Source: Phycisphaerae bacterium
GTDB lineage: Bacteria > Planctomycetota > Phycisphaerae > UBA1845
Direction of reading: 5' to 3'
NCBI GenBank assembly: GCA_963666835.2
Contig: CAXXGO010000001.1
Coordinates: 1,888,001 to 1,952,000, forward strand
DNA: 64,000 bases
Positions 1-64,000 of this stretch are shown here, piece by piece. Numbering within the stretch: the first letter of the stretch is position 1; each line of letters opens with the position of its first letter. The notes beneath the pieces are model-generated. The model was not told where the DNA came from, searched no databases, and was given only the letters and a program-made list of their open reading frames with translations. Made by a program: the position numbers and the translations under genes.

Positions 1-1
1 C

Positions 2-349
2 GTGTGCGATATGAGCTGCTGGCCGCCCAGCAGCGTGAGAGAAGATTGGGAAGCAGACATCGTCCTGCTCTTGGGTGCGGACAGGCTGGTTCTGGGCGTC
101 CCGGATCGCATGGCAAATGGAGAATGGCACCAGTACGACAGAGTTGGCTATTGCCTCGGCGGCGACGGGGAGTTCTTCGGGATTCGCGTGGACGGAATAG
201 GCAAAGACGAAATGAACGAGATCCAAGAGGCAGTGTCACGCATGCGGATCCAGAGAGACGAGACCGAAGAGGGCGATTCGGCGGATGAAACCCACCGTGG
301 CGCGCTCGGCCGGATGGCCCATATCCTCCGGAGATGGAGGAGACGATAA
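2..349 (+). CDS. hypothetical protein, probably 5'-truncated by the window edge
   Basis: Open frame from the window start with globular-like composition; no motif recognised. Confidence 0.45.
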   Translation: MCDMSCWPPSSVREDWEADIVLLLGADRLVLGVPDRMANGEWHQYDRVGYCLGGDGEFFGIRVDGIGKDEMNEIQEAVSRMRIQRDETEEGDSADETHRGALGRMAHILRRWRRR

Positions 350-451
350 CCATCGTATTCAGCTTCGCACGGTCGAGGCACGAGACCTGCCGCAACGGCG
401 CGCGAAGACATGCCTACATGCCGGGGCAGGTCACTGTTACCTTCTCCTGTA

Positions 452-3400
452 TCAGTACGGACCCTCGCCGGGGCGCCGGTCATCGTGGTCTTCCGCGCCG
501 GTCTCCTCGTCGTCGTCAAGCCCGGCAGGTCCGTTCGGTGGTGACGACGGTGTGTCTTCGGGGTCAGTGATGCAGCCGTTTTCGTCTTCCGGTGTCGGGG
601 TTTCTTCGTATGGCGACAGAGAGTCCGTCGGCGGATGGAGGCGGAACATTCCCTGGTCAGGCGCCTCGGGCTCGGGTTCGGGAGCGACGTTGTCCGATCG
701 ATCTTCGCTGCGCGGCGGAAGAGTCGGAATCTCAGGGAGCTTGTGCAAGACGGACGGCGGGGCGGGTGAGCCATCATCCATCGGCGCCAATAGCTCCTCG
801 ATGTCCCGGCGATCATCGTCATCCGTTGTTTCAAAGCTCTCGGCCTCGGCAGAGTCGAGCGATTCACTGCTCTGCGAATTCGAAGGCGGCTCCTGATCAT
901 CGGGCTTAAGGCTAATGTCCGACCCGTCCCGGTGGTCTTTCATATCATCCGGGGGCGGATAGGCGTCTTCCTGTTCGTCGCTTGGTGGCGCCGGCTCGGC
1001 GCTGGAGTCTCCCACAGTCACAGTTGGTGCGGACTCTTCCGTACCTGCGTCCTGCTCAACCGGTGCCGCGGGTTCGGCATCTGCCTCGGCGTCGCCGTCG
1101 GTGGTAGGAACTTCGGCGATAGTGGGCCTGCCCCATTTCTCCTCATCGGAGAGGTCTTCGTTCGGACTGGCCGGTTCCGCTTCGGTTGGTTCGTGGGATT
1201 CTATGGCAGAGTCTTCTCCGAGCGCGTGTTCCTCTTCCGTTGCCGTAACGCCGCCGGCGAACGTGCCGTCCGCAGCAGGCTCGTTCGCATCAACGTGACC
1301 CGGTTTGCGGACCTGCCACGCGTAGGGGGCGTCGCCACCTTCGTCGAATGTACCGGCCGTGCCGTCGGCGGAGGGCTCATCCGCCTCACTTGGCCGGCTC
1401 GACTCGTCGGACTCCTCCGGCTCAACCGGGTCGGACGCCTCGTACTGATCGCGATCCAACATCGCGCCGTCCGCGGGCGGACCGTCATCGGTCTCTGCGT
1501 CGGGCGGCGGCTCCGGCGGCAAAGTGGGAACAACGGGTACCACAGGAACTACGGCGACATCGCCTTCCGGTGGCAGGGTGATCGGCGGTTGCCTGCGCGC
1601 ACACCACCAGAGCCAGATGGCCAGTGGGATAAACGGCAGCATGGGCAGAGCGTCCCACCATGCGTCGCCGAGGCCCCACTTCTCGGGCACCGCATCGAAG
1701 CGGGCCATGATCCACGGGCCGAGGTGGGCCGGCGACACGGGTTCCTCCACGCCGCCTTCGAGCGGGTTGGCCCATCTCGGGCTACTCCACCACCATGAGA
1801 TAAACGCGGTGATTCCGGCTAATGCAACTCCGATCAGTCCCTGGCCCGCCACGAGACCGGATGCCGTCAGCACTCCGGGGTCATGCTCGGTTTGGCTCTT
1901 CTTCCGGCGGTCGATCAGCCAGCGGATAAGCCCGCCGACCATGATCGGAGTAGAGAGGCCCAACGGTAGGTACATACCGACGGCGAACGGCAACGCCGGC
2001 AGGCCGAGCATCTCGACGATGACCGCTGCGGCTCCGCCGATCATGATGAGAGTCCACGGAACCTGTCCGCCCAGGACCCCGTCGACCAGGATCTTCATGA
2101 TGTTAGCTTGATAGGCGGGCAAGGGGTGGGGGTGGTCGGGGGTTTCGACGAAGCCGTGGGTGTTGTTCAGGAGCAACAGAAGTCCGGCGATTGCTACCAC
2201 TGAGGTAAGCACCCCGATCATCTCTCCGCCTTGCTGCTTGTAGGGGGTGGCTTTCACCAGGAAACCGGTCTTGAGGTCTTGTGATGTATCTCCGGCGATC
2301 GACAGGGCGATGCACACAATCGCCCCTACCGACAGGCAGGTCAGCTTAAGTGCCAGAAGATCGGCATCCGCCATCTCGCCGGCCTTGTCCAATACAAAGA
2401 ACTTGAACACCAACGCCGTACCCAGTAAGGTGGCGATGGTCATCCCGGAGATCGGGTTCGACGAGCTGCCCACGATTCCGACCAGCCGGGCCGAGACTGT
2501 GACGAAGAAGAAACTGAACACCAGCACCGCAATCACGCCGACGGAGTTGAGCCCGATCTCGTCGAAGTGCCACATGGCGTAACCGAGCCCGGCAATAATG
2601 AGCACCAAGAGCGGGAAGGGAAAGTCCCTCTCCGTCCGGGCACGTTTACCCCGCCCGAAGGTGAATACGCCGACAATCACATGCCAGAGCGACGCCCCGA
2701 TGGTGCCGAAGCTCTTGAACAAGGAGATCAGTCCACCGATTGCCACCGCTCCGGCACCAATGTAGCGCACGTAGCTTTCATAGATGTCGTCCGGCGTCAT
2801 GCTCGCAATCGGCGCGGTGGTTTCCGGGAACACGGGCTGCTCGGCTCCGGCGCCGAAGAACCCGATAGCGGGGATGACAATGAACCAAGAGAGCAACGCC
2901 CCGCCCAGCATGTAGGCCGCCACCCGGACTCCGAGGATGTACCCAACACCCAGCAGCGCCGGGGAAGCGTCAAGCTGCGCTTCAGTGCGAAAACGCGCGA
3001 GGGAGACTCTTCCCGTTTCCTTCCAGACGCCCAGCAGCGCGAACAGATAATACACTCCGCCGACCACTGCACCGGCGATCACGGACTTGGCTCCGGTTCC
3101 ACCCCTTTCGCCGGATTGCAGAACCTCGGCGCAGGCAACGCCTTCGGGGAAGGGTAGGGTGCCGTGTTCCTTGACGATGAGCACCTGGCGCAACGGCACC
3201 ATGAAACACACCCCGAGCAGACCGCCAATCGCCCCCCACAAAACCATCTCCAGGTATGCCGGACTGCTGCCCATGATAAACAGTGCGGGAAGCGTGAAGA
3301 TCATCCCGGCCGCTACGCACTCGCCGGCCGAGCCGACGGTCTGCACCATGTTGCTCTCGAGCAGCGTGCCCCCGTGGAGGACTTTCCGCATGACCAGAAG

Positions 3401-3532
3401 CGCCACCACGGCCGCAGGGATGGAAGCGCTGATCGTCATACCGACTTTCAGCCCGACGAAGGCGTTTGCGGCGGCGAGCAGAGCTCCGATCAGCACGCCG
3501 AGAAGGACGGCTCGAAAAGAGAATTCGCGCAT
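452..3532 (-). CDS. OPT-family oligopeptide transporter with long acidic C-terminal extension
   Basis: MREFSFRAVLLG...GLKVGMTISASIPAAV, ESNMVQT, LPFPEG, GSSSNPISGMTIATL, SQDLKTGFLVKATP; many TM segments. ATG at 3532 follows AGGAAAGG. Confidence 0.9.
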   Translation of the reverse strand: MREFSFRAVLLGVLIGALLAAANAFVGLKVGMTISASIPAAVVALLVMRKVLHGGTLLESNMVQTVGSAGECVAAGMIFTLPALFIMGSSPAYLEMVLWGAIGGLLGVCFMVPLRQVLIVKEHGTLPFPEGVACAEVLQSGERGGTGAKSVIAGAVVGGVYYLFALLGVWKETGRVSLARFRTEAQLDASPALLGVGYILGVRVAAYMLGGALLSWFIVIPAIGFFGAGAEQPVFPETTAPIASMTPDDIYESYVRYIGAGAVAIGGLISLFKSFGTIGASLWHVIVGVFTFGRGKRARTERDFPFPLLVLIIAGLGYAMWHFDEIGLNSVGVIAVLVFSFFFVTVSARLVGIVGSSSNPISGMTIATLLGTALVFKFFVLDKAGEMADADLLALKLTCLSVGAIVCIALSIAGDTSQDLKTGFLVKATPYKQQGGEMIGVLTSVVAIAGLLLLLNNTHGFVETPDHPHPLPAYQANIMKILVDGVLGGQVPWTLIMIGGAAAVIVEMLGLPALPFAVGMYLPLGLSTPIMVGGLIRWLIDRRKKSQTEHDPGVLTASGLVAGQGLIGVALAGITAFISWWWSSPRWANPLEGGVEEPVSPAHLGPWIMARFDAVPEKWGLGDAWWDALPMLPFIPLAIWLWWCARRQPPITLPPEGDVAVVPVVPVVPTLPPEPPPDAETDDGPPADGAMLDRDQYEASDPVEPEESDESSRPSEADEPSADGTAGTFDEGGDAPYAWQVRKPGHVDANEPAADGTFAGGVTATEEEHALGEDSAIESHEPTEAEPASPNEDLSDEEKWGRPTIAEVPTTDGDAEADAEPAAPVEQDAGTEESAPTVTVGDSSAEPAPPSDEQEDAYPPPDDMKDHRDGSDISLKPDDQEPPSNSQSSESLDSAEAESFETTDDDDRRDIEELLAPMDDGSPAPPSVLHKLPEIPTLPPRSEDRSDNVAPEPEPEAPDQGMFRLHPPTDSLSPYEETPTPEDENGCITDPEDTPSSPPNGPAGLDDDEETGAEDHDDRRPGEGPY

Positions 3533-3607
3533 CGTAGTCCTTTCCTGCACTTGGGACCGGCGGTTCAGCCGGGAAGCGGGATTGCATCCGATCGCACCCG
3601 CCGTCAC

Positions 3608-3616
3608 ATTATACCA
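3608..3616 (-). promoter_or_regulatory. extended -10 promoter candidate for the OPT gene
   Basis: TGG-TATAAT on the minus strand about 75 nt upstream of the ATG; no clear -35. Confidence 0.4.
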
Positions 3617-3650
3617 GAATTCACCTGGTAAGGAGTGTAAGGTCTTGTGC

Positions 3651-4385
3651 ATGAACGGTGATTGCGGTGGCACTGCGGATGAGGATAGGGACGGGTCGTC
3701 GGGGCTCTTCGAGTGGCGTGGGAAGGCGGCGTACTATCGGGGTCTGCCGGCCGAGCGGCGCGTCGTTCAGGTGGGCGACCGAATCTATGAGTTGTACGCG
3801 CTGGAGGACGCCGCCGACCTGTTGGACGAGCCTGATTTCGCCGCACACTTCTTGGAAGAGGACCGTGCCCCCTACGGTCTGGAGCTGTGGCCCGCGGCGA
3901 CCATGCTGGCCGAGTATCTCCAAAGCGGGGATCCGGGCGCCGGGCGGACTGCGATAGAGCTGGGCTGCGGAGTGGGGTTGGTCGCGATGGCCGCTACGGA
4001 CGCCGGCTGGCGCGTGCTGGCCACCGACCACGAGCCCACTTCCCTCCGTTTCGCTCGCTACAACGCCGAGGTGAATGCCGCGGGGGTCGAAGCGTGGGAA
4101 CTGCTGGATTGGAACGCTCCCCCGGAAGGTCGCCGATTCGATCTGGTCCTTGCCGCGGACGTGCTCTATCAGACAATCGATCACGCGCCGCTCTTGAGGT
4201 GTTTTGAGCGGCTTTTGGCCCCTGGGGGCACAGTGTTGGTAGCCGATCCGCGTCGCCGGCTTGCGGACGGGTTCGCGGCGAAGGCCGAGGCCGCCGGATT
4301 CACGGTTGAGATTCTCCCAACCGAAGCGCCCGGTTCTCAAGGACGCACGGTCCGGGGTCGGATCTTCCGCATGAAACGCATCTGA
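3651..4385 (+). CDS. class I SAM-dependent methyltransferase (family 16 / protein-lysine MTase-like)
   Basis: PYGLELWPAA, motif I IELGCGVG, ATDH, LDW and post-II AADVLY (DXXY). Confidence 0.8.
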   Translation: MNGDCGGTADEDRDGSSGLFEWRGKAAYYRGLPAERRVVQVGDRIYELYALEDAADLLDEPDFAAHFLEEDRAPYGLELWPAATMLAEYLQSGDPGAGRTAIELGCGVGLVAMAATDAGWRVLATDHEPTSLRFARYNAEVNAAGVEAWELLDWNAPPEGRRFDLVLAADVLYQTIDHAPLLRCFERLLAPGGTVLVADPRRRLADGFAAKAEAAGFTVEILPTEAPGSQGRTVRGRIFRMKRI

Positions 4386-4532
4386 GCCTATCCATTCAGG
4401 GTGTGCTTGCAGGCGCGGGCTTGGCGGGCTTCGTCAAGGCGGGTCATTCAAGTACCGATAATACAGTGATTGGGCGCCTTGCCGCATCGAGAGCGGGCGC
4501 TGGTCCTTATGTCTCTGAGGAGCACCCCAATA

Positions 4533-5141
4533 GTGAGCACCATCCACGAACCGACCGCGGCCGTGTTTGTACATCCCAGCGCGCTTTGTGAAGCCCAGGG
4601 AGTCGGCGAGGGAACCCGAGTCTGGGCGTTTGCCCATGTGATGGACGGAGCCCGGGTGGGGCGTGACTGCAACATCTGCGACGGGGCGTTTATTGAAAGC
4701 GGAGCTGGCATCGGCGACCGCGTAACGGTCAAGAACGGGGCGATGGTCTGGGACGGGGTCACCGTTGAGGACGACGTTTTCCTGGGTCCGGGCATGCTGT
4801 TCACGAATGACCGCTACCCGCGAAGTGGACGAATGCTAGAGGCTAGCAAGAGATATCGTGACGCCGCCAATTGGTTGACGCCCACTACGGTTCGCCGCGG
4901 GGCTTCCATCGGCGCAGGGGCGGTCATCGTCTGCGGAGTTACCATCGGGCGGTTCGCGGTCGTCGGGGCGGGCGCCTTGGTGACTCGCGATGTGCCGGAC
5001 TACCGACTGGTAGTGGGTCGCCCGGCCACGCCAGCGGGATGGATGTGCGCGTGTGGACTGCCTCTGGATGATAATCTGACATGCGCAGAGTGCCGGCGGG
5101 GCTACCGACTCGAATCCGATACTCTGATCCCGGCCGATTAG
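4533..5141 (+). CDS. hexapeptide-repeat N-acetyltransferase (WbpD/WlbB-like)
   Basis: VHPSALCE, GEGTRVWAF, FTNDRYPRS, GASIGAGAVIVCG, C-terminal CxCG..CxxC. GTG follows GAGGAG. Confidence 0.85.
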   Translation: MSTIHEPTAAVFVHPSALCEAQGVGEGTRVWAFAHVMDGARVGRDCNICDGAFIESGAGIGDRVTVKNGAMVWDGVTVEDDVFLGPGMLFTNDRYPRSGRMLEASKRYRDAANWLTPTTVRRGASIGAGAVIVCGVTIGRFAVVGAGALVTRDVPDYRLVVGRPATPAGWMCACGLPLDDNLTCAECRRGYRLESDTLIPAD

Positions 5142-5385
5142 GCTGGGCCAATCCGACCTGGTGTTGCGGCTGGCGATGGGCGATCGGCATCGGTGGTTGG
5201 CGGACCGCTCGCGGTGCATTTCACATGTGATTTGTTGCGGCTCGTTCCGATGGGTGGGGCTTAGAGCACTATCCGGAGGATTTCGTCTTACACGGCAGAC
5301 TCAGTCGGTCTATACTGGGCGGTGTCCGGACGGCAGGACGGGATACTGTCAGAGGGGAGGACCTGCCGTCGGTTAAGGAGAACCG

Positions 5386-6387
5386 ATGCGACGAATCGCC
5401 GTAATCAACCAGAAGGGCGGCGTGGGGAAGACGACCACGACGGCGAATCTCGGGGGGGCTCTGGCTCAGGCCGGTAAGCGCGTGCTGCTGGCGGACCTTG
5501 ATCCCCAGGCCCACCTTACGCTGCACTTCGGAGTGGAGCTGACGGACGGGCAGCATAGCGCGTACGATCTTCTGACGGGATCGGCGCCCGTTGCGGACGT
5601 CAGTCTTGCGGCGCGCGAGAACATCACGCTCATTCCCGCCGACATCGATCTCGCGGCCGCCGAGGTGGAGCTGATCAGTGTTACGGGGCGTGAGGTCATT
5701 CTTCGCGAGGCCCTTCAGAAGGTCGAGGACGATTTCGATGTTCTGCTAATCGACTGTCCGCCATCGCTGGGGGTCCTGACGGTCAATGCGTTGGTGGCCG
5801 CACGGGAGGTCGTCATTCCCCTGCAGGCCCAGTTCTTTGCGTTGCAGGGGTTGGGCAAGCTGTTGGATACGGTGACCCTGGTTCGACAGCGGATCAATCC
5901 GGACCTGGTAGTTGCTGGATTGGTTCTGTGCATGCACGAGTCGGCGACGCGGCTGGCGGGTGAAGTTGTCGAGGATGTCATTCGGTTCCTGCAAGGTACG
6001 CGGGGGACTGACTGTGCCTGGTCCACGGCGAGGTTGTTTGACGCCCGGATCCGTCGGAACATCAAGTTGGCCGAGGCATCCAGTTTCGGCAAGACGATCT
6101 TCGAGTACGCGCCGCGAAGCAACGGCTTCGCGGATTACTCGGCGCTGGCGACCGAGATGTTTGGCATTGCGTCCGTGGTTGATCTCGCACCCGCCGGGGT
6201 AGATGGGAAAGCGGCCTCGATGGCACTCGGTCCGACAGCCGCCCGCCCAATGCGGCAAAAGAGCACGGCTGCGGAACCGGCGACGATGCCCCGGCCCGCA
6301 CCCAACGGCGCTGAAGAACCCTCCGGTAGCTTCGCAACCTGCAATCGTTCTCGGTGGATAAGCAACCATGACGCCTGGCGTTGGTAA
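5386..6387 (+). CDS. ParA/Soj family ATPase (orphan, no parB)
   Basis: NQKGGVGKTTT, DLDPQ, IDCPPSLG, RRNIKLAEASSFG. RBS TAAGGAG. Confidence 0.9.
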   Translation: MRRIAVINQKGGVGKTTTTANLGGALAQAGKRVLLADLDPQAHLTLHFGVELTDGQHSAYDLLTGSAPVADVSLAARENITLIPADIDLAAAEVELISVTGREVILREALQKVEDDFDVLLIDCPPSLGVLTVNALVAAREVVIPLQAQFFALQGLGKLLDTVTLVRQRINPDLVVAGLVLCMHESATRLAGEVVEDVIRFLQGTRGTDCAWSTARLFDARIRRNIKLAEASSFGKTIFEYAPRSNGFADYSALATEMFGIASVVDLAPAGVDGKAASMALGPTAARPMRQKSTAAEPATMPRPAPNGAEEPSGSFATCNRSRWISNHDAWRW

Positions 6388-6781
6388 TCGCCCGGGGCGG
6401 TCTGTAAGGCTGGGGGTCTGGATCGTTTACTGGGTTGTCCTCTTTGTGGTGAATCACCGCCCGCTCCCCGGTTCGATCGGACTGCCCGGTGTATGGGCGG
6501 ACAAGGCCGTACACTTCGGGCTATACCTCGTCTTGACCCTGCTTGCCGGATGGTATTTGAGTTCGGCGGGGCGCCGGCCTTCCGTTCGATCGCTGCTGAT
6601 GTGGGCGGCGGTCTTTCTTGTGTATGCCGGGTTTGACGAGTGGCTGCAGCAATACGTGGGGCGGACGATGAGTTTAGCGGACTTTATCGCAGACGCTGCA
6701 GGGATCGCCGCAGGGACGTTGGTGGTGGCGAATCGCCGGCGCAAACCTCAGCCGGCGATGCCCGCTGCAGGATCACCGTAG
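6368..6781 (+). CDS. VanZ family membrane protein
   Basis: DKAVHFGLY, FDEWLQQYVGRTMSLADFIAD. Confidence 0.85.
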   Translation: MTPGVGNRPGRSVRLGVWIVYWVVLFVVNHRPLPGSIGLPGVWADKAVHFGLYLVLTLLAGWYLSSAGRRPSVRSLLMWAAVFLVYAGFDEWLQQYVGRTMSLADFIADAAGIAAGTLVVANRRRKPQPAMPAAGSP

Positions 6782-6788
6782 CCCGGCC

Positions 6789-6810
6789 CATGTAACATTA
6801 CGTTAACATG
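6789..6810 (+). promoter_or_regulatory. candidate OmpR-family binding site
   Basis: TGTAACA-ttac-GTTAACA heptamers 11 bp apart, also quasi-palindromic, upstream of the response regulator. Confidence 0.4.
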
Positions 6811-6896
6811 TGGCGGGGCGCAGGGCGTGAGCGGGTAGAATTCCCCGGGCTTAATGTTGTTGGGTGACGTCGGCGTCCGAGAAGGGTTGACGAGTA

Positions 6897-7634
6897 ATGG
6901 CCAAGAGAAGAACCGTCGTGGTTGTCGAGGATGAGAGTGCAATTCGGCGTGGTATCGTTGATATGCTCAAGGTGGCCGGGTTTGATCCGGTCGAAGCGGC
7001 CGACGGAGAGACCGGCCTGAAGGAAGCACAACGAACGGGCGTGGAACTGGTCCTGCTTGATTTGCTCCTCCCGAAGATGGATGGGTTCAGTGTATTGGAG
7101 AAACTGCGCGTAACACGCCCTTCTCTGCCGGTCATTATTCTAACGGCGCGGGGATCCGAGGATGATCGGGTCCGGGGTTTGCGCGGCGGCGCGGATGACT
7201 ATGTGATGAAGCCGTTTTCCGCGCGCGAGCTGTTGGCCCGGATAGATGCGGTGCTCCGCCGGAGCCCTGAACGACCCGCTCCGGTTACGCTGATTCGTGG
7301 GGCGGGAGTGTTGGTGGATTGCGGACGCCGGGAGATCTCGCACGCCGATGGGACCCGCGTGGCTTTGTCCGAGATGGAGGCCGGGATCATGCAACGCCTC
7401 GCCGCTCTGGGCGGGCGGGCGGTGTCGCGGGAGGAGTTGCTCTCCAGTGTCTGGGGGATTCGCGACGGCGTGGTCGAGACCCGGGCGATTGACATGCACA
7501 TTACGAGGCTCAGGCAGAAGCTGGCCGGGGAGTCCACCGAGACTGGGTTGGAGTGGATTGTCACCGTGCGGGGGAAGGGCTATATGCTCGGTTCGGATCT
7601 TGAGGTTACGACGGTGGGCCAGGACGAGGGGTAG
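6897..7634 (+). CDS. OmpR/PhoB-family response regulator
   Basis: Receiver VVEDE, LLDLLLP, ILTA, GADDYVMKPF; winged helix IDMHITRLRQKL, TVRGKGY. Confidence 0.93.
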   Translation: MAKRRTVVVVEDESAIRRGIVDMLKVAGFDPVEAADGETGLKEAQRTGVELVLLDLLLPKMDGFSVLEKLRVTRPSLPVIILTARGSEDDRVRGLRGGADDYVMKPFSARELLARIDAVLRRSPERPAPVTLIRGAGVLVDCGRREISHADGTRVALSEMEAGIMQRLAALGGRAVSREELLSSVWGIRDGVVETRAIDMHITRLRQKLAGESTETGLEWIVTVRGKGYMLGSDLEVTTVGQDEG

Positions 7635-7639
7635 CTGCC

Positions 7640-9523
7640 ATGACCGGCTCGCAGAAGAACAAGCTGGCGTCGCTGGTCGGCTTTGTGCTCATCGCCGTGC
7701 TGGTTGTGGGGGGGATGGCCTGGGCGACGGTGGCGACGTTCGATCTCGAGAAGGAGAACGTCCGCCGAGAACATCTCAAGAACGTCTTGCTTGCCGTTTC
7801 GGAGATCGACAGTCACATTCGTGGGGTGCTTAAGTCGGAGACGTCTCGACCGTTCACGGACTACCTGAAGTTGCACACTGCCGAGCCGGTTGCGGGTTGG
7901 AGCGAGGGTGGAGCCACGGAGGACGTGGATCTGGTGGTCTTACGCTCTCCCATAAGGGAGTCCGGACCGGCGTACGAATGGGTGGATTTGTATTTCCAGG
8001 CCGTCGAGGACGGCACCTGGTCGACCCCGCAGGTTGCGGCGGACGGACGGGACCCCGAGATGCTCGAGTGGCTCCAGGCGGTGCTTCCTATCCGAGAATT
8101 GGAGAAGCGGGTAAGGCAGGCCACGAAAAGAGACGAGGCCGTAGCGGATAGTGTCGACGGTTTGTCATCGGTACGGCGGAATGCTCAGGCAGCGCGCGGT
8201 GGGCACTCTCATAGGCGCCCTCATGAGCATTTTCCGCCTCCGGCTTGGCGAGATTACCAACGGCGCCGGGAGAGTAGGATCGCGGCGCAACGTGAGTCCC
8301 TTCCCGGTGACCAATGTGTGCCGGTGCGTCTGGTGGAGGAGTTTTTGGCAGGGTCACCGTCAGACCCTTTGGCGCCGGATCGCCACCTTTACGTTTGCAC
8401 TCCGCCGGTTGCGGTGGGGCTTTCGCTCGATCCGATGGCCACGTTCTGGATCGAACCTTCGGATGAGATCGGGCGCAAACTGGCATTCGTGCGAACGGGA
8501 TACGAGGACGACAAGCTCGTTCGGCAGGGGTTCATCGCAGATTGGGAGAAGCTCAAAAACGAACTGCTCAGCATGATCAAGCCATGGTTCCCCGAGGCGG
8601 ACCTGGAGCCTCTGCCGGATGAGTTGGCGGTGGACCTGGCGACAAGCGAGACGGCCATCGCGTCGATAAACGTCCGGTTGCAGGTTCCCGAGTCCCCCGG
8701 TGAGACGTCGGCGGCGGCTTGGCGGAATATCCGCGGAGTCATGTACACGACGTGGGGGGTTGCCGTGGCGGTGTTAGTGCTGGCAGCGTGGGGCGTACGC
8801 AACTTGGTGGCACTTACGGAACGACGAATGCAATTCGCCTATGCGGTTACGCATGAACTGCGTACGCCGTTGACCACTTTCCGGCTCTATGCGGATATGC
8901 TCTCGGCAGGGTTGGTGCCGGAGGATGCCAAGGAAGAGTATCTCGACACGCTCAACCGGGAGTCCATGCGGCTGTCGAGTTTGGTGGAGGGTGTCCTCGA
9001 ATATGCCCGGATCGAGAACCAGAAGGTCAGGTTGAAGCCCGTAGAGACCGATGCGGATGCCCTGATGGCGTCCGTGGCTGATACCCTCAACAAACGTTGC
9101 GACAGCAGCGGGGTGGAGCCGCGGAGCGAGAGCAAGGTGGACGGGAGCAGGCAGCTCCGCATCGATGTGGACGCGGTCAATCAGATCCTCGGCGTACTTA
9201 TTGCCAACGCCTGCCGGCATGCGCGCGATTCCGACAGTCCCGCCGTTCTGGTTCGCCTGACCGGGGATGAGGGAAGACTGTATCTGGACGTTATTGATAG
9301 CGGTCCGGGGATCGACCGCGCCGATGCCCGGACCATATTCAAACCCTTCCGGCGGGGGCGGAGGGCTGCAGTTGCAGCCCACGGAGGAATCGGTCTTGGG
9401 CTGGCCCTCGCTCGTGACTGGGCCCAACTGGTGGGGGGGCGGTTGGATCTTATCGCGCGACATCACTCGCAATACGGCGGCGCCCATTTCCGCCTGACCA
9501 TCCCGGCCCGGATCCCCGAGTAA
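7640..9523 (+). CDS. membrane sensor histidine kinase
   Basis: Two TM helices around a large extracytoplasmic domain; H-box VTHELRTPL, N-box LIANA, DSGPG, GIGLGL. Confidence 0.92.
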   Translation: MTGSQKNKLASLVGFVLIAVLVVGGMAWATVATFDLEKENVRREHLKNVLLAVSEIDSHIRGVLKSETSRPFTDYLKLHTAEPVAGWSEGGATEDVDLVVLRSPIRESGPAYEWVDLYFQAVEDGTWSTPQVAADGRDPEMLEWLQAVLPIRELEKRVRQATKRDEAVADSVDGLSSVRRNAQAARGGHSHRRPHEHFPPPAWRDYQRRRESRIAAQRESLPGDQCVPVRLVEEFLAGSPSDPLAPDRHLYVCTPPVAVGLSLDPMATFWIEPSDEIGRKLAFVRTGYEDDKLVRQGFIADWEKLKNELLSMIKPWFPEADLEPLPDELAVDLATSETAIASINVRLQVPESPGETSAAAWRNIRGVMYTTWGVAVAVLVLAAWGVRNLVALTERRMQFAYAVTHELRTPLTTFRLYADMLSAGLVPEDAKEEYLDTLNRESMRLSSLVEGVLEYARIENQKVRLKPVETDADALMASVADTLNKRCDSSGVEPRSESKVDGSRQLRIDVDAVNQILGVLIANACRHARDSDSPAVLVRLTGDEGRLYLDVIDSGPGIDRADARTIFKPFRRGRRAAVAAHGGIGLGLALARDWAQLVGGRLDLIARHHSQYGGAHFRLTIPARIPE

Positions 9524-9567
9524 TCCGTGCCCGCCGATTCGCGGGCCAAAAAAAGTGCCCCATCCTC

Positions 9568-9611
9568 TTGACGGCATACTATGGGCATAGTAGGATTGCT
9601 ACCTGTCTAGT
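9568..9611 (+). promoter_or_regulatory. sigma70-type promoter with two BlaI-type operator candidates
   Basis: TTGACG-N17-TAGGAT (9568-9596); palindrome TACTATG-GG-CATAGTA (9577-9592); second site GCTA-N6-TAGT (9598-9611). Confidence 0.65.
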
Positions 9612-9624
9612 AGGGAGGTCGGCG

Positions 9625-10023
9625 ATGGCTGAGCGAATGCCTCATGTAACGGCCGCAGAGCTGCGGATCATGAAGGTGCTGTGGCAGTTCGGGTCGGGGA
9701 CTGTCCGGCAGGTACTCGAGGTTCTGTCGGCTGAGAAGGGTGATCCCCCGGCGTACACGACGGTGATGACCATGATGAAGCAGCTTGCGGAAAAGGGGGC
9801 TCTCAAGGTTGATCGGGCGCGCCAGCCATACTTGTACACGCCGTTGATCCGCCGCGAGAACGTGCTCGGTGAGCGGGTGGCCCAGTTTGTTCAGACGGTC
9901 TTTGATGGGCAGGCGGCGGACCTCGTGTTGCACCTGGCGGAGGAGGCCCCGCTTTCTATGGAGGACCTCCGGCGGATCGAGGCCAAGATCAGGCAACGCG
10001 AACAGGCGGAGGGCGAAGCGTAG
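9625..10023 (+). CDS. BlaI/MecI/CopY family transcriptional repressor
   Basis: TAAELRIMKVLW, AYTTVMTMMKQLAEKG, VFDG. RBS GGGAGG. Confidence 0.92.
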   Translation: MAERMPHVTAAELRIMKVLWQFGSGTVRQVLEVLSAEKGDPPAYTTVMTMMKQLAEKGALKVDRARQPYLYTPLIRRENVLGERVAQFVQTVFDGQAADLVLHLAEEAPLSMEDLRRIEAKIRQREQAEGEA

Positions 10024-10064
10024 CCCTCTGATCCTCGATGAACGGATTCTGAAGAGGAGACGTT

Positions 10065-11855
10065 ATGGACACTCCACTGGCTATGCCGGGTGATCCGGCA
10101 ACCGTGATCTTGGTCTGGATAGCGCACGGTTTGGTCCTGGGAACCGTTCTGGCCGGTTTCACCTGGTTGTCACTTCGAATCCTTCGGAATCGAGTTCGGC
10201 CTGCTCTGGAGATGGTGCTCTGGCTGGTGGTGCTGTTGAAGTTCCTGGTGCCGGCCGGGCCGATCTGCTCGACGGTACTCAGTGCTTTCGTCACGCAACC
10301 TGTACGCGACGCGGCGGCGGACTTCTGTCTTACTGAAGCGGCCCGCGAGGGAGTCGGGGAGACCGGGGCGATGAGCGGCTCGGTAATAGCGACGCCGCCG
10401 CGGCACCGCGAGGCTCGTAAGAAAGGTCTCGCGTCAGCTTTGGGGTTTTACGGGCGACAGATTGTCGCGTTGTATTCCGTAGCGTTTACCGCTTTGGTGC
10501 TCCTTCGGCTCTGGACGCACCACCGGTTTGCCGCCCGCTGCCGACTGCTCCCGCAGGCCGATGAGCGGACCGGCAAGCTGGTTTCAGATGTGTGCCGGCG
10601 GCTTGGAATGCGCCGGATTCCCTCTATTCGGATCGGTGAAGATCTCCCGGCGCCCTTCGTGATGGGGATCCTTCACCCGATGCTCGTTCTGACGCGTCGT
10701 CAACTCGTTCGGCCGGACGAATTGGAGACGGTGGTCGCGCACGAACTTGCTCATTTCCGGCGGGGCGACTTTTTTGTGCGTTATTTTCAATGGTTTGCCG
10801 GATCCGTGTTGTTCTTCTGGCCGGTCATTGCTTGGGTCAATCGGCGTCTTGACGCGGCCCGCGAGTGTGCTTGCGACGAATGGGCCCTTCGTTGCGGCAA
10901 ACTCACGGCGCCTCAGTATGCCAGGTGCCTGTTGCAGGCGGCGAGTCCGCGGCGTTTGCGCGGCATAGCCTACTGCCCGCAGAGCATGGCCGGCAACTTG
11001 ACTGTGATCGAAAGGAGAATCGATATGATTCTGGAGAAGCAGGGATGCCAATCTCCACGATACCGTTGGGGCCTTCTGACTCTGGCGGTACTTGCGGCTT
11101 GGAGTGGTCTCGCCCTTACCGGGGCCGCAGATGTTGAATCCGCCGCTTATTCACCTGGTGGTGTTCGACCGGCGACGGTTGAGGCGGTGACTGATCATGC
11201 CGTCGAGTTGTACGAGCTGGTCTCCGAGCGGGGGCCGGCGGATTTCGATGGTGACGGAACTGTGACATACCTGGAGAAGGACGTCTATCTGGTGGCGGTG
11301 GCCATGGGGTTGCAGGAGGCGTTCATGGACCAGTACCCGTTTGCGGATCGTAACCACAGTGGGATTCTGGATTTCCTCGAGGCGTACGGGGTGATCCGGG
11401 GGATCACGCGAATAGCGTATCTCGATCGGGTGATCGGAGCAGAAATGGAATCTGTGGCGGAGCCGGAGACTGACGCCGGACGAGAGGCGCTCCGGGCTAT
11501 CGAAGCCAAGTACGCTCCCGATGCCCTGGCACTTCTGCATGAGTCGCTTGAGGCCCAGCGTTGGTTGCTGGATAACCTGGAATCCGAGCCGAGCCGAGCG
11601 GACCTCGACAACATCTGGTCGGTGCTTCGCCGAGTCTCCGGCTCACCGGAGTCTTATAGTCAGCGGATGTTGAATCACGGCGCTCCGCCGAGCGAACGGA
11701 AATGTGGAGAAGGAGGCCGGTTCCAGGAGATTGAGGGTAGCATCGCCCAGATTGAGGCTCAGCTTGCCGTTGAGGGAGACCCGGCGCACGTGGCGAAGCT
11801 CAAAACGAAGCTAACCAAGCTGGAGACGATTCTGGCAGATCTGCGGAGCCGTTGA
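10065..11855 (+). CDS. M56-family (BlaR1-like) metallopeptidase/signal transducer with EF-hand-like C-terminal domain
   Basis: N-terminal TMs, PFVMG, HELAH zinc motif, FFWP, RECACD, YARCLL, IERRI; loops DFDGDGTVTYLE and DRNHSGILDFLE. Confidence 0.88.
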   Translation: MDTPLAMPGDPATVILVWIAHGLVLGTVLAGFTWLSLRILRNRVRPALEMVLWLVVLLKFLVPAGPICSTVLSAFVTQPVRDAAADFCLTEAAREGVGETGAMSGSVIATPPRHREARKKGLASALGFYGRQIVALYSVAFTALVLLRLWTHHRFAARCRLLPQADERTGKLVSDVCRRLGMRRIPSIRIGEDLPAPFVMGILHPMLVLTRRQLVRPDELETVVAHELAHFRRGDFFVRYFQWFAGSVLFFWPVIAWVNRRLDAARECACDEWALRCGKLTAPQYARCLLQAASPRRLRGIAYCPQSMAGNLTVIERRIDMILEKQGCQSPRYRWGLLTLAVLAAWSGLALTGAADVESAAYSPGGVRPATVEAVTDHAVELYELVSERGPADFDGDGTVTYLEKDVYLVAVAMGLQEAFMDQYPFADRNHSGILDFLEAYGVIRGITRIAYLDRVIGAEMESVAEPETDAGREALRAIEAKYAPDALALLHESLEAQRWLLDNLESEPSRADLDNIWSVLRRVSGSPESYSQRMLNHGAPPSERKCGEGGRFQEIEGSIAQIEAQLAVEGDPAHVAKLKTKLTKLETILADLRSR

Positions 11856-11933
11856 GCCAGGCAGTTCTTTACCAGTTCGGAGCTGGGGTGCCCAGGCCGG
11901 CATTGCTCCGGTTAGGTACGGACAGACCCTAAC

Positions 11934-11972
11934 CGCCCCGCGCAGCTACCGCCGCTGTGCGGGGCGTGTTTC
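11934..11972 (+). terminator. putative intrinsic terminator
   Basis: CGCCCCGCGCAGC-N7-GCTGTGCGGGGCG followed by TGTTTC. Confidence 0.5.
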
Positions 11973-12103
11973 AGGCAGATCCGCTACGCGGCAGGTCGCG
12001 GACGATCTTTTGTGATTTGACGATGCCCCCGGGTCAGCCCTAGTATTGTCGCTGTGAACACGACCCCGCATGTGGTGTGCGGGTTGAAGAAAGAGGGTTT
12101 GCG

Positions 12104-13591
12104 GTGGCTGAAGAACTTGCCCGGCAGGTTCGGTCGTTTCGGGGGCGGCGGGTGTTGCTTGTGGGGGATCTGATCCTCGATCGGTACCTGTACGGAGACG
12201 CCGAGCGGATTAGTCCGGAGGCTCCGGTTCCCGTATTGCGCACGGTAGAAACGCGAGAGGCTGTCGGCGGCAGCGCCAATGTGGCGGCGTGCCTGCAGGC
12301 TCTTGGCTGTGAAGTGGTCGTGTGCGGCACGATCGGCCAGGACCAGCACGGGGAGACGCTCAGTTGCCTTCTTGACGAGCTGAGGGTGAACACTGCGGGC
12401 GTGCTTTCCCTGGCAAACCGACCCACGACCACCAAGACCCGGTTGGTCGGGTTGGCACAGCATCGCCACCGGCAGCAACTGCTGCGCGTGGACGAAGAGG
12501 AAACCGGTCCGCTTCCGGAAGAGTCGTCGGCGCGGCTGGCGGGGCTCGCGTGTGATTTGGTGGGCGATGCCGATGTTGTGTGCCTTGAGGATTACGACAA
12601 GGGCGTCATCTCGGATTCCCTGGTGTCGATGATTGTGGAGGAGGCGCGTCGCCACGGATGCCGCGTTCTGGTGGATCCGGCACGCTTGCGCTCGTACGAT
12701 CGCTACCGCGGGACGGACATTCTCACGCCGAACCGGGACGAACTGTCGATTGCCGCCGGTGCTAAGCTCACCACCCTTGATGAGGTTGCGAAAGCGGCGA
12801 CGGCCGTGGTGGATTCGTGCAACGTCGGGGCGATCGTGGCGACGCTCGACCGGGAGGGCGCTTTGGTGGTTGAACGGGGGAGCGTTTGGCATCATCTGCC
12901 GACGGTGCCTCGAAGCGTTTACGACAACACTGGGGCGGGTGATGCCGTTCTGGCGATGCTTGCCGCGGCGGTGGCTGGCGGGGCCGACCTGAAAGCCGCA
13001 GCGCGGCTGGCCAACATTGCGGGAGGCCTCGAGGTCGAGAAGTTCGGGTGTGTGCCTATCACGGCGGACGAAGTGCTGGCGGAGCTGCGGCTCGAGGACC
13101 GAAATCACAATGGCAAGCTCCGATCGGTTGAGGAGCTGGTGGCTGAGCTGACCCTGCGGCGCGATCGCGGCGAGAATGTGGTGTTCACTAACGGGTGTTT
13201 CGACATTCTTCACGCCGGTCATGTGGATTTGTTGAAGCGTTGTCGGCGGGAGGGGGCGCTGCTGGTTGTCGGGCTCAATACGGATGGATCGATCCGCTCG
13301 CTCGATAAGGGATCGGATCGACCCGTTTGCGGGTTTGCCGACCGGGCTGCGGTCCTCGGTGCTTTGGAGTGTGTGGATTACGTGGTGGGTTTTGAGGAGT
13401 CCACGCCCGAGGCGCTGATTCGCAAGATCCGTCCGGATGTGCTGGTCAAGGGGCAAGACTGGGCGGGCAAGACCGTGGTGGGGCAGGAATTCGTGGAGTC
13501 GACCGGCGGGAAGGTTGTTTTACTTCCGTTGGTCGAAGGGCTGAGTACGACGAACTTGATCGAACGCATCCGAAGCGGAAGGCAGAGTTAG
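12104..13591 (+). CDS. hldE: bifunctional heptose-7-phosphate kinase / heptose-1-phosphate adenylyltransferase
   Basis: GDLILDRY, RISPEAPVPV, DYDKG, TPNRDE, DNTGAGD; C-domain FTNGCFDILHAGH, LVKGQDW, STTNLI. Confidence 0.93.
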   Translation: MAEELARQVRSFRGRRVLLVGDLILDRYLYGDAERISPEAPVPVLRTVETREAVGGSANVAACLQALGCEVVVCGTIGQDQHGETLSCLLDELRVNTAGVLSLANRPTTTKTRLVGLAQHRHRQQLLRVDEEETGPLPEESSARLAGLACDLVGDADVVCLEDYDKGVISDSLVSMIVEEARRHGCRVLVDPARLRSYDRYRGTDILTPNRDELSIAAGAKLTTLDEVAKAATAVVDSCNVGAIVATLDREGALVVERGSVWHHLPTVPRSVYDNTGAGDAVLAMLAAAVAGGADLKAAARLANIAGGLEVEKFGCVPITADEVLAELRLEDRNHNGKLRSVEELVAELTLRRDRGENVVFTNGCFDILHAGHVDLLKRCRREGALLVVGLNTDGSIRSLDKGSDRPVCGFADRAAVLGALECVDYVVGFEESTPEALIRKIRPDVLVKGQDWAGKTVVGQEFVESTGGKVVLLPLVEGLSTTNLIERIRSGRQS

Positions 13592-14157
13592 TGGCCGACA
13601 GTTTTGCAGGTCAGTTCGATGAGCACCAGCGCGTTGTGGATGCCGCCAAGGCCCACGCGGGACTTCTCGAGAGAGTTGCAGATCTCATTACGAGTTGTTT
13701 CAAAGAGGGGGGGCGTCTGTACGTGCTGGGTAATGGTGGGAGCGCGGCCGATGCTCAGCACATCGCCGCGGAACTCGTCGGTCGGTTCAAGCACGATCGG
13801 CAGGCGCTGCCGGCCGTGGCATTGACGACGGACACATCGATCCTCACGGCGGTCAGCAACGATTACGGAGGCGAGGTGTGCTTCCAGCGGCAGGTCGAGG
13901 CGCTGGTTACCAGTAATGACATCGTGTGGGCATTGAGTGTCTCCGGGACGTCGCCCAACGTGGTTAGAGCTCTGGAGAGCGCCAAGAAGATCGGAGCTTC
14001 ATTGATAGGTTTTACCGGGCAGTCCGGCGGCAGGTTCGAAGATATCTGCGACGTGTGTTTCCGCGTGGATCACGAGGACAGCGACCGGGTTCAGGAGGTA
14101 CATGGGCTTGCGTATCACCTGGTTTGCGGCCGGGTCGAGAGTCGTTTTCTGAAATAG
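13591..14157 (+). CDS. gmhA: D-sedoheptulose-7-phosphate isomerase
   Basis: GNGGSAADAQHIAAEL, TTDTS, NDYG, SVSGTSPN, RVQEVH; overlaps the hldE stop. Confidence 0.92.
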   Translation: MADSFAGQFDEHQRVVDAAKAHAGLLERVADLITSCFKEGGRLYVLGNGGSAADAQHIAAELVGRFKHDRQALPAVALTTDTSILTAVSNDYGGEVCFQRQVEALVTSNDIVWALSVSGTSPNVVRALESAKKIGASLIGFTGQSGGRFEDICDVCFRVDHEDSDRVQEVHGLAYHLVCGRVESRFLK

Positions 14158-14184
14158 CAGCTTGCTTGCGGAAAGGTAGCTGGC

Positions 14185-15111
14185 ATGAACATACTCATAA
14201 CCGGTTCGAGCGGGCAGATCGGTACTAACACGGCTTTGGCATTGCTGGAGCGCGGCGACACGGTTGTCGGAGTGGATTGCCGAGAGAACACCTGGGTCGA
14301 CCGGTTCGAGACGATCAAGCTCAATCTGATCGACGGGGCGCCCGCTGGACTACCCGACGGAAGCCGGTTCGACGCGGTTCTTCATCTGGCGGCGAATGCG
14401 AAGGTCTTCGAATTGGTCGAGCATCCCGAGCGGGCCATGGACAACATCAAGAGCCTCTTCGGTGTGCTAGAGTACTGCCGGCTCAACAAGCTGCCGATCA
14501 TCTTCGCCAGCTCGCGCGAAGTGTACGGCGATATTCACCGCCACGTGACCGACGAAGCATCTGCGGATTTCGTCGTGGCTGAGAGCCCGTATAGTGCCAG
14601 CAAGATCGCCGGGGAGGCGCTCATTTACTCGTATGCTCAATGCTATGGGCTGCCGTTCTTGGTCTTTCGATTCAGCAACGTGTACGGCCGGTACGACAAC
14701 GACATCGAGCGGCTCGAGCGCGTGATCCCGCTGTTCATCGATCGTATCGCCCGCGAGCGGCCCATAGTAGTGTACGGGAAGGAGAAGGTGCTGGATTTCA
14801 CGTACGTGGACGATGCGGTGGCAGGGGTCCTGGCCGGAATAGACGCCCTCGTCTCCGGGCGAGTCGTGGGTCAGACGGTCAACTTAGCGTGCGGGCAGGG
14901 CAGCACCCTGGTTGATGTGGTCAACATAGTTTCATTGGCTTTGCAGAAGAAGCCGCGGGTGACCTACGAACCGTCGCGGGCGGGTGAAGTCACTCGGTAC
15001 GTCGCGGACATTACCAAGGCTCGTGAGCTGCTGGCGTACGAACCGCAAGTCCCATTCAGCACCGGTCTCATTCTAGCCGTGGAGTGGGGGGCGAAGTCAA
15101 ATCGCAAGTGA
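14185..15111 (+). CDS. NAD-dependent epimerase/dehydratase
   Basis: TGSSGQIG, HLAA, ASSREVYG, YSASK, DFTYVDD. Confidence 0.9.
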   Translation: MNILITGSSGQIGTNTALALLERGDTVVGVDCRENTWVDRFETIKLNLIDGAPAGLPDGSRFDAVLHLAANAKVFELVEHPERAMDNIKSLFGVLEYCRLNKLPIIFASSREVYGDIHRHVTDEASADFVVAESPYSASKIAGEALIYSYAQCYGLPFLVFRFSNVYGRYDNDIERLERVIPLFIDRIARERPIVVYGKEKVLDFTYVDDAVAGVLAGIDALVSGRVVGQTVNLACGQGSTLVDVVNIVSLALQKKPRVTYEPSRAGEVTRYVADITKARELLAYEPQVPFSTGLILAVEWGAKSNRK

Positions 15112-15151
15112 ACCCCCCCCCCTTTCGGCGCAGCGATGTGCTGTGGAAAGG

Positions 15152-15913
15152 TCACTCGTTCCGCGATTCGCGTACTCGGATCAGTACGTCATCGGGGTCG
15201 ATCCGATCCTGAATGCGGCTGGAGATGTACTTCCAGACGATCCTGCCTTGCCGGTCGATCAGCACGTGTGCGGGAATGGCGATGTCGCTGTCGTCCAGGG
15301 CGCCGCCTTTGTGTAACAGGCCGAACGCCCGGATGACTTCACGCTCGGTATCACAAATAACGGAGAAGTTCAGGTTGTTGCGCTCGACCATGCGGCGGGC
15401 GTCGGACGGGGCATCCGCGGCAATGGCCAACAACCTGCCACCCTGAGATCGCAGTTCCTCAGCTACGGCTCCGAGACCTCGGAGTTCAGCTACGCACCAG
15501 GGTCACCAATGCCCGCGATAGAATACCAGCAAGACCGGACCACGCGCATGCGCTTCTCGGAGCGAAATCGGAGTACCCGTATGATCCGCAACGGTGAAGT
15601 CAGGGGCAGTTTCCACCGTGACAGCAGCGGAAGGGGCCGGAAGGGACGCGCCGATATAGAACGCATATACGAAGGCGGCCAGCAGAGCCAAGTTAAACGC
15701 GCCGAGAATGCGAACCGCGGTTCGACGATCGCGCCACAACGCCGACAGAGTGAGTACTCCGCCGGCCGCCATTATACCTACGGCCACAGCGCCGCTTGAA
15801 CGCATCGCAGGGTTATCGATAAGCAGAGCGTATGCCAGGGGGCCGGCAAACATCAAACCCAGCCCGGCCACCACTGACCCCGTTGCGTGCACCTCGTCCG
15901 GTGGTTTGTCCAT
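15152..15913 (-). CDS. membrane-anchored AhpC/TSA peroxiredoxin-like selenoprotein (UxxC; Sec TGA at 15503-15505)
   Basis: ORFs 15503..15940 and 15152..15433 are in one frame and separated only by a TGA: APDFTV..GPVLLVFYRGHW-U-PWCVAELRGL..LAIAAD..FSVICD..PAHVLIDRQGRIVW. Three N-terminal TM helices; SECIS-like hairpin after the TGA. Start 15913 follows GGAGAG (15940 is an alternative). Confidence 0.88.
15460..15492 (-). promoter_or_regulatory. bacterial SECIS element candidate
   Basis: mRNA UGA-N10-UAGCU-gaa-CUCCGA-GGUC-UCGGAG-ccgu-AGCUG; the apical loop starts 25 nt after the UGA. Confidence 0.78.
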
Positions 15914-15949
15914 CGTGAAGCTCTCCAGTTCGAAGCCCATGCGCGACCG

Positions 15950-17027
15950 CTATGCTTCGGGGGCGACCGCGGGGCGTTGCCATTCCGTCGCCGACGCACA
16001 CTTGGCGAGTTGGCAGGCCAAGTGAATCGCTTCTTTCATGCTCCCGGCGTCCGCCGCGTCGGTTCCGGCAATGTCGAAGGCGGTGCCGTGATCGACGCTC
16101 GTACGAATGATGGGCAGACCCAGGGTGACGTTTACCGCAGTGTCAAACGCGAGCATTTTGACCGGGATCAAGGCCTGGTCCATGGTACATTGCCACGATG
16201 CCATCGAACCGAGAGCGCATCCGCGGTGTGAACAGAGTGTCCGCGGGGAACGGTCCGTCGACGTCTATGCCCGCGTTGCGGGCCATCTGCATGGCGGGTC
16301 GAATCACCCGTTCTTCTTCGTCACCGAATTGCTGATCCTCACCCGCGTGAGGGTTCAACGCCGCTACCGCTATGCGGGGATCGGTTATTCCAAACCACTT
16401 CGTTAAGGCAGTGTGGAGCAGGTCGATAGGCTGAAACACGAGCCCGATAGTGAACTTGTTGCGGAGTTCGAAAAGCCCCAAGTGAGTGCTGGCAAGGGCG
16501 ACTCGCAGCCCGCCTCCGACGAAGGCCATCGTTACCCGCTTAGCCTTGAAGGCGTCGGCAAGCTTGTCAGTATGTCCGGCAAACCGGCAGCCGGCGAGCT
16601 TCCAACTGACCTTCTGGATTGGGGCGGTAACTATGGCGTCGATCGCGCCGTCTCGGGCGGCTTCGATGGCGTCATCGAAGAACCGCAGGCTGGCGTGTCC
16701 TCCTTCTGCGGTAGGCCGGGCGACCACCCAGCTCCCCGCCTTGTATTCGTCGTAATTACGAACGACGACGCCGGAGTCGATCCGCATCGGTTCATCCGGG
16801 CGGATCGTGAACCAGAACGGCCGAATCGCTGCGGTGTCCGCCGCCGCCGTTAGCACGTCGTCGACACCGTAAATGACGAATCTGCCCAGCGCGCGGATGT
16901 CGGGATCGGCCAGGGCCTTGACAATCACCTCGGCCCCAATGCCGGCCGGGTCGCCCATTGTGATTCCGACGAGCGGCAGCCTGGCGTCGGGGAGTCTCTG
17001 GTTGTGCGTCATGAAGTCGGCCGTCAT
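15950..17027 (-). pseudogene. pdxA: 4-hydroxythreonine-4-phosphate dehydrogenase, +1 frameshift near 16180 (pseudogene or sequence error)
   Basis: ITMGDPAGIG, TAPI, GHT, LNPHAGE, PADT, AMYH. Removing one G from CATGGACCAG restores [32 protein letters not shown]. Confidence 0.85.
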
Positions 17028-17668
17028 GCGAATCCTGATTCCCGCAAGGTCTCGAACGACAGAGACTTCCCCGGCGATACGTTAGAAAGCCGGTGCATGA
17101 TCGTACGCACGATCAGGTCCGACTCGATGTTCACCTTATCTCCCGTCCGCAGCGTTTCCATAGTAGTCTCGTTCAAAGTTGTCGGGATGAGTGCCACCGA
17201 GAACTCGCCGTTTCCGACGTGGGCGATGGTTAACGAGACCCCGTCAATCGCGACCGAGCCCTTCGGGACGAGCAGGGGCAACAAGTGCGGTTGGGGTCTG
17301 ACCCAGCAGACCCACTCGCGCGCGGTTGATTGGATGCGGGCGATCGTGCCGCTTCCGTCGACGTGCCCTTGCACGAAGTGACCGTCCAGCCGCCCGTCCG
17401 CGCGCAACGCCCGTTCGATGTTCACGCGGCTGCCCAGCGGTTTCGTTCCCAGAGTGCTCGTGTCCAAGGTCTGCGAGACTACGTCGAATTCGACAGAGTC
17501 GGCAGCGACGTTCGAGACGGTCAGGCAAACGCCGTGTACTGCGATGCTCGCCCCGAGGGAGGTTTCGGCCGCAATGACCGAGCCCACTGCGACGCGCAAG
17601 CGACGTCCTCCCGGCACAGCCGAGCTGCCGGTGATGGTGCCGATAGTCTCAATGATACCTGTAAACAT
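17024..17668 (-). CDS. ribE: riboflavin synthase alpha chain
   Basis: MFTGIIE, GASIAVHGVCLTV, GHFVQGHVD, KGSVAIDGVSLT, VNIESD; ATGA overlap with pdxA. Confidence 0.95.
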   Translation of the reverse strand: MFTGIIETIGTITGSSAVPGGRRLRVAVGSVIAAETSLGASIAVHGVCLTVSNVAADSVEFDVVSQTLDTSTLGTKPLGSRVNIERALRADGRLDGHFVQGHVDGSGTIARIQSTAREWVCWVRPQPHLLPLLVPKGSVAIDGVSLTIAHVGNGEFSVALIPTTLNETTMETLRTGDKVNIESDLIVRTIMHRLSNVSPGKSLSFETLRESGFA

Positions 17669-17698
17669 GGACTCTGTGTCCTTACTGCCGGATGAACG

Positions 17699-17763
17699 CT
17701 CCGTGCCCCATCCTCTCGGAGGGCAGGAGAACCTACTGACGGTTATCCTTCGGCGAAACGGAG
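17699..17763 (-). ncRNA. candidate structured 5'-leader RNA of ribE (not an FMN riboswitch)
   Basis: Hand-folded three-way junction closed by CUCCG/CGGAG, with two internal hairpins, one GAGA-capped. Confidence 0.3.
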
Positions 17764-17829
17764 TCTCCGACCACTCTGCTGAACCGAGCGCTTTTCCAAC
17801 TGCCGATGACCGACGGACTGGCCAGCGGG

Positions 17830-17861
17830 TCAGATGCTACGATGGCGCCATCTGATGTCAA
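17830..17861 (-). promoter_or_regulatory. sigma70-type promoter of ribE-pdxA with palindromic spacer
   Basis: TTGACA-N16-TAGCAT; GATGGCGCCATC palindrome (17841-17852); TCAGATG-N12-CATCTGA inverted repeat. Confidence 0.5.
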
Positions 17862-17932
17862 GAAAGTCACAGGACCGGGCAGGCAGGCTCTGTCCGCGGA
17901 CGGACGAGTGCGGGGGGAGTAGATTCAGGACC

Positions 17933-18172
17933 TCAAAGGTCCAGCAGAGCATTGATCAGCTCTTCGTCCTCGATACCGAGATCGCGGAACTCCTGACGTT
18001 TCCCATCCTCGCTAAGGTCGGCATCCTCGGCTATGTTGGTCAGATCCTCCACAGAGAAGAGCTGGCCGTCCGTGCCGACAAGGCGGTTGGAGAACTCGAC
18101 ATCGATGAGGCTTCCACATCCGGCGAGGGCGGCCGTCGCCACCGCGGCCGACCATATTGCAGCGTGTTTCAT
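17933..18172 (-). CDS. small acidic lipoprotein, hypothetical
   Basis: MKHAAIWSAAVATAALAG-C lipobox; RBS GAGGG; hidden at the end of the artefactual 554-aa ORF. Confidence 0.75.
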   Translation of the reverse strand: MKHAAIWSAAVATAALAGCGSLIDVEFSNRLVGTDGQLFSVEDLTNIAEDADLSEDGKRQEFRDLGIEDEELINALLDL

Positions 18173-18267
18173 AGTCAAGTCCCTCAGACGACGTTGGGTC
18201 GTACAGGTTCCACACTTCACGTATTCTACGCGAGCCGAAGCGGCACGCAATCGGGGGGATCGGCCGG

Positions 18268-19510
18268 CTACCGGGGTACGCGTACGGAACTGCGGGCGAG
18301 TTGGGCCGCCGGAAGGACCTGACTGGTCGGCATCGAGGCCACCCGCGCCGATGATCGGATTCGCGTTTCGATCATCTCGGAGAGGCGTTCGACCTTGGGT
18401 AGCCACGATTCCTTTTCCACGACCTTGCTTATTTCCTGCCGGCGTCCCGGGTAATCGGTGGCCAGCGCCTGGTCGCACGCCTCGGCGAAACGCTGGGCGG
18501 TGTCCGCGATAGTAATCGGTCCCAGGAAGGGCTCCGCCTCCGGCAGCGGGGTGGATACGATCGGCAATCCGGCGGCCAAGTACTCGTGCATCTTGATCGG
18601 GTTGACCGTTCGTGTCAGCGGGCTGTCCACGAAGGGGAGCAGTCCGGCGTCGAAGCCCGCGCAGTACTGGGGGGAGTACGTCGATCGAACGCCGGCCCAG
18701 CAGAAAGACGTTGGGCAGACGTTCCAGGGTGGACACGTCACGTTTGCAGTCGCCGATTAAAACGAACGAGTATTCCGGGCGAAGGCGGGCGACCCGGGCG
18801 ATCAGCGCGCAGTCGATCCAAAAGTGAATCAGCCCGAAGAACCCGAAGATTGGGCGAGGCACCGACGCCAGATCCGCGGGACACGTCAGCGGCTTCCGCC
18901 AAGCGGCGGCGAAGTGGTCGAAGTCCACGCCGTGCCGCACAAGGCTGACGTCGGGGCGGCGGACGCTTTTGGCTTTCCGTAATGCCTCGGAGGTTGTGAC
19001 CACGATATCTGCGCGGTCGATAAGCTCGTTCTCGGCGCGCAGGATGGCCTGCTCGTCGACCCCTTCAAACTGGCTGTGTTCGTCGACGCAGTAATAGAGG
19101 AAACACTCCTCGTTGAATTTCCCAGCGAGGTAGGGTACATCCGGAGCGAAAGACCACACCTGACGGGGTTTGTTTCGGGCGTTGGGAACGGAACGGATTG
19201 CTCGTCTGATCTGGGCGATGAGCATTCGCTGGTGGACGCGGCTCAGAATCGGGCCGGTTGCTCCCGGGATTACCAAGGGCGTTATCTGGGTCATCGTCGG
19301 GGTGACGCGGGTGATACCCCCCAGAAAGCGGCGTAACACCGAGCAACTGGCCTGAAAGTCGGCCCTACTGAACGTGGGGCGGCGAGTTCCATGATAGTTA
19401 ACCCAGACGACATCATTATGTCGTGCGAGGATCTTCATGATCTGGTGCTTGCTCGTCGGGTCGTAGTCCCACGAACTGGCCAGACAGATGATGATACGTC
19501 CCTCGATCAC
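18268..19510 (-). pseudogene. GT-B glycosyltransferase (GT4/TuaH-like), +1 frameshift in a C6 run at 18669-18674
   Basis: PTSKHQIM, YYCVDEH, HGVDFDHF, GFFGLI. With one C fewer the frame continues LPQYCAGFDAGLLPF..NPIKMHEYLAAGLPIVST. Confidence 0.8.
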
Positions 19511-19640
19511 AGCAACCCCTCTACGCTGACGATGGTTGTAACGCCTACGCGAGCCCCGCGAGTCTCTGCGGCCGCAGAGGCTTGTCGGTTGGAGCACATT
19601 GGACTTGTGCTCACTCGTTCACTCGGTTGGGATCCGTACG

Positions 19641-20552
19641 TCACGCTTCGTCCACCGTCTTCTTATAGTAGTCGTAGTACCTGTAGTAGTTGTATCCGTA
19701 CCCGTAATTGAAACCGTAGTGTCCGCCGGGGGCGTCGCGGCCGACCAACAGGCAACCCGTTATCGGGATGTTGTTGACCTGCAGCAGGCGAACAGCTCGT
19801 TTGGCGGCTCCCTCGTCCGTGCGATGGAGCCGCACGACAACAATGACGCCGTCGCACATCTGGCCGATGACGCCTACGTCGGAGACCGTAGTAGCCGGCG
19901 GCGTGTCGATCAATGTGTAGTGGAACTCGGTCTGAAGCTGATGGCAGACGGCCCGCGCAGTCGGGGAAGTCAGCAGTTGCGTGGCGGAATGCTGCCGGGT
20001 GTTGCCTGCCGGGACAAACATCAGGTTGGGAATCGGGGTGCTCCGGACCACCTCTTGGAGGCCGGCCTCTCCGCATAGTACATCTGCCAGGCCGGGCTTG
20101 TCCGGCTGATTGAGCATCCGGGCCAACGATCCGCGGCGGAAGTCGCAATCGACGACCACGACCTTCATGTGGCGGATCTCCGCCAGGCTACAACCGAGGT
20201 TGAGAGTCGTAACGCTTTTGCCCTCCTTCGGAACCGCGCTGGTTATTGCGTGTACGCGATGTTCGAAGTGTGGGTTCTGGCTGAGCAGCCGGGTACGCAA
20301 CGAGCGGTACTGTTCGGTGATCAACGATGATCGTTCATAGTAGGGCACGAGAGACTCAGACAGCCCCTGGACCAGCGTGATCGGCTCGTCGGACTCGTGG
20401 GCACCTTCCTCGACGGAGGCGACGCCCGACGTTTGGGCGTGCGGAGGCGGCTCGACCAACAGACCCGTCCCGCCGCTGTTGGAGGCTGGCGAGGATCGAG
20501 CCATTCGTCGCTCGTGTTCCGCTCGTTTGAGTGCGTCTGCGATTCTGCCCAT
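19641..20552 (-). CDS. CpsD/CapB-family BY tyrosine kinase
   Basis: EQYRSLRT, Walker A PKEGKS, DCDFRR, IDTPP, Tyr cluster YGFNYGYGYNYYRYYDYY. Confidence 0.9.
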   Translation of the reverse strand: MGRIADALKRAEHERRMARSSPASNSGGTGLLVEPPPHAQTSGVASVEEGAHESDEPITLVQGLSESLVPYYERSSLITEQYRSLRTRLLSQNPHFEHRVHAITSAVPKEGKSVTTLNLGCSLAEIRHMKVVVVDCDFRRGSLARMLNQPDKPGLADVLCGEAGLQEVVRSTPIPNLMFVPAGNTRQHSATQLLTSPTARAVCHQLQTEFHYTLIDTPPATTVSDVGVIGQMCDGVIVVVRLHRTDEGAAKRAVRLLQVNNIPITGCLLVGRDAPGGHYGFNYGYGYNYYRYYDYYKKTVDEA

Positions 20553-20606
20553 TAACAATAATCTCGCAGGCTGATCTTCCCGACCTCGTGCCGGGTCGGA
20601 TGCTCC

Positions 20607-21368
20607 CTAGTACCCTTGGGTGTACGTCCCGTGTATTCCGCGGCGGTTGCCGTCGTAGGCACCTTCCATGGAGTAGTAGGCGTTCGCCGGTCCGGTATAG
20701 GCGCGGACGACCGGTCCCACTGGGTAGAGAATCTCTTGAACACGTTGCCCCAACCAGGCGGACGGCGTCGGTGGGATGTAGACGATGTCATCCGGCTCCA
20801 GAAGGATGTTCTTACTCCAATCTCCGGTCTTGATCATCTTGTCGACGTCCACGACTATCGTACGCACCGGGTGTTCCCCGTGCGCCGGTCGGATCACCTT
20901 CACCCGGCTGGTCCATGACAGGAAGTTGACGCCGGAGCTGAGCACGGCGTCCAGAAGAGTGTCACGTCCGGTATACGGGCGAGGGCCCACCGATCCCTGA
21001 CCACACACGTAGTACTTCTTGCTGGCGAAGCCGACGCGTACGCTGACCTTCGGGTCGACGTAGTAGCGACTGAGCAGCACTTCCAGCTTGGCCGCGATCT
21101 CCTTGGCCGTCATTCCCACGACCTTTACCGGGCCCAGCAGCCGTAGTCCGATTTTCCCGTCGGGTTGAATCTGCTGGGAGTCGCCGTCGATTTCGAGGAT
21201 CCGCGGGGCGCTGATGGCGATTGTGTCGGGAATGCCTACGCGGTATTCCATCGCGGAGACCTGGTGTTCATGCTCACGGAGGAAATGGAGCATGTCCGTG
21301 TTGTCTACCGAGCAACCCGTGGCGCAGACCAGGAGGGTCGGAATGATCCACTGGCGAATGGTTGTCAT
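20607..21368 (-). CDS. polysaccharide export lipoprotein (Wza/SLBB-like)
   Basis: Lipobox ATGC, YRVGIPD, QPDGKIGL, YYVDPKVSV, LEPDDIVYIP. Confidence 0.85.
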   Translation of the reverse strand: MTTIRQWIIPTLLVCATGCSVDNTDMLHFLREHEHQVSAMEYRVGIPDTIAISAPRILEIDGDSQQIQPDGKIGLRLLGPVKVVGMTAKEIAAKLEVLLSRYYVDPKVSVRVGFASKKYYVCGQGSVGPRPYTGRDTLLDAVLSSGVNFLSWTSRVKVIRPAHGEHPVRTIVVDVDKMIKTGDWSKNILLEPDDIVYIPPTPSAWLGQRVQEILYPVGPVVRAYTGPANAYYSMEGAYDGNRRGIHGTYTQGY

Positions 21369-21693
21369 TGGACATCTCCACACGCTCAGGAAACGGGCTT
21401 CATCGCCGCATCCCGATAATCGTCCCTGAGCCGTCCGCGTAGCGCATCCATTCGCTCCCATGCGGACTTATCGGGTTCTCTATTGCTTATCTGAACCTTG
21501 ATCGCTCCTAATCCGCACCGCGAAAAAATGCCATTACCGGCCCTATAAGCGGTGAAAACCGGCGTTTTTATAGGCTGGTCCGGAAACATCGCCGGATGGT
21601 CCTCAAGGGCCTGGTTTCAAGGGCCGATATTCCAAGGCGCGACCATGGTCCTCCATTGAATGGAGAAGGCTCCACCCACGCAGAGAGAGTCAC

Positions 21694-23457
21694 ATGTACG
21701 CCGATTTTTTCGGGTTCCGTGAACTCCCGTTCAACAACACGCCGGACCCGCGCTTCTTCTACTCGACGCCAGACCATGAGGAGGCTCTGGCGTCTCTGGT
21801 TTACGCGGTGCAGGAGCGGAAGGGCTTTGTGCTCCTTACGGGCGAGGTGGGGGCGGGGAAGACCCTGGTTTCACGGATGATGCTGCGTCATTTTGGTCAG
21901 CGTGTCGTTTTCGCCAACGTCCACCATGCCGTGCAGGGGACCGGTGACCTGATGGAGTCGCTCTGTGCCGAGTTTGAGCTGGCGGTGGAATCCGGCGCGA
22001 GCCCGACCAGGCTCGTACATGCGCTGCACGACTACCTTTTGGGACAGTTCAGCAAGGACCTGCCGGTTGTTCTGGTATTGGACGAGGCCCAGCGGCTTCC
22101 GGCCGAAGCGTTTGAACAGCTTCGGATGATCGGAAACCTCGAGGCGGACGACGCCAAGCTGCTGCAGATTGTGATTCTCGGACAGCCGGAGCTTCAGCAC
22201 CGCTTTGCGACTCCGGAGTTCCGCCAGCTTCGGCAACGCATCTTCAGGACCTTTCATCTACCGGCGCTCAGCAGAGAAGCTACCTGCGCGTATATCCGGC
22301 ACCGTTTGGGGGTGGCCGGCTCTCCGACTCTGGACATCTTTGATGAATCCGCCGTCGATCGAATCTGGGAGAAGTCTCAGGGATTGCCTCGACTGATCAA
22401 CACCATCTGCGACAACGCTTTGCTGAGCGGCTACTCGGCCGATCGCAGGCAGATCGACGGCGAGTTCGTCGATTCCGTTGTCGCGCAGATGATGACATTA
22501 GGGCCTACAGAGGGACCCGCGCCGTCGACCGGGGCCGCAGCCGCGCCGAACGGCTCCGGCACCGTTGCCGGTGGGCTGGGAACGCCCGTGACTCCGGCAT
22601 CACCCGAGTTTGTCGAGATGTTGGCGCGAAGAATGGGCGAGCTCGAGGCCCGCATGTACGGATTGCCGGTATTTGCGGGGATGGCCGGGCAGGCCGCCAA
22701 CGCGCCGAGCCCCTCGAACAACGCCAGCCGGGAAGTGGGTCAGATTCGGGATGAGCTGGCGTTCAAGTTGAACGAAGCAAACCAGCGTCTTGCCGAGCTG
22801 GACGGCAAACTCTGCAACACGCCGGTGGTTCTGGCCGAGGCCCGCGAAGTGCACGGTAAGATCGAGCCGCTGGTGCGTGATGCGAACCGATTGGTTGCCC
22901 AGACCGAAGGCGGTTATCGCGTATTGGCCCGCCAGGAGGCGCGGGTGCAGCGGATGGCGAACAAGGTCAAAGCGGTTGTTGATGAGGTGCGGGGGATCTT
23001 CGACGGTCTCAAGCAAGCTTCCATAAAGACCCGCCGGGCGGAACGCGATGCTCAGCGGATGCACGAGCGGCTAATCTCGCAAACGGAACAATCCCGGAAG
23101 ATCGCTGACGAGATCGTTCGAGCTTCCAGCCTTATCGGGTCTGCCAAACTCACCGAGGCGCCGCGGGCGATCTCCCTGAAGGAAGTGACCCGCCCGGTAG
23201 CATGTGAGCCTGAGAGTATTCGCCGCCTGTTCGCCGACAGCCACGCAAGTCTGACGGAGCTCCGTACACTCGTGCGACAGGCTACCGGCAGGCGAGCACC
23301 GGCCGCAACGTCCGCAAATGACGATCCTCTTGGGTCGGACGATTCGGGCGCCAATGATTCGGCGACGCGCCTGGCGCACCAGGTTGAGAGCTTGCTCGAT
23401 ATGGTAAGCCCGGCCGGCGCGGCGGGGTCTGCCGACGTTGAACCTGCCAATGTCTGA
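21694..23457 (+). CDS. ExeA-family AAA ATPase with coiled-coil C-terminus
   Basis: FFGFRELPF..PDPRFFY, GEVGAGKT, LDEAQ, GQPEL, QLRQRI, GLPRLINTICD. Confidence 0.88.
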   Translation: MYADFFGFRELPFNNTPDPRFFYSTPDHEEALASLVYAVQERKGFVLLTGEVGAGKTLVSRMMLRHFGQRVVFANVHHAVQGTGDLMESLCAEFELAVESGASPTRLVHALHDYLLGQFSKDLPVVLVLDEAQRLPAEAFEQLRMIGNLEADDAKLLQIVILGQPELQHRFATPEFRQLRQRIFRTFHLPALSREATCAYIRHRLGVAGSPTLDIFDESAVDRIWEKSQGLPRLINTICDNALLSGYSADRRQIDGEFVDSVVAQMMTLGPTEGPAPSTGAAAAPNGSGTVAGGLGTPVTPASPEFVEMLARRMGELEARMYGLPVFAGMAGQAANAPSPSNNASREVGQIRDELAFKLNEANQRLAELDGKLCNTPVVLAEAREVHGKIEPLVRDANRLVAQTEGGYRVLARQEARVQRMANKVKAVVDEVRGIFDGLKQASIKTRRAERDAQRMHERLISQTEQSRKIADEIVRASSLIGSAKLTEAPRAISLKEVTRPVACEPESIRRLFADSHASLTELRTLVRQATGRRAPAATSANDDPLGSDDSGANDSATRLAHQVESLLDMVSPAGAAGSADVEPANV

Positions 23458-23673
23458 CCCGACAGCGGTCGTTACTTCCCATAACCCCTCCTAATGTAAT
23501 GACGCCAGCGTGGCACGTTCCTAAAAAACGTCAGTCTGCGCGGCCTGGTGCCGCAAAGGCGCATGTTGGGCAAGCCGCGCGCAATTCATTCGCCCCGAAC
23601 CGCAACCCTAGCTATACTGAGATAGAGCTGCAGCATGCCGGTATAGGGGGCGACGCGCAGCAGGGGGGGGACG

Positions 23674-23958
23674 ATGACAAAGGAAGTATTCGAAGAGCAT
23701 ATTCGCAAGATAGCGGCGATGGTCGACACGCTGCCCGAGCCGCAGCGTGGGCAACTTAACGAGATGATTGAAGAGACGCGGCGGCGGTTCGCCAACATCT
23801 CGGGTTCGATGAGCCGGGCGCGCGACGCCTTGGATGATCTGCGTCTATATCAGACGTACGCGATCTTCGATGCCGAGGCGCGGCTTCGCGAGACTCAGGC
23901 GCAACGCCGGAATCTCGACGAGGGTAATTCGGCACAGGAATGGGACGCACCGGAGTAG
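23674..23958 (+). CDS. small helical/coiled-coil hypothetical protein
   Basis: Amphipathic pattern LDDLRL..YAIFDAEA; followed by a terminator. Confidence 0.7.
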   Translation: MTKEVFEEHIRKIAAMVDTLPEPQRGQLNEMIEETRRRFANISGSMSRARDALDDLRLYQTYAIFDAEARLRETQAQRRNLDEGNSAQEWDAPE

Positions 23959-24012
23959 GCTCCGGCAACCGGCCCGCTCGGGTCGCAACGACATACGATC
24001 GAATCAAAGAAG

Positions 24013-24047
24013 AAGGGCTCGCGGTCATTCGGCTGCGAGCCCTTTTT
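24013..24047 (+). terminator. intrinsic terminator (possibly bidirectional)
   Basis: AAGGGCTCGCGGTC-ATTC-GGCTGCGAGCCC-TTTTT. Confidence 0.8.
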
Positions 24048-24127
24048 CTGCGCGCCGGACATGGAATGGACTTGGTCTTCAGCCGAATCTGATCACCTCC
24101 GACCAGAGGTATCTTTCGAGCTAGGGC

Positions 24128-25029
24128 GGGTGGCCATCTCTTCAGACGTAGCGTACTCGGAGCACCCGGTGGGTGGCCCATCTCTTTAGAGGTGGCGTAC
24201 TGAGAACCGGATGGGTGGCCCACCTCCTCAGAGGTGGGGGACTCGAACCGTTGAGTGCTTGACACGAACCGTTCGATGCTTGGCATCCCCCACGGCTAAA
24301 GCCATGGGGCACCCGGCTTTCGAGCGCGGACGTCGAGAGTGCATTGCGTTATAGCGCCAGGATGGCGTAAGATGCTTGAGCCGGTCAAGGATCGGAAGAA
24401 TGGCAGGTCCGGCGCGTGGTGGGTGGCCCACCTCTTTAGGGGTGGGGGACTCGAACGGTTCGAGGCTTGGTATGCCCCACGGTGAAAGCCATGGAATACG
24501 CGGTGAGCCGTTCATGGGGATCCTACTGATTGTCACGAGAGGACGAGGTCTTGCAGCATCGGGGCAGGGGATTGCGCGGGAGGAATGGCTGCAGCTTGTT
24601 GAGGAGGACTCCACGCTGAGATTGAGGAGCGAACCGTTCTCTGCTCTCGATCCCGAAACCGGAGAGACGATTCTGGTTCCTTCGGGGGATGCTCAGGCCG
24701 AATTCAAGAATGATGGTGGGTCCGTGCCGTTCCTGGCGTATAGGCGGGGCGAGTTGGTTATGAACTATGCCTCTAAGTTCGAGGACCCGGATGATCCCGT
24801 GCGGATCAAGATTGCGGAGATTGCCGAGCGACTGTGCGCCGTGATTACCCATGACGCCGGTGATGAGATTCTCGAATGGTAGAAGGCGGGGGGCTTCTTA
24901 GATGTGGGCGGTGGGTGGCCCGTCTCTTTAGAGGTGGCGTACTCGAACCGTTGGATGCTTGGCATCCCCCACGGCTGAAGCCATGGGGCACCCGTTATTG
25001 GGTACCTGGCCTGAAGCCATGGGGCATCC
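24128..25029. repeat. cluster of about 80-bp REPIN-like doublet elements and fragments
   Basis: Copies at 24213-24314, 24421-24495 and 24913-24993; partial copies at 24128, 24171 and 25011. Unit GGGTGSCCCA-NNN-CTTTAG-NNN-TGGG in inverted pairs. Confidence 0.85.
24514..24882 (+). CDS. hypothetical protein lying between two repeat copies
   Basis: 122-aa ORF with globular composition (IAREEWLQLVEED..KIAEIAERLCAVITHDAGDE). Confidence 0.7.
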   Translation: MGILLIVTRGRGLAASGQGIAREEWLQLVEEDSTLRLRSEPFSALDPETGETILVPSGDAQAEFKNDGGSVPFLAYRRGELVMNYASKFEDPDDPVRIKIAEIAERLCAVITHDAGDEILEW

Positions 25030-25065
25030 GGCCGCTCGGCAATCCGAACATGGATGGAATATGGA

Positions 25066-25953
25066 ATGAGCAAAGCGCGAATCGGTATCATCGGCGGAAC
25101 GGGGCTTGGGGACATGCTGCAGAAGGAGGCCGGCGGGCATGCCGTCGACGTGACGACGCCGTTCGGTGCGCCGAGCGCAGCGCCGATCCTGGCCAACTGG
25201 GAAGGGGTCGAAGTTGCCTTCCTCTCGCGTCACGGAGAGGGGCATCTGCTCAATCCGTCCAGTGTGCCATATCGAGCCAATATCTGGGCTCTCAAGGAAC
25301 TGGGGGTCTCCGCCCTTATCGCCAGCGGGGCGACCGGCAGTTTGCGTGAAGAAATCGCCCCGGGAGATCTCGTGCTTTGCGATCAGGTGATTGACAAGAC
25401 GTTTCGGCGCCCCGGTACCTTCTTCGATGAGGGGCTGGTTGCTCATGTGGAGTTCGCCGATCCGTTTTGCCCGCGACTTCGCGAGCTTCTGATCGACGCC
25501 GGTACGCGAGTCGACACCGTGGTCCATCCGTCGGGAACGTACGTCTGTATGGAAGGCCCGCAGTTCTCCACGCGGGCCGAATCGAACATGCATCGGCAAT
25601 GGGGCGGTGATCTGATCGGCATGACGTGCATGCCCGAAGCCAAGCTGGCGCGGGAGGCGGAGATCTGCTACGCGCTGGTGGCTTTGCCTACCGACTACGA
25701 TTGCTGGCGACCCGCGGACCCTGCGCGCGGACAAGATGAGCTTCTGCGAGAGATTCTCGGCAACTTGCGGCACGCTACGAACACCGCCCTGAAGCTCGTC
25801 AGAGAGGCCGTGAGGATCATCGGGACCGATCGTAGAGGTTGCCGTTGTGGCCAGGCCCTCCGGTTGGCGCTCTGGTCGGACAAGGGACGCGTTGACGCTG
25901 CCACGGCGGAGAGACTCCACTTATTGATTGGCCGCCATCTGACCGATCAATGA
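25066..25953 (+). CDS. mtnP: S-methyl-5'-thioadenosine phosphorylase
   Basis: IGIIGGTG, TPFGAPS, SRHG, YRANIWAL, MEGPQFSTRAES, GMT, TDYDCW. Confidence 0.92.
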   Translation: MSKARIGIIGGTGLGDMLQKEAGGHAVDVTTPFGAPSAAPILANWEGVEVAFLSRHGEGHLLNPSSVPYRANIWALKELGVSALIASGATGSLREEIAPGDLVLCDQVIDKTFRRPGTFFDEGLVAHVEFADPFCPRLRELLIDAGTRVDTVVHPSGTYVCMEGPQFSTRAESNMHRQWGGDLIGMTCMPEAKLAREAEICYALVALPTDYDCWRPADPARGQDELLREILGNLRHATNTALKLVREAVRIIGTDRRGCRCGQALRLALWSDKGRVDAATAERLHLLIGRHLTDQ

Positions 25954-25957
25954 CAAG

Positions 25958-28900
25958 GTGGATTCCGGTGACTGGTTGACGAGGTCTCTGATGATTAGAC
26001 GGCGCCGTCTGTTGTCTGTCATATCCGTCGGGTTACTCTGCGGTTGGGGTGAGAACTGGGGCTCGACCTGCGCCGCCTATGGTGAAGAACCGGCGGAGTC
26101 GGCGCGGGCCGTCTACCTCGATGACAGTTTCGAGGCGACGGATGCCCTCGCTAAGGGACGGCGGTTGGCTCAAGCCGGGAAGTGGTCCGAGGCGGCTGAG
26201 CTTCTCCAACGGCTGGCGGAGACGCAAGGTGATAAGCTTATTCGCGTCTCAAAAGACTACTACGTCGGTCTGCGCGGGCATGTGAACGGGGTAATCGCGG
26301 GATGGCCCGAAGCCGGCATCGCCGCCTATCGAGTGCTCTACGAGCACGATCTGGCGCGCGCTCTCGCAACGGCCTCGAAGTCGCGTTCGGTAGATGAGTT
26401 CCTGGGGCTCTTCGACCGGTACTTTTGCGCGGCGGGTGCGGCGGATCTGGCCGACGCGATCGGCCAGCTTGCCATAGAGTCCGGCGACTTCGCCCTGGCC
26501 GAGCGCGTCTATCGACGCGTATTGGATACCCATCCGGATTCCGATCTTCACGCTGACCGGTATTGTGGGTTGCTCGCTCTGACCCGCGTTTTGCGCGGCG
26601 CAAGCCCGGCAGATATATCCGGCGCGGAAGCGGCGCTGAGCATTCGATGGATGGGGGAGGATCTTCCGGTTGGGGACGTGGCCGCTCGGATCTCGACGGA
26701 GTTTTCGGGTTTGCTCGGCCGTTCGCGGCCCGACGATTGGCCGATGTTCGGTGGCGATGAGGGGCGGAATCGTCCCGCGCCGACGAGCGTGGATGAACTT
26801 GGGGTGCTCTGGCGTTTCGCGCCTTCTTCGGGACAACCGTCTGGCTCGGAAGATGTTGGGCGTCCGCAGCGTAAGACTCGGGAGCGTCCCGCACGTTACT
26901 CGGTGTTCCCCGTGGTTGCTGAGGATGTCGTCTACGTACAGCGCGGACGGGAGATTGTCGCATTGCGCCGTGGGACCGGGAATGTCATCTGGCGATACCA
27001 CGCAGATGCGGATGAACTGGGCGGGCTGGCGGGCGTTGACGCTTATGCCGGCGGCTGGGACTCGGTTACCGTTGACGACGGCCGGGTCTTTGCGTCGTTC
27101 CGGGGCGATCCCGCGGACTTCTACGAATACGACGGCGCGATCGCTCCGTCGCTGCTCACCAGTCTGGATGCCGGTACCGGTGAGCTGATCTGGCCGAAGA
27201 ACCGGGACGCCTTTGTCGAGCAGTTCAGCGATGTGACGTTTGATTCGACGCCGCTTGTTCGGCGCGGGCGCGTCTACGTAGTCGGCAGGCGTCGCCGTTC
27301 GTTCGGGTTTGAAGACTGTTACCTATACCGCTTCAACGCCGCTGACGGCACGGTGGTATTCAAGACACATCTGGGCAGCGCCTCCACAGGGTCGTTTGAC
27401 TCGCAGCACCTTACGAATGCGGCGGTTGCTTGCGGGGGGGATACGATTTACGTCGGCACGAACCTGGGTGCGGTAGCGGCCGTGTCGGCCCACAGCGGGG
27501 CTGTGCGCTGGCTGCGCACGTACGAGCGTGATCTCGGCGAAGAGCTGCGCGACCTCGGTTTCGGCGGCAAGCGGGTGTATCCGTGGGCGGTTAACCCGGT
27601 TTTCTGGGCGGGCGGGCGCCTGGTCTGCCTGCCGACGGACGCTTGCGCTGTAATGGTGCTGGCGGCGGATGACGGGCGGACCCTTCACTCGATTCCAGTG
27701 GCAGACCTGGGCGACGTGGCGACGTTGTTGGGAGTGTCGGGAGACTTGGTGTGCGGAGTCGGCTTGGAACTGGTGACGTGTATCGACCTTGCCGCGGATG
27801 CTCCGCGGTGGTCCGCCCATCTGCCGGTGGGCGCTCGAGTGCTGGGACGGGGAGTATGGGCTGACGAGCACCTCCTCGTTCCGACGAGTGACGGGCTGTG
27901 CAGTTTCCGGTTGACTGATGGTGACCGCGAGGATCTGCCGTGGGATTCCGGTGGGCATCCGGGGAATCTGCTCGCCCTGTCAGATCAGTTGCTCGTGGCC
28001 GGGACCGACACCGTCTCTCTGTACATTCGCAAAGCGGAGCTGTGGGGGGGGCTGCGTTCACGAATGGCGGCGGCGCCGACGGACCCGCTGCCGGCGTTGG
28101 AGCTGGCGGAAGTGGCATTGAGGGGCGGGGAGACGGATGAAGCCGTATCGATGTTGAAAGAGGCCGTTCAGCGGGCGGGCGGGTTCGTGCAGCCGCTGGA
28201 GACTTCACTCCGGCGACGGTTCCTTGACGATCTGGTGATGTTCGTTGAGGTGCTCTCCTCGCGTTCGACTCTCAACGATGATCTGCTCGACGAATTGCGG
28301 ACCTACGCCTCGTTGTGTGCGTCGGACCCGTCCGATCAAGTGACGTTCCGCCTGCGGTTCGGGAGTTTCTACGAAGGGCAAGGCCGCTTTGATCAAGCCG
28401 TACAGTTGTACCAGCAGATTCTGCGTGACCGCTCCTTGCGCGAGTATCGAGTCTCCGGTGCGGTCTTGGGGGGAGACACTGCCGGTGCCGTTGCAGAGAC
28501 ACGGATTGCCCGAACGATAGAATGCGCCGGCCCTCAACCGTATGCCCCCTTCGAGGCGGAGGCCCAACGTTGGCTCGCGGCCGCCCGCCGAACCGGCGAC
28601 GGTCGCCGGCTGGAACGCTTGGTGACTACTTTCCCAAACAGTACGGTGGCTGCCGAGGCGCTGTTGGCTTGGGCCGATTCGCTGGCGAGCAGTGGTCGAG
28701 CGGAAGAGGCCGCTGCGCAGTTGGTTCGAGCGTACCAGCGATACCCACAACGGGTGGATCGGCCGAGACTAATCCGCCGGATTGCAGACACCTACGAACA
28801 GGCCGGGCGAACGGATTATGCCTATCTCTGGCTCAGCAAAGGAGCCGGGGACTTTCCGGGTGTCAAACTGGAGGATCGCGGACAACGGTTGAGCTTTGCG

Positions 28901-30163
28901 GAGTATCGCGATCGCCTGACCGGTGCGGTTGCCGGCCTGGAACCTTCACGTCCTCTTCTACGTCTGCCGCTGAAGCAGAGGTTCACGCGTAAGTACGACA
29001 ACCCGATGGCACTGCTAGTGCCGTGGTTCGGAGATGAACCGGGCGCGGATTGGTCGCGCTATTATGTTTCTACCCCTGAAGGTGTTCGGGCTTTTGCGGC
29101 GGGGGGTGATCGGGAGATCTGGAATGCGCCGGCGGCGGTGCGGCTTGGTCCGGAACTGCTTTTTGCCTCGAAGGATGTAGCGGTGCTGGCTACCGAGTAC
29201 ACCGTGTTCGGGTTGGATCCCGCCACTGGGCAACGCCTTTGGACACAAGGGGAGTATCCGGCGCGCTTCGGCATGCCGGATACCGACTGGGAGGACGAAA
29301 GGGGGTTTCGAACGCATGTGATCGGGGCGGGGCGGCTGCTTAGTCTTCGTGAAGACGGCGCTATGATCTGTGTTGCGCTTGATACCGGCGCACAACTCTG
29401 GTCCAGGAGCCCGGATCGGGTAGCGGTGGACGGACTGCGGATCACTCGTGACTGGGCCATCTGCCAGAGCCCTCGTGAAACCGGGGCGCTGGTCAGCACG
29501 TTTGATGCAGCGACCGGGGAGCCCGGTAGCCGAATCCCGACTGCGGAGACGGGCGCGATCGATGACTTGATCTTGACACTGGACGGCCGGTTGATTGTCG
29601 TGGCGGCGCAGTCGATCTCCTCCTACGATGTCGACACCGCGTCGCGGCGGTGGCACGTGACTTTGGACGCTGCGCTCCAGGCAACGTCGCTTCATGTCGG
29701 TCTCGACGCCGTGTACTACTCTGACGACGGGCGGACCGTCTGCAAACTGAGCCTCGAAGATGGGCGGCGTTTGTGGACGTCCGAAGAGGTCGGTAGAGGC
29801 AGTGATAGCGGACTCGCCGTGTGGTGGCAGGCCGGTAAGCTCCTGGTGGGCACCAGTTCCGGGGTGGCGGCGTTGGAGGATCTGACCGGAATGTTGCTCT
29901 GGCGAGAGACCCTGCCGCGGTTCCCGCAGGTAGCGGGTCGGGCAATCACTCAAACGAATGTGGTCCTGGTGGATCTGGGCCATGAACTGCCCGGCACCGG
30001 CGCAGTTGCGTATTTCTTCGACCACCGTTCGAGCAAGGGCCGACTGTCCGCGGAGGAGGATACGCTCAATCTGGGGCCGCTGGACGATGTTCGGTCCGTG
30101 CTGATCGTAGATGACACCCTGTTGATCCAGAACGGCTCAACGGTATGCGGGTGGGCCCCGTAG
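25958..30163 (+). CDS. large exported TPR + PQQ-like beta-propeller repeat protein
   Basis: WPMFGGD..RN; repeated LDAGTGELIW / LDPATGQRLW blades; helical TPR-like segments. Confidence 0.8.
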   Translation: MDSGDWLTRSLMIRRRRLLSVISVGLLCGWGENWGSTCAAYGEEPAESARAVYLDDSFEATDALAKGRRLAQAGKWSEAAELLQRLAETQGDKLIRVSKDYYVGLRGHVNGVIAGWPEAGIAAYRVLYEHDLARALATASKSRSVDEFLGLFDRYFCAAGAADLADAIGQLAIESGDFALAERVYRRVLDTHPDSDLHADRYCGLLALTRVLRGASPADISGAEAALSIRWMGEDLPVGDVAARISTEFSGLLGRSRPDDWPMFGGDEGRNRPAPTSVDELGVLWRFAPSSGQPSGSEDVGRPQRKTRERPARYSVFPVVAEDVVYVQRGREIVALRRGTGNVIWRYHADADELGGLAGVDAYAGGWDSVTVDDGRVFASFRGDPADFYEYDGAIAPSLLTSLDAGTGELIWPKNRDAFVEQFSDVTFDSTPLVRRGRVYVVGRRRRSFGFEDCYLYRFNAADGTVVFKTHLGSASTGSFDSQHLTNAAVACGGDTIYVGTNLGAVAAVSAHSGAVRWLRTYERDLGEELRDLGFGGKRVYPWAVNPVFWAGGRLVCLPTDACAVMVLAADDGRTLHSIPVADLGDVATLLGVSGDLVCGVGLELVTCIDLAADAPRWSAHLPVGARVLGRGVWADEHLLVPTSDGLCSFRLTDGDREDLPWDSGGHPGNLLALSDQLLVAGTDTVSLYIRKAELWGGLRSRMAAAPTDPLPALELAEVALRGGETDEAVSMLKEAVQRAGGFVQPLETSLRRRFLDDLVMFVEVLSSRSTLNDDLLDELRTYASLCASDPSDQVTFRLRFGSFYEGQGRFDQAVQLYQQILRDRSLREYRVSGAVLGGDTAGAVAETRIARTIECAGPQPYAPFEAEAQRWLAAARRTGDGRRLERLVTTFPNSTVAAEALLAWADSLASSGRAEEAAAQLVRAYQRYPQRVDRPRLIRRIADTYEQAGRTDYAYLWLSKGAGDFPGVKLEDRGQRLSFAEYRDRLTGAVAGLEPSRPLLRLPLKQRFTRKYDNPMALLVPWFGDEPGADWSRYYVSTPEGVRAFAAGGDREIWNAPAAVRLGPELLFASKDVAVLATEYTVFGLDPATGQRLWTQGEYPARFGMPDTDWEDERGFRTHVIGAGRLLSLREDGAMICVALDTGAQLWSRSPDRVAVDGLRITRDWAICQSPRETGALVSTFDAATGEPGSRIPTAETGAIDDLILTLDGRLIVVAAQSISSYDVDTASRRWHVTLDAALQATSLHVGLDAVYYSDDGRTVCKLSLEDGRRLWTSEEVGRGSDSGLAVWWQAGKLLVGTSSGVAALEDLTGMLLWRETLPRFPQVAGRAITQTNVVLVDLGHELPGTGAVAYFFDHRSSKGRLSAEEDTLNLGPLDDVRSVLIVDDTLLIQNGSTVCGWAP

Positions 30164-30177
30164 CGACCGGGTTGCGG

Positions 30178-30999
30178 TCAGATCGCCGGCTGGCAACGCG
30201 GGCAGATGAACGTTGATCGTCCGGCGGCACTCAGACGCTCGATCGGTGTGCCACAGGTCTGACAGGGCGCGCCGTCGCGTTGATAAACGCGCAGGTGCTC
30301 GAGGAACATCCCCGTGCTCCCGTCCGCGCGCCGGTAGCTCATGAACGTGGTTCCCTTGAATCTGATCGCTTTTCGAAGCGTGGTCTTGATGGCCCGAAGC
30401 AACGTGCGGGCCTCATCCTGGTCGAGCATGTCGGCGCGGGTCAGCGGGTGGATTCCCGCGGCGTGCAGCGACTCATCGACGTAGATATTGCCCAGCCCGG
30501 CGATCGTGCGTTGGTCCAGCAAGAGCGCCTTGACCTGACGCGACCGGTTCAGTAGATCGGCGAAGCGTCGCGTCGTAAGCGCGAGAGGCTCGGGGCCGAG
30601 CTCACTGAGGCGCCGCCCTCGGCTCTTGCCATCGGGGGTGAAACACCAGACGCCGCCGAAGCGGCGCGGGTCGCGGAAGCGCAACTCCGCTCCCGTCTCC
30701 CGCAGCCCAAGGCGCACATGGGTGTGCTTAGGTGCGGGTTCTTCAGCCTTAGCTAAGTCCAGCCGGCCGCTCATGCCCAGATGAAAGACCAGTTCTGCGG
30801 GCGGATTCAGGTCGAGAATAATCCGCTTAGCTCGTCGCCGGATCCGCTCGATCTTGCGGCCGGGCACGATTCGGCCCAGCGGCCGGGGATCACCGTGGAT
30901 GATGTCCCGGCGGCTCACGCGAACCGCGTCGATGGTCTGTCCGGCGACCTCGCGGGCCAGCTCTCGCACTATGGTCTCGACTTCCGGTAGTTCCGGCAT
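30178..30999 (-). CDS. mutM: formamidopyrimidine-DNA glycosylase
   Basis: MPELPEVET, HLGMSG, DPRRFG, GLGNIYVDE, zinc finger CQTC..CPRCQ. Confidence 0.95.
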   Translation of the reverse strand: MPELPEVETIVRELAREVAGQTIDAVRVSRRDIIHGDPRPLGRIVPGRKIERIRRRAKRIILDLNPPAELVFHLGMSGRLDLAKAEEPAPKHTHVRLGLRETGAELRFRDPRRFGGVWCFTPDGKSRGRRLSELGPEPLALTTRRFADLLNRSRQVKALLLDQRTIAGLGNIYVDESLHAAGIHPLTRADMLDQDEARTLLRAIKTTLRKAIRFKGTTFMSYRRADGSTGMFLEHLRVYQRDGAPCQTCGTPIERLSAAGRSTFICPRCQPAI

Positions 31000-31020
31000 A
31001 TCAGCACTTCGCAACCCGAC

Positions 31021-33654
31021 TTAGACGCCGCCGCTCGTCTTCTCGAACGTGAAAACGTCACCCGAGGTGTCGACCGTAATCCGATCTCCGGCGGCGAAAT
31101 CGCCTTTCAAAATCCGCTTAGCCAGGGGATTCTCGATCTCCTGTTGAATTAGCCGTTTCAGAGGACGAGCCCCATACATCGGGTCGAACCCGTCGGTGGC
31201 CAGCCGGTCTCGCGCCGCATCCGTCAGAGTGAGCGTCATATCTCGGTCAGCCAGGCGCGCCCGCAGGTGTTTGATTTGGATCTCGGCGATCCGGCCCAGA
31301 TGGTCGCGCGTAAGCTGCTGAAAGATGATCGTATCATCGATCCGATTGAGAAACTCCGGCCGGAAGCTCTGTTTGAGGGTCTCCTTGATCTTCATCTCGA
31401 TCTCGATGTCGGCCGCCGGCGAATCCTCGCTACCACCTTCAATCATACGCTGGATATGCTCGCTGCCCAAGTTGCTGGTCATGATGATGATCGTGTTCTT
31501 GAAGTCCACCGTGCGGCCGTGTCCGTCGGTCAGCCGCCCGTCGTCGAGCACCTGCAACAGCACATTGAAAACGTCCGGATGAGCTTTCTCGATCTCATCG
31601 AACAGCACGACACAATAGGGCTTGCGATGCACCGCTTCGGTGAGTCTTCCGCCCTCCTCGAACCCGACGTATCCGGGCGGGGCGCCGATGAGCCGGGCGA
31701 CACTATGTTGCTCCATGAACTCGCTCATATCGATGCGGACGAACGCGGCTTCTTCGTCGAACAGAAACACCGCCAAGGCCTTGCAGAGTTCGGTCTTGCC
31801 TACTCCGGTGGGGCCGAGGAAGAGGAACGAACCGATGGGCCGGTCCGGGTCCCCGAGCCCGGCGCGGGAACGCCGAACCGCATCCGAGACGGCCCTAACC
31901 GCTTCGTCTTGTCCGACCACGCGCTCGTGGAGCCCTTCTTCCATTCTCATGAGTTTGTCCCGTTCACCCTCAAGCATCCGGGAGACGGGCACGCCGGTCC
32001 ACTTGCTGACGACCTCCGCGACCTCTTCGGCCGTAACTTCCTCGCGCAAGAGCCCGCCATCCCGATGGAGTTCGGCGAACTTCCGCTCGCGCGTGGCGAC
32101 GGCGTCCTCGAGTTCACGTAGATCGCCGTAGCGAATCCGTGCCGCTAGTTCGAGGTCCCCGCGTCGTTGGGCTTCCTCCAACTCGGTCATCTTGGCGGCA
32201 ATGTTCTGTTGGACTTCCTTGATAGCCTCGAGTTCGGCCTTCTCGCTCTCCCACTGGGCGGTCAGCGATCGATTCTGTTCCTGCAGTCCGGCCAGAGTCT
32301 TCTGCAGACTGGCGAGGTGCTTTCTACTGCCCTCGTCCTTCTCCTTTTTGAGTGCTTCGCGTTCTATCTCTAACTGCATGATCCGCCGGCGAAGCTCATC
32401 CAGCTCGTTGGGAAGCGAGTCGTTCTCGATACGCAATCGGGAGGCAGCTTCGTCTATGAGATCCACGGCTTTGTCCGGCAGTTTGCGCTCCGAGATATAT
32501 CGGTGGGATAGCGTGGCCGCCGCTACCAGAGCGGCATCTTGGATACGAACGCCATGGTGGGCGTCGTAACGCGGTTTGAGCCCTCGGAGGATCGCGATCG
32601 TATCTTCGACGGTGGGTTCGCCAACGTAGAGAGTCTGGAAACGACGTTCGAGCGCCTTGTCCTTTTCGACGTGTTTGCGGTACTCGTCCAGGGTCGTAGC
32701 GCCGATGCAGCGGAGTTCGCCGCGCGCCAAGGCCGGTTTCAGCAGGTTCCCGGCGTCGACGGATCCTTCGGCTTTGCCGGCGCCCACTATGGTGTGCAAC
32801 TCGTCAATGAAGAGAATCACGCCGCCGCCGGATTCGACCACCTCCCGGACCACCGCCTTGAGACGCTCCTCAAACTCGCCGCGGAACTTCGCCCCGGCGA
32901 TAAGAGCGCCCATATCCAAGGCCACCAGCCGTTTGTCTTTGAGCACGTCGGGCACATCCCCTTCGAGGATCCGTTGGGCCAGCCCTTCGACAATGGCGGT
33001 CTTGCCGACTCCGGGGTCGCCGATCAGCACCGGGTTGTTCTTGGTTCGTCGAGCCAGGACCTGCATACAGCGACGGATTTCCTCGTCACGCCCGATGACC
33101 GGATCCAGTTTGCCCTGGCGGGCCATCGCCACCAGATCCCGTCCGTAACGCTCCAACGCCTGATAGGTGTCCTCCGGACTCTGTGACGTAACTGTGGCAC
33201 TTCCTCGGAGGTCGCGCAACGCGGCGAGGATCGCGTCAAGGTTGACGCCGCTGACGGTCAGAATTTCCTTGGCATCACTCTTAACCTCAACCAGGGCGCA
33301 CAGCAGGTGCTCGGTAGAGACGTACTGGTCCTTCATGCCGTCCGCGCGCTTCAGGGCGGCTTGGAGAACCTCGTTGAATTCGGCTCCCGCCGTTAAGGTC
33401 CCTCCCGAGACCTTGGGCCGGCGGTTCAGCTCGGATTGCAGGATCGAGCGAATCTGGGCGACATTGCCCCCGGCCTTCTCCAGTAACGGAACGACGATAC
33501 TGCCGGTGCCGTTAGCGGTGCCGCTGCGGGGTGATCCCAGCAGGGCGTCAAGCAGATGCAGCGGGGATATCTCGCTGTGGCCAGCGGTGGCAGCACGCTG
33601 TTGAGCCGCCTCGATCGCCTCGGCAGCCTTGATCGTGAACTTGTCCATCATCAT
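31021..33654 (-). CDS. clpB: ATP-dependent chaperone ClpB
   Basis: [20 protein letters not shown], coiled-coil M domain, [15 protein letters not shown]. Confidence 0.96.
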
Positions 33655-33711
33655 CGAAACGGTCTCCTCTCCGGCGGTGATTGGTCGAGTGTTCCGCCGA
33701 ATAGCATGTTC

Positions 33712-33727
33712 TGCAGGACTCGTGCCA
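33712..33727 (-). promoter_or_regulatory. sigma54 (-24/-12) promoter candidate of clpB
   Basis: TGGCACGAGTCCTGCA, exact GG-N10-GC spacing. Confidence 0.65.
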
Positions 33728-34058
33728 CGAGGTGGTGGAACTTAAGTGCTTTTGTGGCAATTGGTTACGGTGTCTTGTCTTTAAGAGGACGCCCCTGCCC
33801 GACTGCCACTGCCGTTTTGACACGGCAGCCTGAGGTGTCCGCTTGACCGTGGTGCGGTTGGATTCGCCGCGTAACGGTGCAGGAAGCGGCGGTCTGGGCG
33901 TAGGGCAGGGGCGGTTGGGGTCTGATACCGTGAAAAAGGGGCCAAGCGGGCTCATGCTTTGCGCCCATCTTGGCGACTCGGATTCGACCAGCTATGGTGG
34001 CGAGCCCAAGAGGTTTGTGGTGTACCGATTCCCGCCGGAAAAGGGACTGATTACGGTA

Positions 34059-35795
34059 ATGAACTCGAAAGAAGGCGACGCCGCGGAGCGATGTGCGGAG
34101 CAGTTGACCCCGTTTCTGAAAGCTGCGGGGAGCAAACGGCGGCGATCATCGTCGAAGGACGATGATGCCCGGGAGGAGGCGATCGCGCTGCTGCGCGGTT
34201 TGGACGACGACACTCTAATCAGCACTCTGCGGAGAATCAGCCGGAGTCGCGCATCGGAGCCGGGGGGGGGGGCGAGTGAGGGCGTCCCTCCGGCCCGAGG
34301 CTCGGTGTTGTTGTGGTTGATAACGGCCGCGATGACCGGGGCGATCATCATGGGGTTAGAGCTGGTGGCTTTTCGGCTGTACGCTCCGTATTTCGGGTAC
34401 TCGGTCTACGTGTGGGGCACGATGATCTCGGTGGTCATGATCGCCCTTTCTCTGGGGTATGCCTTCGGTGGCTGGCTGGCGGACCGGAGTCAGACGGATC
34501 GGCCGCTATATACCGTAATACTCGCAACGGCGTTCTATCAGCTCGTCATCGTCTGCACGGTGCGCGCGCTGTTGTCTGACCTGACCGAGACCGGAGAGGT
34601 TGTCGGGACGACCCTTGCCACCTTGATTGTGTTTGTGCCGCCGATGGCGGGCCTGGCAATCACCGGGCCTTTTGTGATTCGCCTGCTGACGCGCGCCGGG
34701 CACGCCGGGGTTACGGCCGGACGGGTCTACGCTCTTTCCACCGTCGGCAGTATCGCCGGGATATTGCTTACGAGCTTCGTAATGGTCCCGGCTCTGGGAA
34801 CACAGGCAACTCTGCAGATTCTCTGCGCCCTTTCGGCCATCGTTGGGGTCGTTGGATTGGCTCGGATCAAGCGTTGGGCGATAGTCGGCGCCGCCCCGGC
34901 AGTGCTGGTGTTTCTCACCCCGCCAGTGGCGTGGGGTGTGGGGACGATTTGGGTGTGCGACTCGGCCTACAACCTGGTTCGTGTCGTCCAAGAGGGGACG
35001 CACAAGAGACTGATTCTCAACAGCGAGGGGTCCGTCGCCACGCGGCGAGAAGAGTCCACCGGGTGGACCGGCGGGTACTACGACGACTTCGCTCTCGGAC
35101 CGCTGTTGGTGCCGGGCAAAAGGGCGTTGGTGTTGGGAATGGGAGCGGGCGGCTCGGTCACCTCCACCCGGAAGGTGGATACCGAGATCGAATTTGACGC
35201 GGTGGAGATCGACCCGAAGGTCGTCGAGGCGGCCATCGTACATTTCGGGGTAGACCCGAATGACGACAAGCTGCATGTCTTCGTGGCCGATGCGCGGCCT
35301 TGGCTGGCGAAGAACACGTCCCAATATGATCTGGTTCATGTCGACCTCTATCAGGGAGGTCCATATATCCCGTTTTATCTTGTCACCGAGGAGTTCTTTC
35401 GGGTAGTACGGGCGCACATGTCCGAAGACGGCGCGATTCTAATGAACGTCTTGGACGTCAGCCCCCAATTGGAATTGTTGAACGCCACGGGAGCGACTCT
35501 CCGCCGAGTGTTCCCTTCGGTGATCGTGTTGTCTCGGGGGCGTGGCAATCACATGGTGTTTGCGTTCACCGGCGAGCGTTCCGCTGCGGAGGTCCGTGAG
35601 CTTCTGGCGGGTGTCGCGGATGATTCCGATGTGGGAGAGTTCGTGCGGGCCGCCATACCGGGAATGGCCGATCTGGACCCTCCGCCGGAAACACCGATCT
35701 TCACGGACGACTTTACGCCGATCGAGAGCATGACCCGGCGGATGTTGGCCGACTTCTCCCTCCGGACGAAGAGGCAAGCCGGCTACGGGGGCTGA
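34059..35795 (+). CDS. fused membrane domain / spermidine synthase-like methyltransferase
   Basis: MGLEL..APYFGYS..W, GGWLADR, AGRVYALSTVGSIAG; LVLGMGAG, VEIDP, DARPWL, VDLY, FTDDFTPIE. Start uncertain. Confidence 0.85.
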   Translation: MNSKEGDAAERCAEQLTPFLKAAGSKRRRSSSKDDDAREEAIALLRGLDDDTLISTLRRISRSRASEPGGGASEGVPPARGSVLLWLITAAMTGAIIMGLELVAFRLYAPYFGYSVYVWGTMISVVMIALSLGYAFGGWLADRSQTDRPLYTVILATAFYQLVIVCTVRALLSDLTETGEVVGTTLATLIVFVPPMAGLAITGPFVIRLLTRAGHAGVTAGRVYALSTVGSIAGILLTSFVMVPALGTQATLQILCALSAIVGVVGLARIKRWAIVGAAPAVLVFLTPPVAWGVGTIWVCDSAYNLVRVVQEGTHKRLILNSEGSVATRREESTGWTGGYYDDFALGPLLVPGKRALVLGMGAGGSVTSTRKVDTEIEFDAVEIDPKVVEAAIVHFGVDPNDDKLHVFVADARPWLAKNTSQYDLVHVDLYQGGPYIPFYLVTEEFFRVVRAHMSEDGAILMNVLDVSPQLELLNATGATLRRVFPSVIVLSRGRGNHMVFAFTGERSAAEVRELLAGVADDSDVGEFVRAAIPGMADLDPPPETPIFTDDFTPIESMTRRMLADFSLRTKRQAGYGG

Positions 35796-35999
35796 TTGTT
35801 ACCCGGGGTTTCCCTCGCCTACCCGCTACGGACGCAAGAACGACCGTTTTGTCCTCAGCCCGATCGCGCCGACCTTCATTGGGTGGTCAGAGCACCCGAA
35901 AAACAGGTATTGAATGCCAACGAGGAGCCGCTGGGGCGGGTCCGATGGGCCGCTCTGCGCGGAGTGCGTTGGCGATACAGACTGTGAGGGTGCCCGAAC

Positions 36000-36431
36000 G
36001 TGTGTATCGCTGTGGGCGAGAGGATCCTGAACGAGCTGGCACGACGGTTTCCGCTTGCGGCGACCACTTGCGAATCTCGCGGGGTGGATAGACGCCTGTC
36101 TCTTCGCTTCGAACTGCAATCGGGCTCCGTTAATAGCCTCATGACCTTTGCCGACGGTTCGGAGCTTACGGGGACGTTGGTCGACTTCTCCGTCCATGGC
36201 GCGACGATTGTGGCGGATCGCCTTCCGGAGATTGGGCAAGCGGTTCACCTGCGGCTTCTTGTCGGAGATGAGGAGCGCGTGGATGCGGTCGGGCAAGTTC
36301 GGAATCAAGGACCCAGCGGCCAGGGCTGCCGCTTCGGTGTGCGGTTCGTCGATGTGGAGGATGAGCAGCACCCGGGCGAACCTCGACCCGCCCGAGTTCC
36401 CGAGCCTTCAATAGGCCGTGGAGTGGAGTAA
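36000..36431 (+). CDS. PilZ domain protein
   Basis: RxxxR (DRRLSLRF), DFSVHG, GQVR, FGVRF. GTG follows GAGGG. Confidence 0.75.
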   Translation: MCIAVGERILNELARRFPLAATTCESRGVDRRLSLRFELQSGSVNSLMTFADGSELTGTLVDFSVHGATIVADRLPEIGQAVHLRLLVGDEERVDAVGQVRNQGPSGQGCRFGVRFVDVEDEQHPGEPRPARVPEPSIGRGVE

Positions 36432-36434
36432 TCG

Positions 36435-37517
36435 ATGGCCGGCCGGAAAGTACGCACGCTTGTCGTAGACGACAGTAGCCTCATCCGGACTATTCTCAAA
36501 ACATCACTCTCGCAACATCCCGAGATAGAGGTTGTGGGGGCTGCGGAGGATGGCGTGCAGGCGCTGAAGAAGATCGCCGCTCTCAAACCGGATGTCGTTA
36601 CTCTTGACGTAGAGATGCCGAGACTGAACGGTATCGGCGTGCTGGAACGCGTTGTCGGCCGGGCTCCGGTTGCTTTCGTGATGGTCTCTACTCTGACCCA
36701 GGCGGGGGCTCGGATTACGTTCGAAGCCCTCAGCAAGGGGGCGTTTGACTATGTAGCCAAGCCCAAAACCGGCGGGTTCGCTGGAGTGCCGGCGTTTAGA
36801 CAGCGTCTTCAGCAGCTTGTCCTAGCTGCGGCGAGTAGCAGAGGGAAGAGACGCCCGGTTGCGGCGGCGGCCCGCCCGGCGGGGACTGCTGCGCCTGCGT
36901 TGCCTCCCAATTTGGAGCGTGGATGGGTGGTGGGCATCGGAATAAGCTGCGGAGGACCGCCGACTTTGACCGAGATGCTGCCCAGCTTCCCCAGCGATTT
37001 CGTCCCGATCCTCATCACACAGCACATGCCGGCCCAGTTCACCGCGTCCTTTGCGAAACATCTCGACGACGTGTGCAGCATGGATGTGCGAGAGGCCGTC
37101 CAGGGTGACCGGCCTGCGCCCGGTACGATCCTGGTTGCTCCCGGCGGACACCACATGAAGCTCGTGCGGCAGGGGGCCAGTCTTGTGGTGCGGCTGGATT
37201 CCGGCGGGAAGGTCTCAGGGCATCGTCCGTCGGCTGACGTGATGTTTGACTCGATCGCCCGGAGTTGCGGTCCGCGGGCGGTCGGTGTCATCATGACCGG
37301 GATGGGGGGGGATGGCGCGATCGGGCTGGGCCGGATGAGGAATGCCGGAGCGTGGACTATCGCTCAGGACGAGGCAACGAGTCTCGTGTATGGAATGCCG
37401 AAAGAGGCCGTAAAGGCGGAGGCCGTGGATCACATCGTGCCGTTGCCCAAAATACCTCTGGCAGTATCCAGACTTCTTCAGCGGGGCGTTCGCCGGGCGC
37501 CAGCGACCTCCCGGTAG
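36435..37517 (+). CDS. cheB: chemotaxis response regulator protein-glutamate methylesterase
   Basis: Receiver VDDS, LDVEMP; esterase GISCGGP, QHMP, HRPSAD, MTGMGGDG, VYGMP. Confidence 0.93.
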   Translation: MAGRKVRTLVVDDSSLIRTILKTSLSQHPEIEVVGAAEDGVQALKKIAALKPDVVTLDVEMPRLNGIGVLERVVGRAPVAFVMVSTLTQAGARITFEALSKGAFDYVAKPKTGGFAGVPAFRQRLQQLVLAAASSRGKRRPVAAAARPAGTAAPALPPNLERGWVVGIGISCGGPPTLTEMLPSFPSDFVPILITQHMPAQFTASFAKHLDDVCSMDVREAVQGDRPAPGTILVAPGGHHMKLVRQGASLVVRLDSGGKVSGHRPSADVMFDSIARSCGPRAVGVIMTGMGGDGAIGLGRMRNAGAWTIAQDEATSLVYGMPKEAVKAEAVDHIVPLPKIPLAVSRLLQRGVRRAPATSR

Positions 37518-37676
37518 CCTCGCCCGGAGACTCACTCCCGTTGAGGGGATTACGCGTCTCCTCCCGTTGACTCTCATTATGTCGTTCGGTAGCGTGCAAA
37601 CTTGGCAAGTACCCGGTTTCGCATCACGAGAGGGGCGTCCCCTGAATGATGCGGCGAAGCGCGCAGCTCGACGCCT

Positions 37677-39422
37677 ATGGTCACGTCAGAGTCTGGCGAT
37701 GTGGCAGTGCGAACTTCAACACGCCGGCCGTTGGTCGGGGTGTTGCCATACGCCGTGGTGGTGGTGGTCTACGCCGCGACTTTCCTATTGACTCCCCACG
37801 ACGGGTTTTGGATCAATGACAACGGCTGCAAGTTCATCCAAGTCCAAGCTCTGATTCGTTCGGATTACCAGGCTTACGATATCCCGTGGCCCGGACGCGA
37901 CCTCGACCCGCGTTTCGTGTTCAACCCGCTCCCGGAGCCCTTCGGCCATGTGGTTGATGGCAAGCTCTATGCGACGTTCTCGCCCGTTTTTCCGTTGCTT
38001 TCGTCCTTTCCGTACCGAGCGATTGGGTTTGCCGGTTTGTATCTGTTACCGTTGCTCAGCGGCCTGCTCTTGCTGCCGGCGGTAGGGGCTCTGGCCGGTT
38101 TGCTTGACGGATCCGGACGCGGGCGAAGCTGGTGCCGGGGCTTGGCAGTGATAGTCGTTGCGTTGGGCACGCCCGTGTGGTTCTACAGCGTGACCTTCTG
38201 GGAGCACCTGCCGGCGGTCTGCCTTACGACTTGGGGTGTCGTCTTCTATTTGAGGTTCGTTGCGGGGCAAGCACCGCGTCAGTTGGCGGTTAGTGCGGTG
38301 CTCTGCGGTCTGTCGGTCTACTTCCGCGATGAACTATATGTCTTCGGGGCGGTGGCTGCGGTACTGACGATCTTCACCGGCCGAAGAAGATTACACGCTT
38401 TTTTGTTATTCTGCGGCGTGTTCGTCGGTGTCCTGGTGCCCCTGTGGTTATTCCAATGGCTGACATTGGGAAAGCCGTTTGGATGGCACTTCCAGACTGA
38501 CTCGCTGCTGCAGACGGGTATCCTTGCTCATCTTCGCGATCGCGGGGGGGTCGTGCGACGACTCCTGCTGAACAGTCACGGCAATGCGTGGCTCTCCGCC
38601 GCTCTCAGTATCCCTTATCTGGGGTTACTGGTGTTCTTTCCGCGTTTGCGGGATCGGGTTTTCCGTTGGGCAACCGTTGTCTTGGCCGGGGCGGCCGTGA
38701 TTGGCGGTATCGTTGTGTTCGTCGGCTTCGAGACGGCGAATAACCCGGTACTATGGACAATGTCGGCCAACGGGCTGTTCGCGGTTTCTCCCGTTTTGAT
38801 TCTGGCGTTTTTGCGCCCGCGGAACGTGTGCGGTCGAAAAGGAGGCGAAGCGGGGGGGCGGGCTCGAAAGACCCTCTGGTTGATCCTACTGTTTTATGTG
38901 GCGGCGTATGCCCTGGTGACCCCGCGTCTGCACGCCGGGGGTATCCACTGGGGCTGCCGCTATCTTCTGCCGATGTTTCCGCTCATGGGCGCCGGCGCTT
39001 GTGTTACGGTGAGACACTGGTGGTCGGCGAACCGGGATGTGCTCGGACGCGGCATTGTGATCTTGATGATAGCATCGTCCGTCGGGTTACAGGTGTATTC
39101 TGTAGACCTTCTTCGCGACCGGAAACGTGAATCGGCCGAGGTGAACAGGGTATTCCGCGAGTACCCGGAGCAGATCGTGGTGGCGACAAGCTGGTTCGTC
39201 CCGCAAGAACTCTCGCGTGGGTTCTTCGACCGCCAGGTCTTCCTTGTAAGGAACCCGCAAGTGATGAGAAGTCTGTTCCGGGAGCTTAGCCGGTGCGGGG
39301 TGCCCGAGGTGCTCATGGTGATATCGCACAGGCCGGGCTCGGCGACGAATGACCGGACCCGGGTGATGCGCCTGGGCCATGCGGATCTTGCCTTCGTTCC
39401 GTACCGATTGCCACCCGCGTGA
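37677..39422 (+). CDS. polytopic membrane protein, GT-C glycosyltransferase-like
   Basis: Many TMs; first loop INDNGCKF, FYSVTFWEH, YFRDE, HWGCRYLLP. Confidence 0.6.
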   Translation: MVTSESGDVAVRTSTRRPLVGVLPYAVVVVVYAATFLLTPHDGFWINDNGCKFIQVQALIRSDYQAYDIPWPGRDLDPRFVFNPLPEPFGHVVDGKLYATFSPVFPLLSSFPYRAIGFAGLYLLPLLSGLLLLPAVGALAGLLDGSGRGRSWCRGLAVIVVALGTPVWFYSVTFWEHLPAVCLTTWGVVFYLRFVAGQAPRQLAVSAVLCGLSVYFRDELYVFGAVAAVLTIFTGRRRLHAFLLFCGVFVGVLVPLWLFQWLTLGKPFGWHFQTDSLLQTGILAHLRDRGGVVRRLLLNSHGNAWLSAALSIPYLGLLVFFPRLRDRVFRWATVVLAGAAVIGGIVVFVGFETANNPVLWTMSANGLFAVSPVLILAFLRPRNVCGRKGGEAGGRARKTLWLILLFYVAAYALVTPRLHAGGIHWGCRYLLPMFPLMGAGACVTVRHWWSANRDVLGRGIVILMIASSVGLQVYSVDLLRDRKRESAEVNRVFREYPEQIVVATSWFVPQELSRGFFDRQVFLVRNPQVMRSLFRELSRCGVPEVLMVISHRPGSATNDRTRVMRLGHADLAFVPYRLPPA

Positions 39423-39480
39423 CATGTGGTCGCCGGGCGATGTTTGCCGACGATTCGTTCAGTATTCTGACACTACAGTG

Positions 39481-40149
39481 TCACATCCCGCGCCGGGTCC
39501 AGACGAAGATGCCGACACCGATCGTTGCCAGCACGAAGGTGGCGGGTTCCGGCACCGCGCCGGTAATGACTCGCATCTGGTCAACATCCCAGAGACCGTT
39601 GAGCTTGTTGACGGTCAGCGTGTGCATATCCGCGCTGAGGGTGATGGTGTCTTGTCTGCCGGGTTCCAATCCGCGGAAGATCCCGTCGGGATAGTCGGTC
39701 CCCGAGGCGCCCAACAACCCGTCAGTCTCGTTCAATGTGGAAAAGCGCACGTCTACCCCCAGGATTCTCTCGGCAAACGTAACCGACGCGGGGGACGATA
39801 GCTGACCGGTGCTGAAGCAACCGATAAGCGGGTCGAAATGCAGCAGATAGCTCTGAACGGCGGTGCCTGCGGCGAGCGTGCCGGACGCTGATCTGAGCGT
39901 CCAGGAATCGAAGTAGTAATACGTTCCCGGGGCGGCGATATCGACCTCTAATCCGGATTCGGGTACCACAGCCGCAGACTCGGTGATCAGAAACAGATCG
40001 CTGCTGCTCTGCAGGGCATCGTCGGCCAAGGAAACGGGGGCGGTGACGGGCGTTACGTTTGAACTGAGCTGGGTGACGCCCGCCTGCACCGGCAAGGCGA
40101 GTACCCCGGCGCACAGCATGGCCGTCAGCGCGGTGATTATCCTATTCAC
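39481..40149 (-). CDS. PEP-CTERM sorting-domain protein
   Basis: Signal peptide ending VQA; C-terminal VPEPATFVLATIGVGIFVWTRR. Confidence 0.9.
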   Translation of the reverse strand: MNRIITALTAMLCAGVLALPVQAGVTQLSSNVTPVTAPVSLADDALQSSSDLFLITESAAVVPESGLEVDIAAPGTYYYFDSWTLRSASGTLAAGTAVQSYLLHFDPLIGCFSTGQLSSPASVTFAERILGVDVRFSTLNETDGLLGASGTDYPDGIFRGLEPGRQDTITLSADMHTLTVNKLNGLWDVDQMRVITGAVPEPATFVLATIGVGIFVWTRRGM

Positions 40150-40214
40150 GAGTGCTCCCCCTCCGTTTACGGACGTTTCATCTCGGTCGGACTACTACGC
40201 AAGCGTACGATTGC

Positions 40215-40230
40215 CGCAGTTTGCAGGCCA
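40215..40230 (-). promoter_or_regulatory. sigma54 promoter candidate of the PEP-CTERM gene
   Basis: TGGCCTGCAAACTGCG, GG-N10-GC. Confidence 0.45.
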
Positions 40231-40387
40231 ATCGGCAAAGCGTGACGGTGATTCTGTCCGCGGTGTCTTCGGCGAGCGTCCGATACGCCGTGCTTGCCGG
40301 GACAAGCCGCGCGGACCCACTCGTTAAGCGTCGGTCAACTGCACTGCAAGGGAAGGGTATTTCCGGTGCGGGGGGAGCTCAGGCGGA

Positions 40388-40984
40388 CTACTCGTAATCG
40401 GGATCGATCTCTGCGCACACTAGGCTCAACATCTCGTTGAGGAGCTCTGTCCGCACGACCGTAGCGGACTCCAGCGTCCGCACTTCGCCGTTTTGTCCAT
40501 GGACTGTCGACGTGATGCGCGTGCCAAGGGCGGGAACGTCTTTAGTCTCGGCCATGAACGCTATTCCGGTGGACGAGACGTCCACCAGCCACCCGCAAGA
40601 GCGATCGGGCGACGAGGGCGTGATGAATCCGATGAGACTGCTCTCCGGGCTTCTGCGGGAGGCGCGACGTTCCGGTTGGCGCGGGCTGGGGTCGGCGTCG
40701 CCGCAGACCGTCCGGCCATTTAGCGGATCGACATCATCGAGCGGGATCGCATCCAGAAAGGCCTCGTCGTCTTCACGAGACCAACAGAGATCGTCCAGGT
40801 TCCCGTTCCTCGCCATGGCGACGAACACTCCGTTGGCAGTTGCGAGATTCGGCCGTTCCGCAGGGGCGGCCTCGATTCCCTGGTGTGCAAACCACCGGCG
40901 ATACAGCTCCCGGGCGATGTCCTCATCGGAGAGGATGCTTACCGGCCATCCCAGTTTCCCGAGGGCTTGGCGAAGCGATTCCAT
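40388..40984 (-). CDS. PilZ domain protein with uncharacterised N-terminus
   Basis: ERRASRR, DVSSTG, ATVVR; start uncertain. Confidence 0.7.
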   Translation of the reverse strand: MESLRQALGKLGWPVSILSDEDIARELYRRWFAHQGIEAAPAERPNLATANGVFVAMARNGNLDDLCWSREDDEAFLDAIPLDDVDPLNGRTVCGDADPSPRQPERRASRRSPESSLIGFITPSSPDRSCGWLVDVSSTGIAFMAETKDVPALGTRITSTVHGQNGEVRTLESATVVRTELLNEMLSLVCAEIDPDYE

Positions 40985-41322
40985 GACGGTTTTGACTCCG
41001 GCGTTTATGGGACGATCGCAGGGGGGCACGCAGGCCAACTTCGCCGCCGCGACAGTCTCCGCTGACCGACCAAGGTGATCGGCTTTTCGATCAGCGCCCT
41101 TGATCGAGGTCCCTGCGGTTCCGCCGCGGACCGGTGACGATGCAGGGCAGCGGGATGTTACCGGCCCGGACCGGGAAAGTACCGCCAGCCTTCTCCTGGT
41201 GTTTTGCCGTGACGTAGATCTTAGTGGGGGGGCTGACAGTCCGGATCGGTTGTGCCTCTGGAGCGACTCGTCTCCAATCTGGTGGGGGTGGCCGAGGCAA
41301 GTCTGCCGAAGAGCTTGCCCAT

Positions 41323-41356
41323 GAAGAAGGGGGGCGGATGCAAGCTCCGCCCCCCT
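41323..41356 (-). terminator. intrinsic terminator after the PPIase genes
   Basis: GGGGGCGGA-N7-TCCGCCCCC followed by CTTCTTC on the minus strand. Confidence 0.6.
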
Positions 41357-41384
41357 CAATGGAGTAGTCGAAGAGTCGTCTCGC

Positions 41385-42470
41385 CTATTTCACTTCCAGC
41401 AGCTCGATCTCAAAGATGGTTGTCGCGTTCGGTGGGATCTTGCCCGGGACTTCGCGGCGTCCAAACCCGAGTTCGGGAGGTATGACCATGATCCGTGTTC
41501 CGCCCTCGCGCATGCCGAGGAGCCCCTCTTGGATTCCGGTCAAGAACTTGCCGACCTCCTGCTCAAACGGCTCATCCAGCGAGTACGTGTTCTCGAACTC
41601 CGTTCCGTCGATCAGGCTCGCACGGTAGTGAACGACGACCGTCTCAGTTATGATTGGGGGGGCGCCGTGTCCGACCTCAGAATCTACGTACTTGAGCCCG
41701 GATTCGGTTGAGGTCAGCTTCGCACCCGCCCTTTTCTCAATAGCGGCGAGCCGGTCTCGGTACGTCTTCTCTGCGGCCAGTTTTGCCTTCTCGGCCTCCT
41801 CGCGAATCTTGCGCTCGGCTGCTTCGGAAACAGCCAGCGCCTTGCGGCGGTCGAACGGGCTTTGGAGCTTCACCGACGTAATCACGATTGGTTCAACCGG
41901 AACGACCTTGCTAAGGCCCGCCGCAAAGTCTCTGTGGGGTCCGGTCGTAACCGCGGAGATTTTGTCGACCACATTCAGACCTTCCACTACCCGCCCGAAT
42001 ACCGCGTAAGCGGCTCCGTCGGGTAGGGGTTTGTCCAAACCGGTGTTGGTGTCGCCCACGTTAATGAAGAACTCGGCAACCGCAGAATCCGGGTACCCGA
42101 GCCGGCGGACCATCGCGATTGAGCCGCGCACGTTTGTCAAACCGTTGCCGGATTCACTCTTCACGGCGTCGCGCAGGCCATCGGTCTTCTTGCGCATGTC
42201 GGCGGTGCGGGCTCCGCCCTGAATCAGACCGTCCGGAATGACTCGATGGAAGAGTGTGCCGTCGTAGAACTTCGCGTTGACGTAGTCGACGAAATTCACA
42301 ACGGTCAGAGGGGCCTTTTCGGCATCGAGTTCCAAAACGATGTTCCCCAACGTCGTCTCGAGCTGAACTCGAGGGTGAAGCTCCGCCGTGGCGTCGTCCG
42401 CTGCGGAGGCCGTGATACTACCGAACGCCGGCAGCAGTAAGATTGCGGTAACCAACACTCGGGTCATCAT
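41385..42470 (-). CDS. exported cyclophilin-FKBP fusion PPIase, degenerate paralog
   Basis: Signal peptide; [55 protein letters not shown]. Confidence 0.88.
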   Translation of the reverse strand: MMTRVLVTAILLLPAFGSITASAADDATAELHPRVQLETTLGNIVLELDAEKAPLTVVNFVDYVNAKFYDGTLFHRVIPDGLIQGGARTADMRKKTDGLRDAVKSESGNGLTNVRGSIAMVRRLGYPDSAVAEFFINVGDTNTGLDKPLPDGAAYAVFGRVVEGLNVVDKISAVTTGPHRDFAAGLSKVVPVEPIVITSVKLQSPFDRRKALAVSEAAERKIREEAEKAKLAAEKTYRDRLAAIEKRAGAKLTSTESGLKYVDSEVGHGAPPIITETVVVHYRASLIDGTEFENTYSLDEPFEQEVGKFLTGIQEGLLGMREGGTRIMVIPPELGFGRREVPGKIPPNATTIFEIELLEVK

Positions 42471-42617
42471 CTGTCCTTTCGAAACAAGCGGAATCGCGAG
42501 CCTCCAAGCCAAGCCGCGTCCGCGGGCTGTCAGATCCGCTACGCTGCGCTTCATCCCATCCCGGCCGGAAGCCGTTCCTCCAATGTCAAACACACTTGTG
42601 ATCGAGCCGAACTTCAA

Positions 42618-43712
42618 TCACTTGATGGCCAGCAACTCCACGTCGAAGATCAGGGTTGCATTCGGAGGGATCCTCGGCGGCGAACCGCGTTTCCCGTATG
42701 CCAAGTCGCCGGGGATGATGAGCTTCCGTTTGCCGCCTACCTTCATTGTAGCCACCCCCTCGAGCCAACCCTTGATTACGCCGCCCTGCAAGCCGAAGGT
42801 GAACGGCTTGCCCCGGTCAACGGAGCTGTCGAACTTTGTACCGTCCGTCAGCCAGCCGGTGTAGTGAACTTCAACCTTGTCGGTCTTTGCCGGAGCCGGA
42901 CCATCCCCGACTTTCAGATCGATGTAGACCAAGCCGGTGTCACTTCTGACGGCCTTGGCGTTAGCTTCTTCCTCGGCTTTCTTGATAGTCTCTTGCATCT
43001 TGGCGATTTCCTTCGCTGCAGCTTCTGCTTTGGCCTTCTCCGCGGCGGCCACCATCGCGTCGGCGCGAGCTTGGAGTTTATCACGATCGACTTTGTTGAG
43101 CACGCGGGCGGTTTTGATCACGACGGGTTCGACGGGTACAACCGGCTGCCGCCCACCGCCGTACTTGGCGTGCGTGGCCACTTCGGTATCGCGGATCTTG
43201 TCGATTACGTCCATTCCTTCAACCACCCGTCCGAACACCGCGTAGGCCGCGCCGTCGCGGGGATTATCCAGCGCCGGGTTGTCCACAACATTGATGAAGA
43301 ACTGACAGGTGGCCGAGTCGGGTCTGCCGCCGAGCCGCGCCATGGCGATCGACCCGCGGACGTTCTTCAGCCCGTTCTCCCACTCGTTCTTGATGCCGTC
43401 GCGCAGACCCTCTCTCTTCTGATTGAGGTCCGGAGTGAACCCTCCGCCTTGGATCATGAACGTGCTCATGACGCGGTGGAAGATGGTTCCGTCGTAGAAC
43501 TTGTCGTCGGCATAGCGTACAAAGTTCAGCGTAGTGATCGGCGCCTTCTCTCCGTCGAGGTCGAGGACAAAGTCGCCCAAAGTGGTCTCCATCTTGACCT
43601 GGGCGTGTAGCGACAGATCTTCGGAAGTGGAGGCGGTCTTACCCGGCGTTTCGTCCGCCAGTGCATTCGCCCCCATTAACATCGCAGCCATCATCACAAT
43701 ACAACGAGCCAT
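42618..43712 (-). CDS. exported cyclophilin-FKBP fusion PPIase
   Basis: [69 protein letters not shown]. Confidence 0.93.
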
Positions 43713-43862
43713 GTTCAGTCCTTTCTTCTCGAGGCTAATCCTCGTTAGGCAGCCGATTCTATGTAACTTACCAGACAAGTACCGCGCGGTGTTTGCGGTC
43801 CGAGCGGTTACTCTTTCTTTTATAACCTCCGTACGCTCTGTCGACACTCGATCCCCGTTCGA

Positions 43863-45263
43863 TCACGTGGGATTCTGCCGCTTGCATCGGAAACCGAGTA
43901 ACTCAATCTCAGCAATCAGATTAGCGTCTGCGGGAACGTCCGCCGGACGGACGTTGTCGTCGAAACCCAGCTCCGAAGGGATCATCAGTCGCCGCTTGCC
44001 GCCTACCTTCATCGACACGATGCCCTCGGCCAGACCCTTAATCGGGCTTCTGTCCAGGGCGAAGGCCGAGACCTTCCCGGTCGGTCCGCTGCCGAACAGT
44101 AATGTGCCGTCCTCCATCCAAACCGTTATGTTGACCGCAACGTCGTCCGCGGCACCGGGCGATTTTCCGAACCCGGGTTCGATCTCCCAGATACTCACGC
44201 CGGAAGAGGTCTGTTGGCGTTCGATTCCCTCCAGTGGCTGAAGTTCGAGAGACGGCGCAGGCGGCTTGATCTCCAGCAATTCGACCTCGTAGACCAGCGT
44301 CGCGTTCGGCGGGATCGACCCGCCTCCTTTCTCGCCGTACGCCAACTCCGGCGGGATTCGCATTCTCCGCTTTCCACCAAGGCGCATTGTTCTGAGCCCC
44401 TCGCGCCATCCGGGGAAGACGTGGTCCAGCGAGAAAGTGGAAGGGCGGCCCCGCTTCGAGGAAGCCTCGATCAGCGTGCCGTCCTCCAACCAGCCGGCGT
44501 AGTTCACCGTTACCGTGGAATGGGCCTGTGGATGCGGGCCATTACCGATTCGCAAATCCCAGTACTTCAGACCCGATCCGGTCGTTACCGGTTCAATCCC
44601 ATCCAATGAGGACTGCATCGGGGGCTGCTTGATCCGCAGGAGCTCTACCTCAAACCGCAGGTCGGCGTTGGGTGGAATATACGGTGGACGACCCTCGGCG
44701 CCATAGGCCAACTTGGCGGGAACCAACAGTTGGCGAATGCCCCCAAGGCGCATCGTCCAGACGCCCTCATAGAATCCCTTCGCCGTTCCCTGTTTAGAGT
44801 AGGCGGGGTTATATCCCTGGTGAGCCGAACTGTCGAAGAGGGTGCCGTCAGTCAGCCACGCCCGGTACGAGACCTGCACGGTTGCATCCGGGTGCGGAAT
44901 CTCGCCTTCGCCCACCCGGATGTCCCAGTACTTCAACCCGGAATCGGTGACTATCGCCTTATTCTCATCGACCGGAGTCGGGTTCGGGTCGGGGGGCTCC
45001 ACGCCCGGTGGGAAAGGCCGCGCGACCTTGTTAACCGATACCGAGGCCCCCTCAAGAATCTCTCCGGTTTTGGCGTCCCTCAGCACCGCTCCCGGAACGG
45101 CGGCAGGCTGCTCAGGGTCGCTCCGGGCTTCCTTGGGATCCGAGCCGTCTCCACGCTTCGTGTCGGCGGATCCGTCCCCGCTGGAAGTCTGGGCCAACAG
45201 GGCGCGGCCCGCACCGAACGCTATGATTAGAATGAACGCTGTCCGGAGCATTCGTTGATTCAT
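43863..45263 (-). CDS. exported triple-FKBP-domain PPIase
   Basis: Three repeats ending IPPNADLRFEVELL, IPPNATLVYEVELL and VPADANLIAEIELL; signal peptide. Confidence 0.9.
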   Translation of the reverse strand: MNQRMLRTAFILIIAFGAGRALLAQTSSGDGSADTKRGDGSDPKEARSDPEQPAAVPGAVLRDAKTGEILEGASVSVNKVARPFPPGVEPPDPNPTPVDENKAIVTDSGLKYWDIRVGEGEIPHPDATVQVSYRAWLTDGTLFDSSAHQGYNPAYSKQGTAKGFYEGVWTMRLGGIRQLLVPAKLAYGAEGRPPYIPPNADLRFEVELLRIKQPPMQSSLDGIEPVTTGSGLKYWDLRIGNGPHPQAHSTVTVNYAGWLEDGTLIEASSKRGRPSTFSLDHVFPGWREGLRTMRLGGKRRMRIPPELAYGEKGGGSIPPNATLVYEVELLEIKPPAPSLELQPLEGIERQQTSSGVSIWEIEPGFGKSPGAADDVAVNITVWMEDGTLLFGSGPTGKVSAFALDRSPIKGLAEGIVSMKVGGKRRLMIPSELGFDDNVRPADVPADANLIAEIELLGFRCKRQNPT

Positions 45264-45616
45264 CGTGTTCTCCTCTCGCGATCACCCCGGGCGCGTTTAC
45301 CCACCGGCTCGGCCCGCACAATCGGCAATATTCTGCACACCCCGGCCATTAATGCAATATGGCCGTTCTCGGACACGCTGCAGGCTTCAGATTGCTGAGA
45401 TCCGAAATGGCTTACGGTAGGAGTTGGCGCGATACACGCGGGGCATCTTGTGCGGGCAGGCTTGATAGCCTTCGTGGGCGGACGATCGAGCATGTACGAG
45501 CGGTCGCTCTATTCCACTCTGAGACGCGCTGGATGAGCTGGCGGGCGTTTGCGTTTGAGTCGCGGTGCCGCGCCAGGAGCCGTGGACACAGACCAGCACA
45601 AGCGGCAAATCGGCGC

Positions 45617-46393
45617 TTATTTCCGCTTCTTCCTCGATAGACAGGCCCAGGCACCGGCGACACCTCCGAGGATTGCTCCAATCAGCCCTTTTTTCAGAAC
45701 ACGTGGCCACAGCGATTTCGATGAGGATTGGGATGCGGCGAGGATTGGGTCGTACTCTTTCTCCGGATCGAATCTGAAAGAACCCACAAGCGCGTCGTAC
45801 ATGGGCATGTACTGCTCCGTTCTGTCGCGATGCGAATAGAGAAAGATCTGGATCAGGGACTCTCTGCCGAAGTGCCCGGTTCCCGAAGCACGGAGTGGCC
45901 CGAAGGACGGTATGTCCATGTCCATCGCCCAGAAGAACCTCCGGTTTGCCCGATCGAGTCTCGGAGAGCGCGCTTCCACGTTCCGGAAAAGCTCGCGGTA
46001 TTCCGGGGAGATGTTCTGCTCGGCGTGATCTTCCATGTTCGCGCCGGTGATGTTCTGGATAATCTCAGGCCACTCGTCCTCGGTTAACTGGCGATCCAAT
46101 CCGAAATCGGCATAGGGCAAGACCTGCACGAACACATAGGGGTACGTGAGCCATTGTATCGAATCGGCCGGCTGAAAACCGACGTCGTAGATGATCTTGA
46201 TGTCTGGATCAGGACCCTGTAGTGCCGAGATGGCGCTCGCGATCGATGCCTCGGGAATCTGTTTCCAGCCTTCGGGGATCGCAACAGAGTAGCCGTACAG
46301 TTGGCTATGGTAAGTAGCTCCCCGAACGGATGGGGCAGCCATCACCGCGAAAGCTGGAACAAGCAGGACAATTCGTGATACGCCGTGCCTCAT
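45617..46393 (-). CDS. exported hypothetical protein with C-terminal TM anchor and basic tail
   Basis: Signal peptide, YGYSVAIPEGW, C-terminal GLIGAILGGVAGAWACLSRKKRK. RBS AAGGAG. Confidence 0.75.
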   Translation of the reverse strand: MRHGVSRIVLLVPAFAVMAAPSVRGATYHSQLYGYSVAIPEGWKQIPEASIASAISALQGPDPDIKIIYDVGFQPADSIQWLTYPYVFVQVLPYADFGLDRQLTEDEWPEIIQNITGANMEDHAEQNISPEYRELFRNVEARSPRLDRANRRFFWAMDMDIPSFGPLRASGTGHFGRESLIQIFLYSHRDRTEQYMPMYDALVGSFRFDPEKEYDPILAASQSSSKSLWPRVLKKGLIGAILGGVAGAWACLSRKKRK

Positions 46394-46431
46394 GCTCGCG
46401 CTCCTTCCCCGCGAGTCCTCCGGTTCGTGAC

Positions 46432-48123
46432 CTACAGCTTCCCGCTTACGATCTCCAGAATCTCCTTCTCCAGCGCGATCGCCTTGTCCTGGATCTGTTG
46501 GCCGCGAGTGAGGATGTCCTTCATCCACGCCTTGTCTTCCACGTCGCCGGAGTTGATCTTGACGTTCAAGAACGCGCCGATCACGCCCGAGCGGGCGGCC
46601 AGGGCGCCTACCCCCGCATCGGATACCGATGCCGGGTTGCCGATCTCTGCCATGGCCTTGCATACTTCCATGCACGCCAGCGAGACCTCCATCACCCGGA
46701 ACGGAACTTCGATTGCTTCTTTCGTGGCGGCCTGGATGGCCTCGTTCTTGGCCGCCTTCTCGGCATCGCTGGTCTGCGGCAAGCCAAACGCGGCCATGAT
46801 CTTGTTGAAGGCGTTGGTGTCCTCATCAATCAGGTGGAGTAGCTCGTCATGATGGGCCTTGCCTTTGGCGGCCCATTCCGAGAACTCCTCCCAGCGATCG
46901 TCCCAGCCGCGCTTGTGGCTTGAAAGATTGGCCACCATAGTCCCGAGGGCCGCGCCCATGGCACCCATCGCCGATGAGATGGACCCGCCGCCCGGAGCCT
47001 TGGATTCGCTGGCGGTCTCCCACACGAAACCCTCGACGGTCATGTCCACGAGCCGGTTGGCCGACGGCTTCTTCGCCTCGATGGCGTACTCGATGATCTT
47101 CTCTTCCGGCTTGAAGGGGTAGAGCTCGTCCAGACCCATGGACTTGACCGCAATCTTGATGATCTCCAAGTCGGGAATGCCAACGGAGCGTTCCTGCATC
47201 CGGAGATAGTACCTCCCGGCCTCGAGCATGGCCTTGAGTGGGATCAAGCCGACCAGTTCCGACCCGGTCACGCGAACTCCACGTCGTTCGGCGTGCTTCT
47301 TACACTCTTCATAGGCGATATGCGCGGGAGTCACGCTGATATTCGTCAGGTTCATCGAAATCTGGGCGACGCCGTATTCCTCGATGAACCACCCGATCCC
47401 CTTGACGCACTTGAGCGAGCCGGGGATCCAAACGTCCTCACCGTTCTCGTCTTTCACCACCGGACCGGTCATCGGGTCGCCCTTACGCTTCTGCCGACCC
47501 TTCTCCCGCACGTCGAAAGCGATGGCGTTGGCCCGACGGGTCGACGTGGTGTTGAGGTTCACGTTATACGCGACTAAGAAGTCGCGGGCGCTGACGGCCG
47601 TAGCCCCGGACCGTGGGTTGAACTTCGCCGGGCCGAAGTCGGGCTTCCATTCCGGCTTGGCGAGCTTCGCGGCCAGACCCTCATACTCTCCGGCGCGGAC
47701 CACGGCCAGGTTTCGCCGTTGCTCACTCAAGGCAGCGTTCTCATAGCAGTAAACGGTGATCCCCACCTCCTCGCCGAGCCTTTTAGCCAACTTGCGGGCA
47801 TACTCGACGGTTTCGTCCATCGTTATGTTCGACACGGGCACGAGCGGGCAGACGTCGGTTGCCCCGAACCGGGGGTGCTCGCCGTGGTGCTTGCTCATGT
47901 CGATGATCTCGGAGGCCTTGCGGATGGCCGCCACCGCCGCATCGAGGACCACATCCGGAGCCCCGACGAAGGTCACGACGGTTCGGTTCGTGGCCTTGCC
48001 GGGGTCGACGTCGAGCAGCGTAACCCCGTCGACGGCCTCAATCTGGTCGGTAATCTGCTTGATGATCGCAAGGTCGTTGCCCTCGCTGAAGTTCGGAACG
48101 CATTCAATCAGTTGGTTGCTCAT
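46432..48123 (-). CDS. ftcD: glutamate formimidoyltransferase / formiminotetrahydrofolate cyclodeaminase
   Basis: IECVPNFSEG, HGEHPRFGATDVCP, LVAYNVNL, GSELVGL; cyclodeaminase APGGGS, GNPASVSDAGV. Confidence 0.93.
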   Translation of the reverse strand: MSNQLIECVPNFSEGNDLAIIKQITDQIEAVDGVTLLDVDPGKATNRTVVTFVGAPDVVLDAAVAAIRKASEIIDMSKHHGEHPRFGATDVCPLVPVSNITMDETVEYARKLAKRLGEEVGITVYCYENAALSEQRRNLAVVRAGEYEGLAAKLAKPEWKPDFGPAKFNPRSGATAVSARDFLVAYNVNLNTTSTRRANAIAFDVREKGRQKRKGDPMTGPVVKDENGEDVWIPGSLKCVKGIGWFIEEYGVAQISMNLTNISVTPAHIAYEECKKHAERRGVRVTGSELVGLIPLKAMLEAGRYYLRMQERSVGIPDLEIIKIAVKSMGLDELYPFKPEEKIIEYAIEAKKPSANRLVDMTVEGFVWETASESKAPGGGSISSAMGAMGAALGTMVANLSSHKRGWDDRWEEFSEWAAKGKAHHDELLHLIDEDTNAFNKIMAAFGLPQTSDAEKAAKNEAIQAATKEAIEVPFRVMEVSLACMEVCKAMAEIGNPASVSDAGVGALAARSGVIGAFLNVKINSGDVEDKAWMKDILTRGQQIQDKAIALEKEILEIVSGKL

Positions 48124-48454
48124 GGTCCTCGGCCTTGTCTTTCTAACTGCCTTGCTTCGCCCGATGGGCGGTGAATCCTGATAACTGACGAAACCGGTCC
48201 GCCTCTCCCCGACGGGTGCAGACCGACTGAGACCGGAGCGGTCCCAGCGGGACGTTGTACCCGCTCGGGACGTTCGGCTCAATCCCCGGCACCGCTGCTC
48301 GAAGATGCCTTACCGGGGGAGGCCCGATTGCCCGCTGCACCCACGACCCGGCCCGCGGGGGTGATTCGGTAGGCAAAACGCGCGTTTCTGTGGTAGGATC
48401 GTGTTGTCAACGAGGTGAGTCGGTGGACTTTTTTGCTCGCGCGGGAGGATTTCC

Positions 48455-50638
48455 GTGGTACTAAGAACGCTGTCCGAGAGGTGTTGGATGGGCTCGGTTT
48501 CGCTCGGAGCCTTGGCCTTTTTGCTTTCAATTGCATCGTGCGGCAGACCGCACGCGTTTGACCCCGCCGATTACCCGGTCGCTTACAAGGGCGACACGGT
48601 GGACGTGTTGCACGGGATCGAAGTGGCCGACCCATATCGGTGGCTCGAGGACGAGCAGAGCGCGGAGACCCAAGCCTGGGTCGATCGCCAGAACCAGTTG
48701 ACGCACGACACTCTCGCTCCGTTTGCCAAGATCCGCGAGAAGATCGCCGCCGAGCTGGAGTCCGTCTACGGGGTGGACTCCGTATCCAATATTCATCCGC
48801 ACGGGGACCGCTATTTCATGCTTAAGAGGGCCGGGCTGGAGAACCACTCGCGGCTGCTGGCCGCCGAGGGCGTCTGCACGGGCAAGCCGCACGTCGTAAT
48901 CGACCCGAACACGTTCAGCGCTGACGGAACCGTGGCAATGGACTGGTGGTTCCCGTCGCCCGATGGATCGCTGATCGCCTACGGTAAGTCGGCGGGCGGC
49001 TCGGAGAGGAGCACGTTGTACATCCGAGATGTTGCGAAGGGCACGGACCTTCCTGACGTCATCCCCTATACGCAATACTGCGAGGTCGCATGGAACAAGG
49101 CCGGGACCGGGTTCTTCTATAACCGCTCGCCCGACCCGGCAACCGTGCCTGCGGGTGAAGAGAATTTCCACATGCGGGTCTACTTCCATCGCGTGGGAAC
49201 CGAGTATACCGAGGACCGCTACGTCTGGGGGAAGGGGCGCCCGATCGATGAGGAGCCCCGCCCTTATGCGTCGAGCGATCACCAGTACATGTTGCTCAAT
49301 TTCTTCCGCGATCCTTCAGAAAACGAACTCTACTTCGGCAGCATGGATAGCACGGCACCGCTGAAACCGGTGGCGGAGGGGCTCGGCGCGATTACCACGG
49401 GTGATGTTGTGGACGGGCAGTTGTTTCTGCGTACCAACTACCAGGCCCCGCGGTTTCGGATCTGCACGACCAGTGTGGACAAGCCGGCCCCCGAGCATTG
49501 GCGAGATCTGATTCCGCAACAGAAAGGGGTTATCGACGGCTTTTCGATCATCGATCGGAAGATCATCGTGCATCTTACCGAGGACGTCCACTCGCGCCTG
49601 CTCGTGTATAGCCTCGCCGGGAAGCTGATCGACGAAGTACCGCTACCGGGTGCGGGGACGGTTACCAGCTATCAGTCGGGGATCGGCACGGTTCGCAGTT
49701 TCACCGGTTCGCTCGATCAGCCCGGACTGTTCTTTACCTTCGCCTCTTGGGTAGTGCCTACGACAACGTACCGTTATGACCTACGTGCCAAGAAGTTGGA
49801 GGTGCTGCACCAGTGCGAGTGCCCGGTCGATCTTCGCCGGTACGCGACCAGGCAGATCTGGTTCGAGTCCAAAGACGGCACGCGCGTCCCCATGTTCGTT
49901 GTGGCCGACAAGGATATCAAACTCGATGGCAACAACCCCACGCTGCTGTACGGATATGGCGGCTTCAACTCGAGCTTCTTCCCGTACTACCGCCCGCGGA
50001 TCATCCCGTTCCTCGAACGCGGCGGTGTGTGGGTGCTGGCCAACATTCGAGGCGGTGGCGAGCTGGGGCAAGATTGGCATGACGGCGGTCGTCGGGCTAA
50101 CAAGCAGAACTGCTTCGACGATTTCTACGCCGCGGGCGAGAAGCTGATCGAGCTGGGCTACACGCGACCCGAGAGGCTGGCCTGTAAGGGCGGCAGCAAC
50201 GGCGGCCTGCTGATCGGGGCGGCGGTGGTACAGCGTCCGGACCTGTTCCAGGCGGCGTTGTCGCAGGTGCCGCTTATGGACATGTTACGGTTCCATCTTT
50301 GGGGCATGGGGGCGCAATGGGTTCATGAGTACGGTGACCCGCAGGATCCTGACGAGTTCAGTTGGGTATTCGGCTACTCGCCGTATCACAACGTGTGCGA
50401 CGGGGTCGACTATCCGGCCACGTTGATTGTGACCGCCGAGGGGGATAACCGGGTCGATACGGCCCACTCTTACAAGATGACCGCGCGCTTGCAGGAAGCC
50501 ACCTCGGGCACCCGGCCGATCCTGCTCCGCGTAGAGCGAAAGGCCGGCCACGGCGCCGGCAAGCCGCTTTCTATGCGGATTCTGAACCAAAGTGAGGATT
50601 GGGCGTTTCTGATGTGGCAACTCGGCATGCTCGATTGA
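48455..50638 (+). CDS. prolyl oligopeptidase (S9A), probable lipoprotein
   Basis: DPYRWLED, SKDGTRVP, YGYGGF, GGSNGGL, DNRV, AGHG; lipobox IASC. Confidence 0.93.
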   Translation: MVLRTLSERCWMGSVSLGALAFLLSIASCGRPHAFDPADYPVAYKGDTVDVLHGIEVADPYRWLEDEQSAETQAWVDRQNQLTHDTLAPFAKIREKIAAELESVYGVDSVSNIHPHGDRYFMLKRAGLENHSRLLAAEGVCTGKPHVVIDPNTFSADGTVAMDWWFPSPDGSLIAYGKSAGGSERSTLYIRDVAKGTDLPDVIPYTQYCEVAWNKAGTGFFYNRSPDPATVPAGEENFHMRVYFHRVGTEYTEDRYVWGKGRPIDEEPRPYASSDHQYMLLNFFRDPSENELYFGSMDSTAPLKPVAEGLGAITTGDVVDGQLFLRTNYQAPRFRICTTSVDKPAPEHWRDLIPQQKGVIDGFSIIDRKIIVHLTEDVHSRLLVYSLAGKLIDEVPLPGAGTVTSYQSGIGTVRSFTGSLDQPGLFFTFASWVVPTTTYRYDLRAKKLEVLHQCECPVDLRRYATRQIWFESKDGTRVPMFVVADKDIKLDGNNPTLLYGYGGFNSSFFPYYRPRIIPFLERGGVWVLANIRGGGELGQDWHDGGRRANKQNCFDDFYAAGEKLIELGYTRPERLACKGGSNGGLLIGAAVVQRPDLFQAALSQVPLMDMLRFHLWGMGAQWVHEYGDPQDPDEFSWVFGYSPYHNVCDGVDYPATLIVTAEGDNRVDTAHSYKMTARLQEATSGTRPILLRVERKAGHGAGKPLSMRILNQSEDWAFLMWQLGMLD

Positions 50639-50640
50639 GC

Positions 50641-51534
50641 CACTGCCGTACCAATGGCACCAGGGCCACGTCGCACGTGCGTTCTCGGGTGTGCCACTGC
50701 CCCTCTGTGCAGCGGGTCTGCCACTGCTCTTGAGCAGTGCAGCTTGGGTGGCATGGGTCAACTTGTTGACCCGTGTTATGCTCCTGCGGCAGTTTGTAGG
50801 GCACGGTCGAGGTACGAGACCTGCCGTTGTTCTCGCGTAGAGCAGGCATTCCTGCCTGCAGTCCTTGTGCGACGTGCATTTTCCGAACGTACGCCGGCGT
50901 TTCATAGCAAAGCCCAGCGTAAACGAAGCGGCGCAGCCGCTTTAGTGCCACCCTGGGTCACATAGCCCCCTGGGGCACCAACCCCGAAGTGGGTTGAACA
51001 ATGACTGTCCCGTCAGGGACATAAGCTTGTAGGGCAGGTCGAGGCACGAGACCTGCCGCAGCGGTGTGTGTCGTATGAAGGCCTAACCGTGCCAGAACGC
51101 CGTGCGTTAGACTGTCCCGTCAGGGACATAAGGCATGTAGCCACGGGTGCACCGCAGCGAAACCCGTGGGGACGATCGGCTCTTTCAACGGGCCGCCCCG
51201 AAGGGCCGGAGGATGGTGGGTTCAATCCTACAGATACCGCGCAAAGATTATGTGGAGAGGCAATCGCATTAGCGTGCCGGGCATGCGTTCTTCGCCCGCC
51301 CGCTTCGGGGCGGCATAGTGTTTGAGGTCTTTGCCATCCACGAGTTCCGCTTCGCTCCACTCGTGGCCACGTGCCCGCGCCCCTGTCGGGGCGAGAGAAC
51401 GACTGAGTTCACATCAGCGCGCTTTGAGGCACAAGCATAACTCAATATACAGCCGGTTCAGAGGTGGGGACTCGAAAAGCTATGGAGGATTACGCAAAGA
51501 CCATGGCAGGTCTCGTGCCTCGACCGTGCCCTAC
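50641..51534. repeat. mosaic of REP/MITE-like palindromic repeats
   Basis: GTAG-headed REPs at 50796-50826(+), 51029-51058(+) and 51505-51534(-); TGTCCCGTCAGGGACA twice; GGGTGGCATGGGTCAACTTGTTGACCCGTG; nested inverted element at about 51114-51392. Confidence 0.8.
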
Positions 51535-51598
51535 AAGCCGCCCCAAGACAGTGGCGGACCCGCCAAACGCGCTCCGGTGGCATCGGCACCCGACATAA

Positions 51599-51928
51599 TC
51601 ACTTCGCCGGGGGCTCGTATCTCTCGTAGTAGCCCAGGACCCGGCCGTTGGGGTCGCGGACGACACGCATGAAGATGCGGTGTTTCTTGTTGTCGGTGAT
51701 GAGCCGTTCGTCCTCCCCGGCGTGCATGGCGGACAGGATCTCGATCATCTGCCGGCGAGACTGCTCGTTGTGGCAATCCAGCACGGACCGGCCGAGCAGG
51801 TCCGCACCGTCATCGTAATGAGCGATTGCCGCTTTGTTCATATATTGAATAACGTGGTCCGTGTCGGCGAACAGAAACGGATCCTTGATGCTGTCAAGGA
51901 GGGCGGCCATCAACGATGCGTCTATCAT
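51599..51928 (-). CDS. stand-alone PAS domain protein
   Basis: LLDSIKDPFLFAD..IQYMNKAA..LLGRSVLDCH..VRDPNGRVLGY. RBS AAGGAG. Confidence 0.85.
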   Translation of the reverse strand: MIDASLMAALLDSIKDPFLFADTDHVIQYMNKAAIAHYDDGADLLGRSVLDCHNEQSRRQMIEILSAMHAGEDERLITDNKKHRIFMRVVRDPNGRVLGYYERYEPPAK

Positions 51929-52111
51929 GATATCTCCTTGTATGGGTCCGACGAGAATGATAGCGGATGCTCGCAGCGGTGCTACCGGATCGGGCGTTGA
52001 TGGCGGGGGTCGATATTCTCACCGGATAGGACGGGTGGCCAACCTCTTGGCGCTGCGGACGGGGTTGAGGTCCAAGGCCTGCCGCCAGAACGCGTGTCGC
52101 GCGAAGACCAA

Positions 52112-52142
52112 CGGCAGATCTCGTGCCTCGACGCTGCCCTAC
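52112..52142 (-). repeat. GTAG-family REP copy
   Basis: Reverse complement GTAGGGCAGCGTCGAGGCACGAGATCTGCCG, near-identical to the copies at 50796, 51029 and 51505. Confidence 0.8.
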
Positions 52143-53422
52143 ATCTGCTTGCGCTGCCCTATACAGGCCGCCGGGGTTATCCGTCGTACTGCAGATGCCT
52201 GCGTTACGGGGTCCAGCGAGTTGCGAGGGGCGGATCGGGTAACGGGGATTCCCTTGACGATTGCCTCGAACTTGTCGAGTTCTCTAATCCAGCAGTGATT
52301 CTCGATTACGAACCGGCGGGCGTTATGGCCGATGCGGGCGGCATCGGCGGAATTGGTCAACAGCCGAACGACATGGCTGACGGTGTCCGCGGTGGTGTCT
52401 GCGATGACATAGTCGGTTCCGTCCCGCCCGGCGATCCCCTCGGCCGCCGGACTCGTAAGGACCACCGGCCTTGCGGCAGCCATTGCTTCGAGGACCTTGT
52501 TCTGCAACCCCCGCCCGATCTGCATCGGGGCGACGCTCACGTTGAGGCGGGCGACATGTTCGAGGATGTTCTCCACTTTGCCGACGACCTGCACACCCGG
52601 GACGTTCGCCAGCCGGCGGATCTTCGGAGTCGGGGACTGCCCGATTACGCGAAATACCGCAGTGGGGCACGCTTGGCGGATCTCGGCCCAACATTGCTCG
52701 ACGAACCAGAGCACGGCGTCAACATTTGGGCGGTAGTCCATCACGCCGACGAAGCCGACTGCCGGCGGGCCGGTTGCCGACGCGAGAGCGTCGTTCAGAT
52801 CGGGCACGACGACGCCGTTACCCACAATGCGGACCTTGCTTTGCAGTGAAGACGTTTCGAGCAGGTTGGCCTCGGCCTGGGTTATCAGGATCGCGGCGTC
52901 GAAGGCCTCAATCCATGCCTTCTCCCGCTCCGCCAGCCGGCGCCCCTCGATCTGATAGAGCCATTTTCCCGGGCCTGATGACGCTGCGGCGTAGTCCAGC
53001 CACTTACGGCTGTCCAGGTCGCACAGGTCCAGAATGTGTCGACCGGCCGGCACTCGCAAGGCGTGCGGGGCCATACTGGACGAGAATGCGACCACGGCAT
53101 CAAAGCGTATGTCCTGCGCCCAGCGGTGCAGGGTGCTTCGCATGACACGGTTATCGTAGGCAGTTTCGGTAACCGTGCGCCCGGTCGCCAAGCCGAGCAA
53201 TCCTCGGGCCTTCATGCGGATTCGTGACAGCCGGACCGCATGGACTTCCTGGCAGTACTCCCGCAACTGCTCGACGTACTGTTCATCGCCGGCGCGATCG
53301 ACGAAGCAAGCGCACCATACGCGATGGTGTCTGGTCAAGTGCTCAAGCTGGCGAAAGGCCCGCAGTTTGTCACCTTTGTCCGGTGGAAATGGTATGCGGT
53401 GAGCAAGATAGAGTATGTTCAT
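52139..53422 (-). CDS. PEP-CTERM/XrtA system glycosyltransferase (TIGR03087-like)
   Basis: MNILYLAHRIPFPPDKGDKLR, FSSSMA, DLDSRKW, MDYRPNVDAV, GLQNKVLEAMA. Confidence 0.9.
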   Translation of the reverse strand: MNILYLAHRIPFPPDKGDKLRAFRQLEHLTRHHRVWCACFVDRAGDEQYVEQLREYCQEVHAVRLSRIRMKARGLLGLATGRTVTETAYDNRVMRSTLHRWAQDIRFDAVVAFSSSMAPHALRVPAGRHILDLCDLDSRKWLDYAAASSGPGKWLYQIEGRRLAEREKAWIEAFDAAILITQAEANLLETSSLQSKVRIVGNGVVVPDLNDALASATGPPAVGFVGVMDYRPNVDAVLWFVEQCWAEIRQACPTAVFRVIGQSPTPKIRRLANVPGVQVVGKVENILEHVARLNVSVAPMQIGRGLQNKVLEAMAAARPVVLTSPAAEGIAGRDGTDYVIADTTADTVSHVVRLLTNSADAARIGHNARRFVIENHCWIRELDKFEAIVKGIPVTRSAPRNSLDPVTQASAVRRITPAACIGQRKQM

Positions 53423-53426
53423 AATC

Positions 53427-54530
53427 TCACCCCGGGATATGCCCGGACAGATGGGCCCCCAACGGGCGGGTCAGCCATAGTGGAAGACGCGGCCACACCG
53501 TGCGGGCGAGACGGAATCGCGGGTTGGCGGGCGAAAGGTCAGGCCGTGCGGTGTTCGGCGGTATGTATATCTGATACTCGAGCGGCCGGGGCGCGAAGCC
53601 CTGGAAACGCTTGAAATCAAAGCTGCCGGAGTTATCACGCCGGGTCCGTCCAAAGTCGAAGACCCGGTAGCCCTCTTCCACTCCGCGTTCCATCGCGCAG
53701 AGATAGATGAAGTTAGCGGCGCTGCAGCGCTTTGCGGCGCTGGTGGTGCCGAGAAAGTAGGGCATCACCCGGTCCTTGTGGAGCAGCGTTACCAGACCGG
53801 CTACCGGCCGTCCTTTGTGTCGTACCACTGACACCCAATGCCGCCCCGGGGTGTGTTCGATGATCCGCTCGAAGAACTGCCGCGGGTAATTCACGGAAGC
53901 GAGCCGGCGCATGCTGATAGAGTAGAGTCGCCAGACTTCGCGGAGCTGATCGTCCCCGTACGTTATTGTAAGTCGGTACTTGTCCCGGGCGTTCCGCGCC
54001 GCAGCTCGGGCTTTCCGAGGCAGCGCCTGCAATACGCCTTCGACCGTATCGGGTAGTTCGCGCCGAAAGCCCACATGAGTGTTGCCGGTGGGAATGTCCG
54101 GCACCATTGCCCGTTCGCTGCGCATGTCGATACAGGAACATCGTTGCTCTTTGCAGACCTGTAGTGCAGCTTGGAACAAGGTCTCTGCCGTTTCGTCGCT
54201 ATCGGCCAGGATACCCCCACCCACCCCGTACGGCACACTGATCAACATACGCCCGCCCAAAAGGCTGTTCATCAGGAAGAGCGGGAACACCCCGGCAATG
54301 TCGGTATCACGCCGGGCAATGAAGTAAAACGCCTCGTGCCCGAACGTATCTCGGACGGCGTCGTGCCAGGCAATGGTGTGGAAGACGGTCCCGTCCGGGT
54401 GAGCTGCGACGAAGCGATCCCAGGCGGGGCGATCCGCGGGAGTTATGCGGCTCACTCGACAGCCGCCCGGTCCGGTGGCCCGAACCGGGCGGATGACCGG
54501 GTCGTCCAATGTCGGGGCGACGCTAGACAC
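53427..54530 (-). CDS. FemAB-like XrtA/PEP-CTERM system-associated protein
   Basis: WDRFV, SVPYGVGGG, PRKARAAARN, FDFGRTR, FKRFQG, LSPANP. GTG follows GAGGAGG. Confidence 0.85.
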   Translation of the reverse strand: MSSVAPTLDDPVIRPVRATGPGGCRVSRITPADRPAWDRFVAAHPDGTVFHTIAWHDAVRDTFGHEAFYFIARRDTDIAGVFPLFLMNSLLGGRMLISVPYGVGGGILADSDETAETLFQAALQVCKEQRCSCIDMRSERAMVPDIPTGNTHVGFRRELPDTVEGVLQALPRKARAAARNARDKYRLTITYGDDQLREVWRLYSISMRRLASVNYPRQFFERIIEHTPGRHWVSVVRHKGRPVAGLVTLLHKDRVMPYFLGTTSAAKRCSAANFIYLCAMERGVEEGYRVFDFGRTRRDNSGSFDFKRFQGFAPRPLEYQIYIPPNTARPDLSPANPRFRLARTVWPRLPLWLTRPLGAHLSGHIPG

Positions 54531-55905
54531 CGGCGACCACCTCCTCGGGTTGTCGATCACCGGAAGGGCGTACGTGGGATACGACGTAGCGGTACTTGCC
54601 GGAGTCTGCGGTATCGATCCGGTCGACCATTCTAACATCGACGGCCACTTGCCGGCCCAAGACCGGCAGCACCCGCCGTGAGACCGCCTCGCGCGTGATT
54701 CGCTCCCGCCGGCCGTCGCAGATTACGTCAATGGTGACCGCGTAATCGGCGTGTTGCGTAACCCGAAACTGGCGCATGCCGACCATGCTTCGTAGCGGAT
54801 AGATAATCGACAGAGCGTGTTGGATTGTGCCATCGGGAAGGTACAGGAAATCCGTCGTGCGGCCCTGGACGACATCCATCATCGGGAGACCGCGACCACA
54901 CTCGCACCGACCGGGCTTGAGCCGGCCGACGTCCCCGGTGCGATAGCGGATAAAGGGCATCGCATAGGCGTCCAAGTGAGTAACCACGATCTCGCCGGCA
55001 TGTCCTGGTGGCACCGGCTTGTCTCCTTGGACGATTTCCACGATCACGTTTTCGGCGGTCAGGTGCATATTGCCGGCCGGGCACTCGTGGGCGATGAACC
55101 CCGCCTCGCGGCTGCCGTAGCAATCCGCGACCGGCACGCCGTAGAACGAGCGGATAGTCTCCCGGTGGTGTGGATAACAAACTTCCCCCGTGACGAAGAC
55201 CGCGCGTAGCGAGCGGATGTCGAGACTCCGATCAGCGGCGCGGGCGTGTTCAGCGAGCAGGGCGAGCGTGCTGGGGTATCCGAACAGGCAGGCCGGGCGA
55301 TCTCGTTCGATGGTGGCGAGATAACGATCCATACGCGGCGGGGACATATCGAACGCATTCAACAGGCGGTGATTGAGCAGCCAATCACGAGCCTGCTTGA
55401 TCCGGTCTGTCCCATTCAACTCGATCGGGGAACCCCACAAGAAGGTCTCGCGGTCGCCGATGTCTACGCCAAACCAACGATGGGTGCGAATCCGGGCCGC
55501 CTGGTCGTATCCTTGACGACGCCGATCGGTGAAGAAGATCAGCGGAGTCCCGCTCGACCCGCCGGTGTTGTACGGGAAGAGCCCTTTCGGGGAATCTCGC
55601 CACAGCATGTCATCAAGCGATGTACGGATCTCGTCTTTGACTAGAAACGGGATCTGCGCAAGCGCGGCAAGAGGGTCGTTGTGGTCGAGGTCCACGTTAG
55701 CCTGGCGGAAGCGTCTTCCGTAGAACAGGGTGTTGTCCCAGGCATGCCGCAACAACGCAAACGCCTTACGTTGCTGCAACGCAGACAACGCATCCGGCGA
55801 GGACCATTGCGATTCTTCCAACTCCCGGACGTTTCGCCGCGTCCTTCGGCCGAGCAGCCGCTCGTGCGCCGGAAAAACAAGATGGCGGGCAATGAACGGT
55901 AGCAT
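54523..55905 (-). CDS. phenylacetate-CoA ligase family protein (CapK-like)
   Basis: TGGSSGTP, GYPS, TGE, YGSREAG, MPFIRYRTGD, GR, SGKYR. Confidence 0.88.
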   Translation of the reverse strand: MLPFIARHLVFPAHERLLGRRTRRNVRELEESQWSSPDALSALQQRKAFALLRHAWDNTLFYGRRFRQANVDLDHNDPLAALAQIPFLVKDEIRTSLDDMLWRDSPKGLFPYNTGGSSGTPLIFFTDRRRQGYDQAARIRTHRWFGVDIGDRETFLWGSPIELNGTDRIKQARDWLLNHRLLNAFDMSPPRMDRYLATIERDRPACLFGYPSTLALLAEHARAADRSLDIRSLRAVFVTGEVCYPHHRETIRSFYGVPVADCYGSREAGFIAHECPAGNMHLTAENVIVEIVQGDKPVPPGHAGEIVVTHLDAYAMPFIRYRTGDVGRLKPGRCECGRGLPMMDVVQGRTTDFLYLPDGTIQHALSIIYPLRSMVGMRQFRVTQHADYAVTIDVICDGRRERITREAVSRRVLPVLGRQVAVDVRMVDRIDTADSGKYRYVVSHVRPSGDRQPEEVVAGV

Positions 55906-56275
55906 CCGGACAGCACTCCGCGCGCATCGACAAGAGGCGCCTCTTAGTCCCGCGAGGGCGTATCGATGCCGAACATCCCTGACGCGTGTATTATCGGCAG
56001 TTAAGGGGTGGCAGGTTGGCTAGGGCCGGCTTCGGTGGCTGGAAATGGAGCCCGGATGTGATGCTCGCCCGCGGAATCCGAGCGGATTGTGCCCCGGGCC
56101 TGGTCTTACCCGGCGAAGGAGGTGCAACCTCTTACTTAAGCGGAGATTAGGCGAAGACAGAAAGAGGTCGCTTAGGCCGAAACCGAGCCATTTTGGGGAA
56201 TAGAGAAAACCCGGCGCACAAGAACCGGTCCTGAGTCCGACGTTGTCGGCGACTCGGTCGTGCGTGTAGCTGGGT

Positions 56276-56662
56276 TTAATCGAGATTATCCACGAACTCG
56301 GCGTACGTCTTCGCATCCATCAGGGCGGTCAACGCGTCGAGGGACTCGGCCTTTAGCTTGACCAGCCAGCCGTCCTCGAATGCGTCGTCGTTGATCAACT
56401 CGGGGTGATCCACCAGCGCGGCATTCACCTCGACGATCGAGCCGGCCACAGCCGTTATGACCTCGGAGGTTGCTTTGACGGATTCAACCTCACCGAGGGT
56501 ATCACCGATCGCGAACGAGGCTCCGATTTCGGGGAGTTCCACGAAGGTGATGTCAGTGAGCTCATCTGCTGCGTACTGCGTGATGCCCACCGTCACGACA
56601 TCCTCATCCACGGCATACCACTCGTGTGTTTCGGAGTATTTCCGGTCGTTTGGGACGTCCAT
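56276..56662 (-). CDS. gcvH: glycine cleavage system H protein
   Basis: YSETHEW, GITQYA, lipoyl motif VESVKATSEV, GWLVK. Confidence 0.95.
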   Translation of the reverse strand: MDVPNDRKYSETHEWYAVDEDVVTVGITQYAADELTDITFVELPEIGASFAIGDTLGEVESVKATSEVITAVAGSIVEVNAALVDHPELINDDAFEDGWLVKLKAESLDALTALMDAKTYAEFVDNLD

Positions 56663-56718
56663 CGATCTTCCTTGGAGTATGGTGGAGCAGAGCCCCACGG
56701 GGTTCACACTGATAACAC

Positions 56719-57822
56719 TTAGGACGGCTTCGGACGTTTGTAGAAGGGGAGCTTGACGACGCGGGCGGGCTGTCGCCGGCCCTTGAAATCCACCTCCAGC
56801 TCCGTTCCAACTTCGGCGAATCCGGAATCGACGAAAGCCATCGCAATACTCTTGCCCAGCGTTGGGCTCATCGTTCCACTGGTGATCTCGCCAATCTCGC
56901 TGCCGTTACCGTACACTGCGTATTTATGCCGGGCAATCCGCCGCCCGTCCAGCTCAAGGCCGACGAGTTGGCGGGGAAGCCCCCGCTGCGCCAGATCCCG
57001 CATCGGCTCGACGCCGATGAAATCCTTGTTGAGATCTACACACCACGCTTGCCCCCCGGTCAAAGAGTCTATGTCTTCGCCCAACTCATGTCCGTAGAGA
57101 GGCATTCCCGCTTCGATCCGAAGCGTGTCACGAGCTCCCAGCCCGGCAGGCTTGATGACGGAGTGGGGGGCGTCCTTGGTTCCGAGCAGCTTGGGCGACA
57201 AAAGGCCGACCATCCCCGCCGGAAGAACCACTTCTACACCGTCTTCGCCGGTGTAGCCGCATCGGTAAACGGAGATCTTCGCCATGAAGTCGAACGTAGT
57301 GAAGCGGTAACGCTTCAGGTCCGCAAGGTCCTGTCCCGCTACCTCGCGGATCATGTCCATCGTCTTAGGGCCCTGTATGGCCAGCATGGCCGTATCTAGG
57401 GTCTCGTCTTTCAATGAGACGTTGTAGTCCGCGCTATGTTGTTCGATCCAGTTGACGATTTTGGTTCGATTGGCCCCGTTGCAGACTACGCCCCAGTGGT
57501 TCTCAAACCGCGAGGCGATGACATCGTCCAAGACGCCGCCGTCTTCCTTGCAGATGTGCGTGTAGTAGGATCGTCCGGGCTCCGCCTTTGCCAGGTTCCG
57601 CGTGCACAAGCGGTCGAGGAAGGCGTCGGCATCCTCGCCGCTAATCGAGAGCCTTCCCATGTGAGAGACGTCGAACACGCTGCAAGCGGTGCGAGTGTGG
57701 ACGTGCTCCTCGGTGATTCCGGCAAACGATACCGGCATGGACCATCCGAAGAACTCAACCATGCGTCCGCCCAACGCGAGATGCGTATCGTAGAGCGGTG
57801 TTTTCCGAAGTTCATCTTTCAT
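56719..57822 (-). CDS. gcvT: glycine cleavage system aminomethyltransferase
   Basis: KTPLYD, FDVSHMG, AIQGP, GYTGEDG, GLGARDTLRIEAG, ITSGTMSPTL. Confidence 0.95.
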   Translation of the reverse strand: MKDELRKTPLYDTHLALGGRMVEFFGWSMPVSFAGITEEHVHTRTACSVFDVSHMGRLSISGEDADAFLDRLCTRNLAKAEPGRSYYTHICKEDGGVLDDVIASRFENHWGVVCNGANRTKIVNWIEQHSADYNVSLKDETLDTAMLAIQGPKTMDMIREVAGQDLADLKRYRFTTFDFMAKISVYRCGYTGEDGVEVVLPAGMVGLLSPKLLGTKDAPHSVIKPAGLGARDTLRIEAGMPLYGHELGEDIDSLTGGQAWCVDLNKDFIGVEPMRDLAQRGLPRQLVGLELDGRRIARHKYAVYGNGSEIGEITSGTMSPTLGKSIAMAFVDSGFAEVGTELEVDFKGRRQPARVVKLPFYKRPKPS

Positions 57823-57878
57823 GAGTCAACAACCCCGCAGTAGCGGGGCGTTTATTCCCCCGCAGTATTTTGATCCGT

Positions 57879-57907
57879 ACGATAGAAACGCCCCGAGATC
57901 GTGTCAA
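57879..57907 (-). promoter_or_regulatory. sigma70-type promoter of gcvT-gcvH
   Basis: TTGACA-N17-TATCGT. Confidence 0.6.
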
Positions 57908-57981
57908 CGGGCTCTGAATTACGCTTCCGATGTCTGTGATTTCTGCCACAAAGTCTGCTTTACGCCTAGTTCACGTCGCGT

Positions 57982-58335
57982 TCACTTCGCGCAGTCCGCA
58001 GGAGCCGGAATCAGGCAGATGAACGCCAGCTTCTTCGGCCCGTCGTTGACGAACTGGTGTTTCTCGTTGGGAGGCACGTACAGGACATCTCCGGGTTGGC
58101 ACGGACGGTCGCCGTCCGCTGATTTCACCGTGCCCACCCCGTCAAGGACCAGCACTTCGTGCTCGAAATCGTGTGCGTGATGCGGAGTGTGTCCGCCCGG
58201 AGCGACCTCGAACTGCCGCATGTGGAAGTTCTTTGCGTTGTCCTCGGGCCCGATGAGCATCCGCATCTTCACGCCAACCGCCCCTTCCATCTGCACGTCG
58301 ATTAGTTCATGGCTCATCATCGGCTGGATTCTCAT
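57982..58335 (-). CDS. cupin domain protein
   Basis: PGGHTPHHAHDFEHEVLVLDG, PGDVLYVPPNEKHQF. Confidence 0.9.
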   Translation of the reverse strand: MRIQPMMSHELIDVQMEGAVGVKMRMLIGPEDNAKNFHMRQFEVAPGGHTPHHAHDFEHEVLVLDGVGTVKSADGDRPCQPGDVLYVPPNEKHQFVNDGPKKLAFICLIPAPADCAK

Positions 58336-58399
58336 GGCTGTAATCTCCAGGGGTTTGGACCTTGACCTCGCACTTCTGCGGGCGACAGGTCCATCGAGG

Positions 58400-58861
58400 C
58401 TAGTCGTCGTTCTTGGGGAACACCCACTCGGCGTTGGCCGGAGCGTATTCGAGCAGCGCGCCGCCTTCAAAATAGAGCGCGATTTCCGTAGCGGCCGACT
58501 CCGGCGAGTCGCTGCCATGGACAAGATTGAATGACCGGCTGGCTCCGAAATCGCCGCGAATCGTACCGGGAGAAGCCTCGTAGCCAAAGGTTTGGCCCAT
58601 GAGCGTTCGCGATATCTCGATCGACCGAGGTCCTTCCAGCACCATGACGATCACCGGACCGCTGGTGATGTAGTCGATCAGGCCCGGATAGAAGGGTTTG
58701 CCCTGGTGCGGCGCGTAGTGTCGCTCGGCCAGCTCGCGCGTGATCTGCATGAGCTTCATCCCCACGATGGCCAGCCCTTTGTCTTCGAAGCGTTGAATTA
58801 TGCGCCCAGTCAAGCGGCGTTGTATGGCGTCCGGTTTGAGAATAATCAGTGTCTGTTCCAT
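58400..58861 (-). CDS. ndk: nucleoside diphosphate kinase
   Basis: EQTLIILKPDA, HYAPH, PGTIRGDF, NLVHGSDS. Confidence 0.96.
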   Translation of the reverse strand: MEQTLIILKPDAIQRRLTGRIIQRFEDKGLAIVGMKLMQITRELAERHYAPHQGKPFYPGLIDYITSGPVIVMVLEGPRSIEISRTLMGQTFGYEASPGTIRGDFGASRSFNLVHGSDSPESAATEIALYFEGGALLEYAPANAEWVFPKNDD

Positions 58862-59320
58862 TCTACCTTCCTGCAATTCGAAAAACAGTAACCCTGCCGG
58901 ACGGGTTGAACCCCCAGCGCGACCTCCATCGTACGCTGGAACGTGATCTACGGCCAGTGGTCGGAGGCCCCCGGCGTTGCGACGTTATGAGGGCTTCGCC
59001 TGGCACGAACCGCTCTCGAGGCGACGTGCGCTGGAATAAAGGGAAGGGGACGCTCCGGGAGCGGTTGTCGAGGACGACGACGAACCCCCGGCCTGGCAGA
59101 CGGGTGAAGTGCGTCCGCCGGGTGGAGCGGCTTACGGGAATCGCCGAGCCTCAACGAATGTGCCTTTCGGGGGTCACCAAGAAGCACTGTCAACTATTGG
59201 TCTTCAAGCGGAACAATGACGCCTCCCGGCTCGACGAACTCGATCCGGCTTAAGGTGCAGGACTCGGTGTTTGCCCCGCCGCCGCTTGCGCGGCAACGTC
59301 GCCCCATGCTGTTGTTCGGG

Positions 59321-60076
59321 CTATCGATGCAGGAGGTCGCGGACCCATTGCATGGTTGTCTGTCGTCCAAGCCTCGCGATGGAGTCGGTCAGCGGGATCT
59401 CCTTTGGGCAGACCTTCACGCAGTTCTGCGCATTGCCGCAGTCGGTCAGACCTCCGTCTCCCATGATGGCGTGCAACCGGTCGGCCTTGCCGAACTTACC
59501 CGTCGGGTGTGAGTTGTGCAGGTCAACCTGGGCGAGCGGGGCCGGGCCGATAAACTTCGAATCCGCGTGGAACTGCGGGCAGGCTTCCATGCAACATCCG
59601 CACGTCATGCACCGGGAGAGCAAGTAGCGGACCGATTGCTCTTCGGCGGGGATGAGCGGGGCATGCCGGTGAGTATCCCATGACCCATCCATCGGCACCC
59701 AGCTCTTGACCTTGAGGAGAGCGTCGAACATCTTCTGCCGGTCTACCATCAAATCACGAATGAGGGGGAACTTGCTCAAAGGCTCCAAGACGATCGGCTG
59801 CTCGAGGTCGTCAATCAACGCGGCACATGCCTGGCGGGGCACCCCGTTAACCAACATTGAGCAGGCTCCGCAGACTTCCTCCATGCAGTTGGAGTCCCAT
59901 ACGACCGGCTCTACCCGGCGGCCCTCGATGTTCACTGGATTCTCGCGCAGGTACATCAGCGCCGAGACCACGTTGTGGTTCGGCGAGTAGGGCATCTTGA
60001 ACTCTTCCCAGCGCGCCGGTGCATCCGGCCCGTCTTGCCGCTTTATCTTGAAGTGGATCTCTTTCTTCTCGGCCAT
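59321..60076 (-). CDS. sdhB: succinate dehydrogenase iron-sulfur subunit
   Basis: CMEEVCGAC, CMTCGCCMEAC, CGNAQNCVKVC. Confidence 0.95.
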   Translation of the reverse strand: MAEKKEIHFKIKRQDGPDAPARWEEFKMPYSPNHNVVSALMYLRENPVNIEGRRVEPVVWDSNCMEEVCGACSMLVNGVPRQACAALIDDLEQPIVLEPLSKFPLIRDLMVDRQKMFDALLKVKSWVPMDGSWDTHRHAPLIPAEEQSVRYLLSRCMTCGCCMEACPQFHADSKFIGPAPLAQVDLHNSHPTGKFGKADRLHAIMGDGGLTDCGNAQNCVKVCPKEIPLTDSIARLGRQTTMQWVRDLLHR

Positions 60077-60092
60077 ACTCCGTCTCCAGTGT

Positions 60093-61982
60093 CTACCGGT
60101 AGTCTCTCGGTTTGTCCGGCGGAAGCACCGAGGTGTCTACCGGCTTGTAGTCGATCTTGGGGCCGTCATCCGTGTACGTGACAATGGTGTGCTTGAGCCA
60201 CTTCTCGTTGTTGGCCTTCCACTTCGCCTTGTATTCCGCGTACTCGGGATCGCCTTCGAACTTGCCTTCGGGAATCTCCAACTCGAACTCGGCCTTATAG
60301 TGCGAACCGCGGCACTCATCGCGCAGGCGGGCTCCTTTGGCTATAGCCTCCGCGAGGACAATCATATCCTGAACCTGCCGAGCCCACGACAGCGACTGGT
60401 TGGCCCACGTAGAGTGATCGTCCAGCGAGATCTTCGTCGCGCGCTCTTTGAGCTTGCCGATACCGTCGAGGGCTTCATCCAAGCCGGCGTTGGAACGTTC
60501 GACGAACACGTGTTCGCGCATGAGATCGCCCAGGTTGTGGTGGAGCGTGAAGCTGTTCTCACCACCGCTGGACGACATTATCCCCTTGTTGATCTGCTCC
60601 TGACGCTGTTGCTCTGTCTCGAAGAGGCTCTCGGGCAACCCATTGGCGCCACCCTTCCCCATCCCTTTCAGATAGGCCACAGCCGAATCGCCCGCGACTC
60701 TACCACTGAACGACGCGCTGAGCAGGGAGTTTGCGCCCAGCCTATTGGCTCCGTGATAGGCGAAGTCACATTCCCCGGCCGCATACAGCCCGGGGATGCT
60801 CGTCGCGTGGTTCTTGGGGTGTACTCGGGCCATGCCGCCCGTAGTCTCGTCCTTCTCGAAGTCCACCCACAAGCCGCCCATCGAATAGTGAGTTGACGGG
60901 AAGATCTTCATGGGACGTTCGCACGGGTCCTCCCCGAAGAACGTCCGGTACATCTCCAGAATCCCGCCGAGACGCGTCTCGAGGAACTCGCGCGGTTTGT
61001 GCGTCAGATCCAGATAAACGAGATCCTTGCCTTCGAGGCCGAGACCCATGTGTCGCACTGCCCGGCAGATGGCCCGCGACGCGACATCGCGCGGCACCGT
61101 GTTCCCGTAGGCCGGGTACCACTCTTCAAGGAAGTAGAACCGCTCCTCCTCCGGAATCTCCAGCGGGTCGCGGGTGTCGCCGGCTTTCTTGGGTACCCAG
61201 ACTCGTCCGCCCTCGCCGCGGCACGCTTCCGACATCAGCCGGTTCTTGTCATGCCCCGGCATGCCGGTCGGATGGAACTGGATGAACTCGCCGTTGGCGA
61301 ACTTGGCTCCCTGCTTGAATACGCGGGCGGCGGGCGCACCCGAGGAGTTGCTCGACATCGTCGATCGCCCGTAGATCAACGCCAGACCGCCGGTCGCCAG
61401 AATCACCGCGTCGCCCCGGAAGGCCCGGACCTTCATCGAGCTAAGATCCAGCGCCGCGATGCCCCTGCACGTGCCGGATTCATCAAGCACGAGCGAGAGG
61501 AAATCCCAGCCTTCGTATTTGTTGACCGCGCCCAGCGACTCATGATAACGAACCTGTTCATCGACCGCGTACAACAATTGCTGCCCGGTCGTGCCCCCGG
61601 CAAAAGCCGTTCGACGGTTCTTGACTCCGCCGAACAACCGCTGGTCCATAATCCCCTCGGCGGTGCGGCTGAACGTCACGCCCATGCGGTCGAACGTGCG
61701 GATCACGCCGGGCGCTTCTTCGCACAGGTTCCTGATCGGAGGCTGGTCGGCCAGGTAGTCGCCACCTTTGATAGTGTCGACAATGTGCTGCCAGATCGAA
61801 TCGTTCTGCCCTTTGATGTCCAACACCGCATTGATGCCGCCTTGAGCGCAGCAGGAATGGGAGCGCTTGACCGGGAACAGCGAGAAGAGGTCTACCGGAA
61901 AGCCCGCCTCCGCGATTCGCAAGGTGGCCCACAGGCCCCCCAAGCCGCCGCCGACCACGATCACTCTTGGTTTTGTTGCCAT
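60093..61982 (-). CDS. sdhA: succinate dehydrogenase flavoprotein subunit
   Basis: GGGLGG, RSHSCCAQGGIN, QFHPT, SEACRGEGG, HYSMGG, HGANRLGANSL. Confidence 0.95.
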   Translation of the reverse strand: MATKPRVIVVGGGLGGLWATLRIAEAGFPVDLFSLFPVKRSHSCCAQGGINAVLDIKGQNDSIWQHIVDTIKGGDYLADQPPIRNLCEEAPGVIRTFDRMGVTFSRTAEGIMDQRLFGGVKNRRTAFAGGTTGQQLLYAVDEQVRYHESLGAVNKYEGWDFLSLVLDESGTCRGIAALDLSSMKVRAFRGDAVILATGGLALIYGRSTMSSNSSGAPAARVFKQGAKFANGEFIQFHPTGMPGHDKNRLMSEACRGEGGRVWVPKKAGDTRDPLEIPEEERFYFLEEWYPAYGNTVPRDVASRAICRAVRHMGLGLEGKDLVYLDLTHKPREFLETRLGGILEMYRTFFGEDPCERPMKIFPSTHYSMGGLWVDFEKDETTGGMARVHPKNHATSIPGLYAAGECDFAYHGANRLGANSLLSASFSGRVAGDSAVAYLKGMGKGGANGLPESLFETEQQRQEQINKGIMSSSGGENSFTLHHNLGDLMREHVFVERSNAGLDEALDGIGKLKERATKISLDDHSTWANQSLSWARQVQDMIVLAEAIAKGARLRDECRGSHYKAEFELEIPEGKFEGDPEYAEYKAKWKANNEKWLKHTIVTYTDDGPKIDYKPVDTSVLPPDKPRDYR

Positions 61983-62026
61983 AAAAGAAATCCCTGGAAG
62001 CCGATCTTCTGGGTGAAAATCCGCCG

Positions 62027-62767
62027 TTACGAGGGACGGATCCCGGCGTCCTCAAAGGTCGAACCGTGACTCTCCGTAACCGCCGGTGGGGAGTGCGTTG
62101 GAACGTCCATCGTCTTGAGTCTGACCAGCGAACCCATACCCAGCAAGGTGAGCAGAATACCGATGATTGCACATGCTCCGCCGCTGATTACCTGTGATCT
62201 CGGGCCGATCGTAATACCCCAGGAGATCAGGAACGTCCAAATCCCGTTCGCGAGATGGAAGACGGCAAGAAGCACTCCCAGAGCATAGACCGGGCCGGCC
62301 CAGAGCTTCGCCATCGCCGACACCGCGGTCTCCGCGGCGGAATGCGGATCGAACGCGGCCTCACCGATGATCCAATGCACGTGCCAAAGATGGATTACGA
62401 TGAAGATCAGTACGGCGATTCCCGTCCAGCGCTGCAGCGTATAACGCAGGTTCCCCCCATAGCGAAACGCCATAAGGTTCGGCTTGCTGGTAAGCCAGAT
62501 AAGCAGGCCGACGATCGCATGAAACGCGATCGGCAGAAAGATGAAACACACTTCGACCATCTTGAGGATGCCCAGGTTGGCGAGCAGGTGGATCTGATCC
62601 ACCGCAAACTGGAAGGCGTCGCCGCCCGCGATGATCGTGGCGTTCACCGACAGGTGAATGCAGATAAACACTCCCACCGGGATGATGCCCGAAAGGGAGT
62701 GCAGCCGCCTGATCAGGAAATGGTATCGTTCGCTTAACGACTCTGGTTCCAAGGTCACGTCTGCCAC
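62027..62767 (-). CDS. sdhC: succinate dehydrogenase cytochrome b558 subunit (single anchor, Bacillus-type)
   Basis: RRLHSLSGIIP, CIHL, FHAI, LQRWTG, FHLANG. Confidence 0.92.
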   Translation of the reverse strand: MADVTLEPESLSERYHFLIRRLHSLSGIIPVGVFICIHLSVNATIIAGGDAFQFAVDQIHLLANLGILKMVEVCFIFLPIAFHAIVGLLIWLTSKPNLMAFRYGGNLRYTLQRWTGIAVLIFIVIHLWHVHWIIGEAAFDPHSAAETAVSAMAKLWAGPVYALGVLLAVFHLANGIWTFLISWGITIGPRSQVISGGACAIIGILLTLLGMGSLVRLKTMDVPTHSPPAVTESHGSTFEDAGIRPS

Positions 62768-63064
62768 AACGTTTGCTTCCTTGACTCTGCGGGTTACCAA
62801 CGCGTCGAACCCCGAGTAAAGGGCTACTTACCGCGATACGTGGCCCCTTACTTCTTCAGGCGTTCGGATGGTTGGGATTATAGAGTTCTCGGGATGGCGA
62901 GCAAGCTGGATGGGGCAGGTCGCGGAGCGGCGTTGCCGGGTGGGGCCGTCCCGGAAATAGGCGACGCTCTTGACGAGTTCCGGGGCAAGGCGTACCGGCT
63001 ACATACGCCGAGTTACAGATGGGCCGTTTTGTGATGGCCGGAGGCGCTTTCGGGAGCAGATACA

Positions 63065-63538
63065 ATGGGCCGAGACTACGACGAGTTTACGCGAACTCTT
63101 GGGGGCCTGGCCGGCGACCGGACGGCGCGGATGCAGAAGGTCGTTGACGTCCTTTGGGACGGTATGCACCCCGACGGTGTGTCCTGGGTCGGGTTCTACG
63201 TTCACGAAGGCGGCGATGAGCTGATTCTCGGCCCCCGGCGCGACGGGCCGGCCTGTTCACCGATCGGACTCCATGGCGCCTGCGGGCGGGCTTTCGTAGC
63301 TCGTGAGGCCATGATTGTCCGAGACGTTGCCCAGCTTGGCGAGGGCTACATCGCGTGCGATCCGCGAGATCGGTCTGAGGTTGTATTGCCGGTTTTCGAC
63401 GATGCGGGGGCATGCTGGGGCGTGCTGGACCTGGACAGTCACGAGGTCGGCTCCTTCGGAGATGCCGACGTACTCGGGCTGCAAGCGGTGCTCGTGGCGG
63501 CCGGTTTGACCACCGCTGCCGCTTCGCCGACCGACTGA
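63065..63538 (+). CDS. GAF domain protein, free methionine-R-sulfoxide reductase-like
   Basis: WVGFY, GPAC..GACG, IACD..SEVVLP, GVLDLDS. Confidence 0.8.
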   Translation: MGRDYDEFTRTLGGLAGDRTARMQKVVDVLWDGMHPDGVSWVGFYVHEGGDELILGPRRDGPACSPIGLHGACGRAFVAREAMIVRDVAQLGEGYIACDPRDRSEVVLPVFDDAGACWGVLDLDSHEVGSFGDADVLGLQAVLVAAGLTTAAASPTD

Positions 63539-63710
63539 ACCCCACACAATCGAAGTGGCGATAATCTGCCGTTAGCCAATCGGAGAATATTTAAGCCGGG
63601 ATCACGAATCCTCTCGCGTGAACGGGGGATGGTTGCGCCCGGCGCGTGTTGTGCCTGCGGACGAATCGGCCGAGACGCGGTCGGCCCCGTCAAGCTCAGG
63701 GTGATCGCTG

Positions 63711-64000
63711 ATGAGGGACTCCGGCGAAGTTGACGTTACCCCGCGACCGAACCACGTCACGATTTGTGACGTACCGGTGGCATGCGTCGAGCTGGACCGT
63801 TACTGTGAGGACTGCGGGTATAACCTGCGCACGCTGACCGTAACCAGAGACGAACGTACCGGGATTCCGATTGTCCGTTGTACGGAGTGCGGGCGGTATC
63901 AACCGGCCAATAACACGTCGACGGCGCTGAAACCGCTGCAGCAGCGCATTTCAATGGTGTTGCTGTTCTCGTGGATGATGGCGATCGTCGGCTTGTTTGT
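63711..64000 (+). CDS. zinc-ribbon membrane protein, 3'-truncated (absent from the ORF track)
   Basis: Hand translation MRDSGEVD..YCEDCGYNLRTL..VRCTECG..then hydrophobic MVLLFSWMMAIVGLF; open to the window end. Confidence 0.7.
   Translation, partial: MRDSGEVDVTPRPNHVTICDVPVACVELDRYCEDCGYNLRTLTVTRDERTGIPIVRCTECGRYQPANNTSTALKPLQQRISMVLLFSWMMAIVGLF

Follow-up and report, generated by a model that had tools for sequence, protein, structure and literature searches.

Peroxiredoxin-like (Prx-like) selenoproteins with a UxxC motif in place of TxxU have been described from the Sargasso Sea (PMC1088965), and the accessible sections of a catalogue of 119 selenoprotein families list, in Table 1, a Prx-like thiol:disulfide oxidoreductase (PF00578, UxxC or UxxU), a redoxin family protein (PF08534, UxxC) and a peroxiredoxin-like family protein (cd02970, UxxS) (PMC13188914). 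Split peroxiredoxin and thioredoxin selenoprotein candidates are also listed in a planctomycete, according to the available part of a further report (PMC4807772). In the accessible text of the catalogue article the strings ‘transmembrane’ and ‘Planctomyc’ are absent, and the available portion of the BSepDB main text makes no mention of Prx or Planctomycetes (PMC13326102); the 57,630 entries of that database may hold members of the family analysed here under a generic name. In the bacterial envelope, the consulted parts of the respective reports describe that ScsB of Caulobacter reduces TlpA and a Prx-like protein, giving a chain from ScsB through TlpA to PprX (PMC3322552), and that the membrane-bound ScsD is a disulfide reductase with ScsB as its partner (10.64898/2026.05.22.727170).

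Here we analyse a locus of a Phycisphaerae bacterium (GenBank assembly GCA_963666835.2, contig CAXXGO010000001.1) at positions 15152..15913, minus strand, of the window, by which we mean the whole 64,000-nt stretch of DNA that was analysed. Like the Prx-like UxxC selenoproteins, its product scores over the cut-offs of both PF00578 and PF08534 and has UxxC for TxxU, but it differs from them by an N-terminal three-helix domain without a Pfam or PDB match. With TlpA, ResA/CcmG and Salmonella ScsD it shares a membrane anchor, a thioredoxin-like domain that is predicted to face outward, a CxxC-type site, a proline at the cis-Pro column and a DsbD/ScsB-type protein in the host; it differs from them in having Sec for the first Cys, three helices and no scsB or ccm neighbours, and is closer to PrxQ than to ResA in both sequence and fold. 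The enzyme type is long known. This form is set apart by a three-helix anchor that is uncatalogued in the sources compared, a likely envelope location and a planctomycete range, the anchor and the lineage being what is new. A literature search, its scope lying outside most subscription papers, found no description of the three-helix-anchored form.

One conserved frame interrupted by a TGA

Translation with table 11 breaks the locus into two minus-strand ORFs, 15503..15940 (145 aa) and 15152..15433 (93 aa), which the original prediction had joined through a single in-frame TGA. We confirmed this frame and assigned it to the minus strand, which the original prediction had left unstated: with TGA read as U it stays open as far as the ordinary TGA stop at 15152-15154, its sole internal TGA being that at 15503-15505 (minus strand), in the context VFYRGHW-U-PWCVAEL. 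The read-through product from the ATG at 15913 has 253 aa, in agreement with full-length homologues, and the TGA would encode Sec137, the first position of the active-site motif U137-P-W-C140. This start is likelier than an alternative upstream ATG at 15940, because a Shine-Dalgarno-like GGAG (15923..15926, minus strand), putatively functional, lies 10-13 nt 5' of the ATG at 15913 and the ATG at 15940 has no such site. A plus-strand reading of 15152..15913 was ruled out, the frame being closed.

The TGA at 15503-15505 is not an assembly error, since contigs from four of four sequencing runs (two studies) span these positions and show no other letter, and hence neither TGC nor TGT; one of these contigs belongs to a strain and differs at 26 further places, and run X1 may be the source sample. 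In the host genome TGA is the commonest stop of ORFs longer than 500 aa (442 of 1064, shadow frames included), and this use as an ordinary stop excludes a code in which TGA means Trp.

The coding frame is conserved on both sides of the in-frame UGA, as expected of a selenoprotein, the two halves being conserved as one frame with 35-54% identity. Among 60 relatives (36 of the same family and 24 of the same order), 17 have full-length matches (8/36 and 9/24, respectively), with TGA at the Sec codon in 16 and TGC in one. When species genomes were scanned, 144 loci emerged, and the 80 best of them, which were analysed, gave 76 TGA and 4 TGC; the record titles of these 80 are mostly of Planctomycetota, with two Acidobacteriota and one Dehalococcoidia. 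Six of the 80 (L130, L131, L133, L134, L136 and L137), in which the whole anchor was not matched, are excluded from the family counts. Pooling gave 105 loci, which reduce to 89 distinct ones, with 83 TGA and 5 TGC plus L085, a TGA in the earlier set; the column thus holds 84 TGA, 5 TGC, no TAA and no TAG, bearing out the expected pairing of TGA with Cys codons in homologues. From these alignments, the conservation of TGA at this column is judged to be more than chance, and we consider the gene almost certainly a real selenoprotein gene.

The nearest relatives of the protein are Phycisphaerae records. A profile made from the anchor alone matched 18 of 301 genomes of the phylum, and when 13 of the 17 non-self matches were fetched, the four weakest being omitted, all 13 contained the whole gene. 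The dipeptide within UxxC varies across the family (PW, PF, LS, QM, MT). Quick trees placed three Cys rows in two positions; several independent Sec-to-Cys reversions were proposed and set aside, since the tree improved when these rows were kept in a single group, a grouping that the test did not reject (p-AU 0.75). Prx-like or TlpA-like UxxC genes without the three-helix anchor also occur in relatives (L047, L048, L049, L052, L053 and L055), L049 being a UxxU gene with two TGAs.

That gene-calling pipelines would split such a gene, as had been anticipated, is evident from public annotation. The anchor profile retrieved 239 protein clusters at 50% identity, and of the 151 public proteins examined (150 listed anchor matches and P0170) 130 end before the Sec, at F-Y/F-R-G-x-W, five have the motif with Cys and the other 16 are variant or fragmentary sequences. 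The query gene itself is affected, its 136-aa N-terminal half being deposited as such in the public collection, and one relative is annotated as ‘hypothetical protein’. Because most public records are truncated, word-indexed protein searches (18, 3 and 8 matches) returned almost no full-length relatives.

Decoding machinery and a hairpin within the coding sequence

The host genome (6.0 Mb, 92% complete) was searched for the genes needed to decode Sec, and all of them are present over their cut-offs, as the prediction of a Sec-decoding host had implied: selA (479 bits), selB, a tRNA-Sec (68.4 bits; gathering score 47) and two copies of selD, one of which has an in-frame TGA of its own (L011, C6:1524365-1525294). 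A default ARAGORN run found one tRNA with a TCA anticodon, and this is of the 96-nt Sec type. Across the family, selA was matched in 31 of 31 TGA-bearing genomes tested (over the cut-off in 30) and also in four of five Cys-type genomes. Since selA is common in the phylum anyway (over the cut-off in 225 of 301 genomes), this co-occurrence lends the selenoprotein reading modest support. Of the host's own class, the same phylum sample lists 19 genomes, the host included, and in only four of these does selA exceed the cut-off.

Further genes with in-frame TGAs were seen in the host. One encodes a TxxU-type peroxiredoxin (L142, C1:294536-294934), and three encode large proteins that start like a signal peptide and have a CEEFTxxx-U-xx-C motif in the N-terminal part: L170 (C1:1961800-1965756, about 10 kb past the right end of the window), L171 (C6:954358-955899) and L172 (C6:886598-889069). 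A near-identical hairpin lies 19 nt 3' of each of their TGAs. These three resemble the Omp28-related selenoprotein model NF045500, at 50-100 bits against a cut-off of 200, and of the three, one is fused to an FGE-sulfatase domain and one to a multiheme cytochrome c. A literature search for Omp28 together with selenoprotein found no paper.

Downstream of the TGA of the query we predict a bacterial SECIS (bSECIS) element, whose upper stem-loop (15469..15484, minus strand) has 6 bp and a 4-nt loop starting with GG and lies 24 nt after the TGA, inside the codons for E-L-R-G-L-G. A lower stem extends it to 15460-15492 (minus strand) in folding, bringing the energy from -7.5 kcal/mol for the upper stem to -13.5 kcal/mol (z -2.16). 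We presume the loop to be akin to that of the E. coli fdhF element. The hairpin agrees with the bSECIS consensus as given in section 5 of the catalogue article, namely a 4-16 bp stem, a loop of 3-9 nt with G in its first two places, a distance of 16-37 nt from the UGA and an energy of at most -7.5 kcal/mol (PMC13188914).

In the query alone the signal is weak, with z -0.31 over 76 nt, and folding of the whole region was rejected as proof of a SECIS element on this ground. A scan of the host genome with the same hairpin test was likewise discarded as a selenoproteome finder, too many chance matches being among the 2645 of 27687 open TGA sites that passed. Across the family the evidence is strong. 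With an energy cut of -5, looser than the -7.5 of the consensus, the test was passed by 66 of 68 Sec members and one of three Cys members, compared with 444 of 4420 control codons (10%). The choice among synonymous codons hardly varies from +7 to +11, Leu being encoded by CTC in 58/68 and 60/65 cases against a background of 30%, and a hairpin Gly codon is GGA in 45/51 against 14%. In 51 distinct sequences, 93.5% of cells pair and a C-G to U-A double change occurs in four, at one pair only, figures that are inflated by kinship and by the choice of these sequences for their shared register; the top stem pair is unpaired in 20 of the 51.

Three registers of the hairpin are seen, their loops lying near +21, +24 and +30 and the encoded residues being ELVGL or ELVEL, ELRGLG, and ELRGLVEV, respectively. 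It lies about 3 nt earlier than in most members in L067, L068, L076, L083, L088, L089, L104, L111 and L127 and 6 nt later in L079, L080, L084, L085, L100 and L125. In a quick tree built without the hairpin-coded residues, the +24 register has the broadest spread (52 of 71 rows), while each of the other two requires three to four changes, with weak support. As a separate observation, the host genome contains a dispersed GC-rich repeat of at least about 50 nt, with some two dozen copies on both strands in a pattern scan (for example at C1:334069, C6:72225 and C7:2181).

A predicted PrxQ-type fold with a thioredoxin-like motif

Residues 96-253 (15155..15628, minus strand) form a thioredoxin-fold domain of BCP/PrxQ type, scoring 93.5 bits against PF00578 (cut-off 26), and PF08534 is also over its cut-off. 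The model is matched best by AhpE (Z 23.3; 151 residues at an rmsd of 1.6), BcpB (21.7) and A. pernix BCP (21.5), with ResA scoring 18.3, and the best sequence match in the PDB is A. pernix BCP (2cx3, E 4e-29). The query stays under the cut-off of every NCBIfam model. Of these the best, the SelL-related redox protein NF040769 (E 5e-19), covers residues 102-200 only and gives 68.6 bits against a cut-off of 120, and all 19 aligned members match it; ResA (55.9/170), TlpA (22.7/230) and DsbE (17.2/123) are also under their cut-offs. Compared by description only, and from the available part of the source, PRX_like2 (cd02970), with CxxC and without the Prx triad (PMC3514251), fits the motif.

Aligned with BCPs, Sec137 falls in the Thr/Ser column of PxxxTxxC, and its partner Cys140 (15494..15496, minus strand; 72/72 sequences) in the peroxidatic Cys column. 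Arg133 (15515..15517, minus strand), also found in 72 of 72, replaces the Pro of the Prx motif, and Pro214 (15272..15274, minus strand; 70/72) replaces the catalytic Arg, which is present in none. The host's TlpA-like protein also has Pro at the Pro214 column. The domain therefore resembles BCP/PrxQ and AhpE, including the periplasmic PprX of Caulobacter, in its fold (Z 21-23), its closest solved sequence and the position of Cys140, but it has Arg, Sec and Pro where those proteins have the Prx Pro, Thr/Ser and Arg. Of the features of a true peroxiredoxin, the fold is found in the model, while the PxxxT/SxxC motif and the catalytic Arg are absent; the features of the Prx-like thiol:disulfide oxidoreductase selenoproteins, a PF00578 domain and UxxC rather than TxxU, are both present. 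The description of the protein as peroxiredoxin-like thus stood for the fold and gave way for the active site. Because the Prx Pro, Thr/Ser and Arg are replaced, the domain, as judged from alignment, combines a scaffold of PrxQ type with a site of thioredoxin type and is not a member of the peroxiredoxins. Given UxxC and the thioredoxin-type Pro, its predicted activity is most likely that of a disulfide reductase rather than of a classical peroxiredoxin.

A predicted three-helix anchor

Three transmembrane helices had been proposed ahead of the redox domain, and hydropathy recovers them in the query and in 17 of 17 full-length orthologues. The predicted TM1 (residues 14-32, 15818..15874) runs from in to out and is followed by loop 1 (residues 33-41, 15791..15817), which contains a short helix at 35-40 and, from alignment and model, would lie on the side of the redox domain. 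The predicted TM2 (residues 42-59, 15737..15790) leads to the basic loop 2, WRDRRTAVR (residues 60-68, 15710..15736), predicted to be cytoplasmic from its K+R count, and the predicted TM3 (residues 69-87, 15653..15709) again runs from in to out, all of these features being on the minus strand. An AlphaFold model of the whole protein (pLDDT 94.5, pTM 0.89) agrees, with helices at 8-30 (TM1), 42-61 and 65-88 followed by the thioredoxin fold, and the anchor modelled alone gives the same three helices (pLDDT 88.7). The whole-chain pTM of 0.89 suggests a fixed contact between anchor and redox domain. Loop 1 is conserved at D33, P35, R38, T/S40 and G41, with R at 84%, T at 83% and G at 77% in 130 rows.

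From the basic loop 2, an extracytoplasmic redox domain had been deduced, and the underlying charge pattern holds family-wide. In 19 aligned sequences the mean number of K+R is 2.32 before TM1, 1.16 in loop 1 (where it is partly offset by 0.84 D+E), 3.74 in loop 2 and 1.0 after TM3, and a further 130 homologue rows show the same pattern. Because of this positive-inside bias across the family, we predict with good confidence that the topology is N-in, C-out and that the redox domain faces the periplasmic side.

No Pfam family matches the anchor under E 0.006, and no family is found in more than two of 18 members; a Foldseek search against the PDB found no match at E <= 0.001, the best being a BAG three-helix bundle at E 2. 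In the ESM Atlas the anchor alone retrieved only hypothetical clusters of 124-143 aa at 0.77-0.80, which are a lead only, and a full Cys homologue retrieved AhpC/TSA clusters of about 260 aa at 0.96. A redox-active Cys was sought in the anchor and rejected, there being none in the query and zero to two, none of them invariant, in homologues; without a conserved Cys, the anchor is unlikely to carry electrons itself.

A second family of three-helix Prx-like proteins was encountered (L046:1483-2244, minus strand, and P0178-P0181), with a TGA at the same motif and with Cys relatives. Its anchor has basic residues after helix 1, which predicts the opposite, cytoplasm-facing orientation of the domain; homology between this anchor and that of the query was not accepted, with an HHalign probability of 12%.

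Genomic context and a possible electron donor

No conserved operon or neighbour was found, the largest neighbour cluster covering 5 of 74 loci plus the query locus. The gene lies downstream of ribE and pdxA in the same orientation, an arrangement that is absent at the loci of the closest orthologues. A promoter and terminator scan at the locus gave no promoter-like and one terminator-like site, the same as in shuffles. A hairpin at window positions 15105-15160 (z about -2.1 to -2.5) bridges the 40 bp that separate the gene from a convergent epimerase gene and may be a terminator, with no T-run by scan. The neighbouring pdxA (15950-17027, minus strand) appears as two ORFs owing to a shift of one base near 16180; since the contig of run X2 is without the extra base and those of X1 are interrupted at this point, this is probably an assembly indel or strain-specific.

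The host encodes a DsbD/ScsB-type protein, whose open frame spans about 790 aa and includes DsbD_N, DsbD_TM and Thioredoxin_7 domains. Its gene is on another contig and no neighbour of this kind recurs, so that nothing like an scs operon is found. DsbD_TM is present in 35 of 36 family genomes and in 10 of 14 controls; since it is near-universal, its presence does not tie this donor to the gene and is permissive only, the proposed link being made by analogy. Two DsbD/ScsB-type sequences, L138 (C6:420390-421010) and L173:491-2884, were seen to have a long N-terminal region with two Cys pairs, one a CxxxC and one more widely spaced, which suggests two alpha-like subdomains in these proteins.

Discussion

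The reading that we lean towards, with confidence a little better than even for the mechanism as a whole, is that of an outward-facing, disulfide-reducing UPWC site that is recharged through DsbD/ScsB. The in-frame TGA would be read as Sec, aided by the hairpin 24 nt 3' of it, and the protein would be held in the inner membrane by its three helices with the U-P-W-C site likely in the periplasm. By thioredoxin-family chemistry, Sec137 would be the nucleophile that attacks a disulfide or an oxidised thiol, Cys140 would resolve the mixed selenenylsulfide and Pro214 would take the role of the thioredoxin cis-proline. The putative substrates are envelope proteins, whose disulfides or otherwise oxidised thiols the enzyme would reduce, and we infer that the oxidised enzyme would be recharged from the cytoplasm via the DsbD/ScsB-type electron transporter of the host.

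The same gene with the same topology could instead encode a selenium-dependent envelope peroxidase, in which H2O2 or lipid hydroperoxides would react with Sec137 at the surface of the membrane and be reduced, Arg133 would do the work of the missing Prx Arg and Cys140 would resolve. Selenolates react fast with peroxides, the structural matches to AhpE, BcpB and BCP exceed that to ResA, the closest sequence in the PDB is a BCP, and Arg133 is invariant; all three non-Cys active-site residues of the peroxiredoxins are, however, replaced, and the host already has two ordinary BCPs and a TxxU peroxiredoxin. Caulobacter, in the accessible part of its study, offers examples on both sides, a periplasmic PrxQ being known there, while PrxL, which also lacks those residues and belongs to a different CDD family, has no detectable peroxidase activity (PMC3322552). 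We regard a peroxidase as possible, though unlikely. It is decidedly doubtful, from the model, that the three-helix domain is itself a working part, which would pack rigidly on the redox domain via D33-P35-R38-T/S40-G41 and hold the selenolate at the membrane surface for a lipid-phase or membrane-protein substrate.

A redox domain on the cytoplasmic side (N-out, C-in), recycled by cytoplasmic thioredoxin or thioredoxin reductase, seems very unlikely to us. It would agree with the conserved Arg in loop 1 and with the inward-facing domain predicted for the L046/P0178-P0181 three-helix family, but that anchor is not convincingly related to the present one, and the K+R means of loop 2 and the N-terminus (3.74 and 2.32, against 1.16 in loop 1 and 1.0 after TM3), with the 130 further rows in agreement, point the other way.

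Two VKOR-thioredoxin fusions in the host genome (L139 and L140) could in principle re-oxidise an outward-facing oxidase or isomerase of DsbA type, and the variable XX dipeptide gives no clear redox sign. The VKOR fusions carry thioredoxin-like domains of their own, however, and the scaffold is of the Prx/ResA/TlpA type, of which the characterised envelope members are mostly reductases; an oxidase is accordingly a highly improbable reading. Finally, a reading in which the TGA ends translation or is decoded as Trp or Cys, in a nonsense pseudogene, a pair of genes or another code, deserves next to no credence, for although gene callers treat it as a stop and TGA is the commonest stop of long host ORFs, this codon is TGC in five of the 89 loci and TAA or TAG in none, the two halves show conservation as a single frame, the hairpin is conserved, and the only TCA-anticodon tRNA found is of the Sec type, with ordinary TGA stops excluding TGA as Trp.

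For the reductase that we prefer, no new mechanism is revealed unless the anchor proves functional; were it a working part, the protein would be a bacterial envelope counterpart of the membrane-acting selenium peroxidases, hidden by mis-annotation in more than 200 clusters. The natural occurrence of Sec and Cys versions with the same anchor allows a direct comparison of Sec and Cys in a membrane redox enzyme, and the three hairpin positions along the same helix-coding stretch provide a natural test of how a SECIS element within a coding sequence constrains the protein. The finding reveals a sizeable, almost purely Sec-using family that is truncated in public gene calls, and it implies that uncultured Phycisphaerae and other Planctomycetota likely use selenium in the cell envelope.
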